From: a virus
Lineage: Duplodnaviria; Caudoviricetes
Strand: one strand, 5' to 3'
DNA: 64,000 bases
Virus record (IMG/VR): IMGVR_UViG_3300035422_000089
Span: 9,670-73,669 of that record
In this document: positions 1 through 64,000 of the stretch, piece after piece
How positions within the stretch are numbered: the first letter of the stretch is position 1
Layout: each line of letters opens with the position of its first letter
Translations under genes and position numbers: made by a program
The notes under the pieces: generated by a model
What the model saw: only the letters and a program-made list of their open reading frames with translations
The model's database searches: none
Told to the model about the DNA's origin: nothing

Positions 1-98
1 ATATTCAATAGAATAAAAACCAAATATAGTAAGTATTGAACTATTGTAAAGTAATAAGGTGAAAGACTTTGACTTTTGCATTTGAGTTTGCTCAATTA

Positions 99-172
99 GG
101 ATTATTAGCTCAGTTGGTTAGAGCAACCGGCTCATAACTGGTCAGTTATAGGTTCGAGTCCTATATAATTCA
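99..172 (+). tRNA. tRNA with CAT anticodon (Ile2 or elongator Met; not resolvable by eye), no encoded CCA
   Basis: Cloverleaf: acceptor GGATTAT/ATAATTC, D arm GCTC-AGTTGGTTA-GAGC, anticodon arm ACCGG-CTCATAA-CTGGT, T arm ATAGG-TTCGAGT-CCTAT, discriminator A. Confidence 0.9.
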
Positions 173-178
173 TTAAAT

Positions 179-204
179 CAGTGTTTAAATACACTGTATT
201 TTTT
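179..204 (+). terminator. Intrinsic terminator after tRNA
   Basis: CAGTGT-ttaaat-ACACTG followed by TATTTTTT. Confidence 0.6.
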
Positions 205-244
205 ATACCCATTTTTAAGAATTTATAAGAAAGGATGAAGAAAA

Positions 245-862
245 ATGGATTATGTTATCAAAAATTATAAGAATGTGTACATAAGATTAAACGAAAATGG
301 TGCTGCGGTTACATGTACAGAACATGAGAAGACATTATTTGAACAGTCAAAAGCAAAGAATATTCTTAAATGCTTACCAAAAACATTACAAAGATTGAAT
401 TTTAAGGTAGAACCTATTCTGGATATCGGACAAAATAAATTAAGTTTATCTGCTGATAAAAAAGTGATACAAAATGACAATTATATAATTCCAGATCAGA
501 TTGCACAATGGGTAAATAAATTTGGAATATGTGATGATATATTGAAAGAAGCACAAAAGAGAAAAGAAGAATTAATCAGATTATTATCTGATGCAGATAA
601 AGAATTTAGTAATATGGTACATAAAGTTGAACTCGAAGAAAAAATAGATATGTACGGTGCTTGGGAAGAGAGAAATAAGTGGAGAAAGAATAGAAGAAAG
701 AGAAGAGAAATAAAAGATGAGTTACTAATTATTTCAAATGTATTGAAAATGGATTTTAGAAATCTTGATAGAAGTACCATTGATAAAGTTGTTAGAGGAC
801 TAGCAAAAAGAAAATTTACATATCGAGTAGTCGAAGAGGAGGAAACAGAAAATGTTGTGTAA
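245..862 (+). CDS. Hypothetical phage protein (basic coiled-coil C-terminus)
   Basis: 205-aa ORF with AAGGA SD. Confidence 0.75.
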   Translation: MDYVIKNYKNVYIRLNENGAAVTCTEHEKTLFEQSKAKNILKCLPKTLQRLNFKVEPILDIGQNKLSLSADKKVIQNDNYIIPDQIAQWVNKFGICDDILKEAQKRKEELIRLLSDADKEFSNMVHKVELEEKIDMYGAWEERNKWRKNRRKRREIKDELLIISNVLKMDFRNLDRSTIDKVVRGLAKRKFTYRVVEEEETENVV

Positions 863-1034
863 AAGATGTATGACTGTAATGGCAACTGGAACTACATATG
901 AGCAAAGAAGAGATGGTAAATCTTTAGCAAGAAGGTTTCACGAATGTAAAAGGTGTCATGATAAGGTTTATACAAAAGAACCAAATTTTCAGGAATGTAT
1001 GAATAAGGCATCAAATAGATGTAGAAATAAATAA
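852..1034 (+). CDS. Small zinc-ribbon protein
   Basis: CxxC...CxxC in 60 aa, overlaps upstream stop. Confidence 0.65.
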   Translation: MLCKRCMTVMATGTTYEQRRDGKSLARRFHECKRCHDKVYTKEPNFQECMNKASNRCRNK

Positions 1035-1063
1035 TACATAAAATCATAGAGAGGTGTATCATT

Positions 1064-1699
1064 ATGGATCAGATAATCATACCTGAATATATGGAGCCAA
1101 TAGTAGTTTCATATTATCAGAATAATGCAAAGAAATTAAATAATGTGGTGGACAAAATTTTACTTAAACTTCATTTTGTTGATGTTGACAAGAATGACTT
1201 TTATTCTTTGGCAAATGAGATTTTTATGTATACGGTTAGGGATTATGACAAATCACAATCATTTGATGGTTTTTTATATTCTTGTTTATATAAGAAATTT
1301 TGTACAGAAATGACAAGTAGAAAAAGAGATAAGAGGTGTACTAAAGTAAAAGTTAAAGAAAAAAATGAAAAAGGAGAAGTAATTGAGAAGATTGTAATTA
1401 TACCTGATGTAAGTATATATTCACCAATTGGAGAAGATGAAAGTTCTACTATTGAAGATATGATAGCAGATGAAACCACTATTGAAAAAGAAGTTTTTGA
1501 TAAAAATGAAGAAGGATATAGTAAGAAAATGCTTTTGTATTTGAACAGACTTTCAAATCTTCAGAAAGAGGTATTAAGGCTTAATATAGCGGGATATCTT
1601 CCAAATGAAATTAGAGAAGAGTTACATATAAGTGAAAAGGAATATGCAGATTGTTATGCTGCTATTCATTCATATAGAAATGTTTCAGTGTTGTTTTAA
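1064..1699 (+). CDS. Phage sigma-70 family sigma factor-like protein
   Basis: Region-2-like YDKSQSFDGFLYSCL and C-terminal HTH (LSNLQKEVL...EIREELHIS). Confidence 0.7.
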   Translation: MDQIIIPEYMEPIVVSYYQNNAKKLNNVVDKILLKLHFVDVDKNDFYSLANEIFMYTVRDYDKSQSFDGFLYSCLYKKFCTEMTSRKRDKRCTKVKVKEKNEKGEVIEKIVIIPDVSIYSPIGEDESSTIEDMIADETTIEKEVFDKNEEGYSKKMLLYLNRLSNLQKEVLRLNIAGYLPNEIREELHISEKEYADCYAAIHSYRNVSVLF

Positions 1700-1733
1700 T
1701 TGATATCAAAGAGAATAATGGGAGGAATTTAAA

Positions 1734-3107
1734 ATGGCAAGACCTAGAAAACAAACCTATACTTTGGACATGTATCTGAAGAAGAACCGGAAGGGAGACA
1801 TTGATAATAATGCAGATGTTCAGAGAAACTTTGTGTGGAATAATGAGCAGATTAATGAATTAATTGTTACTGTTCTTACGGATGATTATATTCCTCCCAT
1901 TATTCTTGGAGAAGAATCTAATTCAAGATTACATATTGTGGATGGTGGTCAAAGAACAGCAGCATTAATAAAATATAGATATGGAAATCATAAGATCACA
2001 GCTTCCATAGAAAATTCTATAATACATTACAAGAAAAAGGTGGTAGGTGAAGATGGGAAAATTATATATGAAGATGCTGTATTCGATATAAAAAACAAGA
2101 CTTTTGAAAAACTTCCAGACGAATTAAAGGAAAAGTTTGATGAGTACCAGATTGAAACAGTTATTCATGAATCTTGTGATAGTTTCATAATTTCAAGATA
2201 TATCAAGAGATACAACAATCATGTAGCTATGAATACTGAACAAAAAGCATTTACATATATTGATAAATATGCAAGCCGTATCCGTGATATTCTGAATAGC
2301 AGATTTTTTATTGAGTGTAACAATTATTCTGAAAAGGATAAGACAAAGGGTGTTGTTGAGAGAATTGTAGTGGAAGCTATGATGTGTATGAATCATTTCG
2401 ATAATTGGAAAACGCAGCCAAAACCTGCTTGTAAATATCTTAATGATCATGCGACTGAGGAAGAATTCGATATATTTACAGATAATTTACATAGACTCGA
2501 AAAGATCATAACCAAAGATATTAAGAACATATTTAATAAAAAGGATTCTTTTATATTCCTTACACTGTTTGATAAATTTGCACGACTTGGATTAGATGAC
2601 GAGAAGTTTGCTGAATTTTTAAGAGAGTTTCAATACAAATTACGTTCAATCAAAAGAAATGATAAGAAATTGTTATTTGATGAAATTGACAAGGACGCAA
2701 GCACAAAGGATAAGCAGGTTATAACTGATAAGTTATATATGCTTGAGAACATGATGTTGGAATTTTTGCATATAGACAACGACAATTCTTCACAAAGTAA
2801 TATAGAATCATTTATATCTCAAAATCTTGGTATAAATGTAGAAGCTATTCAGACGGATATGGATTTTTATAATGAGTCATTGAATGAATTATTAGATAAT
2901 ACAGTTAAGATTGATTCTAAATTACGGAATGAGGAAAATAGGTTTTCGTTGTTAGCAATGATGGTTTATTCATACAAAGAAGATAAGGATTTAGATGAAT
3001 GGATGACCGAATACGCAAGGCGTAACAATACGTATTTTATTGACCAGAAAAAGAATTTCTTACATATGAAAAATGATTTTGAGAAATATCTTAAAACATG
3101 TGCTTAA
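1734..3107 (+). CDS. DUF262 (ParB-like/GmrSD N-terminal) domain protein
   Basis: QRNFVW, IPPIILGE and IVDGGQR motifs. Confidence 0.8.
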   Translation: MARPRKQTYTLDMYLKKNRKGDIDNNADVQRNFVWNNEQINELIVTVLTDDYIPPIILGEESNSRLHIVDGGQRTAALIKYRYGNHKITASIENSIIHYKKKVVGEDGKIIYEDAVFDIKNKTFEKLPDELKEKFDEYQIETVIHESCDSFIISRYIKRYNNHVAMNTEQKAFTYIDKYASRIRDILNSRFFIECNNYSEKDKTKGVVERIVVEAMMCMNHFDNWKTQPKPACKYLNDHATEEEFDIFTDNLHRLEKIITKDIKNIFNKKDSFIFLTLFDKFARLGLDDEKFAEFLREFQYKLRSIKRNDKKLLFDEIDKDASTKDKQVITDKLYMLENMMLEFLHIDNDNSSQSNIESFISQNLGINVEAIQTDMDFYNESLNELLDNTVKIDSKLRNEENRFSLLAMMVYSYKEDKDLDEWMTEYARRNNTYFIDQKKNFLHMKNDFEKYLKTCA

Positions 3108-3436
3108 AGGAGGAAGAATTAATGGCAGATATTATTAAATTTCAGCAGTACGTTAATGCAAAAGATGAAGAGAAAAGACGTATTAAACAGGTATCTTTAT
3201 TGTCTACAAAGAGCAAGAATATTGAAGGATTATTACATAATATTAGTAATAGTGTAGGATGTTCATTTGTAACAAAGCATTTTGGTGAAATGAATCAGAT
3301 TGTAGAAAAAGAAAACATACTTGATCCTGCAATGTTGGAGGTGATTATTAATTTTCTAAAGGATTATAATAGTAAGATTTGTGAACAGATTAAAGAATTG
3401 AGTGGCTATGATACGAAGGTAACTATATCGTATTAA
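3098..3436 (+). CDS. Hypothetical protein (likely start ATG 3122)
   Basis: ORF with GGAGG SD. Confidence 0.7.
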   Translation: MCLKEEELMADIIKFQQYVNAKDEEKRRIKQVSLLSTKSKNIEGLLHNISNSVGCSFVTKHFGEMNQIVEKENILDPAMLEVIINFLKDYNSKICEQIKELSGYDTKVTISY

Positions 3437-3483
3437 AAGCCGCATTTCAAAGGGAAAATTGAAGAGAAAAGGAGAAAAATATT

Positions 3484-3708
3484 ATGAATTATGGTAGATG
3501 TATTATTTTTGGTGATAAGGAGTGTAAGAAAACTCTACCAATGTCATTAGCTGAGTTGGAAAGTGCAGTATTTGAAATTACCAAGAAGCAGAATTATATA
3601 TCGAATTGTGGATTAAGTGTTGAGGTTACTGCACTTGCAATTAAGGAGTTACAGGAACAGAAAAAGAAACTGTTGGATTTGATGCACAAAAAGGTTGATG
3701 AACTGTAG
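3484..3708 (+). CDS. Hypothetical protein
   Basis: 74-aa ORF with AGGAG SD. Confidence 0.7.
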   Translation: MNYGRCIIFGDKECKKTLPMSLAELESAVFEITKKQNYISNCGLSVEVTALAIKELQEQKKKLLDLMHKKVDEL

Positions 3709-3734
3709 GAGAAATAGTCATTAGTGATAAAAAG

Positions 3735-3830
3735 ATGAAAAGAGATGATTTAGGGAATCGGATGAAAATATTTTATGAAGAAATTCCTAAGACAAAATTA
3801 ATGAGAAGGAATATTTTAAGAATTGAGTAA
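3735..3830 (+). pseudogene. 31-codon N-terminal stub of a Thg1-like gene
   Basis: MKRDDLGNRMKIFYEEIPKTKLMRRNILRIE* resembles the Thg1-like N-terminus and parallels the ORF starting at 4921. Confidence 0.7.
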
Positions 3831-4899
3831 AAGAATTATTTTGGACAAAAATGAGCTGCACCAAAAATATGTAGTGGAGAAATTATCACAAGCTAAAACT
3901 GCAAAATACTTTAATTGTTCTATTGACACTGTTGTAAGAAACTTAAAAGATTATGGGATAAAAGCTCATAAACAAGGAGCTTGGTGTGTTTCAAATAGAG
4001 TGGAATTATCAGAATATCAAAGAAATAAGTTATGTGGTGCATTATTAGGTGATGGTAGTCTGATAAAGTGTAAGAACGGTATAAATGCACAGTTTACATA
4101 TGTTTCAAAATCAAAGCAACATGTTGAGTTTGTATGTAAGGACTTTATGGAATATTCATATAAAGAGGGAATAAAAAAATATGAATACATTGATAAAAGA
4201 ACAAAGAAGCAGTATTTACGGTATACGTTTAGAACGATTACAGATCAAGGATTTACTGCTGAATATTATAGGTGGTATAAAAATGGAATTAAGCATATTC
4301 CAGAAGATTTAATTTTAAATCCCTTAATATGTTTAATTTGGTATATAGGAGATGGTAGCATATGCAACTCTTCTAAAAATAATAGTCAATGTATAAAAAT
4401 TGCCACTAATTGTTTTGATAAAAACGAGCAAGAAAGAATTTTACTTCCTCAATTATCTGATTTTGGTGCAAGATTATGTAAGGCTGGCAAAAATAAATCA
4501 ACTAACAAATATCAATATGCAATTTACATTCCTAAAAAGAAAATGGAACAGTTCTTTGAATTTATTGGAGAATGTCCATTTCCTGATTATAAATATAAAT
4601 GGGATTATAAAGAGAAATTTTATCCATCTTATGAAGATTATTATGAAGAATGGGAAAAGTTGTATTTAAATGGAATGGGTTACACGCATATTGCTAGATT
4701 ATATGGAGCAGATAATACAACAGTTCTAAAATATTTAAGAAAAGTTGGAATATATAAGAGATTTGAGGGATACAAGCAATTTTATAAGGAATGGGAAGAT
4801 ATGTTTATTTCTGGAATGAAATACTATGATATAGCCAAAAAATATAATTGCTGTTCTCAAACCGTATTACATCATTTAAGACAAGTAAATTTATTTTAG
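3823..4899 (+). CDS. Free-standing LAGLIDADG homing endonuclease with HTH extensions
   Basis: Two LAGLIDADG motifs (LCGALLGDG, IWYIGDG); HTH-like N- and C-termini. Confidence 0.85.
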   Translation: MSKRIILDKNELHQKYVVEKLSQAKTAKYFNCSIDTVVRNLKDYGIKAHKQGAWCVSNRVELSEYQRNKLCGALLGDGSLIKCKNGINAQFTYVSKSKQHVEFVCKDFMEYSYKEGIKKYEYIDKRTKKQYLRYTFRTITDQGFTAEYYRWYKNGIKHIPEDLILNPLICLIWYIGDGSICNSSKNNSQCIKIATNCFDKNEQERILLPQLSDFGARLCKAGKNKSTNKYQYAIYIPKKKMEQFFEFIGECPFPDYKYKWDYKEKFYPSYEDYYEEWEKLYLNGMGYTHIARLYGADNTTVLKYLRKVGIYKRFEGYKQFYKEWEDMFISGMKYYDIAKKYNCCSQTVLHHLRQVNLF

Positions 4900-4920
4900 A
4901 AAAGAAAGGAGTTATACAGG

Positions 4921-5764
4921 ATGGACAATAGTAATATTGCAAAACGAATGAAAAAATATGAAGCAGTACATAAAAGTGTATTGATGAATCGTATGCCAGT
5001 CATCCTTCGTCTTTGACGGCAAGGCATTCCACACATTCACCAGAGGATTCAAAAGACCTTTTGATGATGTTCTTATTATGACAATGCAGGAAACAGCGAA
5101 ATATCTTTGCGAGAATATACAAGGTTGCTCATTAGCCTATACACAGTCAGATGAAATTTCTTTGTTACTAATTGATTATCAGAGATTTGAAACGTCGGCA
5201 TGGTTTGATTATGAAATACAGAAAATGTGTAGTATTTCTGCAAGTATGGCGACTATGGCTTTTAATCGGATATTCAGTGAAACTGTGTCTGATTTGAAGG
5301 TTGATAATACAAAAACAATGGATAGATATTTTGAGGTTGCTTATTCAGGAGCCATGTTTGATGCCAGAGTCTTTAATATTCCACGAGAAGAAGCGACAAA
5401 TTACTTCTACTGGCGGCAACTTGATGCTTCCAGGAACAGTATTCAGATGGTAGGACAAGCAAATTTCAGTCATAAAGAATTACAGAATAAATCTTGCAAT
5501 GATATTCAGGATATGCTTATGACTCAGAAAGGAATCAATTGGAATGACTTTCTTACATATCACAAACGTGGGAGCTGTGTGATAAGAACAGAAATAAAAA
5601 CGGATAAAATAGATACTATGGAAGAAATGTCGTTTGGAGAAAATAAAAAATCTTCGATAGTAAATATCGAAAGACAACATTGGATTATTGATAAGGATAT
5701 TCCGATTTTCAAAGGTAAAGGCAGACAATATATTGAACGGTTTGTGAATGTAGGAGAGGTGTAA
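4921..5764 (+). CDS. tRNA-His guanylyltransferase (Thg1)-like 3'-5' polymerase, split by a +1 frameshift at CTT-TGA-C (5011-5017)
   Basis: Joined reading ...MPVILRL/DGKAFHTFTRGFKRPFD..., YTQSDEISLL, FDARVFNIP, WRQLDASRNS. Confidence 0.85.
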
Positions 5765-5765
5765 T

Positions 5766-5936
5766 ATGAATGAGTTTGATAAGTGTTATTTCTGTACATG
5801 TTATGATGAATACGATGGATGCGAATGTGGATGTGATGATAAATCTGGATTTGATCCTGATCATGATAAAATTATTAGCAAAGCAAAAGAAAAACATATT
5901 TCAGTAGCAGATGTAATTGCATTAATGAATATTTGA
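5766..5936 (+). CDS. Small Cys-rich protein (56 aa, not in ORF track)
   Basis: MNEFDKCYFCTCYDEYDGCECGC..., GGAGAGG SD. Confidence 0.6.
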   Translation: MNEFDKCYFCTCYDEYDGCECGCDDKSGFDPDHDKIISKAKEKHISVADVIALMNI

Positions 5937-6346
5937 GGAGAGTTACAGTGAAAACTACAGAAAACGATATTCTTATGATATGTAAAGGTCTTTATGATCA
6001 GGATAAATATAAAACATTAGAAGATGCTTTAGACGCATATTATAGAAAATATTATTGTATTCCAAAAGAAAAACTTCCTGTTTTATCATATAAGTTTATG
6101 CTTCATTTATGGTTTAACAGATGTGTAGAAGTGTTTCTTACACCAGATAGAATTAGGAGTTTTTGGCAGAATGTAATTGTTGATGAAGCATTTCAGGAAA
6201 AACGATGGTTAAATGCGGATGGTTGTACAGAATTTTATGAAGTTCTATATCATCGAATTGTTTCATGGCTAATATTACTTAATGTTAAAGATGATGAAGG
6301 GAATTGGTTAATTGATGTATCAGATTACACAGAAGATGTAATTTGA
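5933..6346 (+). CDS. Hypothetical protein
   Basis: 137-aa ORF. Confidence 0.7.
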   Translation: MRRVTVKTTENDILMICKGLYDQDKYKTLEDALDAYYRKYYCIPKEKLPVLSYKFMLHLWFNRCVEVFLTPDRIRSFWQNVIVDEAFQEKRWLNADGCTEFYEVLYHRIVSWLILLNVKDDEGNWLIDVSDYTEDVI

Positions 6347-6370
6347 TACCCAATGAATCTAACATTTTAA

Positions 6371-7087
6371 TTGGAGGATAGTATGGATAAAATTGATAAG
6401 ATATTAATGTATGATCCGATCGCGGAGGCAGAAAAAATTACTGGAAAAGAGCATTGGAGTAATTTTTCTGAAAGTGATAATATGTTGGCATTATTGATGA
6501 ATATGCAACATGCAAATAAAAAAGCAGATATATTAAAAAATAGTAAGGATACATATTTTTCAATGTCATGGGATTATCTTATTGATATTTTACAGAAAAA
6601 TGAATTTGAATTAGGAACAGAGTGGTGGTTTGTTGATGATCAATGGGGAAGTATAAATAATGAGAGAGCAGTAATTTATTATAGAAAAGATGGTATTGTT
6701 GTATATGCAGAAAGTTATAACAATGGAACATCCGTAAATGGTGGTAAGTGCTATTATGAATTAGAAATGAAAGAAGATGTAAATAAGAGCGAAGTTTTTT
6801 GCTTAATCCATACAGGCTGTTGGTATGATGAAAACAAAATAGAAAATGAATTAGATATTAGAGAAGGTTTAATTCATGAATTAAACAAAGCAACACGATA
6901 TGGAAGTTTTATAAAAAAATGGAAGAATAGAAGTCATTTATGGATACTTGATTATATGGAGTCAAAAAATAGAATTAACCATAATGATGAATATGAAGTT
7001 TGGAGCAAACAATATCAAGAAATAACAAAAGAACATATTAGTAAGTGTCCAAAAGAGTTACAAGATATCGTGGAATGCAGTCTTTGA
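6371..7087 (+). CDS. Hypothetical protein
   Basis: 238-aa ORF, GGAGG SD. Confidence 0.75.
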   Translation: MEDSMDKIDKILMYDPIAEAEKITGKEHWSNFSESDNMLALLMNMQHANKKADILKNSKDTYFSMSWDYLIDILQKNEFELGTEWWFVDDQWGSINNERAVIYYRKDGIVVYAESYNNGTSVNGGKCYYELEMKEDVNKSEVFCLIHTGCWYDENKIENELDIREGLIHELNKATRYGSFIKKWKNRSHLWILDYMESKNRINHNDEYEVWSKQYQEITKEHISKCPKELQDIVECSL

Positions 7088-7127
7088 AAAATTCATTTCA
7101 TGACTATTTAAGAGAAAGGATAATATT

Positions 7128-7931
7128 ATGGATAAATATATGGATAAGTTAAAAGAAGACGATCCAAATACAATGATGACTCCACAACAATATTTTGATT
7201 CTATGAAGGAAAAGAAAAACGCTGTGACTTCTGAGAATTTAAAGAAGATTTATGATAACTGTTTGGAACTTGCAAATAAGTATAAAATTACTGGTCAAAT
7301 TCGTGGACTGAGAAAAATTTTATTCTGTATGGAGTCTATCGAGAAAGAGAAAAAACTTGTAGATATGGGAATCACAACTTTTATTTACAAGGATGATATT
7401 GATTTCTATATAGATAGCGTTGCTAATGGCAGAAATAGAAATGAAAAGCCAATTAAAATTATTGAATTAGAGCGATATGAAAGAGAAATTCCTGATGAGA
7501 TTGTAGAAGTAATTGACAAGACTAAGGAATTATTTGACCAAATGTATATTGTATATACTGATTATACTGGTAAAGAAGAACGAAAAATTGAAGCAGAGAG
7601 AAAGCAAAAAGATCCTATTCTTTTTGGAACTTTTCAAAATAAAGAAAAGAAAGTGTGCATTGACAGATTTTATTATCTTGGCGATTGGATTGACGAATTT
7701 TGTGATTTGACACTCGACAAAATGGTAAATGAAACTGAAAAATTAGGTAGAAATATTGTGAGAACGATTACTACCCCAAAAGATGTAGAAGAATTAAGAA
7801 AGTACATTGATTCTCACTACGAAGTAGAAAAGGATAGTATTTCAAAGATTATCAGAAAAGCAGATGTAGATTTTGTGCCTAAGAGTAGTTTGTTTTCAAA
7901 AGTAAAGACTGTATTCAGTAGAAAGAAGTAA
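7128..7931 (+). CDS. Hypothetical phage protein
   Basis: 267-aa ORF. Confidence 0.75.
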   Translation: MDKYMDKLKEDDPNTMMTPQQYFDSMKEKKNAVTSENLKKIYDNCLELANKYKITGQIRGLRKILFCMESIEKEKKLVDMGITTFIYKDDIDFYIDSVANGRNRNEKPIKIIELERYEREIPDEIVEVIDKTKELFDQMYIVYTDYTGKEERKIEAERKQKDPILFGTFQNKEKKVCIDRFYYLGDWIDEFCDLTLDKMVNETEKLGRNIVRTITTPKDVEELRKYIDSHYEVEKDSISKIIRKADVDFVPKSSLFSKVKTVFSRKK

Positions 7932-7933
7932 AT

Positions 7934-8359
7934 ATGATACAAGATTTAACTGCAAATAGAGATTTTCAAAATGATAGAGATTGGAATATTTTATCAAATT
8001 TAATAAGGCAAAGATCAGCGCAGGATGATTTAACATCTCCCTTTGATGAAGTTGTATTAACAGGCACAACTTTTGATCGTGACCATAAGAGATATATTCT
8101 GGATTATGAAAGCGAACAAAAGAATATGTGCGATTGCTGTGGTGCGCCAATTAAAATTCGACCTTGGGATTTTGAAGAAAATAAAACGTTATGTCCTGAA
8201 TGTGAGAAGTGGTTGGAAAAATCACATAATCTTCATGAAAATGGTGAACTACCAGAGCAGATTATTGATGATGATTTTACTGTAAGAGTTATGAAACCTT
8301 GGGATATAAATGAGTTTGAAAGAGAAAATGCAGTTGATAATGTATTGTTATGGGACTAA
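7934..8359 (+). CDS. Zinc-finger protein
   Basis: CDCC...CPEC. Confidence 0.7.
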   Translation: MIQDLTANRDFQNDRDWNILSNLIRQRSAQDDLTSPFDEVVLTGTTFDRDHKRYILDYESEQKNMCDCCGAPIKIRPWDFEENKTLCPECEKWLEKSHNLHENGELPEQIIDDDFTVRVMKPWDINEFERENAVDNVLLWD

Positions 8360-8399
8360 ATTGTGCCAATAAAAAATTGATTTTAAGGAGAAAAAATGT

Positions 8400-8783
8400 A
8401 TGTTTAAAGTGGAGAATATTATAAAAGGAATTAATGTATTGGAACAGACACCAATAAAAGATTATACAATGTTATCTAGAATTCTTGTAGGAATTGGGAT
8501 AGGTACTGCAATGATTGCTACAATCATATTTTATATCAAAACCAAATCACAATATAGTATTTGTTGGAAAGATAAATGTAGCAAAATATTTTTGATATTT
8601 TACATTTTTGGACTTTCTTTAGTTATATTTGCTATAATTCGGTTTCCTTGGTTTTATATAGAAACAGGAAGGTATACATATAAATGTATATTGGAAGATG
8701 ATGTATCGGCAAATTATATTAGTGATAATTTTAATGTAATTAGTGTAGAAGATGGTGTGTGGGAAATAGAAGATAAAGAGTAG
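8400..8783 (+). CDS. Two-TM membrane protein
   Basis: Two hydrophobic stretches. Confidence 0.7.
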   Translation: MFKVENIIKGINVLEQTPIKDYTMLSRILVGIGIGTAMIATIIFYIKTKSQYSICWKDKCSKIFLIFYIFGLSLVIFAIIRFPWFYIETGRYTYKCILEDDVSANYISDNFNVISVEDGVWEIEDKE

Positions 8784-8817
8784 AATGGCATTGAAATTTC
8801 CGTTTTAAGGGAAGAAA

Positions 8818-9180
8818 GTGAGGATAAATAATATGGGAACTATTAGAAATAGAGTTATTATTGTTCATCATTATAGAAAAGAAGAAATTGAAGAAATTAG
8901 ACAGGATGCGGTTGATTTTTTCCAAAAGGTTGTATTAGAAGATAATGAGTTTTCTGAGTACGATGTTAATACTAAAATGATTACACCTATAATGGAAAGC
9001 TTAATAAATGGTGAATACACTTTTATGATTATGGGTGAATGCTCCAAAATCGGTTGGAGTTCATCTGATTTATTTGATGAAAAGCGCAGAGAGTGGTTCG
9101 AAAACAACAGAGATAAATGTCAGAATATTATTTTAGTTGATTTCGGAGAAGAATATGAAGCCGAAATGGAAGCGTATTAA
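8818..9180 (+). CDS. Hypothetical protein (likely start ATG 8833)
   Basis: ORF with GAGG SD. Confidence 0.7.
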   Translation: MRINNMGTIRNRVIIVHHYRKEEIEEIRQDAVDFFQKVVLEDNEFSEYDVNTKMITPIMESLINGEYTFMIMGECSKIGWSSSDLFDEKRREWFENNRDKCQNIILVDFGEEYEAEMEAY

Positions 9181-9240
9181 ACGACAATAAATCGAAGGTT
9201 TCAAGTTGTGGAACTTAATTAAGAAAGGTAGAAAATACAT

Positions 9241-9792
9241 ATGTTTGGAGCGAAGAAAGAAGAAATTCAGAAAAGCAATTATGAATTACAATTAGAAAAT
9301 GAAAAGTTAAAGATTGAATCAGAAATTTTGCGGTTTAAATTAGATCAAATAAATGAGAAAAATTCTATCTTAGAAGATCAACTAAGAGAAGCGAGAAATG
9401 TTAATACAGAAAGAATCAAAGCAGAAAATGAATCTTTGAAGAAAGAAATTGTAGATTTGAAGTTTAAGATGTCAACCGATACTACACAGATTGAGGTTGA
9501 AACAGAGAATAAAAAGATGAAAGCACAGATAGAAATTCAGAAGTCAGAGAATAAACATCTCAAAGACTTGCTTGATGCTTATAGATCAATGCCAGACGTG
9601 AAGAATATGGTAGATAGTCTTTCAAGCTTAGCAGTGCCACATTTGGATGAATTAAAGACATTTTCTAAAATGATTTCTGACGCAAAAGTATCTCAGTTAT
9701 GCGAAGAATTATCTATAACAAATAAGTCTATGCAGAATGTTAGAGATGAATTGAGTTATGTCTTTGATAGACTTCGTGGAAGTAGATTCTAA
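9241..9792 (+). CDS. Coiled-coil protein
   Basis: E/K-rich heptad pattern. Confidence 0.7.
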   Translation: MFGAKKEEIQKSNYELQLENEKLKIESEILRFKLDQINEKNSILEDQLREARNVNTERIKAENESLKKEIVDLKFKMSTDTTQIEVETENKKMKAQIEIQKSENKHLKDLLDAYRSMPDVKNMVDSLSSLAVPHLDELKTFSKMISDAKVSQLCEELSITNKSMQNVRDELSYVFDRLRGSRF

Positions 9793-9962
9793 TCTGCAAT
9801 GAAAGAAACATTTCAAATAAAAACTCGTTGTCAATACAAGTTTGGCGACCGAATTGACAACGAGCCATACGTAAACAAAATGGAATGATCCAGATTGTTA
9901 TTCTGATTATAGCAATTCTGAGCGACTGATTCAAGTTGGTATTCCAAATTTAAACATAAGCG

Positions 9963-10008
9963 AAAGGAGCAAAGAGGTTTCTGCGCAGGATAAATCATGA
10001 TTTACTCC
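9963..10008 (+). promoter_or_regulatory. Double-palindrome leader E1 (SD-sequestering) upstream of MTase
   Basis: GGAG..GAGGTTT-CTGCGCAG-ga-TAAATCATGATTTA-CTCC, ATG 13 nt later. Confidence 0.7.
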
Positions 10009-10021
10009 AAGTAGATAATTA

Positions 10022-10825
10022 ATGGCAAAAATTGAAAATGATAAATATTATACGCCTATTGGACTGGCAAATTATTGTTGGGATAAGGTGCTTGATATAA
10101 TAGGAGAGCAAAATATATCTGAAATTATTGAGCCAAGTTGCGGAGATGGAGCATTTTATCATCACCCAATAAAAATCCCGCATTTTGGATATGATATAGA
10201 ACCACAATGTAACTTTAAAAATATAATAAAAGATGATTATTTGAAACAAGATATTACATATCTCTGTGGACGATTGGTTATCGGCAATCCTCCATATGGA
10301 AGATGTATGAATATGGCACAAAAGTTTTATAAGAAGTCTATTGAAATTGCAGATTATATAGCATTTATTCTTCCAATATCTCAATTAAATAATACTCGTT
10401 CAATGTATAAATTTGATTTGATTTATAGTGAAGATTTAGGCGTTCATCATTATACAGATAGGGATTTGCATTGTTGTTTTAATATTTATAAAAGACCCGA
10501 AAATGGTGAGCCAAACAAAAAAACAGTATCAAAATTGAAAGATATTTCAATTTATAGACAAGATAGCAAAGGGTATGACAATAAGGATTTTGATATCAGA
10601 ATGTGTTATTGGGGAGATGGAACAGCTGGTAAAATTTTAAAAGATGAAGAACATTATTCTGCTGAATATAAAATTAAAGTAAATAATGTAGAGAAAAGAG
10701 AAGAAATTATTAATGTGCTGTCAACATTTGATTGGAAATCATATTTGAATTGTATAGCTATGAGGAAAATTCAACAATTTCATATTATTGATGTATTGAA
10801 ACAAACTATATGTGGCATTAGTTAG
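10022..10825 (+). CDS. Orphan amino (N6A/N4C) DNA methyltransferase
   Basis: YYTP, EPSCGDG (motif I), IGNPPY (motif IV). Confidence 0.85.
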   Translation: MAKIENDKYYTPIGLANYCWDKVLDIIGEQNISEIIEPSCGDGAFYHHPIKIPHFGYDIEPQCNFKNIIKDDYLKQDITYLCGRLVIGNPPYGRCMNMAQKFYKKSIEIADYIAFILPISQLNNTRSMYKFDLIYSEDLGVHHYTDRDLHCCFNIYKRPENGEPNKKTVSKLKDISIYRQDSKGYDNKDFDIRMCYWGDGTAGKILKDEEHYSAEYKIKVNNVEKREEIINVLSTFDWKSYLNCIAMRKIQQFHIIDVLKQTICGIS

Positions 10826-10862
10826 ATATTAAATTAAATAATATACAAGATACAAAATAAAG

Positions 10863-10921
10863 AAAGGATACGAATGTTCACTAGTGAAGAAAGCTGCGCA
10901 GCTACTAAGTAATGGTGAACA
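10863..10921 (+). promoter_or_regulatory. Double-palindrome leader E2 (57/59 identical to E6)
   Basis: AAAGGA-tacga-ATG; TTCACTAGTGAA and AGCTGCGCAGCT enclosed by TGTTCAC/GTGAACA. Confidence 0.75.
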
Positions 10922-11692
10922 AAAATTAAAGTATTAGAATTATTCGCAGGAACTTGTTGCTTATCAAACGGATTCAAAGCAAGAGGACATGAAACATATA
11001 CGATTGATATTGATAAACAATTTGATGTTGATTGGCATATGGATTGTAGCAAGATTACTACAAAGGATATTATTGAAAGATTTGGTGTACCAGATGTTAT
11101 TTGGTTAGGAACTCCATGTCAAAGTTATAGTATAGCAGCCATCTCACACCATAGAAGAAAAAATGAAGAATCTGGGAATTTAGATGGTGTAAGCAATTTT
11201 GCGAGATTCTGTGATGAAATGAATTGGCACTGCAGAAAAATAGTTGAGGAATTATTAGAGATTAACCCCAATTTAATTTATTTTTGGGAAAATCCAAGAT
11301 CTGCTTTTAGAAAAATGGATTTTATTCAGGGGATACCAAGATATACGATTTGGTATTGTAAATATATGACAGAGTTTCCACCAGAACAAAGAAGAGCCAA
11401 GCCAACAGATTTATTTACAAATCATCCGAACCCTAAGTTTTTACCTGAGTGTAAAAATGGTTCTCCTGACCACGCAGTTGCTAAACGCGGTATGGCAACA
11501 GGAACTCAAGGGATGAAAAATGCAAAAGAAAGAAGTACATATCCAAAACAATTGGTTGAACATATAGTTGATATTTGCGAGCAGTATTTACACGAAAAAG
11601 AATTATTTGATGAATGTAAATCTTGTAAAAACAAATGGTCTTCTATGAAGTGTGATATGTGTGAAGACTTTGATATGTATAAAAGGCAATAA
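10919..11692 (+). CDS. Small C5-cytosine methyltransferase-like protein; true 5' end upstream of track ATG, no in-frame ATG/GTG/TTG before motif I (ATT 10925 candidate)
   Basis: In-frame KIKVLELFAG (motif I) upstream of 11039, GTPCQS (IV), WENP (VI). Confidence 0.75.
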   Translation, partial: TKIKVLELFAGTCCLSNGFKARGHETYTIDIDKQFDVDWHMDCSKITTKDIIERFGVPDVIWLGTPCQSYSIAAISHHRRKNEESGNLDGVSNFARFCDEMNWHCRKIVEELLEINPNLIYFWENPRSAFRKMDFIQGIPRYTIWYCKYMTEFPPEQRRAKPTDLFTNHPNPKFLPECKNGSPDHAVAKRGMATGTQGMKNAKERSTYPKQLVEHIVDICEQYLHEKELFDECKSCKNKWSSMKCDMCEDFDMYKRQ

Positions 11693-11715
11693 TTATATAG
11701 AGAATTATTAAAACG

Positions 11716-11763
11716 AAAGGAGTAAGAGGTTTGCTGGCCAGCATTAAAGATTGTCTTTACTCC
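11716..11763 (+). promoter_or_regulatory. Double-palindrome leader E3
   Basis: GGAGTAA..GAGGTT-TGCTGGCCAGCA-t-TAAAGA-ttg-TCTTTA-CTCC, TTG start 9 nt later. Confidence 0.7.
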
Positions 11764-11772
11764 AAAATGTAA

Positions 11773-13065
11773 TTGAGAAGAGAAAAAGAATTAAGAAATT
11801 GGGAACTGGTAAATTTCTGTGAATTTGATAAGTACGCAATTAAAAGCTACTGTGCAATTCATGGTGTAGACGAGAGTTTAAACCTTGGTGATATTACTAA
11901 GGTTAATGAAACAAAATTAGAAGATTTTAATATGATGACATGGGGATTTCCATGTACCGATATTTCCGTAGCCGGAAAGCAAAAAGGATTTTTAGACGAA
12001 GATGGTAACAAAACAAGAAGTGGCATGTATTATGAAGGAATTCGTATTCTTAGACATAAGAAACCAGCATTATCAATTATTGAAAATGTAAAGAATTTAA
12101 CAAGTAAGCGATTTAAAAAAGAATTTGAAACAGTTTTATCGGACTTAGATGAAGCAGGATATAACTCATATTGGAAAGTTTTGAATGCGAAAGACTTTGG
12201 GATCCCTCAAAATCGTGAAAGAGTATTTATTATATCAATTCGTAAAGATTTGGATAATGGCAGATTTACATTTCCTGAAGGTTTTGATAATGGAATCCGT
12301 TTGAAAGATATTTTGGAAGATGAGGTAGACGAAAAGTATTATATTTCTGATGATAAAGTGCAGAGATTTTTAACAAATCTAAATACTAATACTTCTTTAC
12401 TATATGATCCGTGTCAGGTAAAAAGAGAAGGTAAATCAAGGGAATATAATGATTACTGTCCAACTCTAACTTCAAGAGATTACAAAGATTCCAGATTAGT
12501 AAATGAAAATGTTGTTAAACAAGTAGGTAATATTTCTGATTGTAATGGGAATTGGAAGAATCCACAAGTGGGGAGAATTTATGATCCTGATGGTTGTTCA
12601 CCGACATTAAATACTTGTGGCAAAGGTAGCCATGAACCTAAGATTGTTCAGGTTGGTAATGTAAATCCATCTGGTAAAGGTATGAATGGTAATGTATTTT
12701 CAGAAGATGGACTAGCACCAACTTTAACAACAAATAAAGGTGAAGGAAATAAAATTTTAACAGGTATTAGAATCCGCAAACTAACGCCAAAAAAAACTTT
12801 CAGGCTTATGGGATTTTCTGATTCAGCATATGACGCTGCAAGCAAAGTTGTTAGTAACAGCCAGCTTTATAAACAATCAGGGAATTCAATAGTAGTAGAT
12901 ATTTTATATTACATATTAGTTGAGTTATATAAGGCAATGCCATATCTGTTTGATGATTTGAAACTGAGCAGTTTCTTCTCAGGTATTGGTGCATTTGAGG
13001 CTAGTTTGGACAGATTGTATGAAAGCATCAATACAGGAAATTTTACCAAACCACAAGTGGAGTAA
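11773..13065 (+). CDS. Circularly permuted, multi-TRD C5-cytosine DNA methyltransferase
   Basis: Order II-III-IV(GFPC)-VI(ENV)-VIII(QNRERVF)-three PTL-type TRD repeats-IX-X(YKQSGNS)-I(FFSGIG) at the C-terminus. Confidence 0.9.
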   Translation: MRREKELRNWELVNFCEFDKYAIKSYCAIHGVDESLNLGDITKVNETKLEDFNMMTWGFPCTDISVAGKQKGFLDEDGNKTRSGMYYEGIRILRHKKPALSIIENVKNLTSKRFKKEFETVLSDLDEAGYNSYWKVLNAKDFGIPQNRERVFIISIRKDLDNGRFTFPEGFDNGIRLKDILEDEVDEKYYISDDKVQRFLTNLNTNTSLLYDPCQVKREGKSREYNDYCPTLTSRDYKDSRLVNENVVKQVGNISDCNGNWKNPQVGRIYDPDGCSPTLNTCGKGSHEPKIVQVGNVNPSGKGMNGNVFSEDGLAPTLTTNKGEGNKILTGIRIRKLTPKKTFRLMGFSDSAYDAASKVVSNSQLYKQSGNSIVVDILYYILVELYKAMPYLFDDLKLSSFFSGIGAFEASLDRLYESINTGNFTKPQVE

Positions 13066-13079
13066 ATTCTGCTTGTGGT
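13038..13079 (+). other. -1 programmed ribosomal frameshift signal 1
   Basis: In-frame A_AAT_TTT, 5-nt spacer, 14-bp stem ACCACAAGTGGAG(T)..TTCTGCTTGTGGT region 13050-13079 with the 0-frame TAA in the loop; -1 frame open into 13098 ORF. Confidence 0.8.
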
Positions 13080-13382
13080 GAATATAAACCAGTTTTATTG
13101 GGTGGTATTGGAGAAATTAATTTTGGTAAACAATATCGCCAAGGTAATCGTGTATATGATTCTAATGCAATAGCAATGTGTTTAACAGCACAACCATTAG
13201 GTAACGCTGGAGGATATAGTTATCTGTATGCTGTTGGAGCCGCTATGCGTGGCAGATATAATTCTGATGGTAAAACTGAACAACAGATAGAAGTAAGGGA
13301 TGACGAGTTATCTAATGCAATTACAACGGTATGGAAAGATAGTTTGGTTGTAGAAAATTTTCAGAAACCGCCAATGAGTTGA
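13044..13382 (+). CDS. TRD-like extension 1 of the C5-MTase (-1 frame)
   Basis: QGNRVYDSNAIAMCLTAQ and LSNAITTVWKDSLV resemble the TRD repeats in the main ORF; no good SD of its own. Confidence 0.75.
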   Translation, partial: YQTTSGVNSACGEYKPVLLGGIGEINFGKQYRQGNRVYDSNAIAMCLTAQPLGNAGGYSYLYAVGAAMRGRYNSDGKTEQQIEVRDDELSNAITTVWKDSLVVENFQKPPMS

Positions 13383-13396
13383 TATTCGTTGGCGGT
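13355..13396 (+). other. -1 programmed ribosomal frameshift signal 2
   Basis: In-frame A_AAT_TTT, 5-nt spacer, 13-bp stem ACCGCCAATGAGT-TGAT-ATTCGTTGGCGGT with the stop at the loop; -1 frame open to 13564. Confidence 0.8.
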
Positions 13397-13564
13397 ATAG
13401 AAAGTAAAAAGTGGTTGGATAATGGCAAATATTTATCAAGAAACTATAAACAAGGGTATCGAGTATATGATTCAGATGGTATTGCATGTGCTTTAACAGC
13501 ACAAGGAACAGGAGGATTGGGTGGGTATTCAGGATTGTATCTTGTTAGAAAAAAGAAGTATTAA
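13361..13564 (+). CDS. TRD-like extension 2 of the C5-MTase (-1 frame again)
   Basis: QGYRVYDSDGIACALTAQGTGG. Confidence 0.75.
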   Translation, partial: SETANELIFVGGIESKKWLDNGKYLSRNYKQGYRVYDSDGIACALTAQGTGGLGGYSGLYLVRKKKY

Positions 13565-13605
13565 AACCCACGTTTCAAGTAGAAAAAGAAAAGGAGAAAA
13601 ACGAT

Positions 13606-13911
13606 ATGGAAATCATGAAAGTAAAAAATTATAAGGTATTTGCAGAGACATTAAAAAAGAAAACTGGATGTGAAGCCACTATCAAGATTATGAATAGTAA
13701 AGATCACTATCATTTTCAGTTGAATAAAGATGGTATTTCTCTTGGAGTATTATGTCTTGATCAAGGAGAAGCGTCTTTTGCTCCGTTTGTGTCACTTGAT
13801 ACGGCAAAAGATGATCAGTATATCAATGTAAAGTATATGCCAATGCTTGAAGATTTTATAGGTGTTCTAAAGGTATTTGATGAAATGTTTGTTTGTGAAG
13901 AAGAAGTATAG
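13606..13911 (+). CDS. Hypothetical protein
   Basis: 101-aa ORF, AGGAG SD. Confidence 0.7.
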   Translation: MEIMKVKNYKVFAETLKKKTGCEATIKIMNSKDHYHFQLNKDGISLGVLCLDQGEASFAPFVSLDTAKDDQYINVKYMPMLEDFIGVLKVFDEMFVCEEEV

Positions 13912-13940
13912 CTTTGAAATCTGCGATTTATCGGAGGGTA

Positions 13941-14231
13941 ATGAAGTTGAAAGAATGTAGGTTTTGTAAAGATAGAACAAAATGCGAATATGCCATGAAC
14001 GATTATCCTGGCTCTGACAATCTTTGGAAAGCAGAGAAATATTGTGAGAAAATTCAAAAATCAAATGTAGAAACAGTTAGTGAAAATGATAGCAAAGCAT
14101 TTAAAGAGAAAGTAGAAAAATATCTTTCGCAAGGATATAAAATCTCTTCAACAAATTGCGGTTATGCTGGTGAAGTTGGTGGTAATGTATATGATTGTGA
14201 ATACTGGATGGCGATTTTGATTAAGGAGTAG
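13941..14231 (+). CDS. Hypothetical protein (Cys-containing)
   Basis: ATG after GGAGG; the track start lies inside the junction palindrome. Confidence 0.7.
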   Translation: MKLKECRFCKDRTKCEYAMNDYPGSDNLWKAEKYCEKIQKSNVETVSENDSKAFKEKVEKYLSQGYKISSTNCGYAGEVGGNVYDCEYWMAILIKE

Positions 14232-14242
14232 GATGTGAATAA

Positions 14243-14679
14243 ATGCGTAGAAGATTAATAGGAAATATTTGTACTGGACTTGGTAATCCATCACCAGTAA
14301 TTTTTGACAACGAATACACAGATAATAAAAGGTTTAATGAGACTGTAAAACTATTTTTTGAAGATGCACTAAATTCATTAAATGATGAAACTATTCATGA
14401 TATTGGAGGTTTCGATTTCAAAATAGAGTTAGAAGATAACAGTTTTAGGATTTTATTTGGTATTGAACCATCATATATGTATAATCCGTATATCTGTTAT
14501 TCTGTTATTGCTTTGATAGCGAAAAAGAGAAAAGCTATATACATAAGGGACAGGCATTTGGATATTATGGTGCTAATATCAAAATAAAATCGAAGAAGAG
14601 TTATAGGAGATGTGGTAAAGAATTTAGAGAATGTATAAATAGGCATTATGAAAATTTGATGAGGTGTTTAAGTGAATAA
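14243..14679 (+). pseudogene. Hypothetical gene frameshifted by an 8-nt tandem duplication
   Basis: TCTGTTAT twice (14493-14508); removing one copy restores YICYCFDSEKEKSYIHKGQAFGYYG... to TAA 14679. Confidence 0.6.
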
Positions 14680-14899
14680 TGGAATATTTGCAAAATATAC
14701 GGGGATTCCAATAATAGTTGTTCCTGATAGTAAAAAGCAAAATAGGACACATAAGAAAAAGAGAATAAATAAGAAGTGGGCTAAAAGATATGGATACACA
14801 ACATATAATTCCATTGAAGATGAAAAGGTGATTATGATGAATGGAAGCATGTATGTAAATCCGAGGGCTTATTATAAGTTGAAATCTATTGAATTGTAG
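14672..14899 (+). CDS. Small basic phage protein
   Basis: RTHKKKRINKKWAKRYG motif. Confidence 0.7.
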   Translation: MNNGIFAKYTGIPIIVVPDSKKQNRTHKKKRINKKWAKRYGYTTYNSIEDEKVIMMNGSMYVNPRAYYKLKSIEL

Positions 14900-15281
14900 A
14901 TTTAGAAATTCATTCTGTGTGGAGGTAGGTAAGGTGACTAGAAAAGAGGAATTAGAAGCTGTAGAAGTGGAATTATACGAAAAAATAACTAAGGTTAAGA
15001 AAGAAAAGGAAGAAATTAGGCAAAAGGAATTAGCTGAGAAAAAGAGAAATGTAGCAAAGCATATTCAATATTTAAGAGATAATAAAGATATTATATTGCC
15101 TCTTTTAGAACATTCAAGAAAAAACTGTAGTGATGATAATTGCTGTAATGGATATATAACATCTGATGGATATGCTAGATGCAATAAATGTTTCTTAATA
15201 GAGATTTTGAATGGCGAATGGGGAGAAGGAGATTTTGAAGTAACTTTTGACGTTCATATTTCATGCACAGAAGTCATTTAA
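14889..15281 (+). CDS. Hypothetical protein with Cys cluster
   Basis: 130-aa ORF. Confidence 0.65.
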   Translation: MNCRFRNSFCVEVGKVTRKEELEAVEVELYEKITKVKKEKEEIRQKELAEKKRNVAKHIQYLRDNKDIILPLLEHSRKNCSDDNCCNGYITSDGYARCNKCFLIEILNGEWGEGDFEVTFDVHISCTEVI

Positions 15282-15313
15282 ACTTGCATTTCATAGGAGG
15301 AGAAAAAGAAGTT

Positions 15314-15673
15314 ATGAGCATGGAAAGTCATTATTACGTTATAGCTGGTTATGATTTGACTGGCAACGAAACAGATAAATTTAAAGATTGGAAGTGGTCG
15401 GATGATGGAGAAGATTATATTTGCAACCAGTGCAAAGGCAAGATTCAATTTTTCGATGATCCGATGAGTGGTTTACATTTATATTTTGGATATGTTTTGG
15501 CTTCTGGTAATGAGTATAGTTTTGATACAGAAATGTTTGATGTGTCTGATATTGAAAAATGTTCTGGTAAGGTGAAAGCAGAATTGGTAAAACTTCAAGA
15601 ACTGGGAGTGATTACAAAAAATCCACATTTTAAACCTGTGTTTAAGATTATTGTATTTGAAGAATGTAGATAG
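15314..15673 (+). CDS. Hypothetical protein
   Basis: ATG 15314 after GGAGG, in frame with track ORF 15263. Confidence 0.7.
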   Translation: MSMESHYYVIAGYDLTGNETDKFKDWKWSDDGEDYICNQCKGKIQFFDDPMSGLHLYFGYVLASGNEYSFDTEMFDVSDIEKCSGKVKAELVKLQELGVITKNPHFKPVFKIIVFEECR

Positions 15674-15680
15674 AGGGTAG

Positions 15681-16199
15681 GTGATTCAAATAACACATAA
15701 TTACATAAATCTTACAAATGGCGTTGAAGCCATTCCAATGTTGAAATTTTGGAATGAGGATTACAGATTTATTCGTATTCAGTCAACAATCTGTGAACAG
15801 AAATTATGGAACAGACTCATTCAGGATTTGGACTATGATTTTTTGATGAATTTAGCACTTGGACATAAGTGTGTTGTGTATGATTTCGGGGCGAGAAAGC
15901 CGGTTCCTAGAGCAGTATATCAGGGATTAGAATTTGTGAAATATGTTCTGAATCGCAGGTGGCTGGATCAGGAATATATCACAAATGTAAATAGAAGTAA
16001 AAATCAAGAGAGAAAGAATAATTGTAATGATTATTTCAATAAGTGTTATTTGAACTTAGAAGATAGAACAAAAAAGAAACTGGATTATTTCTTACCATAT
16101 GTAATCACAAAAGAAATAAAATTGGAATGTGTTACTGATTGTACGCAGCATGATAATGATAAAGAATTTTATAGAGAAATATTGAAACAGGTGAGTTAA
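15681..16199 (+). CDS. Hypothetical protein
   Basis: 172-aa ORF. Confidence 0.7.
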   Translation: MIQITHNYINLTNGVEAIPMLKFWNEDYRFIRIQSTICEQKLWNRLIQDLDYDFLMNLALGHKCVVYDFGARKPVPRAVYQGLEFVKYVLNRRWLDQEYITNVNRSKNQERKNNCNDYFNKCYLNLEDRTKKKLDYFLPYVITKEIKLECVTDCTQHDNDKEFYREILKQVS

Positions 16200-16220
16200 A
16201 TTTGGAAGGAGATACTGATT

Positions 16221-16889
16221 ATGAGTAAAGCGAAAAGATATAAAGGTCTGAAATTTAATTATAGAGTCAAAGGACAAAACAAAGTCTTTATGGATAAATA
16301 TTTAACCATAGAAGATTTTCTTAAAACTCAATTTCCTAAAAATAATAATCCGGTATCTCCTTCATATGATACAGAAATATTCAATATAAATTGGAACTCG
16401 CATGAAGTTAGTATCAATAAAGATGCCAAAACTCTTTCTGATTTGATAGAAATTTTATCTGGCGAATGTTTTATCAGTAGCACAGATATTAGATTGACTA
16501 AATCCACATTGGAGAGAAAATCTGTTCATTATATTGAAGATGTAAGAGAAACAGTAAAAGATGTTTTATTTGAGAAACTTAAAAAAGATGCAAAAGTAAA
16601 ATTAGATGGTGACATCATAAAGGGTAATAGCCAAAGGTATCAGTTATTTTTTACAAAAGGTACAAAATGTGTCTGTTGTGGAATTGAGGGAAAATATTTT
16701 GCAAAAGAGAAGAAAATAAAAGATAAATCGTACCATTTGAATTTGTATGGTATTGATAATAGCGGAAAAGAAGTCTTAATTACAAAAGATCACATAATTC
16801 CAAAATCAAAAGGTGGGAAAGATGAATTAGAAAATTATCAAACAATGTGTGTTAGATGTAATGAAAGAAAAGGTAATAAAACAGAATAA
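16221..16889 (+). CDS. HNH endonuclease
   Basis: CVCC...TKDHIIPKSKGG...NYQTMCVRCNERK. Confidence 0.85.
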   Translation: MSKAKRYKGLKFNYRVKGQNKVFMDKYLTIEDFLKTQFPKNNNPVSPSYDTEIFNINWNSHEVSINKDAKTLSDLIEILSGECFISSTDIRLTKSTLERKSVHYIEDVRETVKDVLFEKLKKDAKVKLDGDIIKGNSQRYQLFFTKGTKCVCCGIEGKYFAKEKKIKDKSYHLNLYGIDNSGKEVLITKDHIIPKSKGGKDELENYQTMCVRCNERKGNKTE

Positions 16890-16899
16890 TTAATAAAGA

Positions 16900-16956
16900 A
16901 AGGATAAAATCAGAAGTTCCTATAGGTGAAAAGTGCGCACAGCTTATGACGGTAAG
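16900..16956 (+). promoter_or_regulatory. Double-palindrome leader E4 upstream of RNA-repair gene
   Basis: AAGGA SD, AAGTT-CCTATAGG-tgaaaa-GTGCGCAC-AGCTT, extra GCTTA/TAAGC hairpin, ATG 16963. Confidence 0.55.
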
Positions 16957-16962
16957 CGAGGA

Positions 16963-19161
16963 ATGAGAATTTTACTTTTATTAAGAGGATCTGCCGGATG
17001 TGGGAAATCTACATGGATTGAGAAAAATGGATTAAAACCATATACATTGTCGGCTGATGATATAAGGCTTCTGTGTCAGAGTCCTATTATGCAAGTAGAT
17101 GGCGCTGAAGGCATCAGCCAGGTAAACGATAATGTCACATGGAAGACTTTATTTAATTTGTTAGAAGTCAGAATGCAGAAGGGTGAATTTACTGTAATTG
17201 ACGCTACAAATTCTAAGACTTCTGAAATGAACAGATATAAGGAAATGTGCAATACATATAGATACAGGATTTATTGTGTTGATTTTACGGATATTTCTAT
17301 TGATGAAGTTAAGAGAAGGAATGCAAATAGAGAAGTATTAAAGAGAGTCCCTGAAGAAGTGATTGATAAGATGTATTCAAGATTTGCAACTCAGAAAATA
17401 CCATCAGGTATCAAAGTTATCAAACCTGATGAATTAGATACTATCTGGATGAGAATGATCGATCTGTCTGAATACAAAAAGATTCATCATATTGGAGATA
17501 TTCATGGATGTAATACAGTTTTGCAGAAGTACTTATCAGATAATGGTAGTATGAAAGATGATGAGTTTTATATTTTTACAGGTGATTATATTGATAGAGG
17601 ACTTGAAAATGCCGATGTTGTAAAATTTCTCATTTCCATTAAGGATAAGAAAAATGTTCTTATGTTGGAGGGGAATCATGAGAGATGGTTGTGGCTATAT
17701 GCAAATGGATGTACAGGTAAATCAAAAGAATTTGAATTAATTACAAAACCAGCTCTGGAAGAAGCGAGAATTGATAAGAAGGATATAAGGCAGCTTTATA
17801 GAAGATTTGGTCAGTGTGCTTATTATAAATATGGCGATAATGTTTATTTGGTTACTCATGCTGGACTTAGTACGCTTCCAAAGAATTTGTCATTTGTAGC
17901 AACGGATCAGATGATTAGAGGTGTTGGTGGTTACAATGATTTTGAGAAAATCGCAGAAACATTTGTCAACACTACACCAGACAATGTTTATCAGATTCAT
18001 GGACACAGAAATACAAAGAGATTAGATACAAAGGTAAATGACAGGGTATTCAATTTGGAAGGTCGTGTGGAATTTGGTGGAGAATTAAGATGTGTACAGG
18101 TTGATAAAAATGGTATTCACACAATCGAAATTCAAAATGAAGTATTCAAGACACCGGAAATGCAGAGTGAACAGACTGTTACAAGTAGTTCAGTTACAGA
18201 CACGATTATCTCTTTAAGGGCTAATAGATATATTCAGGAAAAGAAATTTGGCAATATCTCTTCCTTTAATTTTACTGAAAAGGCATTTTATGACAAGGTT
18301 TGGGATGAACAGACCACAAAATCAAGAGGGTTATATCTTGATACCCTAAAAGGAAAAGTAGTTGCAAGGGCATATGATAAGTTCTTTAATATCAACGAAA
18401 GACCAGAAACGAAGTTTGATATGCTGCAATACAAACTGCAATTTCCTGTAACAGCTTATGTTAAAGAAAATGGTTTCTTGGGCATTGTAAGTTACAACGA
18501 ATATGAAGATGATTTGTTGATTGCAAGTAAGTCTACTCTTGATAGCCAGTTTGCACAGTGGTTTAGAGAAATGTTATATGAAAAGATTTCTGCTGACAAT
18601 ATTCAGGAAATGAAGAAATATATTAAAGAGCATAATGTTTCATTTGTATTTGAGTGTGTTGACATGAAGAATGACCCACATATTATCGAATATCCAAACA
18701 GTGAATTATTCTTACTTGATATTGTTCAGAATGATATGAACTTTTCTAAATATGAATATGACACAATGGTTGATGTTGCTAATCAGTTTGGAATTACAAC
18801 GAAAGAAAAGGCATTTGAGATTGCAACATGGCAGGAGTTCTTTGATTGGTACTATGACATTTTGGAAGAAGATTATGAGTATGATGGACGCAAGATTGAA
18901 GGATTTGTCATTGAGGACAGTGTAGGCTACATGACAAAACTGAAACTGACATACTACAATTTCTGGAAGTTTATGAGAAGTATTTCACATGAAGCGATCA
19001 GGAATGGATATATCAGGAAGACATCGGCTTTAACTACTCCAACAGCAAATGAATATTATGCTTGGGTTAGAAAATTGCACGATGTAGAAGATAAAGATAG
19101 TATTCCGAGAGATATTTGTACGCTGAGAAGACTGTTTTATAAGGACAAGGAGAAAAATTGA
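16963..19161 (+). CDS. Polynucleotide kinase - metallophosphatase - Rnl1-like RNA ligase fusion (RNA repair)
   Basis: GSAGCGKST P-loop; GDIHG, GDYIDRG, GNHE phosphoesterase motifs; KENG and EGFV ligase motifs. Confidence 0.85.
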   Translation: MRILLLLRGSAGCGKSTWIEKNGLKPYTLSADDIRLLCQSPIMQVDGAEGISQVNDNVTWKTLFNLLEVRMQKGEFTVIDATNSKTSEMNRYKEMCNTYRYRIYCVDFTDISIDEVKRRNANREVLKRVPEEVIDKMYSRFATQKIPSGIKVIKPDELDTIWMRMIDLSEYKKIHHIGDIHGCNTVLQKYLSDNGSMKDDEFYIFTGDYIDRGLENADVVKFLISIKDKKNVLMLEGNHERWLWLYANGCTGKSKEFELITKPALEEARIDKKDIRQLYRRFGQCAYYKYGDNVYLVTHAGLSTLPKNLSFVATDQMIRGVGGYNDFEKIAETFVNTTPDNVYQIHGHRNTKRLDTKVNDRVFNLEGRVEFGGELRCVQVDKNGIHTIEIQNEVFKTPEMQSEQTVTSSSVTDTIISLRANRYIQEKKFGNISSFNFTEKAFYDKVWDEQTTKSRGLYLDTLKGKVVARAYDKFFNINERPETKFDMLQYKLQFPVTAYVKENGFLGIVSYNEYEDDLLIASKSTLDSQFAQWFREMLYEKISADNIQEMKKYIKEHNVSFVFECVDMKNDPHIIEYPNSELFLLDIVQNDMNFSKYEYDTMVDVANQFGITTKEKAFEIATWQEFFDWYYDILEEDYEYDGRKIEGFVIEDSVGYMTKLKLTYYNFWKFMRSISHEAIRNGYIRKTSALTTPTANEYYAWVRKLHDVEDKDSIPRDICTLRRLFYKDKEKN

Positions 19162-19171
19162 TAAAAATATA

Positions 19172-19213
19172 CCATATATAGTAGTTTGCTGTATTTGAAA
19201 TTGCTATATATGG
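19172..19213. promoter_or_regulatory. Tandem NrdR-box-like pair / inverted repeat
   Basis: CCATATATAG (19172) and CTATATATGG (19204), 32 bp apart. Confidence 0.55.
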
Positions 19214-19250
19214 TACAGACATGAAATCGAGATTTCAAAGGTGGATAGTC

Positions 19251-19430
19251 ATGAAGAGCAATGTTGACTATATGAAGAAAATTGTAAAAGAGATGAAAAG
19301 TAAAGTTAATTTGTCTATTGTTAGCACGGACTACGCAAAAGGATATTGTTATGCCTTACTAGATTATTTAATAGATAATGATGATGTCTATGATGACTTT
19401 GCCAGAACAATAGATGATGTATTCAATTAA
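19251..19430 (+). CDS. Hypothetical protein
   Basis: ATG 19251 downstream of junction palindrome 19222. Confidence 0.65.
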   Translation: MKSNVDYMKKIVKEMKSKVNLSIVSTDYAKGYCYALLDYLIDNDDVYDDFARTIDDVFN

Positions 19431-19478
19431 CGGATAAGATAAAAAATCTGTTTCATCGAAAGTTTGGAGGTGATATAA

Positions 19479-19724
19479 ATAATTACAAGAGAAGTAGATA
19501 TTGAAATGAATCCACGAGAATTAGCTGAAGAATTTTGGAACATGGACTCAGAACAGCAAGCGAAGTTCTTTAATGAATTAGCAAATATTATTGAAGAAAA
19601 TCAAGGTAGAGGTGTAATGCAATTAGATTACATATCATTTGAGCCTTCATTGTATCCATATGGAGCAAGACTAATCAGTATGTTGGCTGAACGAGTAAAA
19701 GAAGGAAATAGAAAATCTAAATAA
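19479..19724 (+). CDS. Hypothetical protein, probable ATA start
   Basis: GGAGGTG SD 6 nt before ATA, in frame with ATG 19506. Confidence 0.6.
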   Translation: MITREVDIEMNPRELAEEFWNMDSEQQAKFFNELANIIEENQGRGVMQLDYISFEPSLYPYGARLISMLAERVKEGNRKSK

Positions 19725-19728
19725 CACG

Positions 19729-19772
19729 GAAAGGAATAAAGGTGCTGCAGCCGTGAGATGATCATACCTTTC
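19729..19772 (+). promoter_or_regulatory. Double-palindrome leader E5
   Basis: GAAAGGAA-t-AAAGGT-GCTGCAGC-cgtgag-ATGATCAT-ACCTTTC, GTG start 11 nt later. Confidence 0.65.
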
Positions 19773-19783
19773 TGGGTGAAGAA

Positions 19784-20584
19784 GTGAGTAATAATGTTAA
19801 ACTATACTATGGAGACTGTCTAAATGTAATGGATAACATTACGGATAAATCCATTGATATGATACTGTGTGATTTACCATATGGGTGTACAGCTAGAAAT
19901 AAATGGGATGTTATTATTCCGTTTGAGCAATTATGGAAGCAATATCAAAGAATTATAAAGGATAATGGAGCAATTGTATTATTTGGGAAACAACCCTTTA
20001 CTTCCATGATGATTATGAGTAATCCAAATATGTACAAGTATAATCTTGTATGGAAAAAGAATTTAAAGACAGGAAATTTAAATGCGAGAAAAATGCCAAT
20101 GGGTGCATTTGAGGACATTATGGTTTTTTATAAAAAGAGTCCAGTATACAATCCTCAGCAAATTCCAAGAACATATCAAGTTCCAAGTGGTAACAAATTT
20201 AATTCTAAGACAACCAATTATGGGAAACAAAAAGAATTATATATTGATAGGCAAAATGAATGGTTAATGCCGGATGATGTTATTGATTATGAGGATGGGA
20301 TATCTTTAGATGCGTTAGAATTAGAAAATGAAATGTTATACATAAAATGTGTGCACAATTCGTCAGGTAAATTACATCCAACTCAAAAACCTGTAGAATT
20401 ATTGGAATGGTTAATAAAAACATATACCAATGAAGGAGATATCGTTTTAGATAATGCAATGGGATCCGGATCTACTGGTGTTGCATGTATGAATGTAAAT
20501 AGAAAATTTATAGGAATTGAATTGGAAGAAAAGTATTATCACATAGCATCTGAAAGATTATATTGCTGTAAGGATGGCGTCTGA
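19784..20584 (+). CDS. Orphan beta-class N6A/N4C DNA methyltransferase
   Basis: DLPYG, HPTQKP, DNAMGSGS. Confidence 0.9.
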   Translation: MSNNVKLYYGDCLNVMDNITDKSIDMILCDLPYGCTARNKWDVIIPFEQLWKQYQRIIKDNGAIVLFGKQPFTSMMIMSNPNMYKYNLVWKKNLKTGNLNARKMPMGAFEDIMVFYKKSPVYNPQQIPRTYQVPSGNKFNSKTTNYGKQKELYIDRQNEWLMPDDVIDYEDGISLDALELENEMLYIKCVHNSSGKLHPTQKPVELLEWLIKTYTNEGDIVLDNAMGSGSTGVACMNVNRKFIGIELEEKYYHIASERLYCCKDGV

Positions 20585-21351
20585 TATGAAGGATATCGAA
20601 TTATGGCAAGGTGATTGTCTTGAATTGATGAAGAATATTCCTGATAAATCTGTGGATATGGTTTTGACGGATTTACCATATGGAACGACTCAGGCGAAGT
20701 GGGATACGATAATTCCGTTTGAACCAATGTGGAGTCAAATAAACAGAGTTATTAAGGACAATGGTGCAATACTTTTATTTAGCAGTCAACCATTTACTTC
20801 AGCTTTAATCATGAGCAATCCAAAGATGTTTAAATATGAATGGATATGGCATAAAACACACCCAAAAGGACATTTGAATGCTAAGAAAATGCCAATGAGG
20901 GCACATGAAAATATAGAAGTATTCTATAAGAAACCGCCTACATATAATCCACAAATGACTCATGGACATAAAAGGAAAGTAGCAAAAACAAATTATATCA
21001 GAGAAGCAGATGGAGATAGCTGTTATGGCAGAGAAGTAAGAAATACTTCCTATAATAGCACAGATAGATATCCTCTTGATATTCAAATCTTTAGTAATGC
21101 AGATCAATCCAATAAAATCCACAATACCCAAAAACCAGTAGAGCTATATAGATATTTTATGAGAACATATACGAATGAGGGGGGAGACAGTGCTTGACTT
21201 CTCTGCTGGAAGTATGACATGTGCGATTGCTGGTATTGATGAAAATAGAAAAGTTATTTGTATTGAGAAAGATGAAAAAATATTTGGACTGGGGAAGAAT
21301 AGAGTGATAAAGCATCAAAAAGAGAAAGGAACGGATTTATGTATAAAGTAG
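20574..21351 (+). pseudogene. Beta-class DNA methyltransferase, frameshifted in a G6 run (21179-21184)
   Basis: DLPYG, HNTQKP; motif I (VLDFSAGS) lies in the +1 frame ending at TAG 21351. Confidence 0.75.
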
Positions 21352-21542
21352 ATTACTATACATTCGCAAGATGTGGTGATGATTCTATAGGGAATATCCT
21401 GCAATATTCTGATACATGGTATACAGAGAATTTTATAGAAGATATACCGAAGGCACTAGCGCATGTTGTTGATGCAAGAAAAGGAGCTGGAAAGTATATT
21501 CCAGTAATCAAAAATATAGAAAATATTAAAGGTCATTTGTAA
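21339..21542 (+). CDS. Hypothetical protein
   Basis: 67-aa ORF, AAGGA SD. Confidence 0.65.
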   Translation: MYKVDYYTFARCGDDSIGNILQYSDTWYTENFIEDIPKALAHVVDARKGAGKYIPVIKNIENIKGHL

Positions 21543-21741
21543 TTTAGTAAATATAGGGGAAATGGCTTATGTTTGAACCTTTTAGATGTGAAGATTGTAT
21601 TTATGGTGAATATCTTCCACAAGATTGCGAATGGGATTGCTCATTAGGATGTTGGTCGAGTAAAGAGTGTGAAGATAATTATGAAGATGATGAAAGAATT
21701 TGATTTTTAGAAACAGAATGAAAAGCCAATTTCAAAGCAAG

Positions 21742-21768
21742 AAAATAAGACAGTCCAGAAACTGCCTT
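21742..21768 (-). terminator. Minus-strand intrinsic terminator of small-peptide cassette
   Basis: Minus strand AAGGCAGT-ttctgg-ACTGTCTT then ATTTTC. Confidence 0.65.
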
Positions 21769-21784
21769 ACTCTCTTAATGAACA

Positions 21785-21949
21785 CTACTTCTTATGTTTC
21801 TTTTTTTTTGACTTTGTGTTAATCTCAAATTTTTTACATTTAATATGTAAATTCTTGAGCACAAAGCCACTTACTAACACCAAAATTGTTATTGATAAAA
21901 CAATACAAGTAGGTGTCTGAAAAAGTTGAATAATATATAAAATGTTCAT
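21785..21949 (-). CDS. 54-aa membrane peptide with Lys-rich tail (type I toxin-like); not in ORF track
   Basis: MNILYIIQLFQTPTCIVLSITILVLVSGFVLKNLHIKCKKFEINTKSKKKKHKK; GGAGG SD. Confidence 0.7.
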   Translation of the reverse strand: MNILYIIQLFQTPTCIVLSITILVLVSGFVLKNLHIKCKKFEINTKSKKKKHKK

Positions 21950-21950
21950 A

Positions 21951-22017
21951 TATTCCTCCATTTCTGGAGGAATAGGGAAATATAAGATATTGTAGCATAT
22001 AAAATTAGAATAGTAAA
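21951..22017 (-). promoter_or_regulatory. Minus-strand sigmaA promoter plus SD-sequestering hairpin
   Basis: TTTACT-17 bp-TGcTACAAT; mRNA hairpin TATTCCTCCA-GAAA-TGGAGGAATA covers the SD. Confidence 0.7.
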
Positions 22018-22059
22018 TAGGAACAATAAAAATTTTGTTTTAAGTAAGAAAAAATAGTA

Positions 22060-22118
22060 AAAGGATACGAATGTTCACTAGTGAGTAAAGCTGCGCAGCT
22101 ACTAAGTAATGGTGAACA
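22060..22118 (+). promoter_or_regulatory. Double-palindrome leader E6 (57/59 identical to E2)
   Basis: TCACTAGTGA and AGCTGCGCAGCT within TGTTCAC/GTGAACA. Confidence 0.75.
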
Positions 22119-22119
22119 G

Positions 22120-22659
22120 TTGGGATTAAACATAGGATATTTAACATCTGATAAAGAAGATAATGAACTTTATTCACCTTATTACATAGTAGATCATATT
22201 GTTAAGTATTTGCCAAAAGACAAGATTATTTGGTGCCCGTTTGATTGTGAATGGTCAGCATTTTATCAGAGGTTAAAAGAATTAGGATATAAAGTAGCAA
22301 GAAGTTCTCTACAAGAAGGTCAAGACTTTTTCGAGTTTGAACCTGATGAGTGGGATATTATTGTAAGCAATCCACCATTTTCATTAAAGGATAAAGTGTT
22401 GGAAAGATTGTATTCATTTAATAAACCATTTGCAATTTTATTACCATTAAATTCCTTGCAAGGTAAAACAAGGTACAAATATTTCAAACAAGGTATTCAA
22501 TTATTAAGTTTTGATGCAAGAGTTTGTTATCATGACAAGGGGCATATGGAGAATGTAGTAAAAGGAAGTCCATTTGCAACAGCTTATTTTTGTAGAGATT
22601 TGTTGCCAAAAGATTTGATTATAGAAAAGTTACTTGAATATGAAAGAAATTTAAAATAA
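22120..22659 (+). CDS. Orphan small adenine DNA methyltransferase (TTG start right after leader)
   Basis: ELYSP, IWCPFD, VSNPPFS. Confidence 0.85.
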   Translation: MGLNIGYLTSDKEDNELYSPYYIVDHIVKYLPKDKIIWCPFDCEWSAFYQRLKELGYKVARSSLQEGQDFFEFEPDEWDIIVSNPPFSLKDKVLERLYSFNKPFAILLPLNSLQGKTRYKYFKQGIQLLSFDARVCYHDKGHMENVVKGSPFATAYFCRDLLPKDLIIEKLLEYERNLK

Positions 22660-22664
22660 TAAAC

Positions 22665-22710
22665 AGGAGGAAATGAGGTTTCTGCGCAGAATAAATCCGG
22701 ATTTACTCCT
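22665..22710 (+). promoter_or_regulatory. Double-palindrome leader E7
   Basis: AGGAGGAAATGAGGT-TTCTGCGCAGAA-TAAATCCGGATTTA-CTCCT, ATG 8 nt later. Confidence 0.75.
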
Positions 22711-22718
22711 AATAAAGA

Positions 22719-23600
22719 ATGGAATATCAAAAGAAAATTAAGTGTGAACTTTACAGAGACAGTATGCAAAATTATAAAAAGTACGCAATTCCACCTGCTC
22801 AGTTAATCATAGCAGATGTTCCCTATAATGTGGGTAACAATTTTTATGGTTCAAATCCGATGTGGTACAACGGAGGAGACAACAAAAAAGGTGAAAGTAA
22901 ATTAGCTGGTAAAGCAGCTTTCAATTCTGATTTTAATTTTAATCTATATGAATATTTTCATTTTTGTTCCAAGATGCTTAAAAAAGATGATACTAGGCCT
23001 GTTCCGAGAGGACGCAGTAGTGACTCACCTTGTATGATTGTATTTTGTTCATTTGAACAAATTCAGACTCTTATAAAAGCAGCAGAGAAGCATGGATTTG
23101 TTCATTACATTCCGCTGATCTTTTGTAAGAATTATAGTCCACAGGTGCTTAAAGCGAATATGCGTGTTGTAGGAGCCGCTGAGTATGCACTTCTGTTATA
23201 CAGAGATAAATTGCCTAAATTCAGAAATGGACTTCAAATTGACGAGAATGGCAAGAATATTCCAGGAACAGGACATATGATCTTTAACTGGTTTGATGGT
23301 GGCGATGAGGATGAGTGGGGAAGAACTTATCATAGCAACAGTACATATATGATGTGGGAAAAAGATAAGGGGAAAGAGATACCTAAGATTCATCCAGCTC
23401 AGAAGCCAGTAGCAGTTCTGAAACGATTGATTGAAATATTTACTGATCCTGGTGATGTAGTTATTGATCCGTGTGCAGGTTCTGGTACAACACTAAGAGC
23501 AGCTTATGAACTTGGCAGAAGTGCTTTCGGTTTTGAAATTGACCGTAATTTCTACCAGAGAGCAAAAGATGAAATGTTGAATTTTGCAAAAGAAGAGTAG
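22719..23600 (+). CDS. Orphan beta-class DNA methyltransferase
   Basis: ADVPY, HPAQKP, DPCAGSG. Confidence 0.9.
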   Translation: MEYQKKIKCELYRDSMQNYKKYAIPPAQLIIADVPYNVGNNFYGSNPMWYNGGDNKKGESKLAGKAAFNSDFNFNLYEYFHFCSKMLKKDDTRPVPRGRSSDSPCMIVFCSFEQIQTLIKAAEKHGFVHYIPLIFCKNYSPQVLKANMRVVGAAEYALLLYRDKLPKFRNGLQIDENGKNIPGTGHMIFNWFDGGDEDEWGRTYHSNSTYMMWEKDKGKEIPKIHPAQKPVAVLKRLIEIFTDPGDVVIDPCAGSGTTLRAAYELGRSAFGFEIDRNFYQRAKDEMLNFAKEE

Positions 23601-23805
23601 ATACATATAGATTTAAAACATCGGTTTCAAAGGGAATCATCAACTCATAATTGATGGTTTCAATTCGGGAGATAGTTGCCTTACCAATTCTAACGACTCC
23701 CTAAAAACGGTAGGAATGGCGTTTACGACAGGCGGTAGTACAGATCCTTCCTTGTACGATAACAAGGGCAAACTACACTGAAGAATAGAAAAGGAGAAAA
23801 ATACT

Positions 23806-24294
23806 TTGGGAAGTTTCAGTTGGCTGAAAGCAGATGATTTAACAAATATTGAAAATATTGCATATGGAGCATCTTTTAAATTTCTTATACCAAAGGAATT
23901 TGGTGGCGGATTTATCAAAGATAAATATCAGGATTATGGATATCTTGGTAGAAAAGATGATGGTACTCCCAAATACGATATGTATGAATTATTGGCATTT
24001 TGGAATAGCGATATGCCTTATGGTTTGGGAACGGTTAAAAATAGATTATATTATGGTGATGATATAGAAGAAATAACTGAATTGCCAATGATGAAAGAGA
24101 TTGATGAACATACAGATAAAAACAGAAAAATGGGTATAAGTATCGGATGCTATAACGATGAAATTGATAAATTAAAATATCCTCTAAAATTAGTGTCACC
24201 TTCTTTTAAGGGGTGTTATGAGGATTTAAGCAAGCCTAGTTATAACGATCCTAATCAGGGATTTGGAAGTACAAGAAGAAAAAAGAACTGCTGA
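23806..24294 (+). CDS. Hypothetical phage protein
   Basis: 162-aa ORF, AGGAG SD. Confidence 0.7.
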   Translation: MGSFSWLKADDLTNIENIAYGASFKFLIPKEFGGGFIKDKYQDYGYLGRKDDGTPKYDMYELLAFWNSDMPYGLGTVKNRLYYGDDIEEITELPMMKEIDEHTDKNRKMGISIGCYNDEIDKLKYPLKLVSPSFKGCYEDLSKPSYNDPNQGFGSTRRKKNC

Positions 24295-24341
24295 ATTTTT
24301 CATTTCGAAACTATTTAAAAATAATTAAAAAGGAGAATGTT

Positions 24342-24569
24342 ATGAATCGAGAAACACTTAAGTTTGCAAATGAATTAACAAGATCAATTGATGTTTTAGA
24401 TGATTTACATTGTATTATGTGTGCTCCTTATCCACAATTTTCAGGACATGATAAAAATGTTAATTCAGTAGCGTTTGATAAAGAAACTTTAAAAAGATTA
24501 AAAGTAGTTATCGCAGAATTTATTGAAGGAAGAAGAAAAGAATTACAAGAAGAATTTAAACAATTATAG
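24342..24569 (+). CDS. Hypothetical protein
   Basis: 75-aa ORF. Confidence 0.7.
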   Translation: MNRETLKFANELTRSIDVLDDLHCIMCAPYPQFSGHDKNVNSVAFDKETLKRLKVVIAEFIEGRRKELQEEFKQL

Positions 24570-24609
24570 TACGAGAAAACAACTCTTTCATTGACAGATT
24601 GGAGGATTT

Positions 24610-25005
24610 ATGAATTGTAAAACATGTAAAAATTATATAGGCGATTGTGGACATCATCATATAGATATTGATAATCATACTAATTTTGATATTCCGGCAG
24701 AATCAGCCACAGATAAGTGTGGTGAGTGTTATTTTTATAAAGAAAGCAGAGATGATTTTCAAGTAGCATGGGATTATTTAAATTCATTAGTTGCCATTAG
24801 AAAATTTAGTTTTCATGAAGCCGAAAGTATAAAGAATAGAATTAATGAGATGTATAGTGATATTAAAGATTTGATTGGATATTTGTTTTCTGCATTAGAA
24901 GATGAAGGATGCGAACCTTGGGAAATAGAAGAATGTGTAAATATAGCAAATAAATATGAATATACAAAGGAAGATTATCAAAATTATTTGAGGACGATTT
25001 GTTGA
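24610..25005 (+). CDS. Hypothetical protein
   Basis: 131-aa ORF, GGAGG SD. Confidence 0.7.
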   Translation: MNCKTCKNYIGDCGHHHIDIDNHTNFDIPAESATDKCGECYFYKESRDDFQVAWDYLNSLVAIRKFSFHEAESIKNRINEMYSDIKDLIGYLFSALEDEGCEPWEIEECVNIANKYEYTKEDYQNYLRTIC

Positions 25006-25036
25006 AATTTTGCTTTTATTGGATAGAGGAAAGTAT

Positions 25037-25342
25037 ATGGAAGATTTGAAAGGATGGATTCGACCGTCCGATAAACTACCAGAAAAAAGTTATTGTCGAA
25101 AATTTTTGGTGATTGTAAAAAATAAAGAAGAAAATATGAATTGTTTATGCCCATATCAAATTATGTTGGCTGAATGGAGTGGTTTTGTTAAAGTAGGTGA
25201 TTCTTTTTCATGTTGGAGTAATTCTCATTTAGATGATAAATCACCATATAATTTTTCAATTCCAATTCCTATGGAACGAGTTATGTATTGGCGACCATTT
25301 CCTGAAGTTCCAGATGATATAAAAAATAGAGTATGGTCTTAA
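25037..25342 (+). CDS. DUF551-like phage protein
   Basis: WI..SDKLPE ... MYWRPFPEVP. Confidence 0.65.
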   Translation: MEDLKGWIRPSDKLPEKSYCRKFLVIVKNKEENMNCLCPYQIMLAEWSGFVKVGDSFSCWSNSHLDDKSPYNFSIPIPMERVMYWRPFPEVPDDIKNRVWS

Positions 25343-25378
25343 ATCCAGAGTTTCAAGGAAGGAATTGAGGTGATATAG

Positions 25379-26173
25379 TTGTTATTTTGGATACAAAAAG
25401 AATTGAATAATAAAATTGATATTGACGCTACCATTCTTCAGGAAGAACTTGATAAGCAAAAATTTAACCATTTGTATGACATCGGAACTATGAAAGATTA
25501 TAAGTGTATTTTGAATACCAATATGATTGAAAAAGAAAATTTGGAGAAAGTAGTTCCTGTAGGTAGTCTTGATTTTGTACAGATGATTCTTTCGAGAATA
25601 CATAATGTCAATCATATGAACCCAATAGAAGTTCCAGATGTTCTTAGAGAAGATAGATTTTTAAAACGTAAATATTCTATTGTACCTAAAAATCAACTTC
25701 CCAATAAGGGATATTATTTCACAAAATATGTTTCAAAACTGAAAGTATTTAGTCATACAGGAATGATAGAGACTTTGCAATATACAGATGAGGGTAAGGA
25801 ACCTTTTCTAAAAGAGGGGTTATATCAAGTGTCAGAAGTGGTGGATGTTTTATCTGAGTATCGTTGCTTTGTACAGAATGATAAGCTGGTTGCTATAAAT
25901 TATTATGATGGAGACTGTACTGTATTCCCAGATGTCACAGAAATAAAGTCTATGATTGGGAATTATATGAGAGATCAAGATAGACCAAAAGCATATACAA
26001 TGGATATTGCTGTGATTCGTGATAGAGGTACTGCAATTTTAGAAGTGCATCCGTGGGTAAGCGTTGGATTATATGGGTATATGTTTGGCAGTTCTCTTCC
26101 ATATTGTTACAGAGATGGATTTGAATATTATATCAATTCCAATAAAGAAATAAGTGAATGGAGCAACTTCTGA
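25379..26173 (+). CDS. ATP-grasp (DUF4343/R2K-like) protein
   Basis: EYRCFV, YTMDIAV, ILEVH motifs. Confidence 0.7.
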   Translation: MLFWIQKELNNKIDIDATILQEELDKQKFNHLYDIGTMKDYKCILNTNMIEKENLEKVVPVGSLDFVQMILSRIHNVNHMNPIEVPDVLREDRFLKRKYSIVPKNQLPNKGYYFTKYVSKLKVFSHTGMIETLQYTDEGKEPFLKEGLYQVSEVVDVLSEYRCFVQNDKLVAINYYDGDCTVFPDVTEIKSMIGNYMRDQDRPKAYTMDIAVIRDRGTAILEVHPWVSVGLYGYMFGSSLPYCYRDGFEYYINSNKEISEWSNF

Positions 26174-26445
26174 TGGATAACGAATATACCAGAAAAGAAA
26201 AGGTATGTCCTCTGATTAGTGACTACTGCAATGAAGAACTCAAAAATTGTGATAGGTGTATAGTTGAAGAATATGCTTGGCAGCGTCTACAGTGTTACAT
26301 AGATTGCCATAACTATGATTGGACATTTGACAGGATCAAACATGATTATCAGAGGTATTACCTGAATGGTGCTTATTGTAGTCATACGCTTATGGATATT
26401 ATAGAGAATAATGAGAATGACTGTAAAATATTGTTTGGATTGTAG
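26158..26445 (+). CDS. Hypothetical protein
   Basis: 95-aa ORF. Confidence 0.6.
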   Translation: MEQLLMDNEYTRKEKVCPLISDYCNEELKNCDRCIVEEYAWQRLQCYIDCHNYDWTFDRIKHDYQRYYLNGAYCSHTLMDIIENNENDCKILFGL

Positions 26446-26582
26446 AAGTAGATGTTAGAACTTGAAAAATTAAAACAGTTGATTGTGGAACCATGTCATT
26501 AGATGATTTTGAAGAATTTACAGAAGAGAGTATAGATGACATTATTGATTTTATTAAGAAGAAAGTGGAGTGCAAATAGTAA

Positions 26583-26840
26583 ATGGATAAATTAGAAAAA
26601 ATTGAAAAGAAATGTATTGAATTGAAGCATAATTTTTTCTGTGATAATTGTGGAAAGTCACTTGGGTCTACAGTTGAATTAGAAGATGGATATTATCCAG
26701 AATTAGGAGAATTTGAGTTATCTTTTAATCTTGATGGATGGTATAAAGTAAAAGCTCATTTTTGCGATAAATGCAGAAAAGAGTTTATTGAGTCGTTAAA
26801 AGAGAAATTAATAAATATGGGATTCAAAAAAGATAATTAG
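26583..26840 (+). CDS. Zinc-finger protein
   Basis: CDNC...CDKC. Confidence 0.7.
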   Translation: MDKLEKIEKKCIELKHNFFCDNCGKSLGSTVELEDGYYPELGEFELSFNLDGWYKVKAHFCDKCRKEFIESLKEKLINMGFKKDN

Positions 26841-26878
26841 ACTTGAAAGGTTAAATTTATGGCATAAAAGGAGAAAAT

Positions 26879-27139
26879 ATGAAAGAAAGATATGCATTTA
26901 TATTTGATTATGACGGTGGCTGGATGATTCTTTTGTATGAAGACGGAATTAATACGAAATATTTCAATTCATCAGAAAATGGATGGGATAATTCATTAGA
27001 TTATATGAATCTATTTATTGAAAATGGTGGAAAGAAATATTATTACATGCTCCCATCGTACGATCTTGTCAAAGATATTGATGTATTTGAACTTGAGAAT
27101 CGTCCAATTGAGTCTTTAGAAAATTATTTATTGAAATAA
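26879..27139 (+). CDS. Hypothetical protein
   Basis: 86-aa ORF, AGGAG SD. Confidence 0.7.
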   Translation: MKERYAFIFDYDGGWMILLYEDGINTKYFNSSENGWDNSLDYMNLFIENGGKKYYYMLPSYDLVKDIDVFELENRPIESLENYLLK

Positions 27140-27168
27140 TTGATAAAATCTTGGTTTCATTTGGAGGT

Positions 27169-27423
27169 ATGTATTTGAAAGATTATTTAGTAACAAGCGA
27201 TTATGGACAATGGGACAATATTTTTATTGTACTGGCAAAGGATGCCAAAGATGCTATTGAGCAGGTATATCAATCATATGTTATTCCGATGAATGAAGAT
27301 ATTAAAAGGAAAAACAAAGAAGTAGGATATAATTCTTATCGAATTTGTTTGAAAAACGAATTACACGCAAAAAGTATTGGCAGTTTACACAATGAAAATG
27401 GAAAGATTATTCGAGTAAATTAA
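27169..27423 (+). CDS. Hypothetical protein
   Basis: ATG after GGAGG, downstream of palindrome 27144. Confidence 0.65.
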   Translation: MYLKDYLVTSDYGQWDNIFIVLAKDAKDAIEQVYQSYVIPMNEDIKRKNKEVGYNSYRICLKNELHAKSIGSLHNENGKIIRVN

Positions 27424-27445
27424 GAAAGGATTTTAGAAGATTAGT

Positions 27446-27847
27446 ATGACATCAAATATTCAGCAATATGAAGAAGATATGAGTGATCTTGTGGCATATC
27501 GGAAGTTAGGAACCATTGAAGAATTATCTAAAAGAGTGAATGAAGAAGATATGTTAAAGTTTTACTATTGTGAATCTGAAGACTTATATTTAGTAGGACA
27601 GAGACACGACACAATGTATTATGGAAAAGTTGATAAATCAGGAATTACATTCTTTATGTCAAGATATTTACCTTGGGGGAAGCGTATAGAAGATGAAAAT
27701 TCTGTATGGAATGGATATACATATCCGAGTGAACCGAAAGAGATTTCTTTTGTAGAATGGCTAACTGGATACATGAAACAAATTGCCATAGTAGAATTTG
27801 CAGATGATATTGATAAAGAATTACTTATAAACGGAAAGTCTGTATGA
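27446..27847 (+). CDS. Hypothetical protein
   Basis: 133-aa ORF. Confidence 0.7.
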   Translation: MTSNIQQYEEDMSDLVAYRKLGTIEELSKRVNEEDMLKFYYCESEDLYLVGQRHDTMYYGKVDKSGITFFMSRYLPWGKRIEDENSVWNGYTYPSEPKEISFVEWLTGYMKQIAIVEFADDIDKELLINGKSV

Positions 27848-27934
27848 TGTCATGAGAATTTATACCCTTATGATGTTTTAAAAGCGTTGGATGATTATGG
27901 AGTTATAAGTTTTAAAGGAAGGAAGAAGTGATAA

Positions 27935-28423
27935 ATGAAACTACCTAAAGGTGTAAATCCTAAATATGGCATATTCACAATGGATAGAGATTTCGCTGGT
28001 AAAATTATAGATCAATATGCAAAAGTCAATGTGCTAAAGAGAGTGAAATCTGAAAATGAGGACTGCGCCATTATGAAAAACGGAACACAATTTAAATGGA
28101 TAAAACCAAATGATAACGCTCGTGGAAATAAATGCTCTGCTGGTATCATTGATTTAGCAACGTGCAGTTTTGATTTCGTAAGAGAATGGATTCCAAGTAT
28201 TTGTATTTTTGCTGAGAAATCGGATTATATTTTCAAAGACAGTGAATTTGGGATAGAAACAAAACCATATGACTTACATACTGTGATTGACAGATTGGAG
28301 AAAGCAGAAGTATTACTTGGTAATGTTGAAAACCTTGGATTTTATGATATGGAATATGGATGGCAAACATTAGCCGATTTGGAGATTAATCATAAAGAAA
28401 TATCATTTGGTTCGTATTGCTGA
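27935..28423 (+). CDS. Hypothetical protein
   Basis: 162-aa ORF. Confidence 0.7.
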   Translation: MKLPKGVNPKYGIFTMDRDFAGKIIDQYAKVNVLKRVKSENEDCAIMKNGTQFKWIKPNDNARGNKCSAGIIDLATCSFDFVREWIPSICIFAEKSDYIFKDSEFGIETKPYDLHTVIDRLEKAEVLLGNVENLGFYDMEYGWQTLADLEINHKEISFGSYC

Positions 28424-28444
28424 GAAGAAAGGAAAATTTAGTAA

Positions 28445-28624
28445 TTGAAAGTAAGATTTATAGATAATGTAGACATCAGTGGCAAGATCAATATTAATAA
28501 AGGTGAAACATTTGAAGCAAGAGAAGATGGTGATTTTATCATGATTCGTATGAAAGATGATAGCACCGTTAAAGCACCAAAATCTGAAATTGAAGGAATT
28601 TTGGAAAGTGTGGAAGGAGAATAA
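28445..28624 (+). CDS. 59-aa protein, paralog A (not in track)
   Basis: MKVRFIDNVDISGKININKGETFEAREDGDFIMIRMKDDSTVKAPKSEIEGILESVEGE. Confidence 0.75.
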   Translation: MKVRFIDNVDISGKININKGETFEAREDGDFIMIRMKDDSTVKAPKSEIEGILESVEGE

Positions 28625-28628
28625 ATAA

Positions 28629-28847
28629 TTGGAGTGGATCAAATGTATTTCTGGTCAAATGCCAGAAGATGATGAAAGATATAAAGGTAAAAAAGTTATT
28701 AATGTTATTGCCACCACTAATAAAGGGGTTGTTACGAAGGTACAAAGGATTTTTAATGATTATGCTAACACTTGGTATTGGGGAAGGATATGTGGAGGTA
28801 TGAGGGCATGGATGCCGTTGCCTGAGCCATACAAAGAGAAGCATTAA
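28629..28847 (+). CDS. DUF551-like phage protein
   Basis: WIKCISGQMPE...AWMPLPEPY. Confidence 0.75.
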   Translation: MEWIKCISGQMPEDDERYKGKKVINVIATTNKGVVTKVQRIFNDYANTWYWGRICGGMRAWMPLPEPYKEKH

Positions 28848-28884
28848 AAGCACGATTTCCTTGGGTGATGGAGGTGATTTTTGA

Positions 28885-29364
28885 TTGTTAATACCTGCAA
28901 TTTTAAAGAAGAATGAAATACAAGAAGCATTTAAGAGATATTACTATTCAGATGATATGATGTACGAAACTGGTGGTTTAAATAATTGGTTGCCAAATAT
29001 CCAAGAAGAGACTGAAACAGGAAGATTTCAATTTGCTATTGTAAATTCAGAAGAAAAATTAGTTGGATATCTTGATTATCATATTGATTGGTATAATTCT
29101 TGTGCTTCCAGATTTGGATTGATTTCTTTTGATAGAGGCAACCCAATTGTAGGGATGGATTTATATAGTGAATTGAAGAAACTTATTTATGAGTACAAGC
29201 TACATAGAATCGAATGGAGAATGATAGGTGGTAATCCAATAGAGAAACACTATGATAAGTTTTGTGATAAATTTGGTGGTACCAAGCACGTTTTGAGAGA
29301 TGCTGTTAAAGATAAATATGGCAAATATCATAATGATATTATTTATGAGATTATCAATAATTAG
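28885..29364 (+). CDS. GNAT (RimJ/RimL-like) acetyltransferase-fold protein
   Basis: FQFAIV..VGY, LHRIEWRMIGGNP pattern. Confidence 0.6.
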   Translation: MLIPAILKKNEIQEAFKRYYYSDDMMYETGGLNNWLPNIQEETETGRFQFAIVNSEEKLVGYLDYHIDWYNSCASRFGLISFDRGNPIVGMDLYSELKKLIYEYKLHRIEWRMIGGNPIEKHYDKFCDKFGGTKHVLRDAVKDKYGKYHNDIIYEIINN

Positions 29365-29375
29365 AAGGGAGAAAT

Positions 29376-29693
29376 ATGATGTATATACCCCAAATAGGTG
29401 ATGTAGTAAAGGATAATGGTTATCCTGTTGTAGTAGTAGATTTGAAGAATTATGAAAATAGTGGCGATTGTGCATATGACAGAAAATATTTACTTTGTGA
29501 TTTAAAATATCTTCAAAATAATCAAGGCATCGTAACAATGTCAGATTTAGAACAGCATGGAAGATGGGTTACTATTCATGGAACTAAATTTCCTGTTATT
29601 GAAAAAGTTGATATTGCACCATTTTATATTGAAACTGTTGAATGCCGTATGATACGACAGAAAGTAGCAAAAACAGTCACAGTATATGAATAA
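29376..29693 (+). CDS. Hypothetical protein
   Basis: 105-aa ORF. Confidence 0.7.
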   Translation: MMYIPQIGDVVKDNGYPVVVVDLKNYENSGDCAYDRKYLLCDLKYLQNNQGIVTMSDLEQHGRWVTIHGTKFPVIEKVDIAPFYIETVECRMIRQKVAKTVTVYE

Positions 29694-29980
29694 CCGATGA
29701 ATCCGAAATTTTATTGATTGAAGGAGATGACTATATGAAACCAACAAAAAGTTGTAATTGTATTCGGTGTACAGATTGTCCTAATTATACGGAATGTGTT
29801 GAATATAAAATAGAAACTGAGGTTAAGAAAGGAAAGTTATCTTATGGAGAAATTTTTAAAAAGACTATTTTGCAAGCATGATTATACATACACTTATCTT
29901 CACATGATTAACGGAGGAATGGCTAAGTTATATCATTGTGAATGTAAAAAGTGTGGAAAGGTAAGGTATAAAATTAACTA

Positions 29981-30562
29981 ATGAAAATATTTTTTGATAC
30001 AGAATTTACAGGATTACATAAAGATACAACATTAATCAGCATCGGATTAATTGCAGAAGATAGAAGATGTTTTTACGCAGAGTTGACAGATTATAAAAGA
30101 ACACTGCCAGATGCAGATAATTGGAATTGGATAGAAGAAAATGTAATTGCAAATCTTTATAAATCCAAAAGTGAAAATGACAGAAAATATATTCCTAACT
30201 ATCATATTGGAACTAAGGATGATATTGCATTGGCTCTTGGTAACTGGTTTAAACAATTCGATCAAGTAGAGCTGGTGTCTGATGTATGTCATTATGATAT
30301 GGTTTTACTTATTGATTTATTTGGAACTGCATTCGACTTACCAGATAATGTGAGTGCAAGCTGCTACGATATAAATCAGGATATTGCAAGATATTATAAA
30401 ATTAGTCAGTCAGAAGCATTTGATAAATCAAGAGAAGAAATATTATGGGATAGATGGAAAGATGGTTCAGTTAGTGGTGACAAGCACAATTCTTTGTATG
30501 ATGCAAAAGTAATCAGAGAATTATATCAAATTTTGAATAATGTAGATTTTGATGAGCATTGA
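29981..30562 (+). CDS. DEDD-type 3'-5' exonuclease-like protein
   Basis: FFDTEFTGL, YD, HNSLYDA motifs. Confidence 0.8.
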   Translation: MKIFFDTEFTGLHKDTTLISIGLIAEDRRCFYAELTDYKRTLPDADNWNWIEENVIANLYKSKSENDRKYIPNYHIGTKDDIALALGNWFKQFDQVELVSDVCHYDMVLLIDLFGTAFDLPDNVSASCYDINQDIARYYKISQSEAFDKSREEILWDRWKDGSVSGDKHNSLYDAKVIRELYQILNNVDFDEH

Positions 30563-30597
30563 AAGCGTTCTTTTATTGGAATAAGTAAAGGTGTGTT

Positions 30598-30864
30598 ATG
30601 AAAGCAGAAGAATTTATAAAAATTGTAGAAGATATGGATGAGAGGGGTTCTGAATATTATGGTATATTTCCTCCACCAACAAATGCACAATTTGGTCTTA
30701 ATGTTTTGATTAAACATTTTCTTGGTGGCGATTGGTATTCTATTAGTACAAGTGTTACACAAGGAAACACAGAGGCAATATATGATATTTTGAAAAAATA
30801 TCCAAAAAGAAAGAATATTATAGAAATATTTAAAAATTTATTAGCGGAAAGGATTAGAACATGA
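30598..30864 (+). CDS. Hypothetical protein
   Basis: 88-aa ORF. Confidence 0.65.
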   Translation: MKAEEFIKIVEDMDERGSEYYGIFPPPTNAQFGLNVLIKHFLGGDWYSISTSVTQGNTEAIYDILKKYPKRKNIIEIFKNLLAERIRT

Positions 30865-31040
30865 AAGTAAAGTTTTTGGAGAATGTAAATATTAGTGACA
30901 AAGTAACAATTTTCAAAGGCGAAACTTTTGAAGCAAGAGAAGATGGCGATTTTATTATGATTCGGATGGAGGACGATAGTACAGTAAAGGCACCTAAATC
31001 TGAAATTAAAGGAATCTTAGAAGTTATAGAAGGAGAATAA
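30861..31040 (+). CDS. 59-aa protein, paralog B (not in track)
   Basis: MKVKFLENVNISDKVTIFKGETFEAREDGDFIMIRMEDDSTVKAPKSEIKGILEVIEGE. Confidence 0.75.
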   Translation: MKVKFLENVNISDKVTIFKGETFEAREDGDFIMIRMEDDSTVKAPKSEIKGILEVIEGE

Positions 31041-31044
31041 GTAT

Positions 31045-31281
31045 ATGGGGTGTGTAAGTACAATTACCTATGATAAATTTCCGAAGCAGAAAGATGAGAA
31101 CTATAAATTTCCTGAATTAGCTGTAGGAAGTAGGGTTGCAGTTTGTTATCACTATGATACCAGTAAGAAACATTTAGGAACAGTTGTCAGGGATGATTTA
31201 GAAGAACCTTACGAAACTATCCTTAAACTGGACAACGGCAGGTATTTACGAGGAACTGAATGTCAGTTTTCTTATATCTAA
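31045..31281 (+). CDS. Hypothetical phage protein
   Basis: 78-aa ORF. Confidence 0.7.
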   Translation: MGCVSTITYDKFPKQKDENYKFPELAVGSRVAVCYHYDTSKKHLGTVVRDDLEEPYETILKLDNGRYLRGTECQFSYI

Positions 31282-31291
31282 GATACATATA

Positions 31292-31333
31292 CAATATATA
31301 GATGTTTAAATGAATGGCAACCACTATATATTG
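31292..31333. promoter_or_regulatory. Tandem NrdR-box-like pair / inverted repeat
   Basis: CAATATATAG (31292) and CTATATATTG (31324), 32 bp apart. Confidence 0.55.
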
Positions 31334-31363
31334 ACATAAAAATCGGTTAAAATTCTTATTTTA

Positions 31364-31840
31364 TTGGGTGGGTTTGAGGAGGTGGACAATATACAAGTAA
31401 ATTATGATGGAACTGTTTTTCATGCAAAAATAGAATTTCCAGAAACAGAGTTCCATATGCAAACAGATAACATTAATGATTTTAAGAAAGAATTTCTTTC
31501 TGAAATGTCAAAAACATTTGATGATGCAGTACATGAGCCAGAGCCAAGTAGATATTCGACACACAAAAATTTGGAAGAAGGCAATAAAAAGACATATGAA
31601 ATAGACAGTATAAAACATAAATATTATGATTTAGAAACTGTTACTGTGAATGAAAATCTAAAATATATATCATATAACAAAAATAGTATGGAACGTACAA
31701 GATATAAAAAATATCATCATGTAGAATTAGTGAATGTAAATGGTGTTGGGAATGGTCAAATACATTTCATTACAAATAATGGGTCATATTTAATGTTACC
31801 TTGGTGCTATATTATTTCAATGGTTCCATGCGAGGAGTGA
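31364..31840 (+). CDS. Hypothetical protein
   Basis: 158-aa ORF. Confidence 0.65.
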   Translation: MGGFEEVDNIQVNYDGTVFHAKIEFPETEFHMQTDNINDFKKEFLSEMSKTFDDAVHEPEPSRYSTHKNLEEGNKKTYEIDSIKHKYYDLETVTVNENLKYISYNKNSMERTRYKKYHHVELVNVNGVGNGQIHFITNNGSYLMLPWCYIISMVPCEE

Positions 31841-31851
31841 GGTGATAGCGT

Positions 31852-32034
31852 ATAGAATTTGAAACAAGCAAAAGAATAGATAAATGGGTAGAGAAGCATA
31901 GAAAGCAAGGTTGTGTATCTCATGCAACAGCAGGTGAACAGTTTGTATATGAATTTTTACCAAGTGGCATTGTAGAGTGTCAAACAGTCAAATGTATGTG
32001 TTGCAATGAAGAATTTACTGATTATGTAGATTGA
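31852..32034 (+). CDS. 60-aa protein, probable ATA start (not in track)
   Basis: GAGGTG SD 7 nt before ATA; (M)EFETSKRIDKWVEKH...KCMCCNEEFTDYVD. Confidence 0.55.
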   Translation: MEFETSKRIDKWVEKHRKQGCVSHATAGEQFVYEFLPSGIVECQTVKCMCCNEEFTDYVD

Positions 32035-32053
32035 TGAAAAGGAGAATGATTAA

Positions 32054-32389
32054 ATGAACGAAAAGAATGGAATTTCAGAAGGAGTAAAAGAAATAAATCC
32101 AATTGATGAATATTTGGAGAGATATAAGGAACAAAGACTTGCAGAATTTTGTGTCCAAAAAGATAAAGAAATTCAGGAATATAAGGAAGAAAGACTGAAA
32201 CTTATTGAACAGATTGCAGTTATGAGGCATAAGGTTGAAGAATATGATGATACTTGGAATAATGTAAAGAAACTATATGAACATATCAAAAGTCTTTCTG
32301 TAGATGATTATTTAAAAATATATCATATGATTTCAAAAGATGTATCTGGGAATCATAATTATGTATCAACAATTACACTTAATAGATAG
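32054..32389 (+). CDS. Coiled-coil hypothetical protein
   Basis: 111-aa ORF. Confidence 0.7.
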   Translation: MNEKNGISEGVKEINPIDEYLERYKEQRLAEFCVQKDKEIQEYKEERLKLIEQIAVMRHKVEEYDDTWNNVKKLYEHIKSLSVDDYLKIYHMISKDVSGNHNYVSTITLNR

Positions 32390-32515
32390 GAGAAAATATA
32401 CATATGGGACTTACATGTAAACCATTAGGCAAAATGAGAAGTGTCACAAGAAAGTTAGAGAATCATTTAGCTGAAGAAGCGAAGTTACAGAAAGAGAAAA
32501 AGGAAAGTAAGAAAG

Positions 32516-32725
32516 ATAAGACAAGCAGATAGATTAGATACATTTTATGATGAATTAAAGAGAATACACAAACAATATTTTTGTGATTGGCGTTTTGGTC
32601 AGCTGTGTAGCAATTTCTTCGGCTGGCTCATGTCAGAGAAGAAAGTAGATTTATTCTTTCCAGAAGAAGATAAGATGATAGAGTATATCCGAGAATATGC
32701 CGAGAGTTCTGGCAGTAACAAGTAA
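32516..32725 (+). CDS. 69-aa protein, probable ATA start (not in track)
   Basis: (M)RQADRLDTFYDELKRIHKQYFCDWRFGQL...; no ATG/GTG/TTG in the 5' part of the frame. Confidence 0.55.
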   Translation: MRQADRLDTFYDELKRIHKQYFCDWRFGQLCSNFFGWLMSEKKVDLFFPEEDKMIEYIREYAESSGSNK

Positions 32726-32732
32726 ACAATTC

Positions 32733-32900
32733 GCACGGTTATCCGTAGAAAATTCCAATATTAACAACTGAACAGTTATATCCATTTTGGGTGGGAAAAG
32801 CATACCCTTGGCTTAAATTACGCAAAAATAAGCCATAAATCACTGATGACATAGATTTTATATAGATTTAATCTCTATGTTCCAGTCTGAGAAGGCTGTT
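32733..32900 (+). ncRNA. Candidate structured leader/ncRNA upstream of SSB
   Basis: Successive hairpins ACGG/CCGT, GGGTG/TACCC, GGCTTA/TAAGCC, ACATAGA/TCTATGT in about 230 nt of non-coding DNA. Confidence 0.4.
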
Positions 32901-32958
32901 GATGTTATATATGATGTGAAAATATTTTAATAATTTTATTTTACAGGAGGACATTTAT

Positions 32959-33918
32959 TTGAAAGAACTAACAAACAGAGTAACGGTAACAGGCAAACTA
33001 GTCAAGAATGCAATTGAGGAATTTCAGACCAAAAAAGGCGAAGATGCCATTGGTGGAAGTCTTGTGTTGCGAACTGCTGATAATAGTGAGCATGAAATCA
33101 GATTTTTTGCTTACAAGTTTAAAAAGGATGAAAACAAGAATTTCACAACAGAAGAGAGTTATTTCTATCAGAAGTATATGGACGCAAAAGATAATCTGAA
33201 GGATATTGAACATTGCTCTGAAGGTGAAAATCCAGATATTATCTCTATTACAGATGGTATGTTTACAGATAATGATTTTAAGGGAAATGATGGTAGCGTA
33301 GTTTCTACGAATACTATTTCTGCAAGATTCATTAATAAGGTAGAACCAAAAGATTATGATTCCACTGTATTAGAGGCAAAGTTTGAAGTAGAAGGAATTA
33401 TTGAAAAAATTGAAGATGAAGTCGTTAAAAATGTTCCTAGTGGAAATCTTGTAGTAGTTATGGATGCTATTGGACAGACCGCTGATGGATTTGGTAAAGA
33501 CGCAGTTTATACGGCAGATAAGTTTATTCCTGTAAAGATGGTAGTTGATAAGTCTATGGCTACTGCATTTAGACAGGCTGGATATTATGAAGGTGCTTTT
33601 ACAAAGTTGGTTGGTACTGTGATCAATTCTGTTGAAATTACTAAGCAGGTAGAAAAAGCCGCATTCGGTACAGATATTGAAAAAGAAGTTAGAAGTTACA
33701 TTCGTAAGAATGAAATTAAGTCTGGAACAGCAGTCAGTACAATTTTTGAACATGAACTTACTCAGGAAATTGTAGATGCGCTGAAGGCAAAGAGGAAAGC
33801 GAAGTTGGCAGAAATTAAGAGTGGAAGTACAAATGGAACTGAAACAGCGGCAGGATTTGAAAAGAATACGAGTACACCAGCTCCACAGACTACATACAAT
33901 CCATTTGCACAGAACTAA
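32959..33918 (+). CDS. Phage single-stranded DNA-binding protein-like
   Basis: OB-like NRVTVTGKL start, tail ending YNPFAQN, position at head of replication block. Confidence 0.65.
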   Translation: MKELTNRVTVTGKLVKNAIEEFQTKKGEDAIGGSLVLRTADNSEHEIRFFAYKFKKDENKNFTTEESYFYQKYMDAKDNLKDIEHCSEGENPDIISITDGMFTDNDFKGNDGSVVSTNTISARFINKVEPKDYDSTVLEAKFEVEGIIEKIEDEVVKNVPSGNLVVVMDAIGQTADGFGKDAVYTADKFIPVKMVVDKSMATAFRQAGYYEGAFTKLVGTVINSVEITKQVEKAAFGTDIEKEVRSYIRKNEIKSGTAVSTIFEHELTQEIVDALKAKRKAKLAEIKSGSTNGTETAAGFEKNTSTPAPQTTYNPFAQN

Positions 33919-33937
33919 TAACAAATAATAAATAAAG

Positions 33938-33961
33938 CCTATCTGAGATTTCTCAGATAGG
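33938..33961. terminator. Perfect hairpin after SSB
   Basis: CCTATCTGAGA-tt-TCTCAGATAGG; U-tract only on the minus strand. Confidence 0.5.
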
Positions 33962-34002
33962 TAAATCACCAAATTAATTATAAAGGAGATAATACATAAT
34001 TT

Positions 34003-34992
34003 ATGATTGGAAATTTATTAGATTTAGCACCTAACAAGGTATCTGTAGATTTAACCCAGTATTCAACTGTTTTGATGGGAGATACAGGTGTCGGTAAAAC
34101 AACCACGCTTATGAAATTTTTGAAAGAATTAGTTCCTAACAAAGAACCTTTTTTCTTGGAGTTCGAAGATAGATTTCAGAACATCCCCGGTATTATGGCG
34201 GTTAAGATTGATACAATGTCAGATTTTAAGTCAGTTATTGGACAGCTGAGAAATCCTGCATTGAAAGAAAAGTTTTCCTGTATTGTAATTGATACATTAG
34301 ATAAGTATGAGGAATTTTGTGAGAGATATGTATTGGAGAATAGGGATGCTGAAATTCTTAAAGATGTTGGTGGTTATGGCGAGGGTTCATTACGTTTTAA
34401 AAGTGCTTTAAGAAATATTGGTGTAATTCAAAGTCTTGGATATACAGTTCATTTTATTGCTCAATCGAGCCATTCTAAAGACTTTGACACAAAGAAAGAG
34501 AGCGATTCTTTGAAGTTAAATAAGAATACATTTTCTTATTGTAGAGAAGCTGCGTTCTTGGTTGGTTATATGTATGCAGATGGAAAAGGCGAGAGATTTA
34601 TTACATTCAAAAAATCTGATAAGTATCCTGATCTAAAAGACACATTTGGTTTACCAGATAAAGTAAATGTAAAAGATTTGAAATCTGTATGGACAAAGGC
34701 TGTTGAAGATTTAGGAGGAGATTTTACAACAAAGGAAAAAACAATTGATAAAACTGCTCCAGTTGAAGATTTTGAAGCTATTAAATCAAAAGGTATTGAG
34801 TTGGGTGGTTTGCTGGCATCTAATGGACATTTAGCAGAGGCTACAGCAGTATTGCAGAAGAATCTTGGTCTTGATGAAAATGGAAATGTAAAGATGTTTG
34901 ATACTTTGAGAGATACACAGCTTGACTTAACCAAAGTAATTGTAATGGAACTTGAAGAACTCATCAATAAGTTCAATATTAAAACAAATTAA
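34003..34992 (+). CDS. AAA-family ATPase (Sak4-like recombination protein)
   Basis: GDTGVGKTT, IVIDTLD. Confidence 0.75.
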   Translation: MIGNLLDLAPNKVSVDLTQYSTVLMGDTGVGKTTTLMKFLKELVPNKEPFFLEFEDRFQNIPGIMAVKIDTMSDFKSVIGQLRNPALKEKFSCIVIDTLDKYEEFCERYVLENRDAEILKDVGGYGEGSLRFKSALRNIGVIQSLGYTVHFIAQSSHSKDFDTKKESDSLKLNKNTFSYCREAAFLVGYMYADGKGERFITFKKSDKYPDLKDTFGLPDKVNVKDLKSVWTKAVEDLGGDFTTKEKTIDKTAPVEDFEAIKSKGIELGGLLASNGHLAEATAVLQKNLGLDENGNVKMFDTLRDTQLDLTKVIVMELEELINKFNIKTN

Positions 34993-35030
34993 GGTTGTGG
35001 GGAGGTTCGTCCTCCCTTTACGTGAAGTAG

Positions 35031-35534
35031 GTGCATATGGCAAGATTATCAACTTGTAAAAATTGTGGTAAAAAATTACAACCAGAAGAAAAATGTACTC
35101 ATGCCTCTAAAACATATTGTGAAGAATGTTATCAAAAGATTTTACGAGAAAGTGATGAGTACAAACAGTTAATAGAATTTATATGTGTAAATTATGAAAT
35201 TGAAAGACCTACAGGATTTATGTTTAAACAGATAAAAGATATGAAAACAGATTTTGGCTGGTCTTATGCTGCTATGACTTATACATTATGGTACTGTAAA
35301 GAAATATTAGGGAAACAGTTAAATGAAAAATATGGAGTTGCATTGGTAAAACATTTTTATGAAGAAGCAAGCGATTATTACATGCAACAGGAACAGATCA
35401 GAAATCAAATGGAGAAACTAAAAGATGTAGAAATAAAAACTAAGATTGTTAAGCAAAATAACAAAAGTCACATAAATCAGAGTTCATCACTTGTTAATTT
35501 AAAAAATCTATTGGAAGGTGGTGACGCACATTAA
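35031..35534 (+). CDS. Zinc-finger replication-associated protein
   Basis: CKNC...CEEC; precedes helicase. Confidence 0.65.
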   Translation: MHMARLSTCKNCGKKLQPEEKCTHASKTYCEECYQKILRESDEYKQLIEFICVNYEIERPTGFMFKQIKDMKTDFGWSYAAMTYTLWYCKEILGKQLNEKYGVALVKHFYEEASDYYMQQEQIRNQMEKLKDVEIKTKIVKQNNKSHINQSSSLVNLKNLLEGGDAH

Positions 35535-37155
35535 TTTTAGTCAGCAGGTAGATAAAAAAGCAATATTCTTATTGTTTGGATGCTATTGCATTAATCCACG
35601 ATTTATATTGGATGAAAAATATGTGACTAATGCAAATGATTATCCAGAAAATTTTCATAAGATGATATGGGGTGCATTAGTAAACATTGCTAAAAAAGGA
35701 AATGTTGAAAAGGTTTCTTCCCTTGATATAGAAAATGAGATAGCACAAATAACAACAGCAACTTCTTTGTGGAAAAACAATAATGGCTGGGATTATATAG
35801 AGGAAGCAATCTCTATGGCTTCCGACAAACTGATGAATATTGGCAAATATCATGACGATGTACGAAAGTATTCTATTATAAGAAATGCATCTGAAGAGCT
35901 TAAAATGGATATTACATTTATTTATGATGAATCAGATGAAAGTAAAATTGAAAAGTTTAACGAATTGACAAGTTCTGATGTATTAAATGCATTCACAAAT
36001 AGATTTTTAGATTTTAAATCTATGTGGAAAAATGTGTTTGGAGATAATTATGCATTTAAAGTCGGAGATGGGATAAAAGACAGATTAAAAGAGCATAAAG
36101 AACAAGAAAATACATATGGTTATCCTTTCCAATCAGGATATCTTACCACTGTATATAGAGGAATGAGACGTAAAAAGTTTATTATAAGAAGTTCTATAAG
36201 CGGTGGGGGTAAATCAAGGAGTTCGCTTGCTGATGGATGTAATATGGTATCTGATAGAATCTATGATTGGAATAAGCATAAATGGATTTCTACTGGTGAG
36301 GCACAAAAAGTTTTGTTTATATCTACGGAATTAGAGAAAGAAGAAATTCAGGATATTATTCTTGCTCATGTCAGTGGTATAGATCAGGAAAGAATTGAAA
36401 CGTGGGATAACATAACCAAAGAAGAGGAACACATTTTAGATGAATCGGCAGGATATATTGAAGGATATGAATATTACATTGAGTATATGCCAGATTTCAC
36501 GATAGATTTAATAACGGAAACCATTGAAAGATACATTATTAATTATGGTATTTGTGCTTGTTTCTTTGATTATATCAATGATTCTCCATCTTTGTATGAG
36601 TATTATTACAATAAAACACACACTAGGTTAGCAACCCATCAGATTCTCTTTTTGTTCAGTGCTTCATTAAAATCCATAGCAAACAAATTTAATATATATC
36701 TTGGTTCTGCAACGCAGCTTAATGATACCTATAAAGATGAAAATAATAAGGACGCTGGAGCCTTAAAGGGATCAAAAGCAATTATAGAAAAAGCGGACGG
36801 AGGTATTCTTGCATTACCTGTCACACAAAAAGACCTTAAAAAGTTAAAGCCAATATTAGAATCAGAAGGAAAATTTGGAACTTTGATTCCCAATATGGCA
36901 TATTACATCTTTAAAAATCGTGGTGGTAAATGGAAGGTAATTGTAATATGGACAAAATTAAATCTTGGAACCATGAGAGAAAGTGATTGCTTTGTTACAG
37001 ATTATAGTTATCAATTGATTCCAGATATTGAGAAGACAATTATTAATTTTTCTTTTGAAGATGTTGGTGAAGTACATATGATTGAAGGTGACGAAGAAAT
37101 ATCTGGATCTGAATTAGCAATGGAATTATCAAAATCATCAAAGACTACAGTATAG
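35518..37155 (+). CDS. DnaB-like replicative helicase
   Basis: SISGGGKS Walker A, FISTELE, FFDYI, TQLN. Confidence 0.85.
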   Translation: MVTHINFSQQVDKKAIFLLFGCYCINPRFILDEKYVTNANDYPENFHKMIWGALVNIAKKGNVEKVSSLDIENEIAQITTATSLWKNNNGWDYIEEAISMASDKLMNIGKYHDDVRKYSIIRNASEELKMDITFIYDESDESKIEKFNELTSSDVLNAFTNRFLDFKSMWKNVFGDNYAFKVGDGIKDRLKEHKEQENTYGYPFQSGYLTTVYRGMRRKKFIIRSSISGGGKSRSSLADGCNMVSDRIYDWNKHKWISTGEAQKVLFISTELEKEEIQDIILAHVSGIDQERIETWDNITKEEEHILDESAGYIEGYEYYIEYMPDFTIDLITETIERYIINYGICACFFDYINDSPSLYEYYYNKTHTRLATHQILFLFSASLKSIANKFNIYLGSATQLNDTYKDENNKDAGALKGSKAIIEKADGGILALPVTQKDLKKLKPILESEGKFGTLIPNMAYYIFKNRGGKWKVIVIWTKLNLGTMRESDCFVTDYSYQLIPDIEKTIINFSFEDVGEVHMIEGDEEISGSELAMELSKSSKTTV

Positions 37156-37167
37156 GGAGGTATCTAT

Positions 37168-38247
37168 ATGACCGCCCAGGAATTAAAGGAGAAGTTATCA
37201 GAAGATGATATTAGGAAGTTGCTTGCTGAAATGGGAGCAACTTTCTATTACGAGGATGACGATATGTGGATTACAGATACCATATGTCATCATGGAACAA
37301 AACCTAAATTGTATTATTACAAAGACTCGGAGAGTTTTCATTGCTATACAGAATGTGGGCAGATGGATATTATCGGAGTTGTCATGGGATACAAAGGTTA
37401 TGAACAAGAAGAATTTCAAAAAGCAATTAACTGGATATGTATAAAGTTAAATATTGATAATTGTGAATATGGATTTGGAAAGCAGGAACAAATTTCAGAT
37501 TGGGAATTTATTAGAAAATACAGACGCACAGCCAAAAAGGAAATAGAGACAAAACCCTTAATTCCATATGATAAAAGCATTTTACGAATATTTCAAAAAC
37601 TGTACACTCAGGATTGGATTAAAGAGGGTATCTCAATTGAAACCATGGAGAAGTACAATATCATGTATTCTACATGGCAGCAAAAAATCATAATTCCACA
37701 TTTTGATATAAACAATCAATTAATAGGGGTAAGAGGACGTTCTTTAGTGGATGAAGATATAGATTTATTTGGGAAATATACCCCTTTTAAAGTTGGAAGA
37801 AGATTTTATAATCATTCTCTTGGTCAGAATTTATTTGGATTAAATCACAATATGAAAACTATTCAAACAAAAAGAAAAATTATGTTGGTAGAAGCTGAAA
37901 AATCAGTATTCCAAACTGACACAATGTTTGGAGAAGACAATTTTACGGTTGCTCTATGTGGAAGCAATCTTACTGATTATCAACGTGGATTGATTTTAAT
38001 GCTTGGTGTGAGAGAAGTGATAATTGCATTAGATAAGCAATATCAAACATTAGATTCTGAGGAATGTAAAAAGTGGGCTAAACACATAAAAGATAAAATT
38101 ATTGATAAATTATCTGCATATGTAGTTGTCACAGTTTTATGGGATTCAAATGATTTGCTTGATTATAAAGATTCACCGACTGACAAAGGGAAAGAAACAT
38201 TATTGAGATTGATGGATCAGAAAATATACGTTGGAACAAACAATTAG
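37168..38247 (+). CDS. DNA primase (Zn finger + TOPRIM)
   Basis: CHH...CYTEC; VEAEKS; IALDK. Confidence 0.85.
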   Translation: MTAQELKEKLSEDDIRKLLAEMGATFYYEDDDMWITDTICHHGTKPKLYYYKDSESFHCYTECGQMDIIGVVMGYKGYEQEEFQKAINWICIKLNIDNCEYGFGKQEQISDWEFIRKYRRTAKKEIETKPLIPYDKSILRIFQKLYTQDWIKEGISIETMEKYNIMYSTWQQKIIIPHFDINNQLIGVRGRSLVDEDIDLFGKYTPFKVGRRFYNHSLGQNLFGLNHNMKTIQTKRKIMLVEAEKSVFQTDTMFGEDNFTVALCGSNLTDYQRGLILMLGVREVIIALDKQYQTLDSEECKKWAKHIKDKIIDKLSAYVVVTVLWDSNDLLDYKDSPTDKGKETLLRLMDQKIYVGTNN

Positions 38248-38261
38248 GAAGGAGAGATTTA

Positions 38262-40019
38262 TTGAGTTTTAAGATTGATGTACTTGGGAAAGTAAGATTT
38301 GGCAATGAACTTGAAGATATTTTAAAGTTGAAGGGAATAACAGATATTAACTCCTTCCTGAATCCAACAATTGAAAATACAGAAAGTGAGTTAAGATTTG
38401 ACAATATTGAAGCAGCAAGAGATATTCTTGTAAATCATATCTCAAATAACAGTGTTATAGATTTACTGGTTGACTGTGATTGTGATGGTTATACATCGGG
38501 TGCAAACATTTATCAATATATAAAGAGGATAAAACCATCAATAGAAATAAGATGTTTTATTCATAGAGGAAAGATACATGGTTTAAAAGATGTTGTAGAT
38601 TCTATGCTTTTAGACAATTCAAAATTGGTAATTATTCCAGATGCTGGTTCTGGGGATGTGGATGAATGTAAGAAACTAAAAGAAAGTGGAAAAGAAGTAA
38701 TTATTCTCGATCACCATAATATCAGGAATAATGATAACACTATCCCTAATAATTCAGCAGTTGTGGTAAATAATCAATATTCATCCAGAGTAACGGATAA
38801 AGCTATGACAGGAGTTGGTATTACATATAAGTTCACAAAATTATTGGATAAATATTATGGGGTTGATTATGCAGATGAGTATCTTGACGTAGTAGCACTT
38901 GGAATGATTGGGGACAGAGCAGATACTTTGAATTTACAAACAAGATATTTGATTCTAAAAGGGTTAGAACAAATTAAGAGCAAAATGAATAAGAATAAAC
39001 TGATTTCAGCTTTTGTAGATGCTCAAATGTATTCAATGAATAATAAGGTAACAATTAATGGATTGGGATTTTACGTCTGTCCTTTAATAAATTCTATGAT
39101 CCGACTCGGAGAATATGAAGATAAATGTTATATGTTTGAAGCATTATGCAATTCTGACAAAATGTTAGAAAGAAAAGTTAAGGGTAAGGGAATGGTCAAT
39201 ATGACTATTCAGGAATATGTATTAAAGGCATGTCAGTCCACAAACAGAAAACAGAAAAAAATTACAGAAGAAAGTGCAGATATATTATCTGAGGAGATTA
39301 AAAAATATGGAATGGATAAACTGCCAATTTTGGTATGTAATGCCAGAGATGATGTTGACAGTAATTCCACTGGATTAATTGCAAACAGATTAGCAGACCA
39401 ATATCAAAGACCATGTTTGTTAATGAGAAGAAAGGGAGATATATGTAAGGGAAGTGGACGAGGGTGTGATAAATGTGAAATCTTAGATTTTAACAAATGG
39501 TGCAAAGATACCGGATTATTTAATATGGTAGATGGACACCCAGGAGCATTTGGATGTGAAATATCTTTTGAAAACACCAATAAATTATTTCAACTGTTAT
39601 CAACTATGGATCGGATTGATGAGCCAACGTACCATGTTTACAACATATATGATGCAGATAAATTACATGACCAAATTATTAAAAATGTTGCTAAGTATGA
39701 TTATATATGGGGAAACACAGTACAGGAACCTATTTTTTTTATTAAAAATATTCCATGCAATAAATATAATTTAAATCTTATAGGATCAAAACAAAACAAA
39801 ATCGAATTTACATATCATAACATCAAGTTCACAAAACAAACAAAAGGGAGTTCATTAGCTGCATTATATAAAGAAATATTAAATGTAGGTGAGAATATAG
39901 AGTTTGATGTAGTTGGCAGATTTTCTATTGATATGAAATGCAATAAGACTCCGCAGGTATTAGTGGATGATTGGATTTATTATAAAAGTGATAAGATACA
40001 AGGTTTTGGATTTTGTTAA
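38262..40019 (+). CDS. recJ: RecJ-like DHH ssDNA exonuclease
   Basis: DCDCDG, ILDHH, GSGRG. Confidence 0.85.
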   Translation: MSFKIDVLGKVRFGNELEDILKLKGITDINSFLNPTIENTESELRFDNIEAARDILVNHISNNSVIDLLVDCDCDGYTSGANIYQYIKRIKPSIEIRCFIHRGKIHGLKDVVDSMLLDNSKLVIIPDAGSGDVDECKKLKESGKEVIILDHHNIRNNDNTIPNNSAVVVNNQYSSRVTDKAMTGVGITYKFTKLLDKYYGVDYADEYLDVVALGMIGDRADTLNLQTRYLILKGLEQIKSKMNKNKLISAFVDAQMYSMNNKVTINGLGFYVCPLINSMIRLGEYEDKCYMFEALCNSDKMLERKVKGKGMVNMTIQEYVLKACQSTNRKQKKITEESADILSEEIKKYGMDKLPILVCNARDDVDSNSTGLIANRLADQYQRPCLLMRRKGDICKGSGRGCDKCEILDFNKWCKDTGLFNMVDGHPGAFGCEISFENTNKLFQLLSTMDRIDEPTYHVYNIYDADKLHDQIIKNVAKYDYIWGNTVQEPIFFIKNIPCNKYNLNLIGSKQNKIEFTYHNIKFTKQTKGSSLAALYKEILNVGENIEFDVVGRFSIDMKCNKTPQVLVDDWIYYKSDKIQGFGFC

Positions 40020-40035
40020 TGGAGGTGAGTGATTA

Positions 40036-42615
40036 TTGATAGATAAAAATAAAATTTGGGGATATGACTTTGAGGTGTATTCAAAAATTAATTGGTGGTG
40101 TGTTACCTTTGTCAATTATTCAGATAGAAATAGTATCATTACCATCATTAATAATAGACAAGACCTTGTTGAGTTTTATGAAAAACACAAAAACGAGATT
40201 TTTGTTTCATATAACGGTAGGCAATATGATACAGGTATATTCAAAGCTATTTTAGATGGAATGAATGTTGGGTATATAAATGACAAGTTGATTAAGGAAG
40301 GTAAAAAACCATTTCAAGTAGTCAGAAACTCAAAGAATTATTCTTTAAATGACTATGATGCAATTTTGAAAGATAAGTCTTTAAAGCAGTTAGAAGCATT
40401 TATGGGAGATGATATTAGAGAAACTGAAGTAGATTTTAATATCGATCGACCATTAACAGAAAAAGAAATTGAGCAAACAAAATTTTACAATATTCATGAT
40501 GTTTTAGAGCTACTCAGGGTACTTGATGAATGTTGGGATGATTTTGAAGGTCAATTAGATATTATTGAACTTTATAATTTGGATATGTCTTACTTTACAA
40601 AGACAAAAGTACAATTAGCTGCAAAAATTCTCAATGCTGTTGATCAACACACAATGGATGATGAATTTGATATAAGGCTTCCGGAAACTATAAAATTATC
40701 GGATAAATACAAATTTATTCCAGAATGGTACATGAATCCTAAAAATTGGAGATATAAAGAACATCTTCGTTCTGAAGACAATCAACATAATAATCAGTTG
40801 TGTTGTATTGTTGCAGGTATTCCTCATGTATTTGCCTGGGGAGGATGTCATGGAGCAGATGATAAGGAATCTGTATTTGAAGGAATTATATTACACGCTG
40901 ATGTATCAAGTATGTATCCGACTACTGATATTGAATATAATCTTTTAAGTAGAAAATTTAAAAATCCTGACGATTTTAGAAAGATGAGAGATTTCAGGTT
41001 AAATTTAAAAGCGAAGGGAAATTCAAAAAATAAATCCTTGAAACCTATGATAAATGGTATTTATGGAGCATCAAAAGATAGAAATGGTGCGATTTACGAT
41101 CCATTAATGGCGAATCTTACTTGTATTTTTGGTCAGTTGTTTATATTAGATTTAATTGATAAGCTAGAACCTTATTGTAGATTATTGCAGACAAATACAG
41201 ATGGTATATTTGTTCTTTGCGAAAATGAACAAATGAAGAATAAAGTAATCGAAATTACAAATTCTGTAGGGAAAAGACTTAGAATGGAATTTGAAATTGA
41301 GGAATACACAAAACTTATTCAGAAAGACGTAAATAACTACATAGCTGTTATGAAAAATGGAAAACTTGAATGTAAAGGAGCAATGGTTAAGAAAAATAAT
41401 CCTATTGATAATGATTTACCAATTCTAAATGATGCCGTTAGAGATTATCTGGCAAATGGGAAACCAATAGAACAGACTATAAATGAGTGTAATGAACTAA
41501 TCAAGTTTCAGAAAATTATTAAATTATCATCAAAATATAAGGAAGTTTGGTATGGAACTGGTGTATATAGCAAGGTTGATGATGGAACTACAAAAGTTAC
41601 AAGTATTGAAGGTGATTTGTTAAAGGGTAAAGTACATAGAGTGTTTGCCAGCACGAGAGAAACAGATGGTTCTATTTATAAATTGAAAATAGAAAAAGGT
41701 GCTAGATCTTATGAAAAATTTGCCAATACTCCAGATAATTTATTCATTGATAATGAAGACATTCATAATAAAGAAATACCAGAATATTTGGATAGAAACT
41801 ATTACATTAAAGAGGCAAAAAAGAGAGTTGAAATGTTTCTAACGAAAGACAAAGATAAGGTTGATGAGACTCCAAATATTTTATTCAAATGCATGTGTGA
41901 AAGTAATGATTTTTACACATTCTTAGAGAAGTGTAAAGAGAGTGGAATTACAAAAAAAGTTTTGGAAGGATATTTGATTGCCGACTGCTGTAATAATTAT
42001 GGAAAAACAGATAAATTGTTAAGATTCAGGGATTATTTTGAATTGTTATATACAAAAGATAAAATAACAATTACTACCTTAAATAAGAAGTTTCAAGATG
42101 AAAATGTTAAAAATATCATTATTAAAAATGCTGAGTTGACAAAGAGTGGTAAGTCTTATAACAATCTTAATTCTAAGAAAATATTATTTGAAATTTTTGA
42201 TTATCTTGAAGATAAACATATTAATCCTTATTCAATAATGAAAACTCAGGTGGAGAAATTTAATGAAGTAAGATTTAAAGATGATGAACTAAATGATAAT
42301 AGATGGTTCGTATTAAACACTCGTAATGTTATTGCGCCAAATCTAATTTTATATAATATGAAAACTGGTGAAATTCAATATAGAAAAATAAGAAAAGAAA
42401 TATTTAAAATTTTACCATTACAGGATGGTGACATTATTGATGTAATTGGTTCAGAAAAGGAATTTGCTAAAAAAATTATAGGTAAAGATAATAATGGGAT
42501 CAATATTGTTGCTGCGGATATTGATAAAGAGCTGGATGTAATTACGCAATATGATTTGGTTTATAGGGATTACAGTAAAGGAAAGTCACTGATAGAGAAT
42601 TGTGAGGTGTGTTAG
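40036..42615 (+). CDS. Family-B DNA polymerase with extra about 250-aa C-terminal region
   Basis: YDFE exonuclease I, DVSSMYP, KPMINGIYG, NTDG. Confidence 0.8.
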   Translation: MIDKNKIWGYDFEVYSKINWWCVTFVNYSDRNSIITIINNRQDLVEFYEKHKNEIFVSYNGRQYDTGIFKAILDGMNVGYINDKLIKEGKKPFQVVRNSKNYSLNDYDAILKDKSLKQLEAFMGDDIRETEVDFNIDRPLTEKEIEQTKFYNIHDVLELLRVLDECWDDFEGQLDIIELYNLDMSYFTKTKVQLAAKILNAVDQHTMDDEFDIRLPETIKLSDKYKFIPEWYMNPKNWRYKEHLRSEDNQHNNQLCCIVAGIPHVFAWGGCHGADDKESVFEGIILHADVSSMYPTTDIEYNLLSRKFKNPDDFRKMRDFRLNLKAKGNSKNKSLKPMINGIYGASKDRNGAIYDPLMANLTCIFGQLFILDLIDKLEPYCRLLQTNTDGIFVLCENEQMKNKVIEITNSVGKRLRMEFEIEEYTKLIQKDVNNYIAVMKNGKLECKGAMVKKNNPIDNDLPILNDAVRDYLANGKPIEQTINECNELIKFQKIIKLSSKYKEVWYGTGVYSKVDDGTTKVTSIEGDLLKGKVHRVFASTRETDGSIYKLKIEKGARSYEKFANTPDNLFIDNEDIHNKEIPEYLDRNYYIKEAKKRVEMFLTKDKDKVDETPNILFKCMCESNDFYTFLEKCKESGITKKVLEGYLIADCCNNYGKTDKLLRFRDYFELLYTKDKITITTLNKKFQDENVKNIIIKNAELTKSGKSYNNLNSKKILFEIFDYLEDKHINPYSIMKTQVEKFNEVRFKDDELNDNRWFVLNTRNVIAPNLILYNMKTGEIQYRKIRKEIFKILPLQDGDIIDVIGSEKEFAKKIIGKDNNGINIVAADIDKELDVITQYDLVYRDYSKGKSLIENCEVC

Positions 42616-44960
42616 TGGAAGAAGAAAGAATTATAAAAATTGAAGGTACTCTGGATAGAATTTATTATCCAAAGTATGCAAAAAAAGTTGATTCAGGAGA
42701 ATTTGCAATTTTTAGGGTTTTCATTACAAAAAGATTAGAAAATTGCGATGATGAAATAGAAGATATAAATGTAAAAGGAAATGTATGTACTTTAGAATAT
42801 GGAACTACTTATAAAATATTTGCTAAATTGGCTGAGACACATGAGATTTACGGGAATACATATGATTTAGTTTATATAAGTAAATGCATAGACATATCCA
42901 GTAAAGATAAGCAGAAGGAATTTTTAAAGAATGTGCTGAATGAAAATCTGGTAGAAAAATTATTTGATGAATATGATGATGTTATCAAATTATTAGAGGA
43001 AAGAGATGTTAAATCCCTTATGAAAATAAAGGGAATAGGAAATCAGGTAGCTTTAAAGATGATTGATGAATATGAGGAATCTAAAGATTACAGTGCAATT
43101 TATATGGAACTTGGACAACTTGGATTGACTCACACATTCATTAAAAAACTTGTAGACTTCTATCATTCGCCAGATACAGTAATTGATGTTGTTAGAAACA
43201 ATCCTTATGATCTTGTCCGTGTGGATGGGGTTGGTTTTAAGAAAGCTGATGAGGTTGCTTGCAAAGTTGGTATTGGACAGTATGATATTTGCAGAATAAA
43301 AGGATTTCTTTTACATCATTTGAATGAACAAGGAGAAGCGGGGAAGAGCTATCTGAATTATCAAGAATTGATGAAAGCACTATATGATACGTTGGGTTTT
43401 GTTCCTGAAGAAGTAATTAACGCAACAGCAAAACAGATGATTGAAAATGAGGATGTAGTAGTTCTGGATAATGGATCAAAGATTGCACTAAAACGATTTT
43501 ATGATTTAGAGAAAAATATAATGAATGAATTACTTAGATTACAGATAGGTAAAATCAAAATCATAGAAGAGAATAGTGAGAATGATGAGGAGTCAGAGCT
43601 ACATAGTGATTATATACCAAAGTCATTCAATATTGGCAATTGGGAAACTGTAGTTAAACGAGTAGAAGAAAAGCAAGGATTTACATTCACAGAGGAACAG
43701 CGGAGTGCTATTAAATTGAGTTTGGATAATCATGTTATGGCTTTAACTGGTTTAGCAGGAGCAGGTAAAACAAGTACCGCTAATGGAATATGCTCATTGT
43801 ATGATGATTACAATATTTTAGCTTGTGCATTATCTGGAAAAGCGAGTGTAAGAATTACAGAGGCAACAGGACTACCGGCAAGTACAATTCATAGAGCTTT
43901 GGGTTATCAAAATGGAAAGTTTATGTTTAATAAGGACAACAAATTAGCAGTAGATATAGTTCTTATCGACGAAGCAACTATGATAAATGGAACACTATTT
44001 TTATCTCTGTTAGAATCTATTCCTACGGGTGCAAAAGTGATTATTATGGGAGATGTGCAACAGTTGACTCCGATTGGTAATTGCCAGGTGTTTGCTGATA
44101 TTTTAGACAGTAACGTATTACCAGTAGTTAAACTGACAAAACCGCATAGGCAAGCTCTAATGAGCGGTATTATTCCAACTTCGATTAAAGTAGCAAATCA
44201 GGAACAAATTTTCGCAAATAGTTTTGAAGGAAATGAAATTCTTGGTGAACTTAAAGATATGGAACTTGATGTTACAGGGAATAAAGAATCAAGAACAGAT
44301 AGTATTATTTCACATTTCCAGACAGAAATGGATAAATACCATGACATTATAGAGGTTCAAGTATGTGTTCCGATGAGATTAAAGGGAGAATTATCTTGCT
44401 ATAATTTGAACACAAAAATACAAGATATTTATAATCCCAAATTTGCTGACGGTAATGAAATTGAAATACTTTTGGAGAAGAAAAATGAAGATGTTAAAAA
44501 ATATCACATCAGAGTTGGTGATAAAGTCTTAAATACAAAAAATAATTACAAATGCACTAATACAGACGGAGATACAACTCCTGTATTCAATGGAAATATC
44601 GGCATTGTAAAAGAAATTGAAGATAATGGTTACTGTACAATAGATTTTGTTGGAATTGGGGAGGTTGTATTTAGTAAGACCGATTCTAAAAATCTTGAAT
44701 TGGCTTATGCGTGTACTGTTCATAAAATGCAAGGAAGTGGTTTCACATCTACTATTGTTGGAATGGACACAGGAAGTTATATAATGAATAATTCAGAATT
44801 ACTTTATACAGCAATAACCAGAGCTAAAAAGTATTGTGTATTAGTTGGTAATAATTATGCTATTTCAAAGGCGATACAGACAAAAGAAGTTAAAACCAAA
44901 CAGACATTTTTAAGAGATATGTTGTTAGAGAATAGTTATAAATTGAAAGAGGTTGCATAG
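42609..44960 (+). CDS. recD2: RecD2-like SF1B helicase
   Basis: HhH repeats, GLAGAGKT, IDEATM, GDVQQL, TVHKMQGS, YTAITRA. Confidence 0.9.
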   Translation: MLVEEERIIKIEGTLDRIYYPKYAKKVDSGEFAIFRVFITKRLENCDDEIEDINVKGNVCTLEYGTTYKIFAKLAETHEIYGNTYDLVYISKCIDISSKDKQKEFLKNVLNENLVEKLFDEYDDVIKLLEERDVKSLMKIKGIGNQVALKMIDEYEESKDYSAIYMELGQLGLTHTFIKKLVDFYHSPDTVIDVVRNNPYDLVRVDGVGFKKADEVACKVGIGQYDICRIKGFLLHHLNEQGEAGKSYLNYQELMKALYDTLGFVPEEVINATAKQMIENEDVVVLDNGSKIALKRFYDLEKNIMNELLRLQIGKIKIIEENSENDEESELHSDYIPKSFNIGNWETVVKRVEEKQGFTFTEEQRSAIKLSLDNHVMALTGLAGAGKTSTANGICSLYDDYNILACALSGKASVRITEATGLPASTIHRALGYQNGKFMFNKDNKLAVDIVLIDEATMINGTLFLSLLESIPTGAKVIIMGDVQQLTPIGNCQVFADILDSNVLPVVKLTKPHRQALMSGIIPTSIKVANQEQIFANSFEGNEILGELKDMELDVTGNKESRTDSIISHFQTEMDKYHDIIEVQVCVPMRLKGELSCYNLNTKIQDIYNPKFADGNEIEILLEKKNEDVKKYHIRVGDKVLNTKNNYKCTNTDGDTTPVFNGNIGIVKEIEDNGYCTIDFVGIGEVVFSKTDSKNLELAYACTVHKMQGSGFTSTIVGMDTGSYIMNNSELLYTAITRAKKYCVLVGNNYAISKAIQTKEVKTKQTFLRDMLLENSYKLKEVA

Positions 44961-44971
44961 GAGGATGATAA

Positions 44972-45496
44972 ATGGCAGCATTATATGAATTAACAGGTGA
45001 GTTCCTTCAGCTTATGGATATGTTGGAGGACGAAGAGTGTGATGAGCAGTGTATCATGGATACACTTGAATCTGTAGAATATGAGATTGAAGATAAGGCT
45101 GATGGATATGCAAAGATTATTAAATCATTGGAGTCTAATGTAGATGGTTTATCAAAAGAAGCCGATAGGCTGATAACACGAAAGAAGACATATGAAAATA
45201 GGATTAAATGGTTGAAACAGAATCTTGAAATGTGTATGAGAGCTACTGGGAAGAGAAAATTCACAACAGATTTGTTTTCGTTCAATATTCAGAAGAATGG
45301 TGGAAAGAGAAAACTTGTAGTTGATGTAGATGTAGAAAAAGTACCAGAGAAATATAGGATTAAGCAGCCAGACGCTATTGATGGAGAATCTATAAGAGAA
45401 TATTTAAAAGAAAATGGTTTGGAAGGACAGGACGGCTCACTTAATTGTGAATTTGCACATTTAGAGCCACAGGGAGAGAGTTTGAGAATTAGATAG
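44972..45496 (+). CDS. Siphovirus Gp157-family protein
   Basis: LYELTG...DTLES...EDKADGYAKII...FSFNIQKN pattern. Confidence 0.85.
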   Translation: MAALYELTGEFLQLMDMLEDEECDEQCIMDTLESVEYEIEDKADGYAKIIKSLESNVDGLSKEADRLITRKKTYENRIKWLKQNLEMCMRATGKRKFTTDLFSFNIQKNGGKRKLVVDVDVEKVPEKYRIKQPDAIDGESIREYLKENGLEGQDGSLNCEFAHLEPQGESLRIR

Positions 45497-45508
45497 CATA
45501 AAAACAGT

Positions 45509-45550
45509 CTATATATAGTGGTTTGCAAAATTAAAGACCACCATATATAG
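45509..45550. promoter_or_regulatory. Tandem NrdR-box-like pair / inverted repeat
   Basis: CTATATATAG (45509) and CCATATATAG (45541), 32 bp apart. Confidence 0.55.
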
Positions 45551-45597
45551 GCTAAAAATGGCAATGAAATAGGACTTTTAAGTTATTCGAGTTCGTA

Positions 45598-46539
45598 TTA
45601 TAACATATTTTTTGATTCAAGTACAATGTAAAATTTATCACCATTTTTTGTTGTTTTAAAGGTAATACCCTCACTACTTATTAAATGTGCCTCCGTGATT
45701 AAGTCGTATGCTTCTAATAATTTTAATATTTTGGTATATGCAAATGAAAAATATGTATAACCTGCCCCTTCATATACAGCCAATGAAGAATAATTTGAAA
45801 TAAAAAAATCTAAAGCATTAACTGTGATTTCGTTATATTTATAATTTATTTTATATGTTTTGCTTTGTAAAACAAGATATAGCTCATCAAATGAATAATC
45901 ACCTATTTTGTTTAAATTTTTTGTACTTAGCTGATCTTGTAATTTTTGAATTTGTTTATTAAGTAAGTTATTTTCTTTGATTAAAGAGTTATTGTCTTTT
46001 AATAACTGTATATTATCATTTTCTTTATTATTTCGTACCCAGCCTGTGAGATGGTATTCATTTGTAAATTCATTGAGTGTTGAATGTATAGTGATTTTAA
46101 TATCTTTGCAATCATCAACAATACGAATAATCTTTGACATAACTAATAATTTAAAAGATTGATATTTGTCTGGTGTCTTTTGTTCCATAACATCGGATAG
46201 ACCAAGTAAATTTATTTTATTAGTTAAAAATGCTTCACTTAATACAACAGCGAAAACAGGTATATTTTTAGATAATGCATATTCATATTCAAGCTGTGTA
46301 TAACTTTTCCCAGAATTAGTTTCAATAGAGCCATAACGTCCACCGAGAATAAGCATATAAACATCAGATTCATCAATCCATTTATATATTGTCTTTAATT
46401 GAGACTCATTTCCAGCCTTAAATAATTCCATACCGGCAGGAATATGACCAGCATCAAGAATTGCCTGTACGGCTGCTTGACGTTCTTCAATGAGATCAGT
46501 ATATGTAGATGAAACAAAGACTTGTAACTTTTTATTCAT
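45598..46539 (-). CDS. DUF4062 domain protein (inverted moron, candidate defence gene)
   Basis: QVFVSSTYTDL.EER, AGMELF, ILGGRYGS; coiled coil; only large minus-strand gene. Confidence 0.85.
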   Translation of the reverse strand: MNKKLQVFVSSTYTDLIEERQAAVQAILDAGHIPAGMELFKAGNESQLKTIYKWIDESDVYMLILGGRYGSIETNSGKSYTQLEYEYALSKNIPVFAVVLSEAFLTNKINLLGLSDVMEQKTPDKYQSFKLLVMSKIIRIVDDCKDIKITIHSTLNEFTNEYHLTGWVRNNKENDNIQLLKDNNSLIKENNLLNKQIQKLQDQLSTKNLNKIGDYSFDELYLVLQSKTYKINYKYNEITVNALDFFISNYSSLAVYEGAGYTYFSFAYTKILKLLEAYDLITEAHLISSEGITFKTTKNGDKFYIVLESKNML

Positions 46540-46571
46540 TAGTATATATCCCCTTTAAATATAATAGGTAA

Positions 46572-46600
46572 ATTATACCACAAATACAGAATATAGTAAA
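46572..46600 (-). promoter_or_regulatory. sigmaA promoter of DUF4062 gene
   Basis: Minus strand TTTACT-17 bp-TGgTATAAT. Confidence 0.65.
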
Positions 46601-46626
46601 TATGAGAACAGTTGATTGTATAATGA

Positions 46627-46998
46627 ATGAAGGTGATAACCATAAGAAAAATAGAACAAATAACACCACTAAAAATAGGATTCATAGGATATAACTCACA
46701 ACTTACACAAGATGGGCTGAGAAAATTTGCAAACAATAATGAAGAAGATGTAGAAATATTTAAATATAGGAAAAGCTACATACGTTTGAAAGACGGAACA
46801 GAAATGGTTGGTTTATATGAAAATAGAGGAGATGGTTTAAGAGGTCATAGATTTGATCAACTTATTCTATTTGATGATGAAAGATGGATGATTAAGTGGG
46901 ATAGGTATAATTTTATTAAAACAGTAATTGAAAAATGTATGCGTTGGTATAGTTGTGTGCCAGAAGAGTTTCAAGTTTTAGAATATGAGGATATATAA
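46627..46998 (+). CDS. Hypothetical protein
   Basis: 123-aa ORF. Confidence 0.65.
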   Translation: MKVITIRKIEQITPLKIGFIGYNSQLTQDGLRKFANNNEEDVEIFKYRKSYIRLKDGTEMVGLYENRGDGLRGHRFDQLILFDDERWMIKWDRYNFIKTVIEKCMRWYSCVPEEFQVLEYEDI

Positions 46999-47024
46999 GG
47001 AAAAAATAAGAGATAAAGGAGAAC

Positions 47025-47264
47025 GTGATGGGCGAAAATCACTATGTATTAGAATATGATTTCCATATGTATACGATTAATATGGAATGCAAAAGTGTAG
47101 AACGGAAACGACTTTATTTTGATAAAGTAGAAGAATTATTGGAAGAGTATCGAAAGAAAAAAGATGCATTGTTTATGGGATGTATTAAATACAATGATAA
47201 TTTTAAAATCTATAAAGCGATTTTTGAAGAAATAGATATAAAGGGAATTGACATACTTATGTAA
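47025..47264 (+). CDS. Hypothetical protein
   Basis: 79-aa ORF. Confidence 0.65.
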   Translation: MMGENHYVLEYDFHMYTINMECKSVERKRLYFDKVEELLEEYRKKKDALFMGCIKYNDNFKIYKAIFEEIDIKGIDILM

Positions 47265-47309
47265 AAGAAACAATGAAAGATAGGTTTTATTTAAGTAGGG
47301 AGGTAAATT

Positions 47310-47519
47310 GTGGATGTAATTAAGTTTTTAGTTACTAGACCAGATGATACAGTATTAGTTTATTTAATGAAAAACAAATCTGATAATACATATTCGTATG
47401 TAAATATAACAAAATGGCACATATGTCCATGTAAATTTCAATCTATTCAAGAAGCTATTAAGGATATGGATAAATTACTAGAAGAAGGAAAAATTGTGAG
47501 ATATGAATTTACAAATTAG
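47310..47519 (+). CDS. Hypothetical protein
   Basis: 69-aa ORF, GGAGG SD. Confidence 0.7.
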   Translation: MDVIKFLVTRPDDTVLVYLMKNKSDNTYSYVNITKWHICPCKFQSIQEAIKDMDKLLEEGKIVRYEFTN

Positions 47520-47553
47520 ATTATTCATTTGGTTACTTGGAGGTAATTAAAAT

Positions 47554-47946
47554 TTGGAAGTTTTAGCAAAGACAGAATATCAAGATTTATATAGAGTGAC
47601 AGATGGTGTACTTTTAGTAGTGAATAAATTTGTTCCTATCGAATATGAAAACGAAAAATATTTTACTGTACATAGAAGAGGAGTTAAACAAGGCAAATAT
47701 AGTAAAGGATGCCAAGATTGGCTCAAAGTCTTAAAGGAAGATTACTATGATGAATACAAAAATATAATGGTTCCCAAAGGCACAGTTACATATATAGATA
47801 GACCTATAATTCCAACGAATAATCAATCAGATTGGAAATATGAGGTTAAGACAACAGGTAGTGCTTTAAGTGGAGATTTTGACACGATTGAGATGCTGCT
47901 TAGTTCTATTTTATACACGATCAGGACAGGAGAGATAGGAAAATGA
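47554..47946 (+). CDS. Hypothetical protein
   Basis: 130-aa ORF. Confidence 0.7.
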   Translation: MEVLAKTEYQDLYRVTDGVLLVVNKFVPIEYENEKYFTVHRRGVKQGKYSKGCQDWLKVLKEDYYDEYKNIMVPKGTVTYIDRPIIPTNNQSDWKYEVKTTGSALSGDFDTIEMLLSSILYTIRTGEIGK

Positions 47947-48296
47947 AATTACTTGAGATATGGGAAAGAATAGGTAAGCAGCCATTGCAGATTACACGTA
48001 GAAAAGATGCCATAGTATTTATTGGAGATTCTGAATATAGAATTAAAAATATCAGATATGATTGTGGTCAATTTATTGGTTTTGAGGCAGAACTAAAAGA
48101 ACAAGTAGAATGGATAAATAAGGAAATCAAACCTAAAGAAGATACATGGATAATTGTCAAAGATAAGGATGGTAAAGAATATAGAAACCATCAGTGGACA
48201 GGTCATGCTTGGTATGATTTCGTAATAGGGAAAGATAGTTGTGATGGATGGAGGAGTGACGTAGATATAGTAAGTTGGAAATATCAGGAGGATTAA
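47943..48296 (+). CDS. Hypothetical protein with DUF551-like C-terminus
   Basis: WINKEIKP...DIVSWKY. Confidence 0.65.
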   Translation: MKLLEIWERIGKQPLQITRRKDAIVFIGDSEYRIKNIRYDCGQFIGFEAELKEQVEWINKEIKPKEDTWIIVKDKDGKEYRNHQWTGHAWYDFVIGKDSCDGWRSDVDIVSWKYQED

Positions 48297-48300
48297 TCGA

Positions 48301-48567
48301 ATGGCAGGAACATTAAAAGAGATTACAGAAAATTATGAGAAATTACATAGATTACAGATGATAGAAACGATTTTAGATAAAACGCATAGTTATGTTCATG
48401 ATGTAGTTAGCAGAGTGGAAGACGAATTCGATGATTGTGTAGATTTTGAGGATTATATTACAGAGAGCGTGATAAAGAGCACTAAAGAAAATCTTGCTAC
48501 ATTAGGAAAATATTTAGGTTGTAGATCGTATGCTGATTTAATAAGTGATGTAATGCATAAACAGTAA
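48301..48567 (+). CDS. Hypothetical protein
   Basis: 88-aa ORF. Confidence 0.7.
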   Translation: MAGTLKEITENYEKLHRLQMIETILDKTHSYVHDVVSRVEDEFDDCVDFEDYITESVIKSTKENLATLGKYLGCRSYADLISDVMHKQ

Positions 48568-48600
48568 GGCAATAAAACGCTCGTTTTAAGACCTATAAGA

Positions 48601-57456: not shown

Positions 57457-60400
57457 TTGACAGTACAAAAAAGAGATGGGCGCAAAGTTAAATTTGATAA
57501 AGAAAAAATCAAGATAGCTGTATTGAAAGCATTTATTGATGTAGATGGCGAGGAAACAGTTTATGCAAAAGAAAAAGCCAGGGATATCGCTAATTTTATA
57601 GAAGCTTTAAATAAGAGCATGACTGTTGAGGAGATTCAGGATCAGGTAGAAGAAAGACTGATGGCAAGTAATCGTAAAGATGTGGCAAGAAAATACATTA
57701 TATATAGAAATAACAGAACCGCCATTAGAGAGAAAAATACACAATTAATGAAGGATATTTCTGAAAAGTTAAATGCAGATAACGTTCAAAACCAAAATGC
57801 AAATGTAGATGAGAAATCTTTTGGAGGAAGAGTAGGAGAAGCAAGCGACACTGTTTTAAAAAAATACGCATTAGATAATTGTATGTCAGAAATGGCAAGG
57901 AATAATCATTTGAATAATGAAATCTATATACATGATTTAAATAGTTATGCCGTTGGGATGCATAATTGCCTATCCATCCCATTTGATAAGTTATTAGCTG
58001 AAGGATTTAACACAAGACAAACAGATGTAAGACCGGCGCAATCGGTAAGTACAGCATTTCAGTTAGTAGCAGTTATATTTCAGTTACAGTCTTTACAGCA
58101 ATTCGGAGGTGTTTCAGCAACGCACCTTGACTGGACAATGATTCCATATGTAAGAAAGAGTTTTTATAAACACTATATAGATGGATGCATTTATATTGAA
58201 GGGAAAGATAGTTGTTGGTTACAGCAAAATATTTATGATTATATTAACGATCCTGAATGCTTCGCTGAGGAACAAGGTATTGAATCTGATTTGTGGAAGG
58301 AACTACCTAAAGTTTACAAATATGCAATGGATAAAACAGAAAAAGAAGTATATCAAGCGGTGGAAGGACTCTACCATAATTTAAACACGCTACAGAGTCG
58401 ATCAGGGAACCAATTACCATTCACTTCGATTAATTATGGCACTTGTACAGAACCAGAAGGTAGAATGGTTACAAAAGCGTTATTGGAAGTTTCGATTAAT
58501 GGAATTGGAAGATTACATAAGACAAGCATTTTTCCTTGTGGAATTTTTCAATGTATGAAAGGTGTGAATAGGAAGCCAGGAGATCCAAATTATGATTTAT
58601 TTAGACTGGCACTTAAATCTACGGCACAGAGATTATATCCTAACTATGCAAATGTAGATTGGTCTGGTAATGAAGGATATGATAGAAATGATCCAAAAAC
58701 ATTTTTCAGTACAATGGGATGTGTTGAAGGAAATGAAATTATAACATATAAATTTAAGAATAACTTATATGTAGAATCTTTTAAACGAATGTGGTATCGC
58801 CTCTCTGATTATTTTGATATCAAACAACAAGTCAATGGAAATAATGAAAACTTATATTTGGAAGTTGATGATATAAAAATATATGATACAGAAAAAGGTT
58901 TTGTTTCAGTTAAAAAAGTTATTAGGAATACCAGCTCTGAATGGTTAAATGTAAAAATGTCACATGGTCGTTCATTGATTTGTACCATAGATCATCCATT
59001 TCATACAAATAGAGGAAGAGTTAGAGCTGATGAACTAAAAAAGAATGATGTTATAAACATTAATCCTTCTCAATATTATGAAGAAAATCTTGTTTTTGAT
59101 GAACATAAGGCATGGCTGCTAGGATTTATTTTGTGTGATGGATGTTACGATGGACATTTATCATCATCTATTGCACTTGATACTGAGGATGATATTGAAG
59201 TGGCTTACATTGAACGAATGAAAGAATGCTTTGATAGTAATATAGAAGTAATAGAAAGACACAGAGGATCAAAGGGAAATTATAAAGATTTATGTTCTGT
59301 TGGAAATGTTACAGGGATTATTGATTATTTGTCAACAAAGTATGAAGGGCTTACAAAAGCAAGAAGGCATATTCCTAATGAAGTATTTTCATGGAATTAT
59401 AATGCCAAATTAAGTTTCTTAGCAGGAATGATTGACGCAGATGGCTATATAAATCCAACAACACATAACGGATCTGTTGTACAAATCGGATCAACAAATA
59501 AAGAATTAGCATTGCAACAAATGGCATTAGCACAATCATTAGGAATGCCATGTGCAGTATATCAAAACCATTATTCAAAAAAGAATCCAAATGCAATAAG
59601 ATACAGAATTGAATTTGCACCTAGTGACGATTTGCTAACATTTATTGTGTCACATAAAAAACTTGATAATTATGTAGAAAATGAAACAAATTATTGTTTT
59701 TTCAAGTCAGAAGTAAATAGTGTAACAACAATCAGTAATATGTCTGAATATAGCTATGATGTAGAAACGGAAAGTGATCATTTTGAAGTTAGTGGAATTT
59801 ACAGTCATAATTGTAGAACTGCAAATGGATGGGATATTAACGGATTTGGACAATTAAAAGATGGAAGAGGAAATATTTGTCCTGTAACAATTATTATGCC
59901 AACATTGGCAAAAGAAGCAGAGGAATACATAGTAAATAATGAAACATTTTGGGGAACCAAAGAAATTGTTGATTATTTTATGCAATTATTAAACCAGAAA
60001 ATTCATGAAGCAAAGGATATGTTACTTGAGAGATTTGAATGGATTTGTAATCAGTCACCCGACTCAGCAAAATTTATGTATGAAAATGGAGTTATGGAAG
60101 GATATGATGGGAAAGATATTCGTTCTGCTCTAAAACATGGAACTCTTGCGATTGGTCAGTTAGGATTAGCAGAAACACTTCAAATTCTTATTGGGTGTGA
60201 CCACACAACAGATAAGGGTATGGAGCTTGCAAAGCAAATTGAGCAGATATTCAAAGATAGATGCACTGAGTTTAAAGAACAATATAAATTGAATTTTGGA
60301 GTATATTATACACCTGCTGAAAATTTGTGTTTCACATCCATGAAGAAATTTCAAGAAAAATATGGTGTAATTCCTAATGTATCTGATAAGAAATTCTTTA

Positions 60401-60789
60401 CAAATTCAATTCATGTTCCTGTGTGGATTAAAATGACACCAACAGAAAAAATTGATATTGAATCACAACTTACTGGTTATAGTAGTGCTGGATGTATAAC
60501 ATATGTTGAACTCGAAGGAAGTGTAAAAAATAATTTAGATGCACTTGAGACTATTGTAAATTATGCAATGGATAAAGATATTCCTTACTTTGCAATTAAC
60601 GTTCCGAATGATATGTGTACGAATTGTGGATATTGTGATGATATCAATAAAGAATGTCCTATGTGTGGATGTAACGAAATTAGGAGATTGCGTAGGGTAA
60701 CTGGTTATTTAACTGGCGATTATAAAAGTGCATTTAATTCGGGTAAACAGCAGGAAGTGGAAATGAGGGTGAAGCATCAAAAGTTATAG
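57457..60789 (+). CDS. nrdD: Anaerobic (class III) ribonucleotide reductase with ATP-cone and intein
   Basis: VQKRDG cone, HNC, MG[intein]CRT, RRVTGYL glycyl-radical motif. Confidence 0.95.
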   Translation: MTVQKRDGRKVKFDKEKIKIAVLKAFIDVDGEETVYAKEKARDIANFIEALNKSMTVEEIQDQVEERLMASNRKDVARKYIIYRNNRTAIREKNTQLMKDISEKLNADNVQNQNANVDEKSFGGRVGEASDTVLKKYALDNCMSEMARNNHLNNEIYIHDLNSYAVGMHNCLSIPFDKLLAEGFNTRQTDVRPAQSVSTAFQLVAVIFQLQSLQQFGGVSATHLDWTMIPYVRKSFYKHYIDGCIYIEGKDSCWLQQNIYDYINDPECFAEEQGIESDLWKELPKVYKYAMDKTEKEVYQAVEGLYHNLNTLQSRSGNQLPFTSINYGTCTEPEGRMVTKALLEVSINGIGRLHKTSIFPCGIFQCMKGVNRKPGDPNYDLFRLALKSTAQRLYPNYANVDWSGNEGYDRNDPKTFFSTMGCVEGNEIITYKFKNNLYVESFKRMWYRLSDYFDIKQQVNGNNENLYLEVDDIKIYDTEKGFVSVKKVIRNTSSEWLNVKMSHGRSLICTIDHPFHTNRGRVRADELKKNDVININPSQYYEENLVFDEHKAWLLGFILCDGCYDGHLSSSIALDTEDDIEVAYIERMKECFDSNIEVIERHRGSKGNYKDLCSVGNVTGIIDYLSTKYEGLTKARRHIPNEVFSWNYNAKLSFLAGMIDADGYINPTTHNGSVVQIGSTNKELALQQMALAQSLGMPCAVYQNHYSKKNPNAIRYRIEFAPSDDLLTFIVSHKKLDNYVENETNYCFFKSEVNSVTTISNMSEYSYDVETESDHFEVSGIYSHNCRTANGWDINGFGQLKDGRGNICPVTIIMPTLAKEAEEYIVNNETFWGTKEIVDYFMQLLNQKIHEAKDMLLERFEWICNQSPDSAKFMYENGVMEGYDGKDIRSALKHGTLAIGQLGLAETLQILIGCDHTTDKGMELAKQIEQIFKDRCTEFKEQYKLNFGVYYTPAENLCFTSMKKFQEKYGVIPNVSDKKFFTNSIHVPVWIKMTPTEKIDIESQLTGYSSAGCITYVELEGSVKNNLDALETIVNYAMDKDIPYFAINVPNDMCTNCGYCDDINKECPMCGCNEIRRLRRVTGYLTGDYKSAFNSGKQQEVEMRVKHQKL
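58720..59811 (+). mobile_element. 364-aa LAGLIDADG-containing intein in NrdD
   Basis: Starts CVEG after MG, ends YSHN before Cys of CRT; LGFILCDG and FLAGMIDADG. Confidence 0.95.
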
Positions 60790-60797
60790 GAGAGTAC

Positions 60798-61487
60798 ATG
60801 AATTATTTAAGAATAGATAAAGAAGATATATGTAACGGAGAAGGTTTGAGAGTCGTACTATGGCTCTCAGGCTGTTCTCATAAATGTAAAGGATGCCAAA
60901 ATCCTCAAACGTGGGATGCTAATAGAGGTGTCCCATTTGATGAATCGGCAAAAGAAGAATTATTTAGAGAGTTGGATAAAGATTATATTTCAGGTCTAAC
61001 ACTAAGCGGAGGTGATCCACTTTTTGAAAGTAATCTTGATGATGTATTAAAGTTGGTCACTGAGGTAAATAAACGATACAACGCTGCACAATATATAGAT
61101 ACAAACAACCATTATAAGCACAATATATTGAATATAAATGCCAATGAAATCCGTCTTTCAAAGCCGCAGAAATCTATCTGGTTATACACTGGATATACAA
61201 TATCTACATGTGAATATTTTAATGATACTATATTTACTTTTAATCCATCCTATTATCATTTGAATCCTCTGAACAATAAATCTGTCAAAGTTGATGAAAA
61301 AGCATTTCTAATTAAGCAAGATAAAAAACGAAAAGAAATATTTAAGAACATAGATGTGCTTGTAGATGGTAAATATATAGATTCTCAACGCGATATCACA
61401 TTACCCTATCGCGGTTCTTTAAATCAAAGACTTATTGATGTAAAACAATCATTACAAAAAGGTAAGATAGTATTATGGCAAATATGA
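60798..61487 (+). CDS. nrdG: Anaerobic RNR activase (radical SAM)
   Basis: CSHKCKGCQN, LSGGDP, GSLNQR. Confidence 0.95.
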   Translation: MNYLRIDKEDICNGEGLRVVLWLSGCSHKCKGCQNPQTWDANRGVPFDESAKEELFRELDKDYISGLTLSGGDPLFESNLDDVLKLVTEVNKRYNAAQYIDTNNHYKHNILNINANEIRLSKPQKSIWLYTGYTISTCEYFNDTIFTFNPSYYHLNPLNNKSVKVDEKAFLIKQDKKRKEIFKNIDVLVDGKYIDSQRDITLPYRGSLNQRLIDVKQSLQKGKIVLWQI

Positions 61488-61640
61488 TCATAACGAGTGA
61501 ATGTGAACAATGCATTCACTCAACAATTAATGAAGAAGATAAAGCAAGAATAAAAGTATACTGCAATATAAAAGACAAAACGTACTATTTCGGACAATGT
61601 ATTCCTTGTGATTATAAAGAAAAAAGAAAAGGAGATAAAA

Positions 61641-62075
61641 ATGGAAGTTAAAATAAAGAAACTAAAAGAAAATGCAATTATTCCAACAAGAGGAAGCGAA
61701 AAATCAGTCGGTTATGATTTATATGCCTGCTGTGAAGATACTATTATTATAGAACCATATAAAACGGAAAAAATTGGAACCGGATTAGCGATCCGTCCGC
61801 CTGAAGGATATTTTGGGGCAATTTTTGCAAGAAGTGGTTTGGCAACTAAAAATGGATTAAGACCAGCTAATTGTGTCGGCGTGTGTGATGAAGATTATAC
61901 CGGAGAGTATATAGTGGCATTACATAATGATTCCAGTAGTATAAGAGCAATAAAATCAGGAGATAGAATGGCGCAACTGGTTTTTCTTCCCTATACTAAT
62001 GTTGATTTCCATGAAGTTGATGAATTAGAAAATACTGAACGAGGAAGTGGTGGGTTTGGAAGCACAGGAAAATAA
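61641..62075 (+). CDS. dut: Trimeric dUTPase
   Basis: GYDL, RSGL, GVCDEDYTG, RGSGGFGSTG. Confidence 0.95.
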   Translation: MEVKIKKLKENAIIPTRGSEKSVGYDLYACCEDTIIIEPYKTEKIGTGLAIRPPEGYFGAIFARSGLATKNGLRPANCVGVCDEDYTGEYIVALHNDSSSIRAIKSGDRMAQLVFLPYTNVDFHEVDELENTERGSGGFGSTGK

Positions 62076-62250
62076 AATATTAAATCAGGAAGACTTATAT
62101 GAAATACTTCCATTTGGGAAAACCAAAGTTCATCAGCTAATTAAGTCAGAACAGCTTCCTCTAGTAAAAATAGGAAAAGACTATATAACAACATTTAATA
62201 TATTAGAAGAGTGGATTAAAAACCACTTAGGTGAAGAGATATATTACTAA
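62047..62250 (+). CDS. Excisionase-like HTH protein
   Basis: LYEILPFGKTKVHQLIKS..LP.VKIG; adjacent to integrase. Confidence 0.75.
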   Translation: MVGLEAQENKILNQEDLYEILPFGKTKVHQLIKSEQLPLVKIGKDYITTFNILEEWIKNHLGEEIYY

Positions 62251-62308
62251 TTGATATAATGTCAAATCAGTGATAAGATACTATTAATCTAAACTGTATT
62301 GACATTAT
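62251..62308 (+). promoter_or_regulatory. Integrase promoter overlapped by a 10-bp inverted repeat
   Basis: TTGATA-17 bp-TGaTAAGAT; ATAATGTCAA (62256) / TTGACATTAT (62299). Confidence 0.55.
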
Positions 62309-62329
62309 TCTTTATGGAGGTGAAATAGG

Positions 62330-63511
62330 ATGAATAATGTCACTACAATGATAAATAGTATGAACATAAAAATGAGAGCAGACAATAGATTTGAGGGACG
62401 TATGACAGTTAATGGGAAACGTAAAAGTTTCTATGGTTCTACTAAGTCTGAGATTAAACAAAAAGCAAAAGAATATCTTCAAAAAGTGGAAAATGGATAT
62501 AAAGACCCTAAAAGAATAACTTTTAATGAGTATGCTGAATATTGGTTTATTACTTATAAAAATGGAAAAATTGAACCATCTTCGTATACAAGATTATATC
62601 GTGTATTTGATTCTCAGATACGAAATACACTTGGTAGAAAATTTATTGGAGAAATAAAGACCAGTGATATACAAAAATTGATAGATGAGTATGCTAATCC
62701 CTCAAATGATAACATCAAACCGCTTGCTATGTCTGGATTAAAAAAAATATTACAGTTTCTAAGACCATGCTTTAAAATGGCTGTCAAGGAAGAAATTATA
62801 TCATCTAATCCATGCGATGATGTTATTTTACCAAATGTAAGTTATATTGTATTAGAAACAAAACAACAATATTCACTTAGCGATACAGAGATTGAACAAT
62901 TTCGTAATGTTGCATTAGAAAAATATAAAACTACAGGTGAATATTGTAGTAGAAATGCAATCGTATTATTGATAATTTTAAATCTTGGATTACGCGCGGG
63001 TGAAGCATTAGTCCTTGAATGGGATGATATAAATTTAAAAGATAAAATTGTTTATATCAATAAAACATTGCAATGTGGAATAAAAAATGATAGTAATAAT
63101 GGCACATCGTATGTGTCAAGAATCAAGAAATCAGCTAAGACTAAATCAGGAGTACGATTTTTACAGTTGAATGATCAAGTCATGTTCTACTTAAACGAAC
63201 TTATAGAATATGATAAGCGCAATGGTATAAAATCAAAATATGTATGCTGTAATAATTATGGTAAATTGAACAACCATAGAAACTTACAATGTTGCTTAAA
63301 TTCCATTAGTAAAAAAATGGTACTAGATAAGCATATCACATTGCATACACTTAGACATACTTTTGGTTCTGTTTTAATTCGTAGAGGAGTTGGGATTGAA
63401 GTTATTAGTAAGCTTATGGGTCATGCAAATATTACAATAACATTCAACAAATATATCCATACGATAAAAGAGGAAGAAGCAAAGGCAATGAATATGGTAA
63501 CTATATGTTGA
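62330..63511 (+). CDS. int: Tyrosine integrase
   Basis: GLRAGE, HTLRHT, MGH..I.IT..Y. Confidence 0.95.
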   Translation: MNNVTTMINSMNIKMRADNRFEGRMTVNGKRKSFYGSTKSEIKQKAKEYLQKVENGYKDPKRITFNEYAEYWFITYKNGKIEPSSYTRLYRVFDSQIRNTLGRKFIGEIKTSDIQKLIDEYANPSNDNIKPLAMSGLKKILQFLRPCFKMAVKEEIISSNPCDDVILPNVSYIVLETKQQYSLSDTEIEQFRNVALEKYKTTGEYCSRNAIVLLIILNLGLRAGEALVLEWDDINLKDKIVYINKTLQCGIKNDSNNGTSYVSRIKKSAKTKSGVRFLQLNDQVMFYLNELIEYDKRNGIKSKYVCCNNYGKLNNHRNLQCCLNSISKKMVLDKHITLHTLRHTFGSVLIRRGVGIEVISKLMGHANITITFNKYIHTIKEEEAKAMNMVTIC

Positions 63512-63519
63512 CGAGAAAT

Positions 63520-63618
63520 GTGTGGTCAAATTGGGGTCAAAATAAAATAATATTTTAAAAATGTAGTATATTCGGGTGTTGTATGTAACTGTCGAGGGTT
63601 CAAATCCCCCTCTCGCTA
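63520..63618 (+). other. Prophage attachment site: GGTCAAA direct repeats plus tRNA 3' fragment
   Basis: tGGTCAAAttggGGTCAAA; T arm GAGGG-TTCAAAT-CCCCC then TCTCGCTA (63594-63618); tRNA identity not determinable. Confidence 0.7.
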
Positions 63619-63881
63619 TTTGGAAGAAGTCCAAAAAACTTGTAAAATCAAGGGTTCTGGGCTTTTTTAGTGCCTGAATATATAGTGAGGAAATGGATAT
63701 GATCTTGTCGAAAATGGCTGCATGAGCCTCACAGAGTGTCGGAAAAGGTTAAAGGACATTATAGACAAAATATCAGAAAAATTGATTAATGAAAGGATAG
63801 CCATAGGAGGCATCATTCAAGCCAGGAGTATTTGCTCATGTGAGATAAAGAAGTAAAAGAAGTGTAAAAAATTTTGCCGTT

Positions 63882-63907
63882 CCCTGTCCGGCTGACTGCC
63901 GGACGGG
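63882..63907 (-). terminator. GC-rich hairpin after the minus-strand recombinase gene
   Basis: CCCTGTCCGGC-tgact-GCCGGACGGG. Confidence 0.5.
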
Positions 63908-63914
63908 TCGGGCT

Positions 63915-64000
63915 TTAGTCGGGCAATTCTACCTTGCCGACAAAAGAGTAATAGATTTCGATTTCCTGTCTGCGGAGCTTCCCCCGGCGTTTCCCGTCAA
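63915..64000 (-). CDS. C-terminal fragment of a large serine recombinase (DUF4368-type tail) of a neighbouring element
   Basis: DGKRRGKLRRQEIEIYYSFVGKVELPD*; much higher GC than the prophage. Confidence 0.6.
   Translation of the reverse strand, partial: DGKRRGKLRRQEIEIYYSFVGKVELPD

What the first reader, a model, noticed from the sequence alone, without database searches (positions are those of the whole stretch)
13038..13564. Two tandem -1 programmed frameshifts of identical design append extra TRD modules to a C5 methyltransferase
Seen: the three consecutive ORFs are each in the -1 frame of the previous one. Both junctions have an in-frame A_AAT_TTT heptamer (13038, 13355), a 5-nt spacer and a 13-14-bp stem starting ACC with the 0-frame stop at the loop. 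The stems differ in sequence but keep pairing, and the -1 frames are open from the slip site. Predicted products are 430, 536 and 597 aa; the extensions carry RVYDS..IA..LTAQ / NAITT..KD repeats like the TRDs in the main ORF. Established: X_XXY_YYZ plus a 5-9-nt spacer plus a stem is the canonical -1 PRF signal, and phage multispecific C5-MTases (SPR, phi3T, SPbeta) gain specificities by adding TRDs. Inference: one gene yields a stoichiometric ladder of MTase isoforms with different specificity sets, or titrating TRDs.
Basis: partly seen in the sequence, partly recalled or inferred. Interest (0 to 1): 0.85.

Follow-up and report, generated by a model that had tools for sequence, protein, structure and literature searches.

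The report
Tandem frameshift cassettes extend phage methyltransferase
A gut-phage DNA cytosine methyltransferase gene ends in two successive ribosome-slippage signals (slippery A_AAT_TTT plus an RNA hairpin) that most likely make some ribosomes read on into extra DNA-recognition modules; the same portable signal sits in over 60 related phage contigs, and none of the papers I searched describes it.

Summary
ORF 11773..13065 is a C5 DNA methyltransferase, followed by two ORFs, each in the -1 frame of the one before. Each junction has an in-frame A_AAT_TTT (13038, 13355), a 5-nt spacer, and a 12- or 13-bp hairpin with the stop codon in its loop.

Comparative evidence favours genuine -1 programmed frameshifting:
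- 58 distinct junctions in related phage and prophage loci share this design.
- 9 of 12 stem pairs covary, and some lineages use entirely different stems.
- The codon before AAT encodes five different amino acids among 55 tallied junctions, yet always ends in A.
- The -1 frame is closed 0-10 codons upstream of every heptamer, with no start codon there.
- The first start codon inside the -1 ORFs usually lies 36-54 codons in.
- The -1 modules are under purifying selection (dN/dS about 0.07-0.12).
- Rare natural relatives carry the same fusion in frame.

The appended modules are genuine target-recognition domains: module A sits internally in ordinary methyltransferases. The cassette also ends a second, non-permuted methyltransferase family.

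Frameshift efficiency and added methylation specificity are untested. No paper in the searched library describes this. Another first-reader note of this scan (e1-5842428) reports the same cassette in another genome.

The parts
11773..13065 (+). 0-frame ORF, 430 aa. It is a multispecific-type C5 DNA methyltransferase, circularly permuted (motifs II-X, then motif I).
   Evidence: PF00145 E 5.5e-67, profile positions 22-322 of 324. BLASTP against the canonical relative L100 aligns residues 4-388 to 15-470 and residues 396-415 to 2-21. All close homologues share this order.
12958..13017 (+). Motif I segment (LKLSSFFSGIGAFE...), placed after motif X at the C-terminus.
   Evidence: In the AF2 model of the in-frame relative L045, the equivalent strand 522-526 and helix 532-546 lie in 10-residue blocks with mean pLDDT 94-96, falling to 83 at 541-550.
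13038..13044 (+). Slippery heptamer 1, A_AAT_TTT, in the 0-frame register (GGA AAT TTT = G N F).
   Evidence: It is kept in 58 distinct junctions, and the preceding codon varies (GGA, GAA, ATA, CAA, TTA among the 55 tallied) but always ends in A.
13050..13079 (+). Stimulatory hairpin 1: 12 bp, 5 nt after the heptamer. The 0-frame stop TAA 13063-13065 lies in the 6-nt loop.
   Evidence: RNAfold -17.3 kcal/mol, z -4.7. Covariation on alignment A1: 92.9% of cells paired, 9 of 12 pairs with compensatory changes, 0 of 500 shuffles as good.
13044..13382 (+). First -1 ORF: 112 codons plus stop. It holds a hairpin-encoded linker, TRD module A (GGIGEINFGKQYRQGNRVY...GGYSYLY) and the AMRGRY...TTVWKDSLVVE segment that precedes motif IX in ordinary enzymes.
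   Evidence: Module A is an internal TRD in L098, L100, L109 and L126. It is 48% identical to residues 248-307 of M.Rho11sI, and the same query region matches M.H2I at 48%. dN/dS is about 0.10. The first in-frame start is at codon 18, with no good SD.
13355..13361 (+). Slippery heptamer 2, A_AAT_TTT, in the register of the first -1 ORF (GAA AAT TTT = E N F).
   Evidence: The same junction occurs in L133 and L134.
13367..13396 (+). Stimulatory hairpin 2: 13 bp, 5 nt after heptamer 2. The stop TGA 13380-13382 lies in the 4-nt loop.
   Evidence: RNAfold -20.6 kcal/mol, z -6.8. The same peptide-coding stretch folds at -14 to -20 kcal/mol only when it follows a heptamer, and at -5 to -8 when it does not.
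13361..13564 (+). Second -1 ORF: 67 codons plus stop. It encodes TRD module D (NELIFVGG...YKQGYRVYDSDGIACALTAQ...GLYL).
   Evidence: Relatives lie in L018, L039, L044, L047, L133 and L134. dN/dS is about 0.07, from 5 informative pairs among 6 sequences.

Best explanation
The locus is one gene decoded in three nested ways by two successive -1 programmed ribosomal frameshifts.

Most ribosomes translate the 430-aa permuted C5 methyltransferase and stop at the TAA in the loop of hairpin 1. A fraction pauses at that hairpin with tRNA-Asn and tRNA-Phe on A_AAT_TTT and slips back one base. These ribosomes read a short linker encoded by the hairpin itself, then TRD module A, giving a 536-aa product.

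A fraction of those ribosomes repeats the event at the second, independently evolved cassette and adds TRD module D, giving a 597-aa product.

Shown here by computation: the signals exist, they are conserved with covariation, and the -1 modules are protein-coding under purifying selection. The modules cannot be reached except from the upstream frame. Inferred: the frameshift efficiency, and that the appended TRDs give the enzyme extra methylation targets that protect phage DNA from more host restriction systems.

Heptamer plus hairpin also behaves as a portable joint. Directly after it, otherwise near-identical genes carry different modules, and it ends two different methyltransferase architectures.
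For: (1) Design. Heptamer, 5-nt spacer, stable hairpin and stop in the loop are present at both junctions.

(2) Spread.
- There are 58 distinct junctions of this design in fetched loci.
- 69 IMG/VR contigs carry the exact cassette head; 62 of them have a -1 ORF of at least 45 aa.

(3) Structure conservation.
- 92.9% of stem cells are paired and 9 of 12 pairs show compensatory changes; 0 of 500 shuffles do as well and slid controls give about 45%.
- Unrelated stems sit at the same place in L021/L060, L120, L125 and L127.

(4) Heptamer conservation.
- The codon before AAT encodes G, E, I, Q or L among 55 tallied junctions, but its third base is always A.
- Codon usage alone predicts A-AAT-TTT for G-N-F about 25% of the time.
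- Homologues without an extension (L036, L055, L057, L062, L065, L072, L023) lack the heptamer.

(5) No independent initiation.
- The -1 frame is closed 0-10 codons upstream of every heptamer, with no ATG, GTG or TTG in between.
- The first start codon inside the -1 ORFs is mostly at codon 36-54, or absent. That is downstream of invariant residues of the module.

(6) The modules are coding. Median dN/dS is 0.10 (A), 0.07 (D), 0.08 (C) and 0.12 (B).

(7) Natural in-frame fusions give the same protein: L045 by a 5-nt loop deletion and L082 by one extra C in the spacer. L075 and P0048 are also in frame.

(8) Context-dependent hairpin. The T-x-NELIFVGG coding stretch folds at -14 to -20 kcal/mol only where it follows a heptamer.

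(9) A_AA.U_UU.U falls in the H_HH.U_UU.Y class, listed among the most efficient -1 motifs in E. coli (PMC4066793).

(10) Tandem double cassettes also occur in L071 and L134.

(11) The hairpins are not terminators, and no promoter-like site lies in 13000-13600.
Against: - There is no experimental evidence: no trans-frame protein, ribosome profiling or methylome.
- Both stem arms are also coding sequence in one or two frames, so part of their conservation is protein constraint.
- The related sequences are not independent, so the shuffle statistics overstate significance.
- C-terminal TRDs lie outside the canonical position between motifs VIII and IX, and it is unknown whether they can work there. 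The AF2 model gives the extension pLDDT below 50, so it says nothing on this.
- One relative (L046) has GGA AAC TTT, which breaks the heptamer.
- A sister lineage expresses module A from its own SD and ATG, so covalent attachment is not obligatory for these modules.
Confidence: 0.8

Rival explanations
1. The modules are made as separate small proteins, by internal initiation or by termination-reinitiation at the stop in the hairpin loop. They act in trans on the methyltransferase, and the heptamer is incidental.
For: In the sister lineage L099/L101/L110, module A is a stand-alone ORF with AGGAG-N6-ATG, downstream of a permuted methyltransferase that ends without the cassette. The window's two -1 ORFs do contain TTG codons at codons 18 and 6.
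Against: In most junctions the first in-frame ATG, GTG or TTG lies 36-54 codons in, or is absent. That is after invariant module residues. No start codon lies between the upstream -1 stop and the heptamer in any of the 58 junctions. The window's TTG 13098 has only a distant GGTGA and TTG 13379 has no SD. In-frame fusions exist in nature. This rival does not explain why the third base before AAT is always A.
Confidence: 0.07
2. The heptamer and hairpin are mainly a DNA-level recombination joint or indel hotspot. Modules are swapped there, and expression is switched on or off by indels (phase variation). Frameshifted copies are silent stores.
For: Otherwise near-identical genes carry modules A, B, C or D directly 3' of the identical hairpin. 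In-frame variants arise by small indels in the loop, the spacer or a poly-C run.
Against: The indels are of different kinds and not in simple repeats, apart from the separate poly-C sublineage. The -1 offset is kept in about 60 loci against 3-4 in-frame ones, and never +1. Silent stores would not show dN/dS of 0.07-0.12 across lineages with pS up to 0.7. Compensatory stem changes point to a folded strand, and the register-specific heptamer points to translation. This role could coexist with frameshifting.
Confidence: 0.08
3. The downstream ORFs are decaying remnants of a second methyltransferase, or assembly errors, and the hairpins are chance.
For: The extension contains pieces (TRD and the pre-motif-IX segment) that look like an excised part of an ordinary methyltransferase.
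Against: The design recurs in dozens of independent metagenomes, in MAGs and in IMG isolate-genome records. It shows purifying selection and covariation.
Confidence: 0.03

Closest known systems
E. coli dnaX tau/gamma -1 programmed frameshift (A_AAA_AAG plus downstream hairpin); from established knowledge and as discussed in PMC5009743
   Same: A bacterial-type signal: an X_XXY_YYZ heptamer, a short spacer and a simple stem-loop stimulator. It yields two products from one gene at a set ratio.
   Different: In dnaX the shift truncates the protein and uses an upstream SD-like stimulator. Here the shift extends the protein by whole domains. The heptamer is A_AAT_TTT, the 0-frame stop sits in the hairpin loop, and two cassettes act in series.
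Phage tail assembly chaperone G/GT -1 frameshift (Xu, Hendrix and Duda 2004, cited in PMC7230728)
   Same: A conserved phage -1 frameshift gives a C-terminally extended isoform beside the short one.
   Different: A different gene family and function. It usually lacks a strong hairpin, has a single site and is not a portable cassette for domain modules.
Retroviral gag-pro-pol expression with two successive -1 frameshifts (PMC5009743)
   Same: Two -1 events in series give three nested products.
   Different: These are eukaryotic viruses with pseudoknot stimulators and polyprotein logic. There are no repeated interchangeable modules.
Multispecific phage C5 methyltransferases M.SPRI, M.Phi3TI, M.Rho11sI and M.H2I (established knowledge; hits)
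   Same: Phage C5 enzymes carry several tandem, exchangeable TRDs. Module A is 48% identical to residues 248-307 of M.Rho11sI, and the same query region matches M.H2I at 48%.
   Different: In those enzymes all TRDs lie in frame between motifs VIII and IX. Here extra TRDs follow the C-terminus and are reached by frameshifting, and the core is permuted.
Circularly permuted C5 methyltransferase M.BssHII (recalled from memory, also named in scan note e1-5870774; not checked here)
   Same: A natural circular permutation of the C5 methyltransferase fold.
   Different: As recalled, M.BssHII moves motifs IX-X to the front. Here the break lies between motifs I and II, so motif I is last.

Membership tests
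-1 programmed ribosomal frameshift site (bacterial/phage type) | X_XXY_YYZ slippery heptamer in the register of the incoming frame | tested here: met
   A_AAT_TTT at 13038 and 13355. It is kept in 58 distinct junctions, always with A at the preceding third position. The motif class is efficient in E. coli (PMC4066793).
-1 programmed ribosomal frameshift site (bacterial/phage type) | Stimulatory RNA structure 5-9 nt downstream, conserved as a structure | tested here: met
   Spacers are 5 nt. The hairpins fold at -17.3 and -20.6 kcal/mol, z -4.7 and -6.8. 9 of 12 pairs covary. The hairpin is strengthened only in junction context.
-1 programmed ribosomal frameshift site (bacterial/phage type) | -1 ORF open from the site, without its own initiation signals, and under protein-level selection | tested here: met
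-1 programmed ribosomal frameshift site (bacterial/phage type) | Trans-frame protein made, dependent on heptamer and structure | not testable with these tools
   Needs reporter assays or mass spectrometry. Natural in-frame fusions are only indirect support.
C5 DNA methyltransferase (PF00145) | Conserved catalytic motifs and fold | tested here: met
   PF00145 E 5.5e-67. The AF2 model of the in-frame relative L045 matches M.HhaI with TM 0.73-0.76 normalised by the target.
C5 DNA methyltransferase (PF00145) | Canonical motif order I to X | tested here: not met
   Motif I follows motif X. Most library representatives align query residue 9-10 to their residue 23-27, which is the canonical order.
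Multispecific phage C5 methyltransferases (SPR/phi3T/rho11s/H2 type) | Several tandem TRDs in the variable region between motifs VIII and IX | tested here: met
   Three PTL-type modules lie in the window's ORF, and homologues differ by inserted or deleted modules. DNA and protein hits to rho11s, H2, phi3T and SPbeta.
Multispecific phage C5 methyltransferases (SPR/phi3T/rho11s/H2 type) | Each TRD confers methylation of a distinct target | not testable with these tools
   Needs methylome analysis of defined isoforms.

The most novel reading that the evidence does not exclude
Heptamer plus hairpin is a portable recoding joint. It lets phages bolt autonomous TRD modules onto the C-terminus of C5 methyltransferases of two different architectures, singly or in series. 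One gene then gives a fixed-ratio ladder of enzymes with growing target sets.

This would mean that C5 TRDs can work outside the canonical VIII-IX position. The stand-alone TRD ORFs of a sister lineage suggest they may even work as separate subunits. It would also mean that frameshifting, not transcription, sets the balance between specificities.
Probability: 0.45. Interest if true: 0.85.

Novelty: new variant of a known kind. Interest (0 to 1): 0.7.

Why it matters
Programmed -1 frameshifting in bacteria and phages is known from a small set of gene families, such as dnaX, IS elements and tail chaperones. This would add DNA methyltransferases, with two unusual traits: cassettes used in tandem, and a signal that doubles as a module joint.

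For restriction-modification biology it raises a testable question. Can C5 target-recognition domains act from the C-terminus, or in trans? Do gut phages use recoding to widen and balance their anti-restriction methylation?

It also matters for annotation. These modules are currently called as orphan small ORFs, or missed altogether.

Tried and rejected
- AF2 of the window's 430-aa protein with 36 close homologues gave an unusable model (mean pLDDT 41.5).
- AF2 of the natural in-frame fusion L045 with a deep alignment modelled the core well. The extension and the internal TRDs stayed below pLDDT 50, so it says nothing on where the extension sits.
- Complex prediction (core against module A) was not available, and nothing was folded.
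- Pfam finds no family for either -1 ORF.
- A profile of module A finds no solved-structure relative.
- Rfam has no family for the hairpins.
- The hairpins are not terminators, and no promoter-like site lies in the extension region.
- The in-frame A_AAA_AAG at 13549, near the end of the third ORF, has an open -1 frame into the next gene. It has no hairpin (-0.9 kcal/mol) and is not conserved in L133/L134, so I judge it chance.
- Transcriptional slippage is rejected: AAATTTT is not a homopolymer run that could realign by one base (inference).
- Six of the 69 hits to the cassette-head pattern lie in sequence that is not this cassette (L163/L183/L201, L182, L217, L220) and were set aside.
- Literature searches for frameshifting in DNA methyltransferases or TRDs found nothing relevant.
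Full report
**What is there**

The window is part of a 73.7-kb IMG/VR viral contig, about 38% complete by CheckV's estimate. It is a large phage. Its replicative helicase matches, at about 34% identity, those of phages infecting Geobacillus, Enterococcus and other Bacillota. It also encodes several methyltransferases, a Pnkp/Rnl-type RNA repair protein, an intein-bearing NrdD and an NAD-dependent ligase.

ORF 11773..13065 encodes a 430-aa C5 DNA methyltransferase (PF00145, E 5.5e-67). The Pfam match starts at profile position 22, so motif I is missing from the N-terminus. Motif I (FFSGIGAFE) lies instead after motif X, at residues 396-415. BLASTP against a canonical relative (L100) aligns window residues 4-388 to 15-470 and residues 396-415 to 2-21. 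All close homologues have the same order. Most of the 150 best library representatives have the canonical order. The enzyme is therefore a circular permutant with motif I last.

Between motifs VIII and IX it carries three tandem PTL-type recognition modules. Homologues differ by whole inserted or deleted modules. This is the hallmark of multispecific phage enzymes such as those of SPR, phi3T, rho11s and H2, which also appear as DNA hits.

**The observation**

Two further ORFs follow, each in the -1 frame of the one before. Both junctions have:
- A_AAT_TTT in the register of the incoming frame (13038-13044 and 13355-13361);
- a 5-nt spacer;
- a stable hairpin whose loop holds the incoming frame's stop codon.

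Hairpin 1 (13050-13079) has 12 bp, -17.3 kcal/mol, z -4.7. Hairpin 2 (13367-13396) has 13 bp, -20.6 kcal/mol, z -6.8. The predicted products are 430, 536 and 597 aa.

Eight in-frame heptamers in the window lie near an ORF end and have an open -1 ORF. Only these two have a strong hairpin. The hairpins are not terminators, and no promoter-like site lies in the extension region. No Rfam family matches.

**Comparative test**

I fetched 80 loci encoding relatives of the methyltransferase and 55 encoding relatives of the two -1 ORFs from IMG/VR. I also fetched 18 loci from bacterial genomes and 69 by an exact DNA pattern for the cassette head.

Nearly all relatives end ...GNF(T/I)(K/N)PQ(A/V)(D/E)* and show the same arrangement. 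I collected 58 distinct junctions with an in-frame A_AAT_TTT, a 0-frame stop 3-10 codons later (46 of them at +8) and an open -1 ORF of 25-197 aa. Of the 69 pattern hits, 62 have a -1 ORF of at least 45 aa. Six of the hits lie in sequence that is not this cassette.

**Is the structure selected?**

On an alignment of 40 junctions the stem is paired in 92.9% of cells. Nine of its 12 pairs show compensatory changes. None of 500 shuffles reaches these values, and slid registers pair in only 39-49% of cells. Some lineages have entirely different stems at the same place:
- GGAGAAGAG...CTTCTTCTCC in L021/L060;
- others in L120, L125 and L127.

The window's second hairpin gives a further control. The peptide T-x-NELIFVGG is encoded by a stretch that folds at -14 to -20 kcal/mol in the three loci where it directly follows a heptamer. 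It folds at only -5 to -8 in the four loci where the same module sits elsewhere.

**Is the heptamer selected?**

Among the 55 junctions tallied, the codon before AAT encodes Gly, Glu, Ile, Gln or Leu, yet its third base is always A. From the genes' own codon usage, G-N-F would be written GGA AAT TTT only about a quarter of the time.

Homologues that lack a downstream module also lack the heptamer (L036, L055, L057, L062, L065, L072, L023). One relative with a module (L046) has AAC instead of AAT. A_AA.U_UU.U belongs to the H_HH.U_UU.Y class, listed among the most efficient -1 motifs in E. coli (PMC4066793).

**Are the -1 ORFs translated, and from where?**

Median dN/dS of the modules downstream of junctions is 0.10 (A, 25 sequences), 0.07 (D), 0.08 (C) and 0.12 (B). 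Synonymous divergence reaches about 0.7.

In all 58 junctions the -1 frame is closed 0-10 codons upstream of the heptamer, with no ATG, GTG or TTG in between. The first in-frame start inside the -1 ORF is usually at codon 36-54, or absent. That is beyond residues that are invariant in the module alignment. The conserved N-terminal parts of the modules can therefore only be made by ribosomes arriving from the upstream frame, within a window of under 20 codons that contains the heptamer.

Nature has also made the same fusion in frame:
- L045 lacks 5 nt of the loop, including the stop;
- L082 has one extra C in the spacer;
- L075 and P0048 are in frame too.

These variants are rare against about 60 loci that keep the -1 offset. 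No locus uses +1. This argues that both the short and the long products are wanted.

**What is appended**

Module A (GGIGEINFGKQYRQGNRVY...GGYSYLY) is an internal, in-frame TRD in canonical methyltransferases L098, L100 and L109 and in the permuted L126. It is 48% identical to residues 248-307 of M.Rho11sI, and the same query region matches M.H2I at 48%. The window's first extension also carries the AMRGRY...TTVWKDSLVVE stretch that in ordinary enzymes precedes motif IX. Module D is a second TRD type.

At least five module types follow the identical hairpin in otherwise near-identical genes, so the joint is also where modules are exchanged. In 64 distinct core-plus-extension combinations, no extension module type is also present internally in the same enzyme.

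The cassette is not tied to the permutation. A second family of canonical-order methyltransferases ends ...EHLYKAQYD..YICTDENFQNPQVD*, with the same heptamer, hairpin and -1 modules (L094, L120, L133, L134, L135, L082).

Two tandem cassettes occur in the window, in L071 and in L134.

**Structure**

The AF2 model of the window protein with a shallow alignment was unusable. The in-frame natural fusion L045 with a deep alignment gave a confident core. It includes the C-terminal motif I strand and helix, which lie in 10-residue blocks with mean pLDDT 94-96, falling to 83 at 541-550. The model matches M.HhaI with TM 0.73-0.76, normalised by the target.

**Rivals**

- Independent initiation is excluded for this design by the lack of start codons. 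A sister lineage (L099/L101/L110) does give module A its own SD and ATG, so the modules may also work unlinked.
- A purely DNA-level role (recombination joint, indel switching) fits the module mosaicism. It does not explain the register-specific heptamer, the constant -1 offset or the purifying selection. It may coexist with frameshifting.
- Decay or assembly error is contradicted by recurrence in independent metagenomes, MAGs and IMG isolate-genome records.

**Novelty**

Searches of the held library found no report of frameshifting in C5 methyltransferases or at TRD junctions. The held first 300,000 characters of the large recoding review PMC5009743 contain no mention of 'DNA methyltransferase', 'methylase' or 'restriction-modification'. 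It does note retroviruses with two -1 events as a precedent for serial shifts.

The mechanism is canonical. The new elements are the gene family, the tandem use and the portable domain joint. I class it as a new variant of a known kind, with confidence 0.8 that frameshifting is real. The added-specificity function remains to be tested.

Noticed in passing
window 11773-13065 (motif I at 12958-13017): The methyltransferase is a circular permutant with motif I after motif X (break between motifs I and II). This is conserved in all close homologues, while most library representatives have the canonical order.
   Followed up: partly
window 11716-11775: A strong SD (AAAGGAG, 11716-11722) is followed by a 13-codon upstream ORF (TTG 11731 to TAA 11770-11772). 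That ORF contains the 12-nt palindrome TGCTGGCCAGCA (11732-11743). Its stop abuts the methyltransferase's TTG start (ATG TAA TTG), and the main ORF has no SD of its own. This may be leader-peptide coupling or a methylation-sensitive operator.
   Followed up: no
window 10919-11692: In the upstream small C5-methyltransferase-like gene, motif I (VLELFAGT) lies in frame upstream of the first ATG (11039). No ATG, GTG or TTG lies between the preceding stop and that motif. GGTGA followed by ATT at about 10925 suggests a non-canonical ATT start, or another recoding event.
   Followed up: no
window 13549-13555: An in-frame A_AAA_AAG lies four codons before the stop of the third ORF. The -1 frame is open into the next gene (13606..13911). 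There is no hairpin, and it is not conserved in L133/L134, so it is probably chance.
   Followed up: partly
L099, L101, L110 (about 2300-2700): A sister lineage of the permuted methyltransferase ends ...LYAEI(N/S)* without the cassette. It is followed by small separate TRD ORFs. One overlaps the gene end in the +1 frame and has an ATG. Module A has its own AGGAG-N6-ATG. These may be stand-alone TRD subunits.
   Followed up: partly
L061, L066, L075 (about 5440-5590): A sublineage ending ...CGEF has no canonical heptamer but a C-run of variable length before a different hairpin. L075, with nine Cs, is in frame with its TRD module. This suggests a different switch, by slippage on the C-run or by mutation.
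   Followed up: no
P0104, P0013, P0027, P0059 (homologues): P0104 carries an in-frame HNH/AP2-type endonuclease inserted just before ...LYESINTGNF. P0013, P0027 and P0059 carry an insert of roughly 200 aa just before motif IX.
   Followed up: no
L003, L026, L044, L046 and others, 9 nt after the first heptamer: Many relatives have a second in-frame X_XXY_YYZ (A_AAC_CCA) at the start of the stem. It is the only canonical heptamer left in L046, where AAT is AAC.
   Followed up: no
L163, L183, L201: The cassette-head pattern also hits sequence that is not this cassette. A_AAT_TTT lies six codons before a stop, and a 113-aa -1 ORF with no TRD motifs follows. This may be another frameshift site of the same heptamer type.
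   Followed up: no
window 57457-60789: The anaerobic ribonucleotide reductase NrdD carries an intein with a LAGLIDADG homing endonuclease.
   Followed up: no
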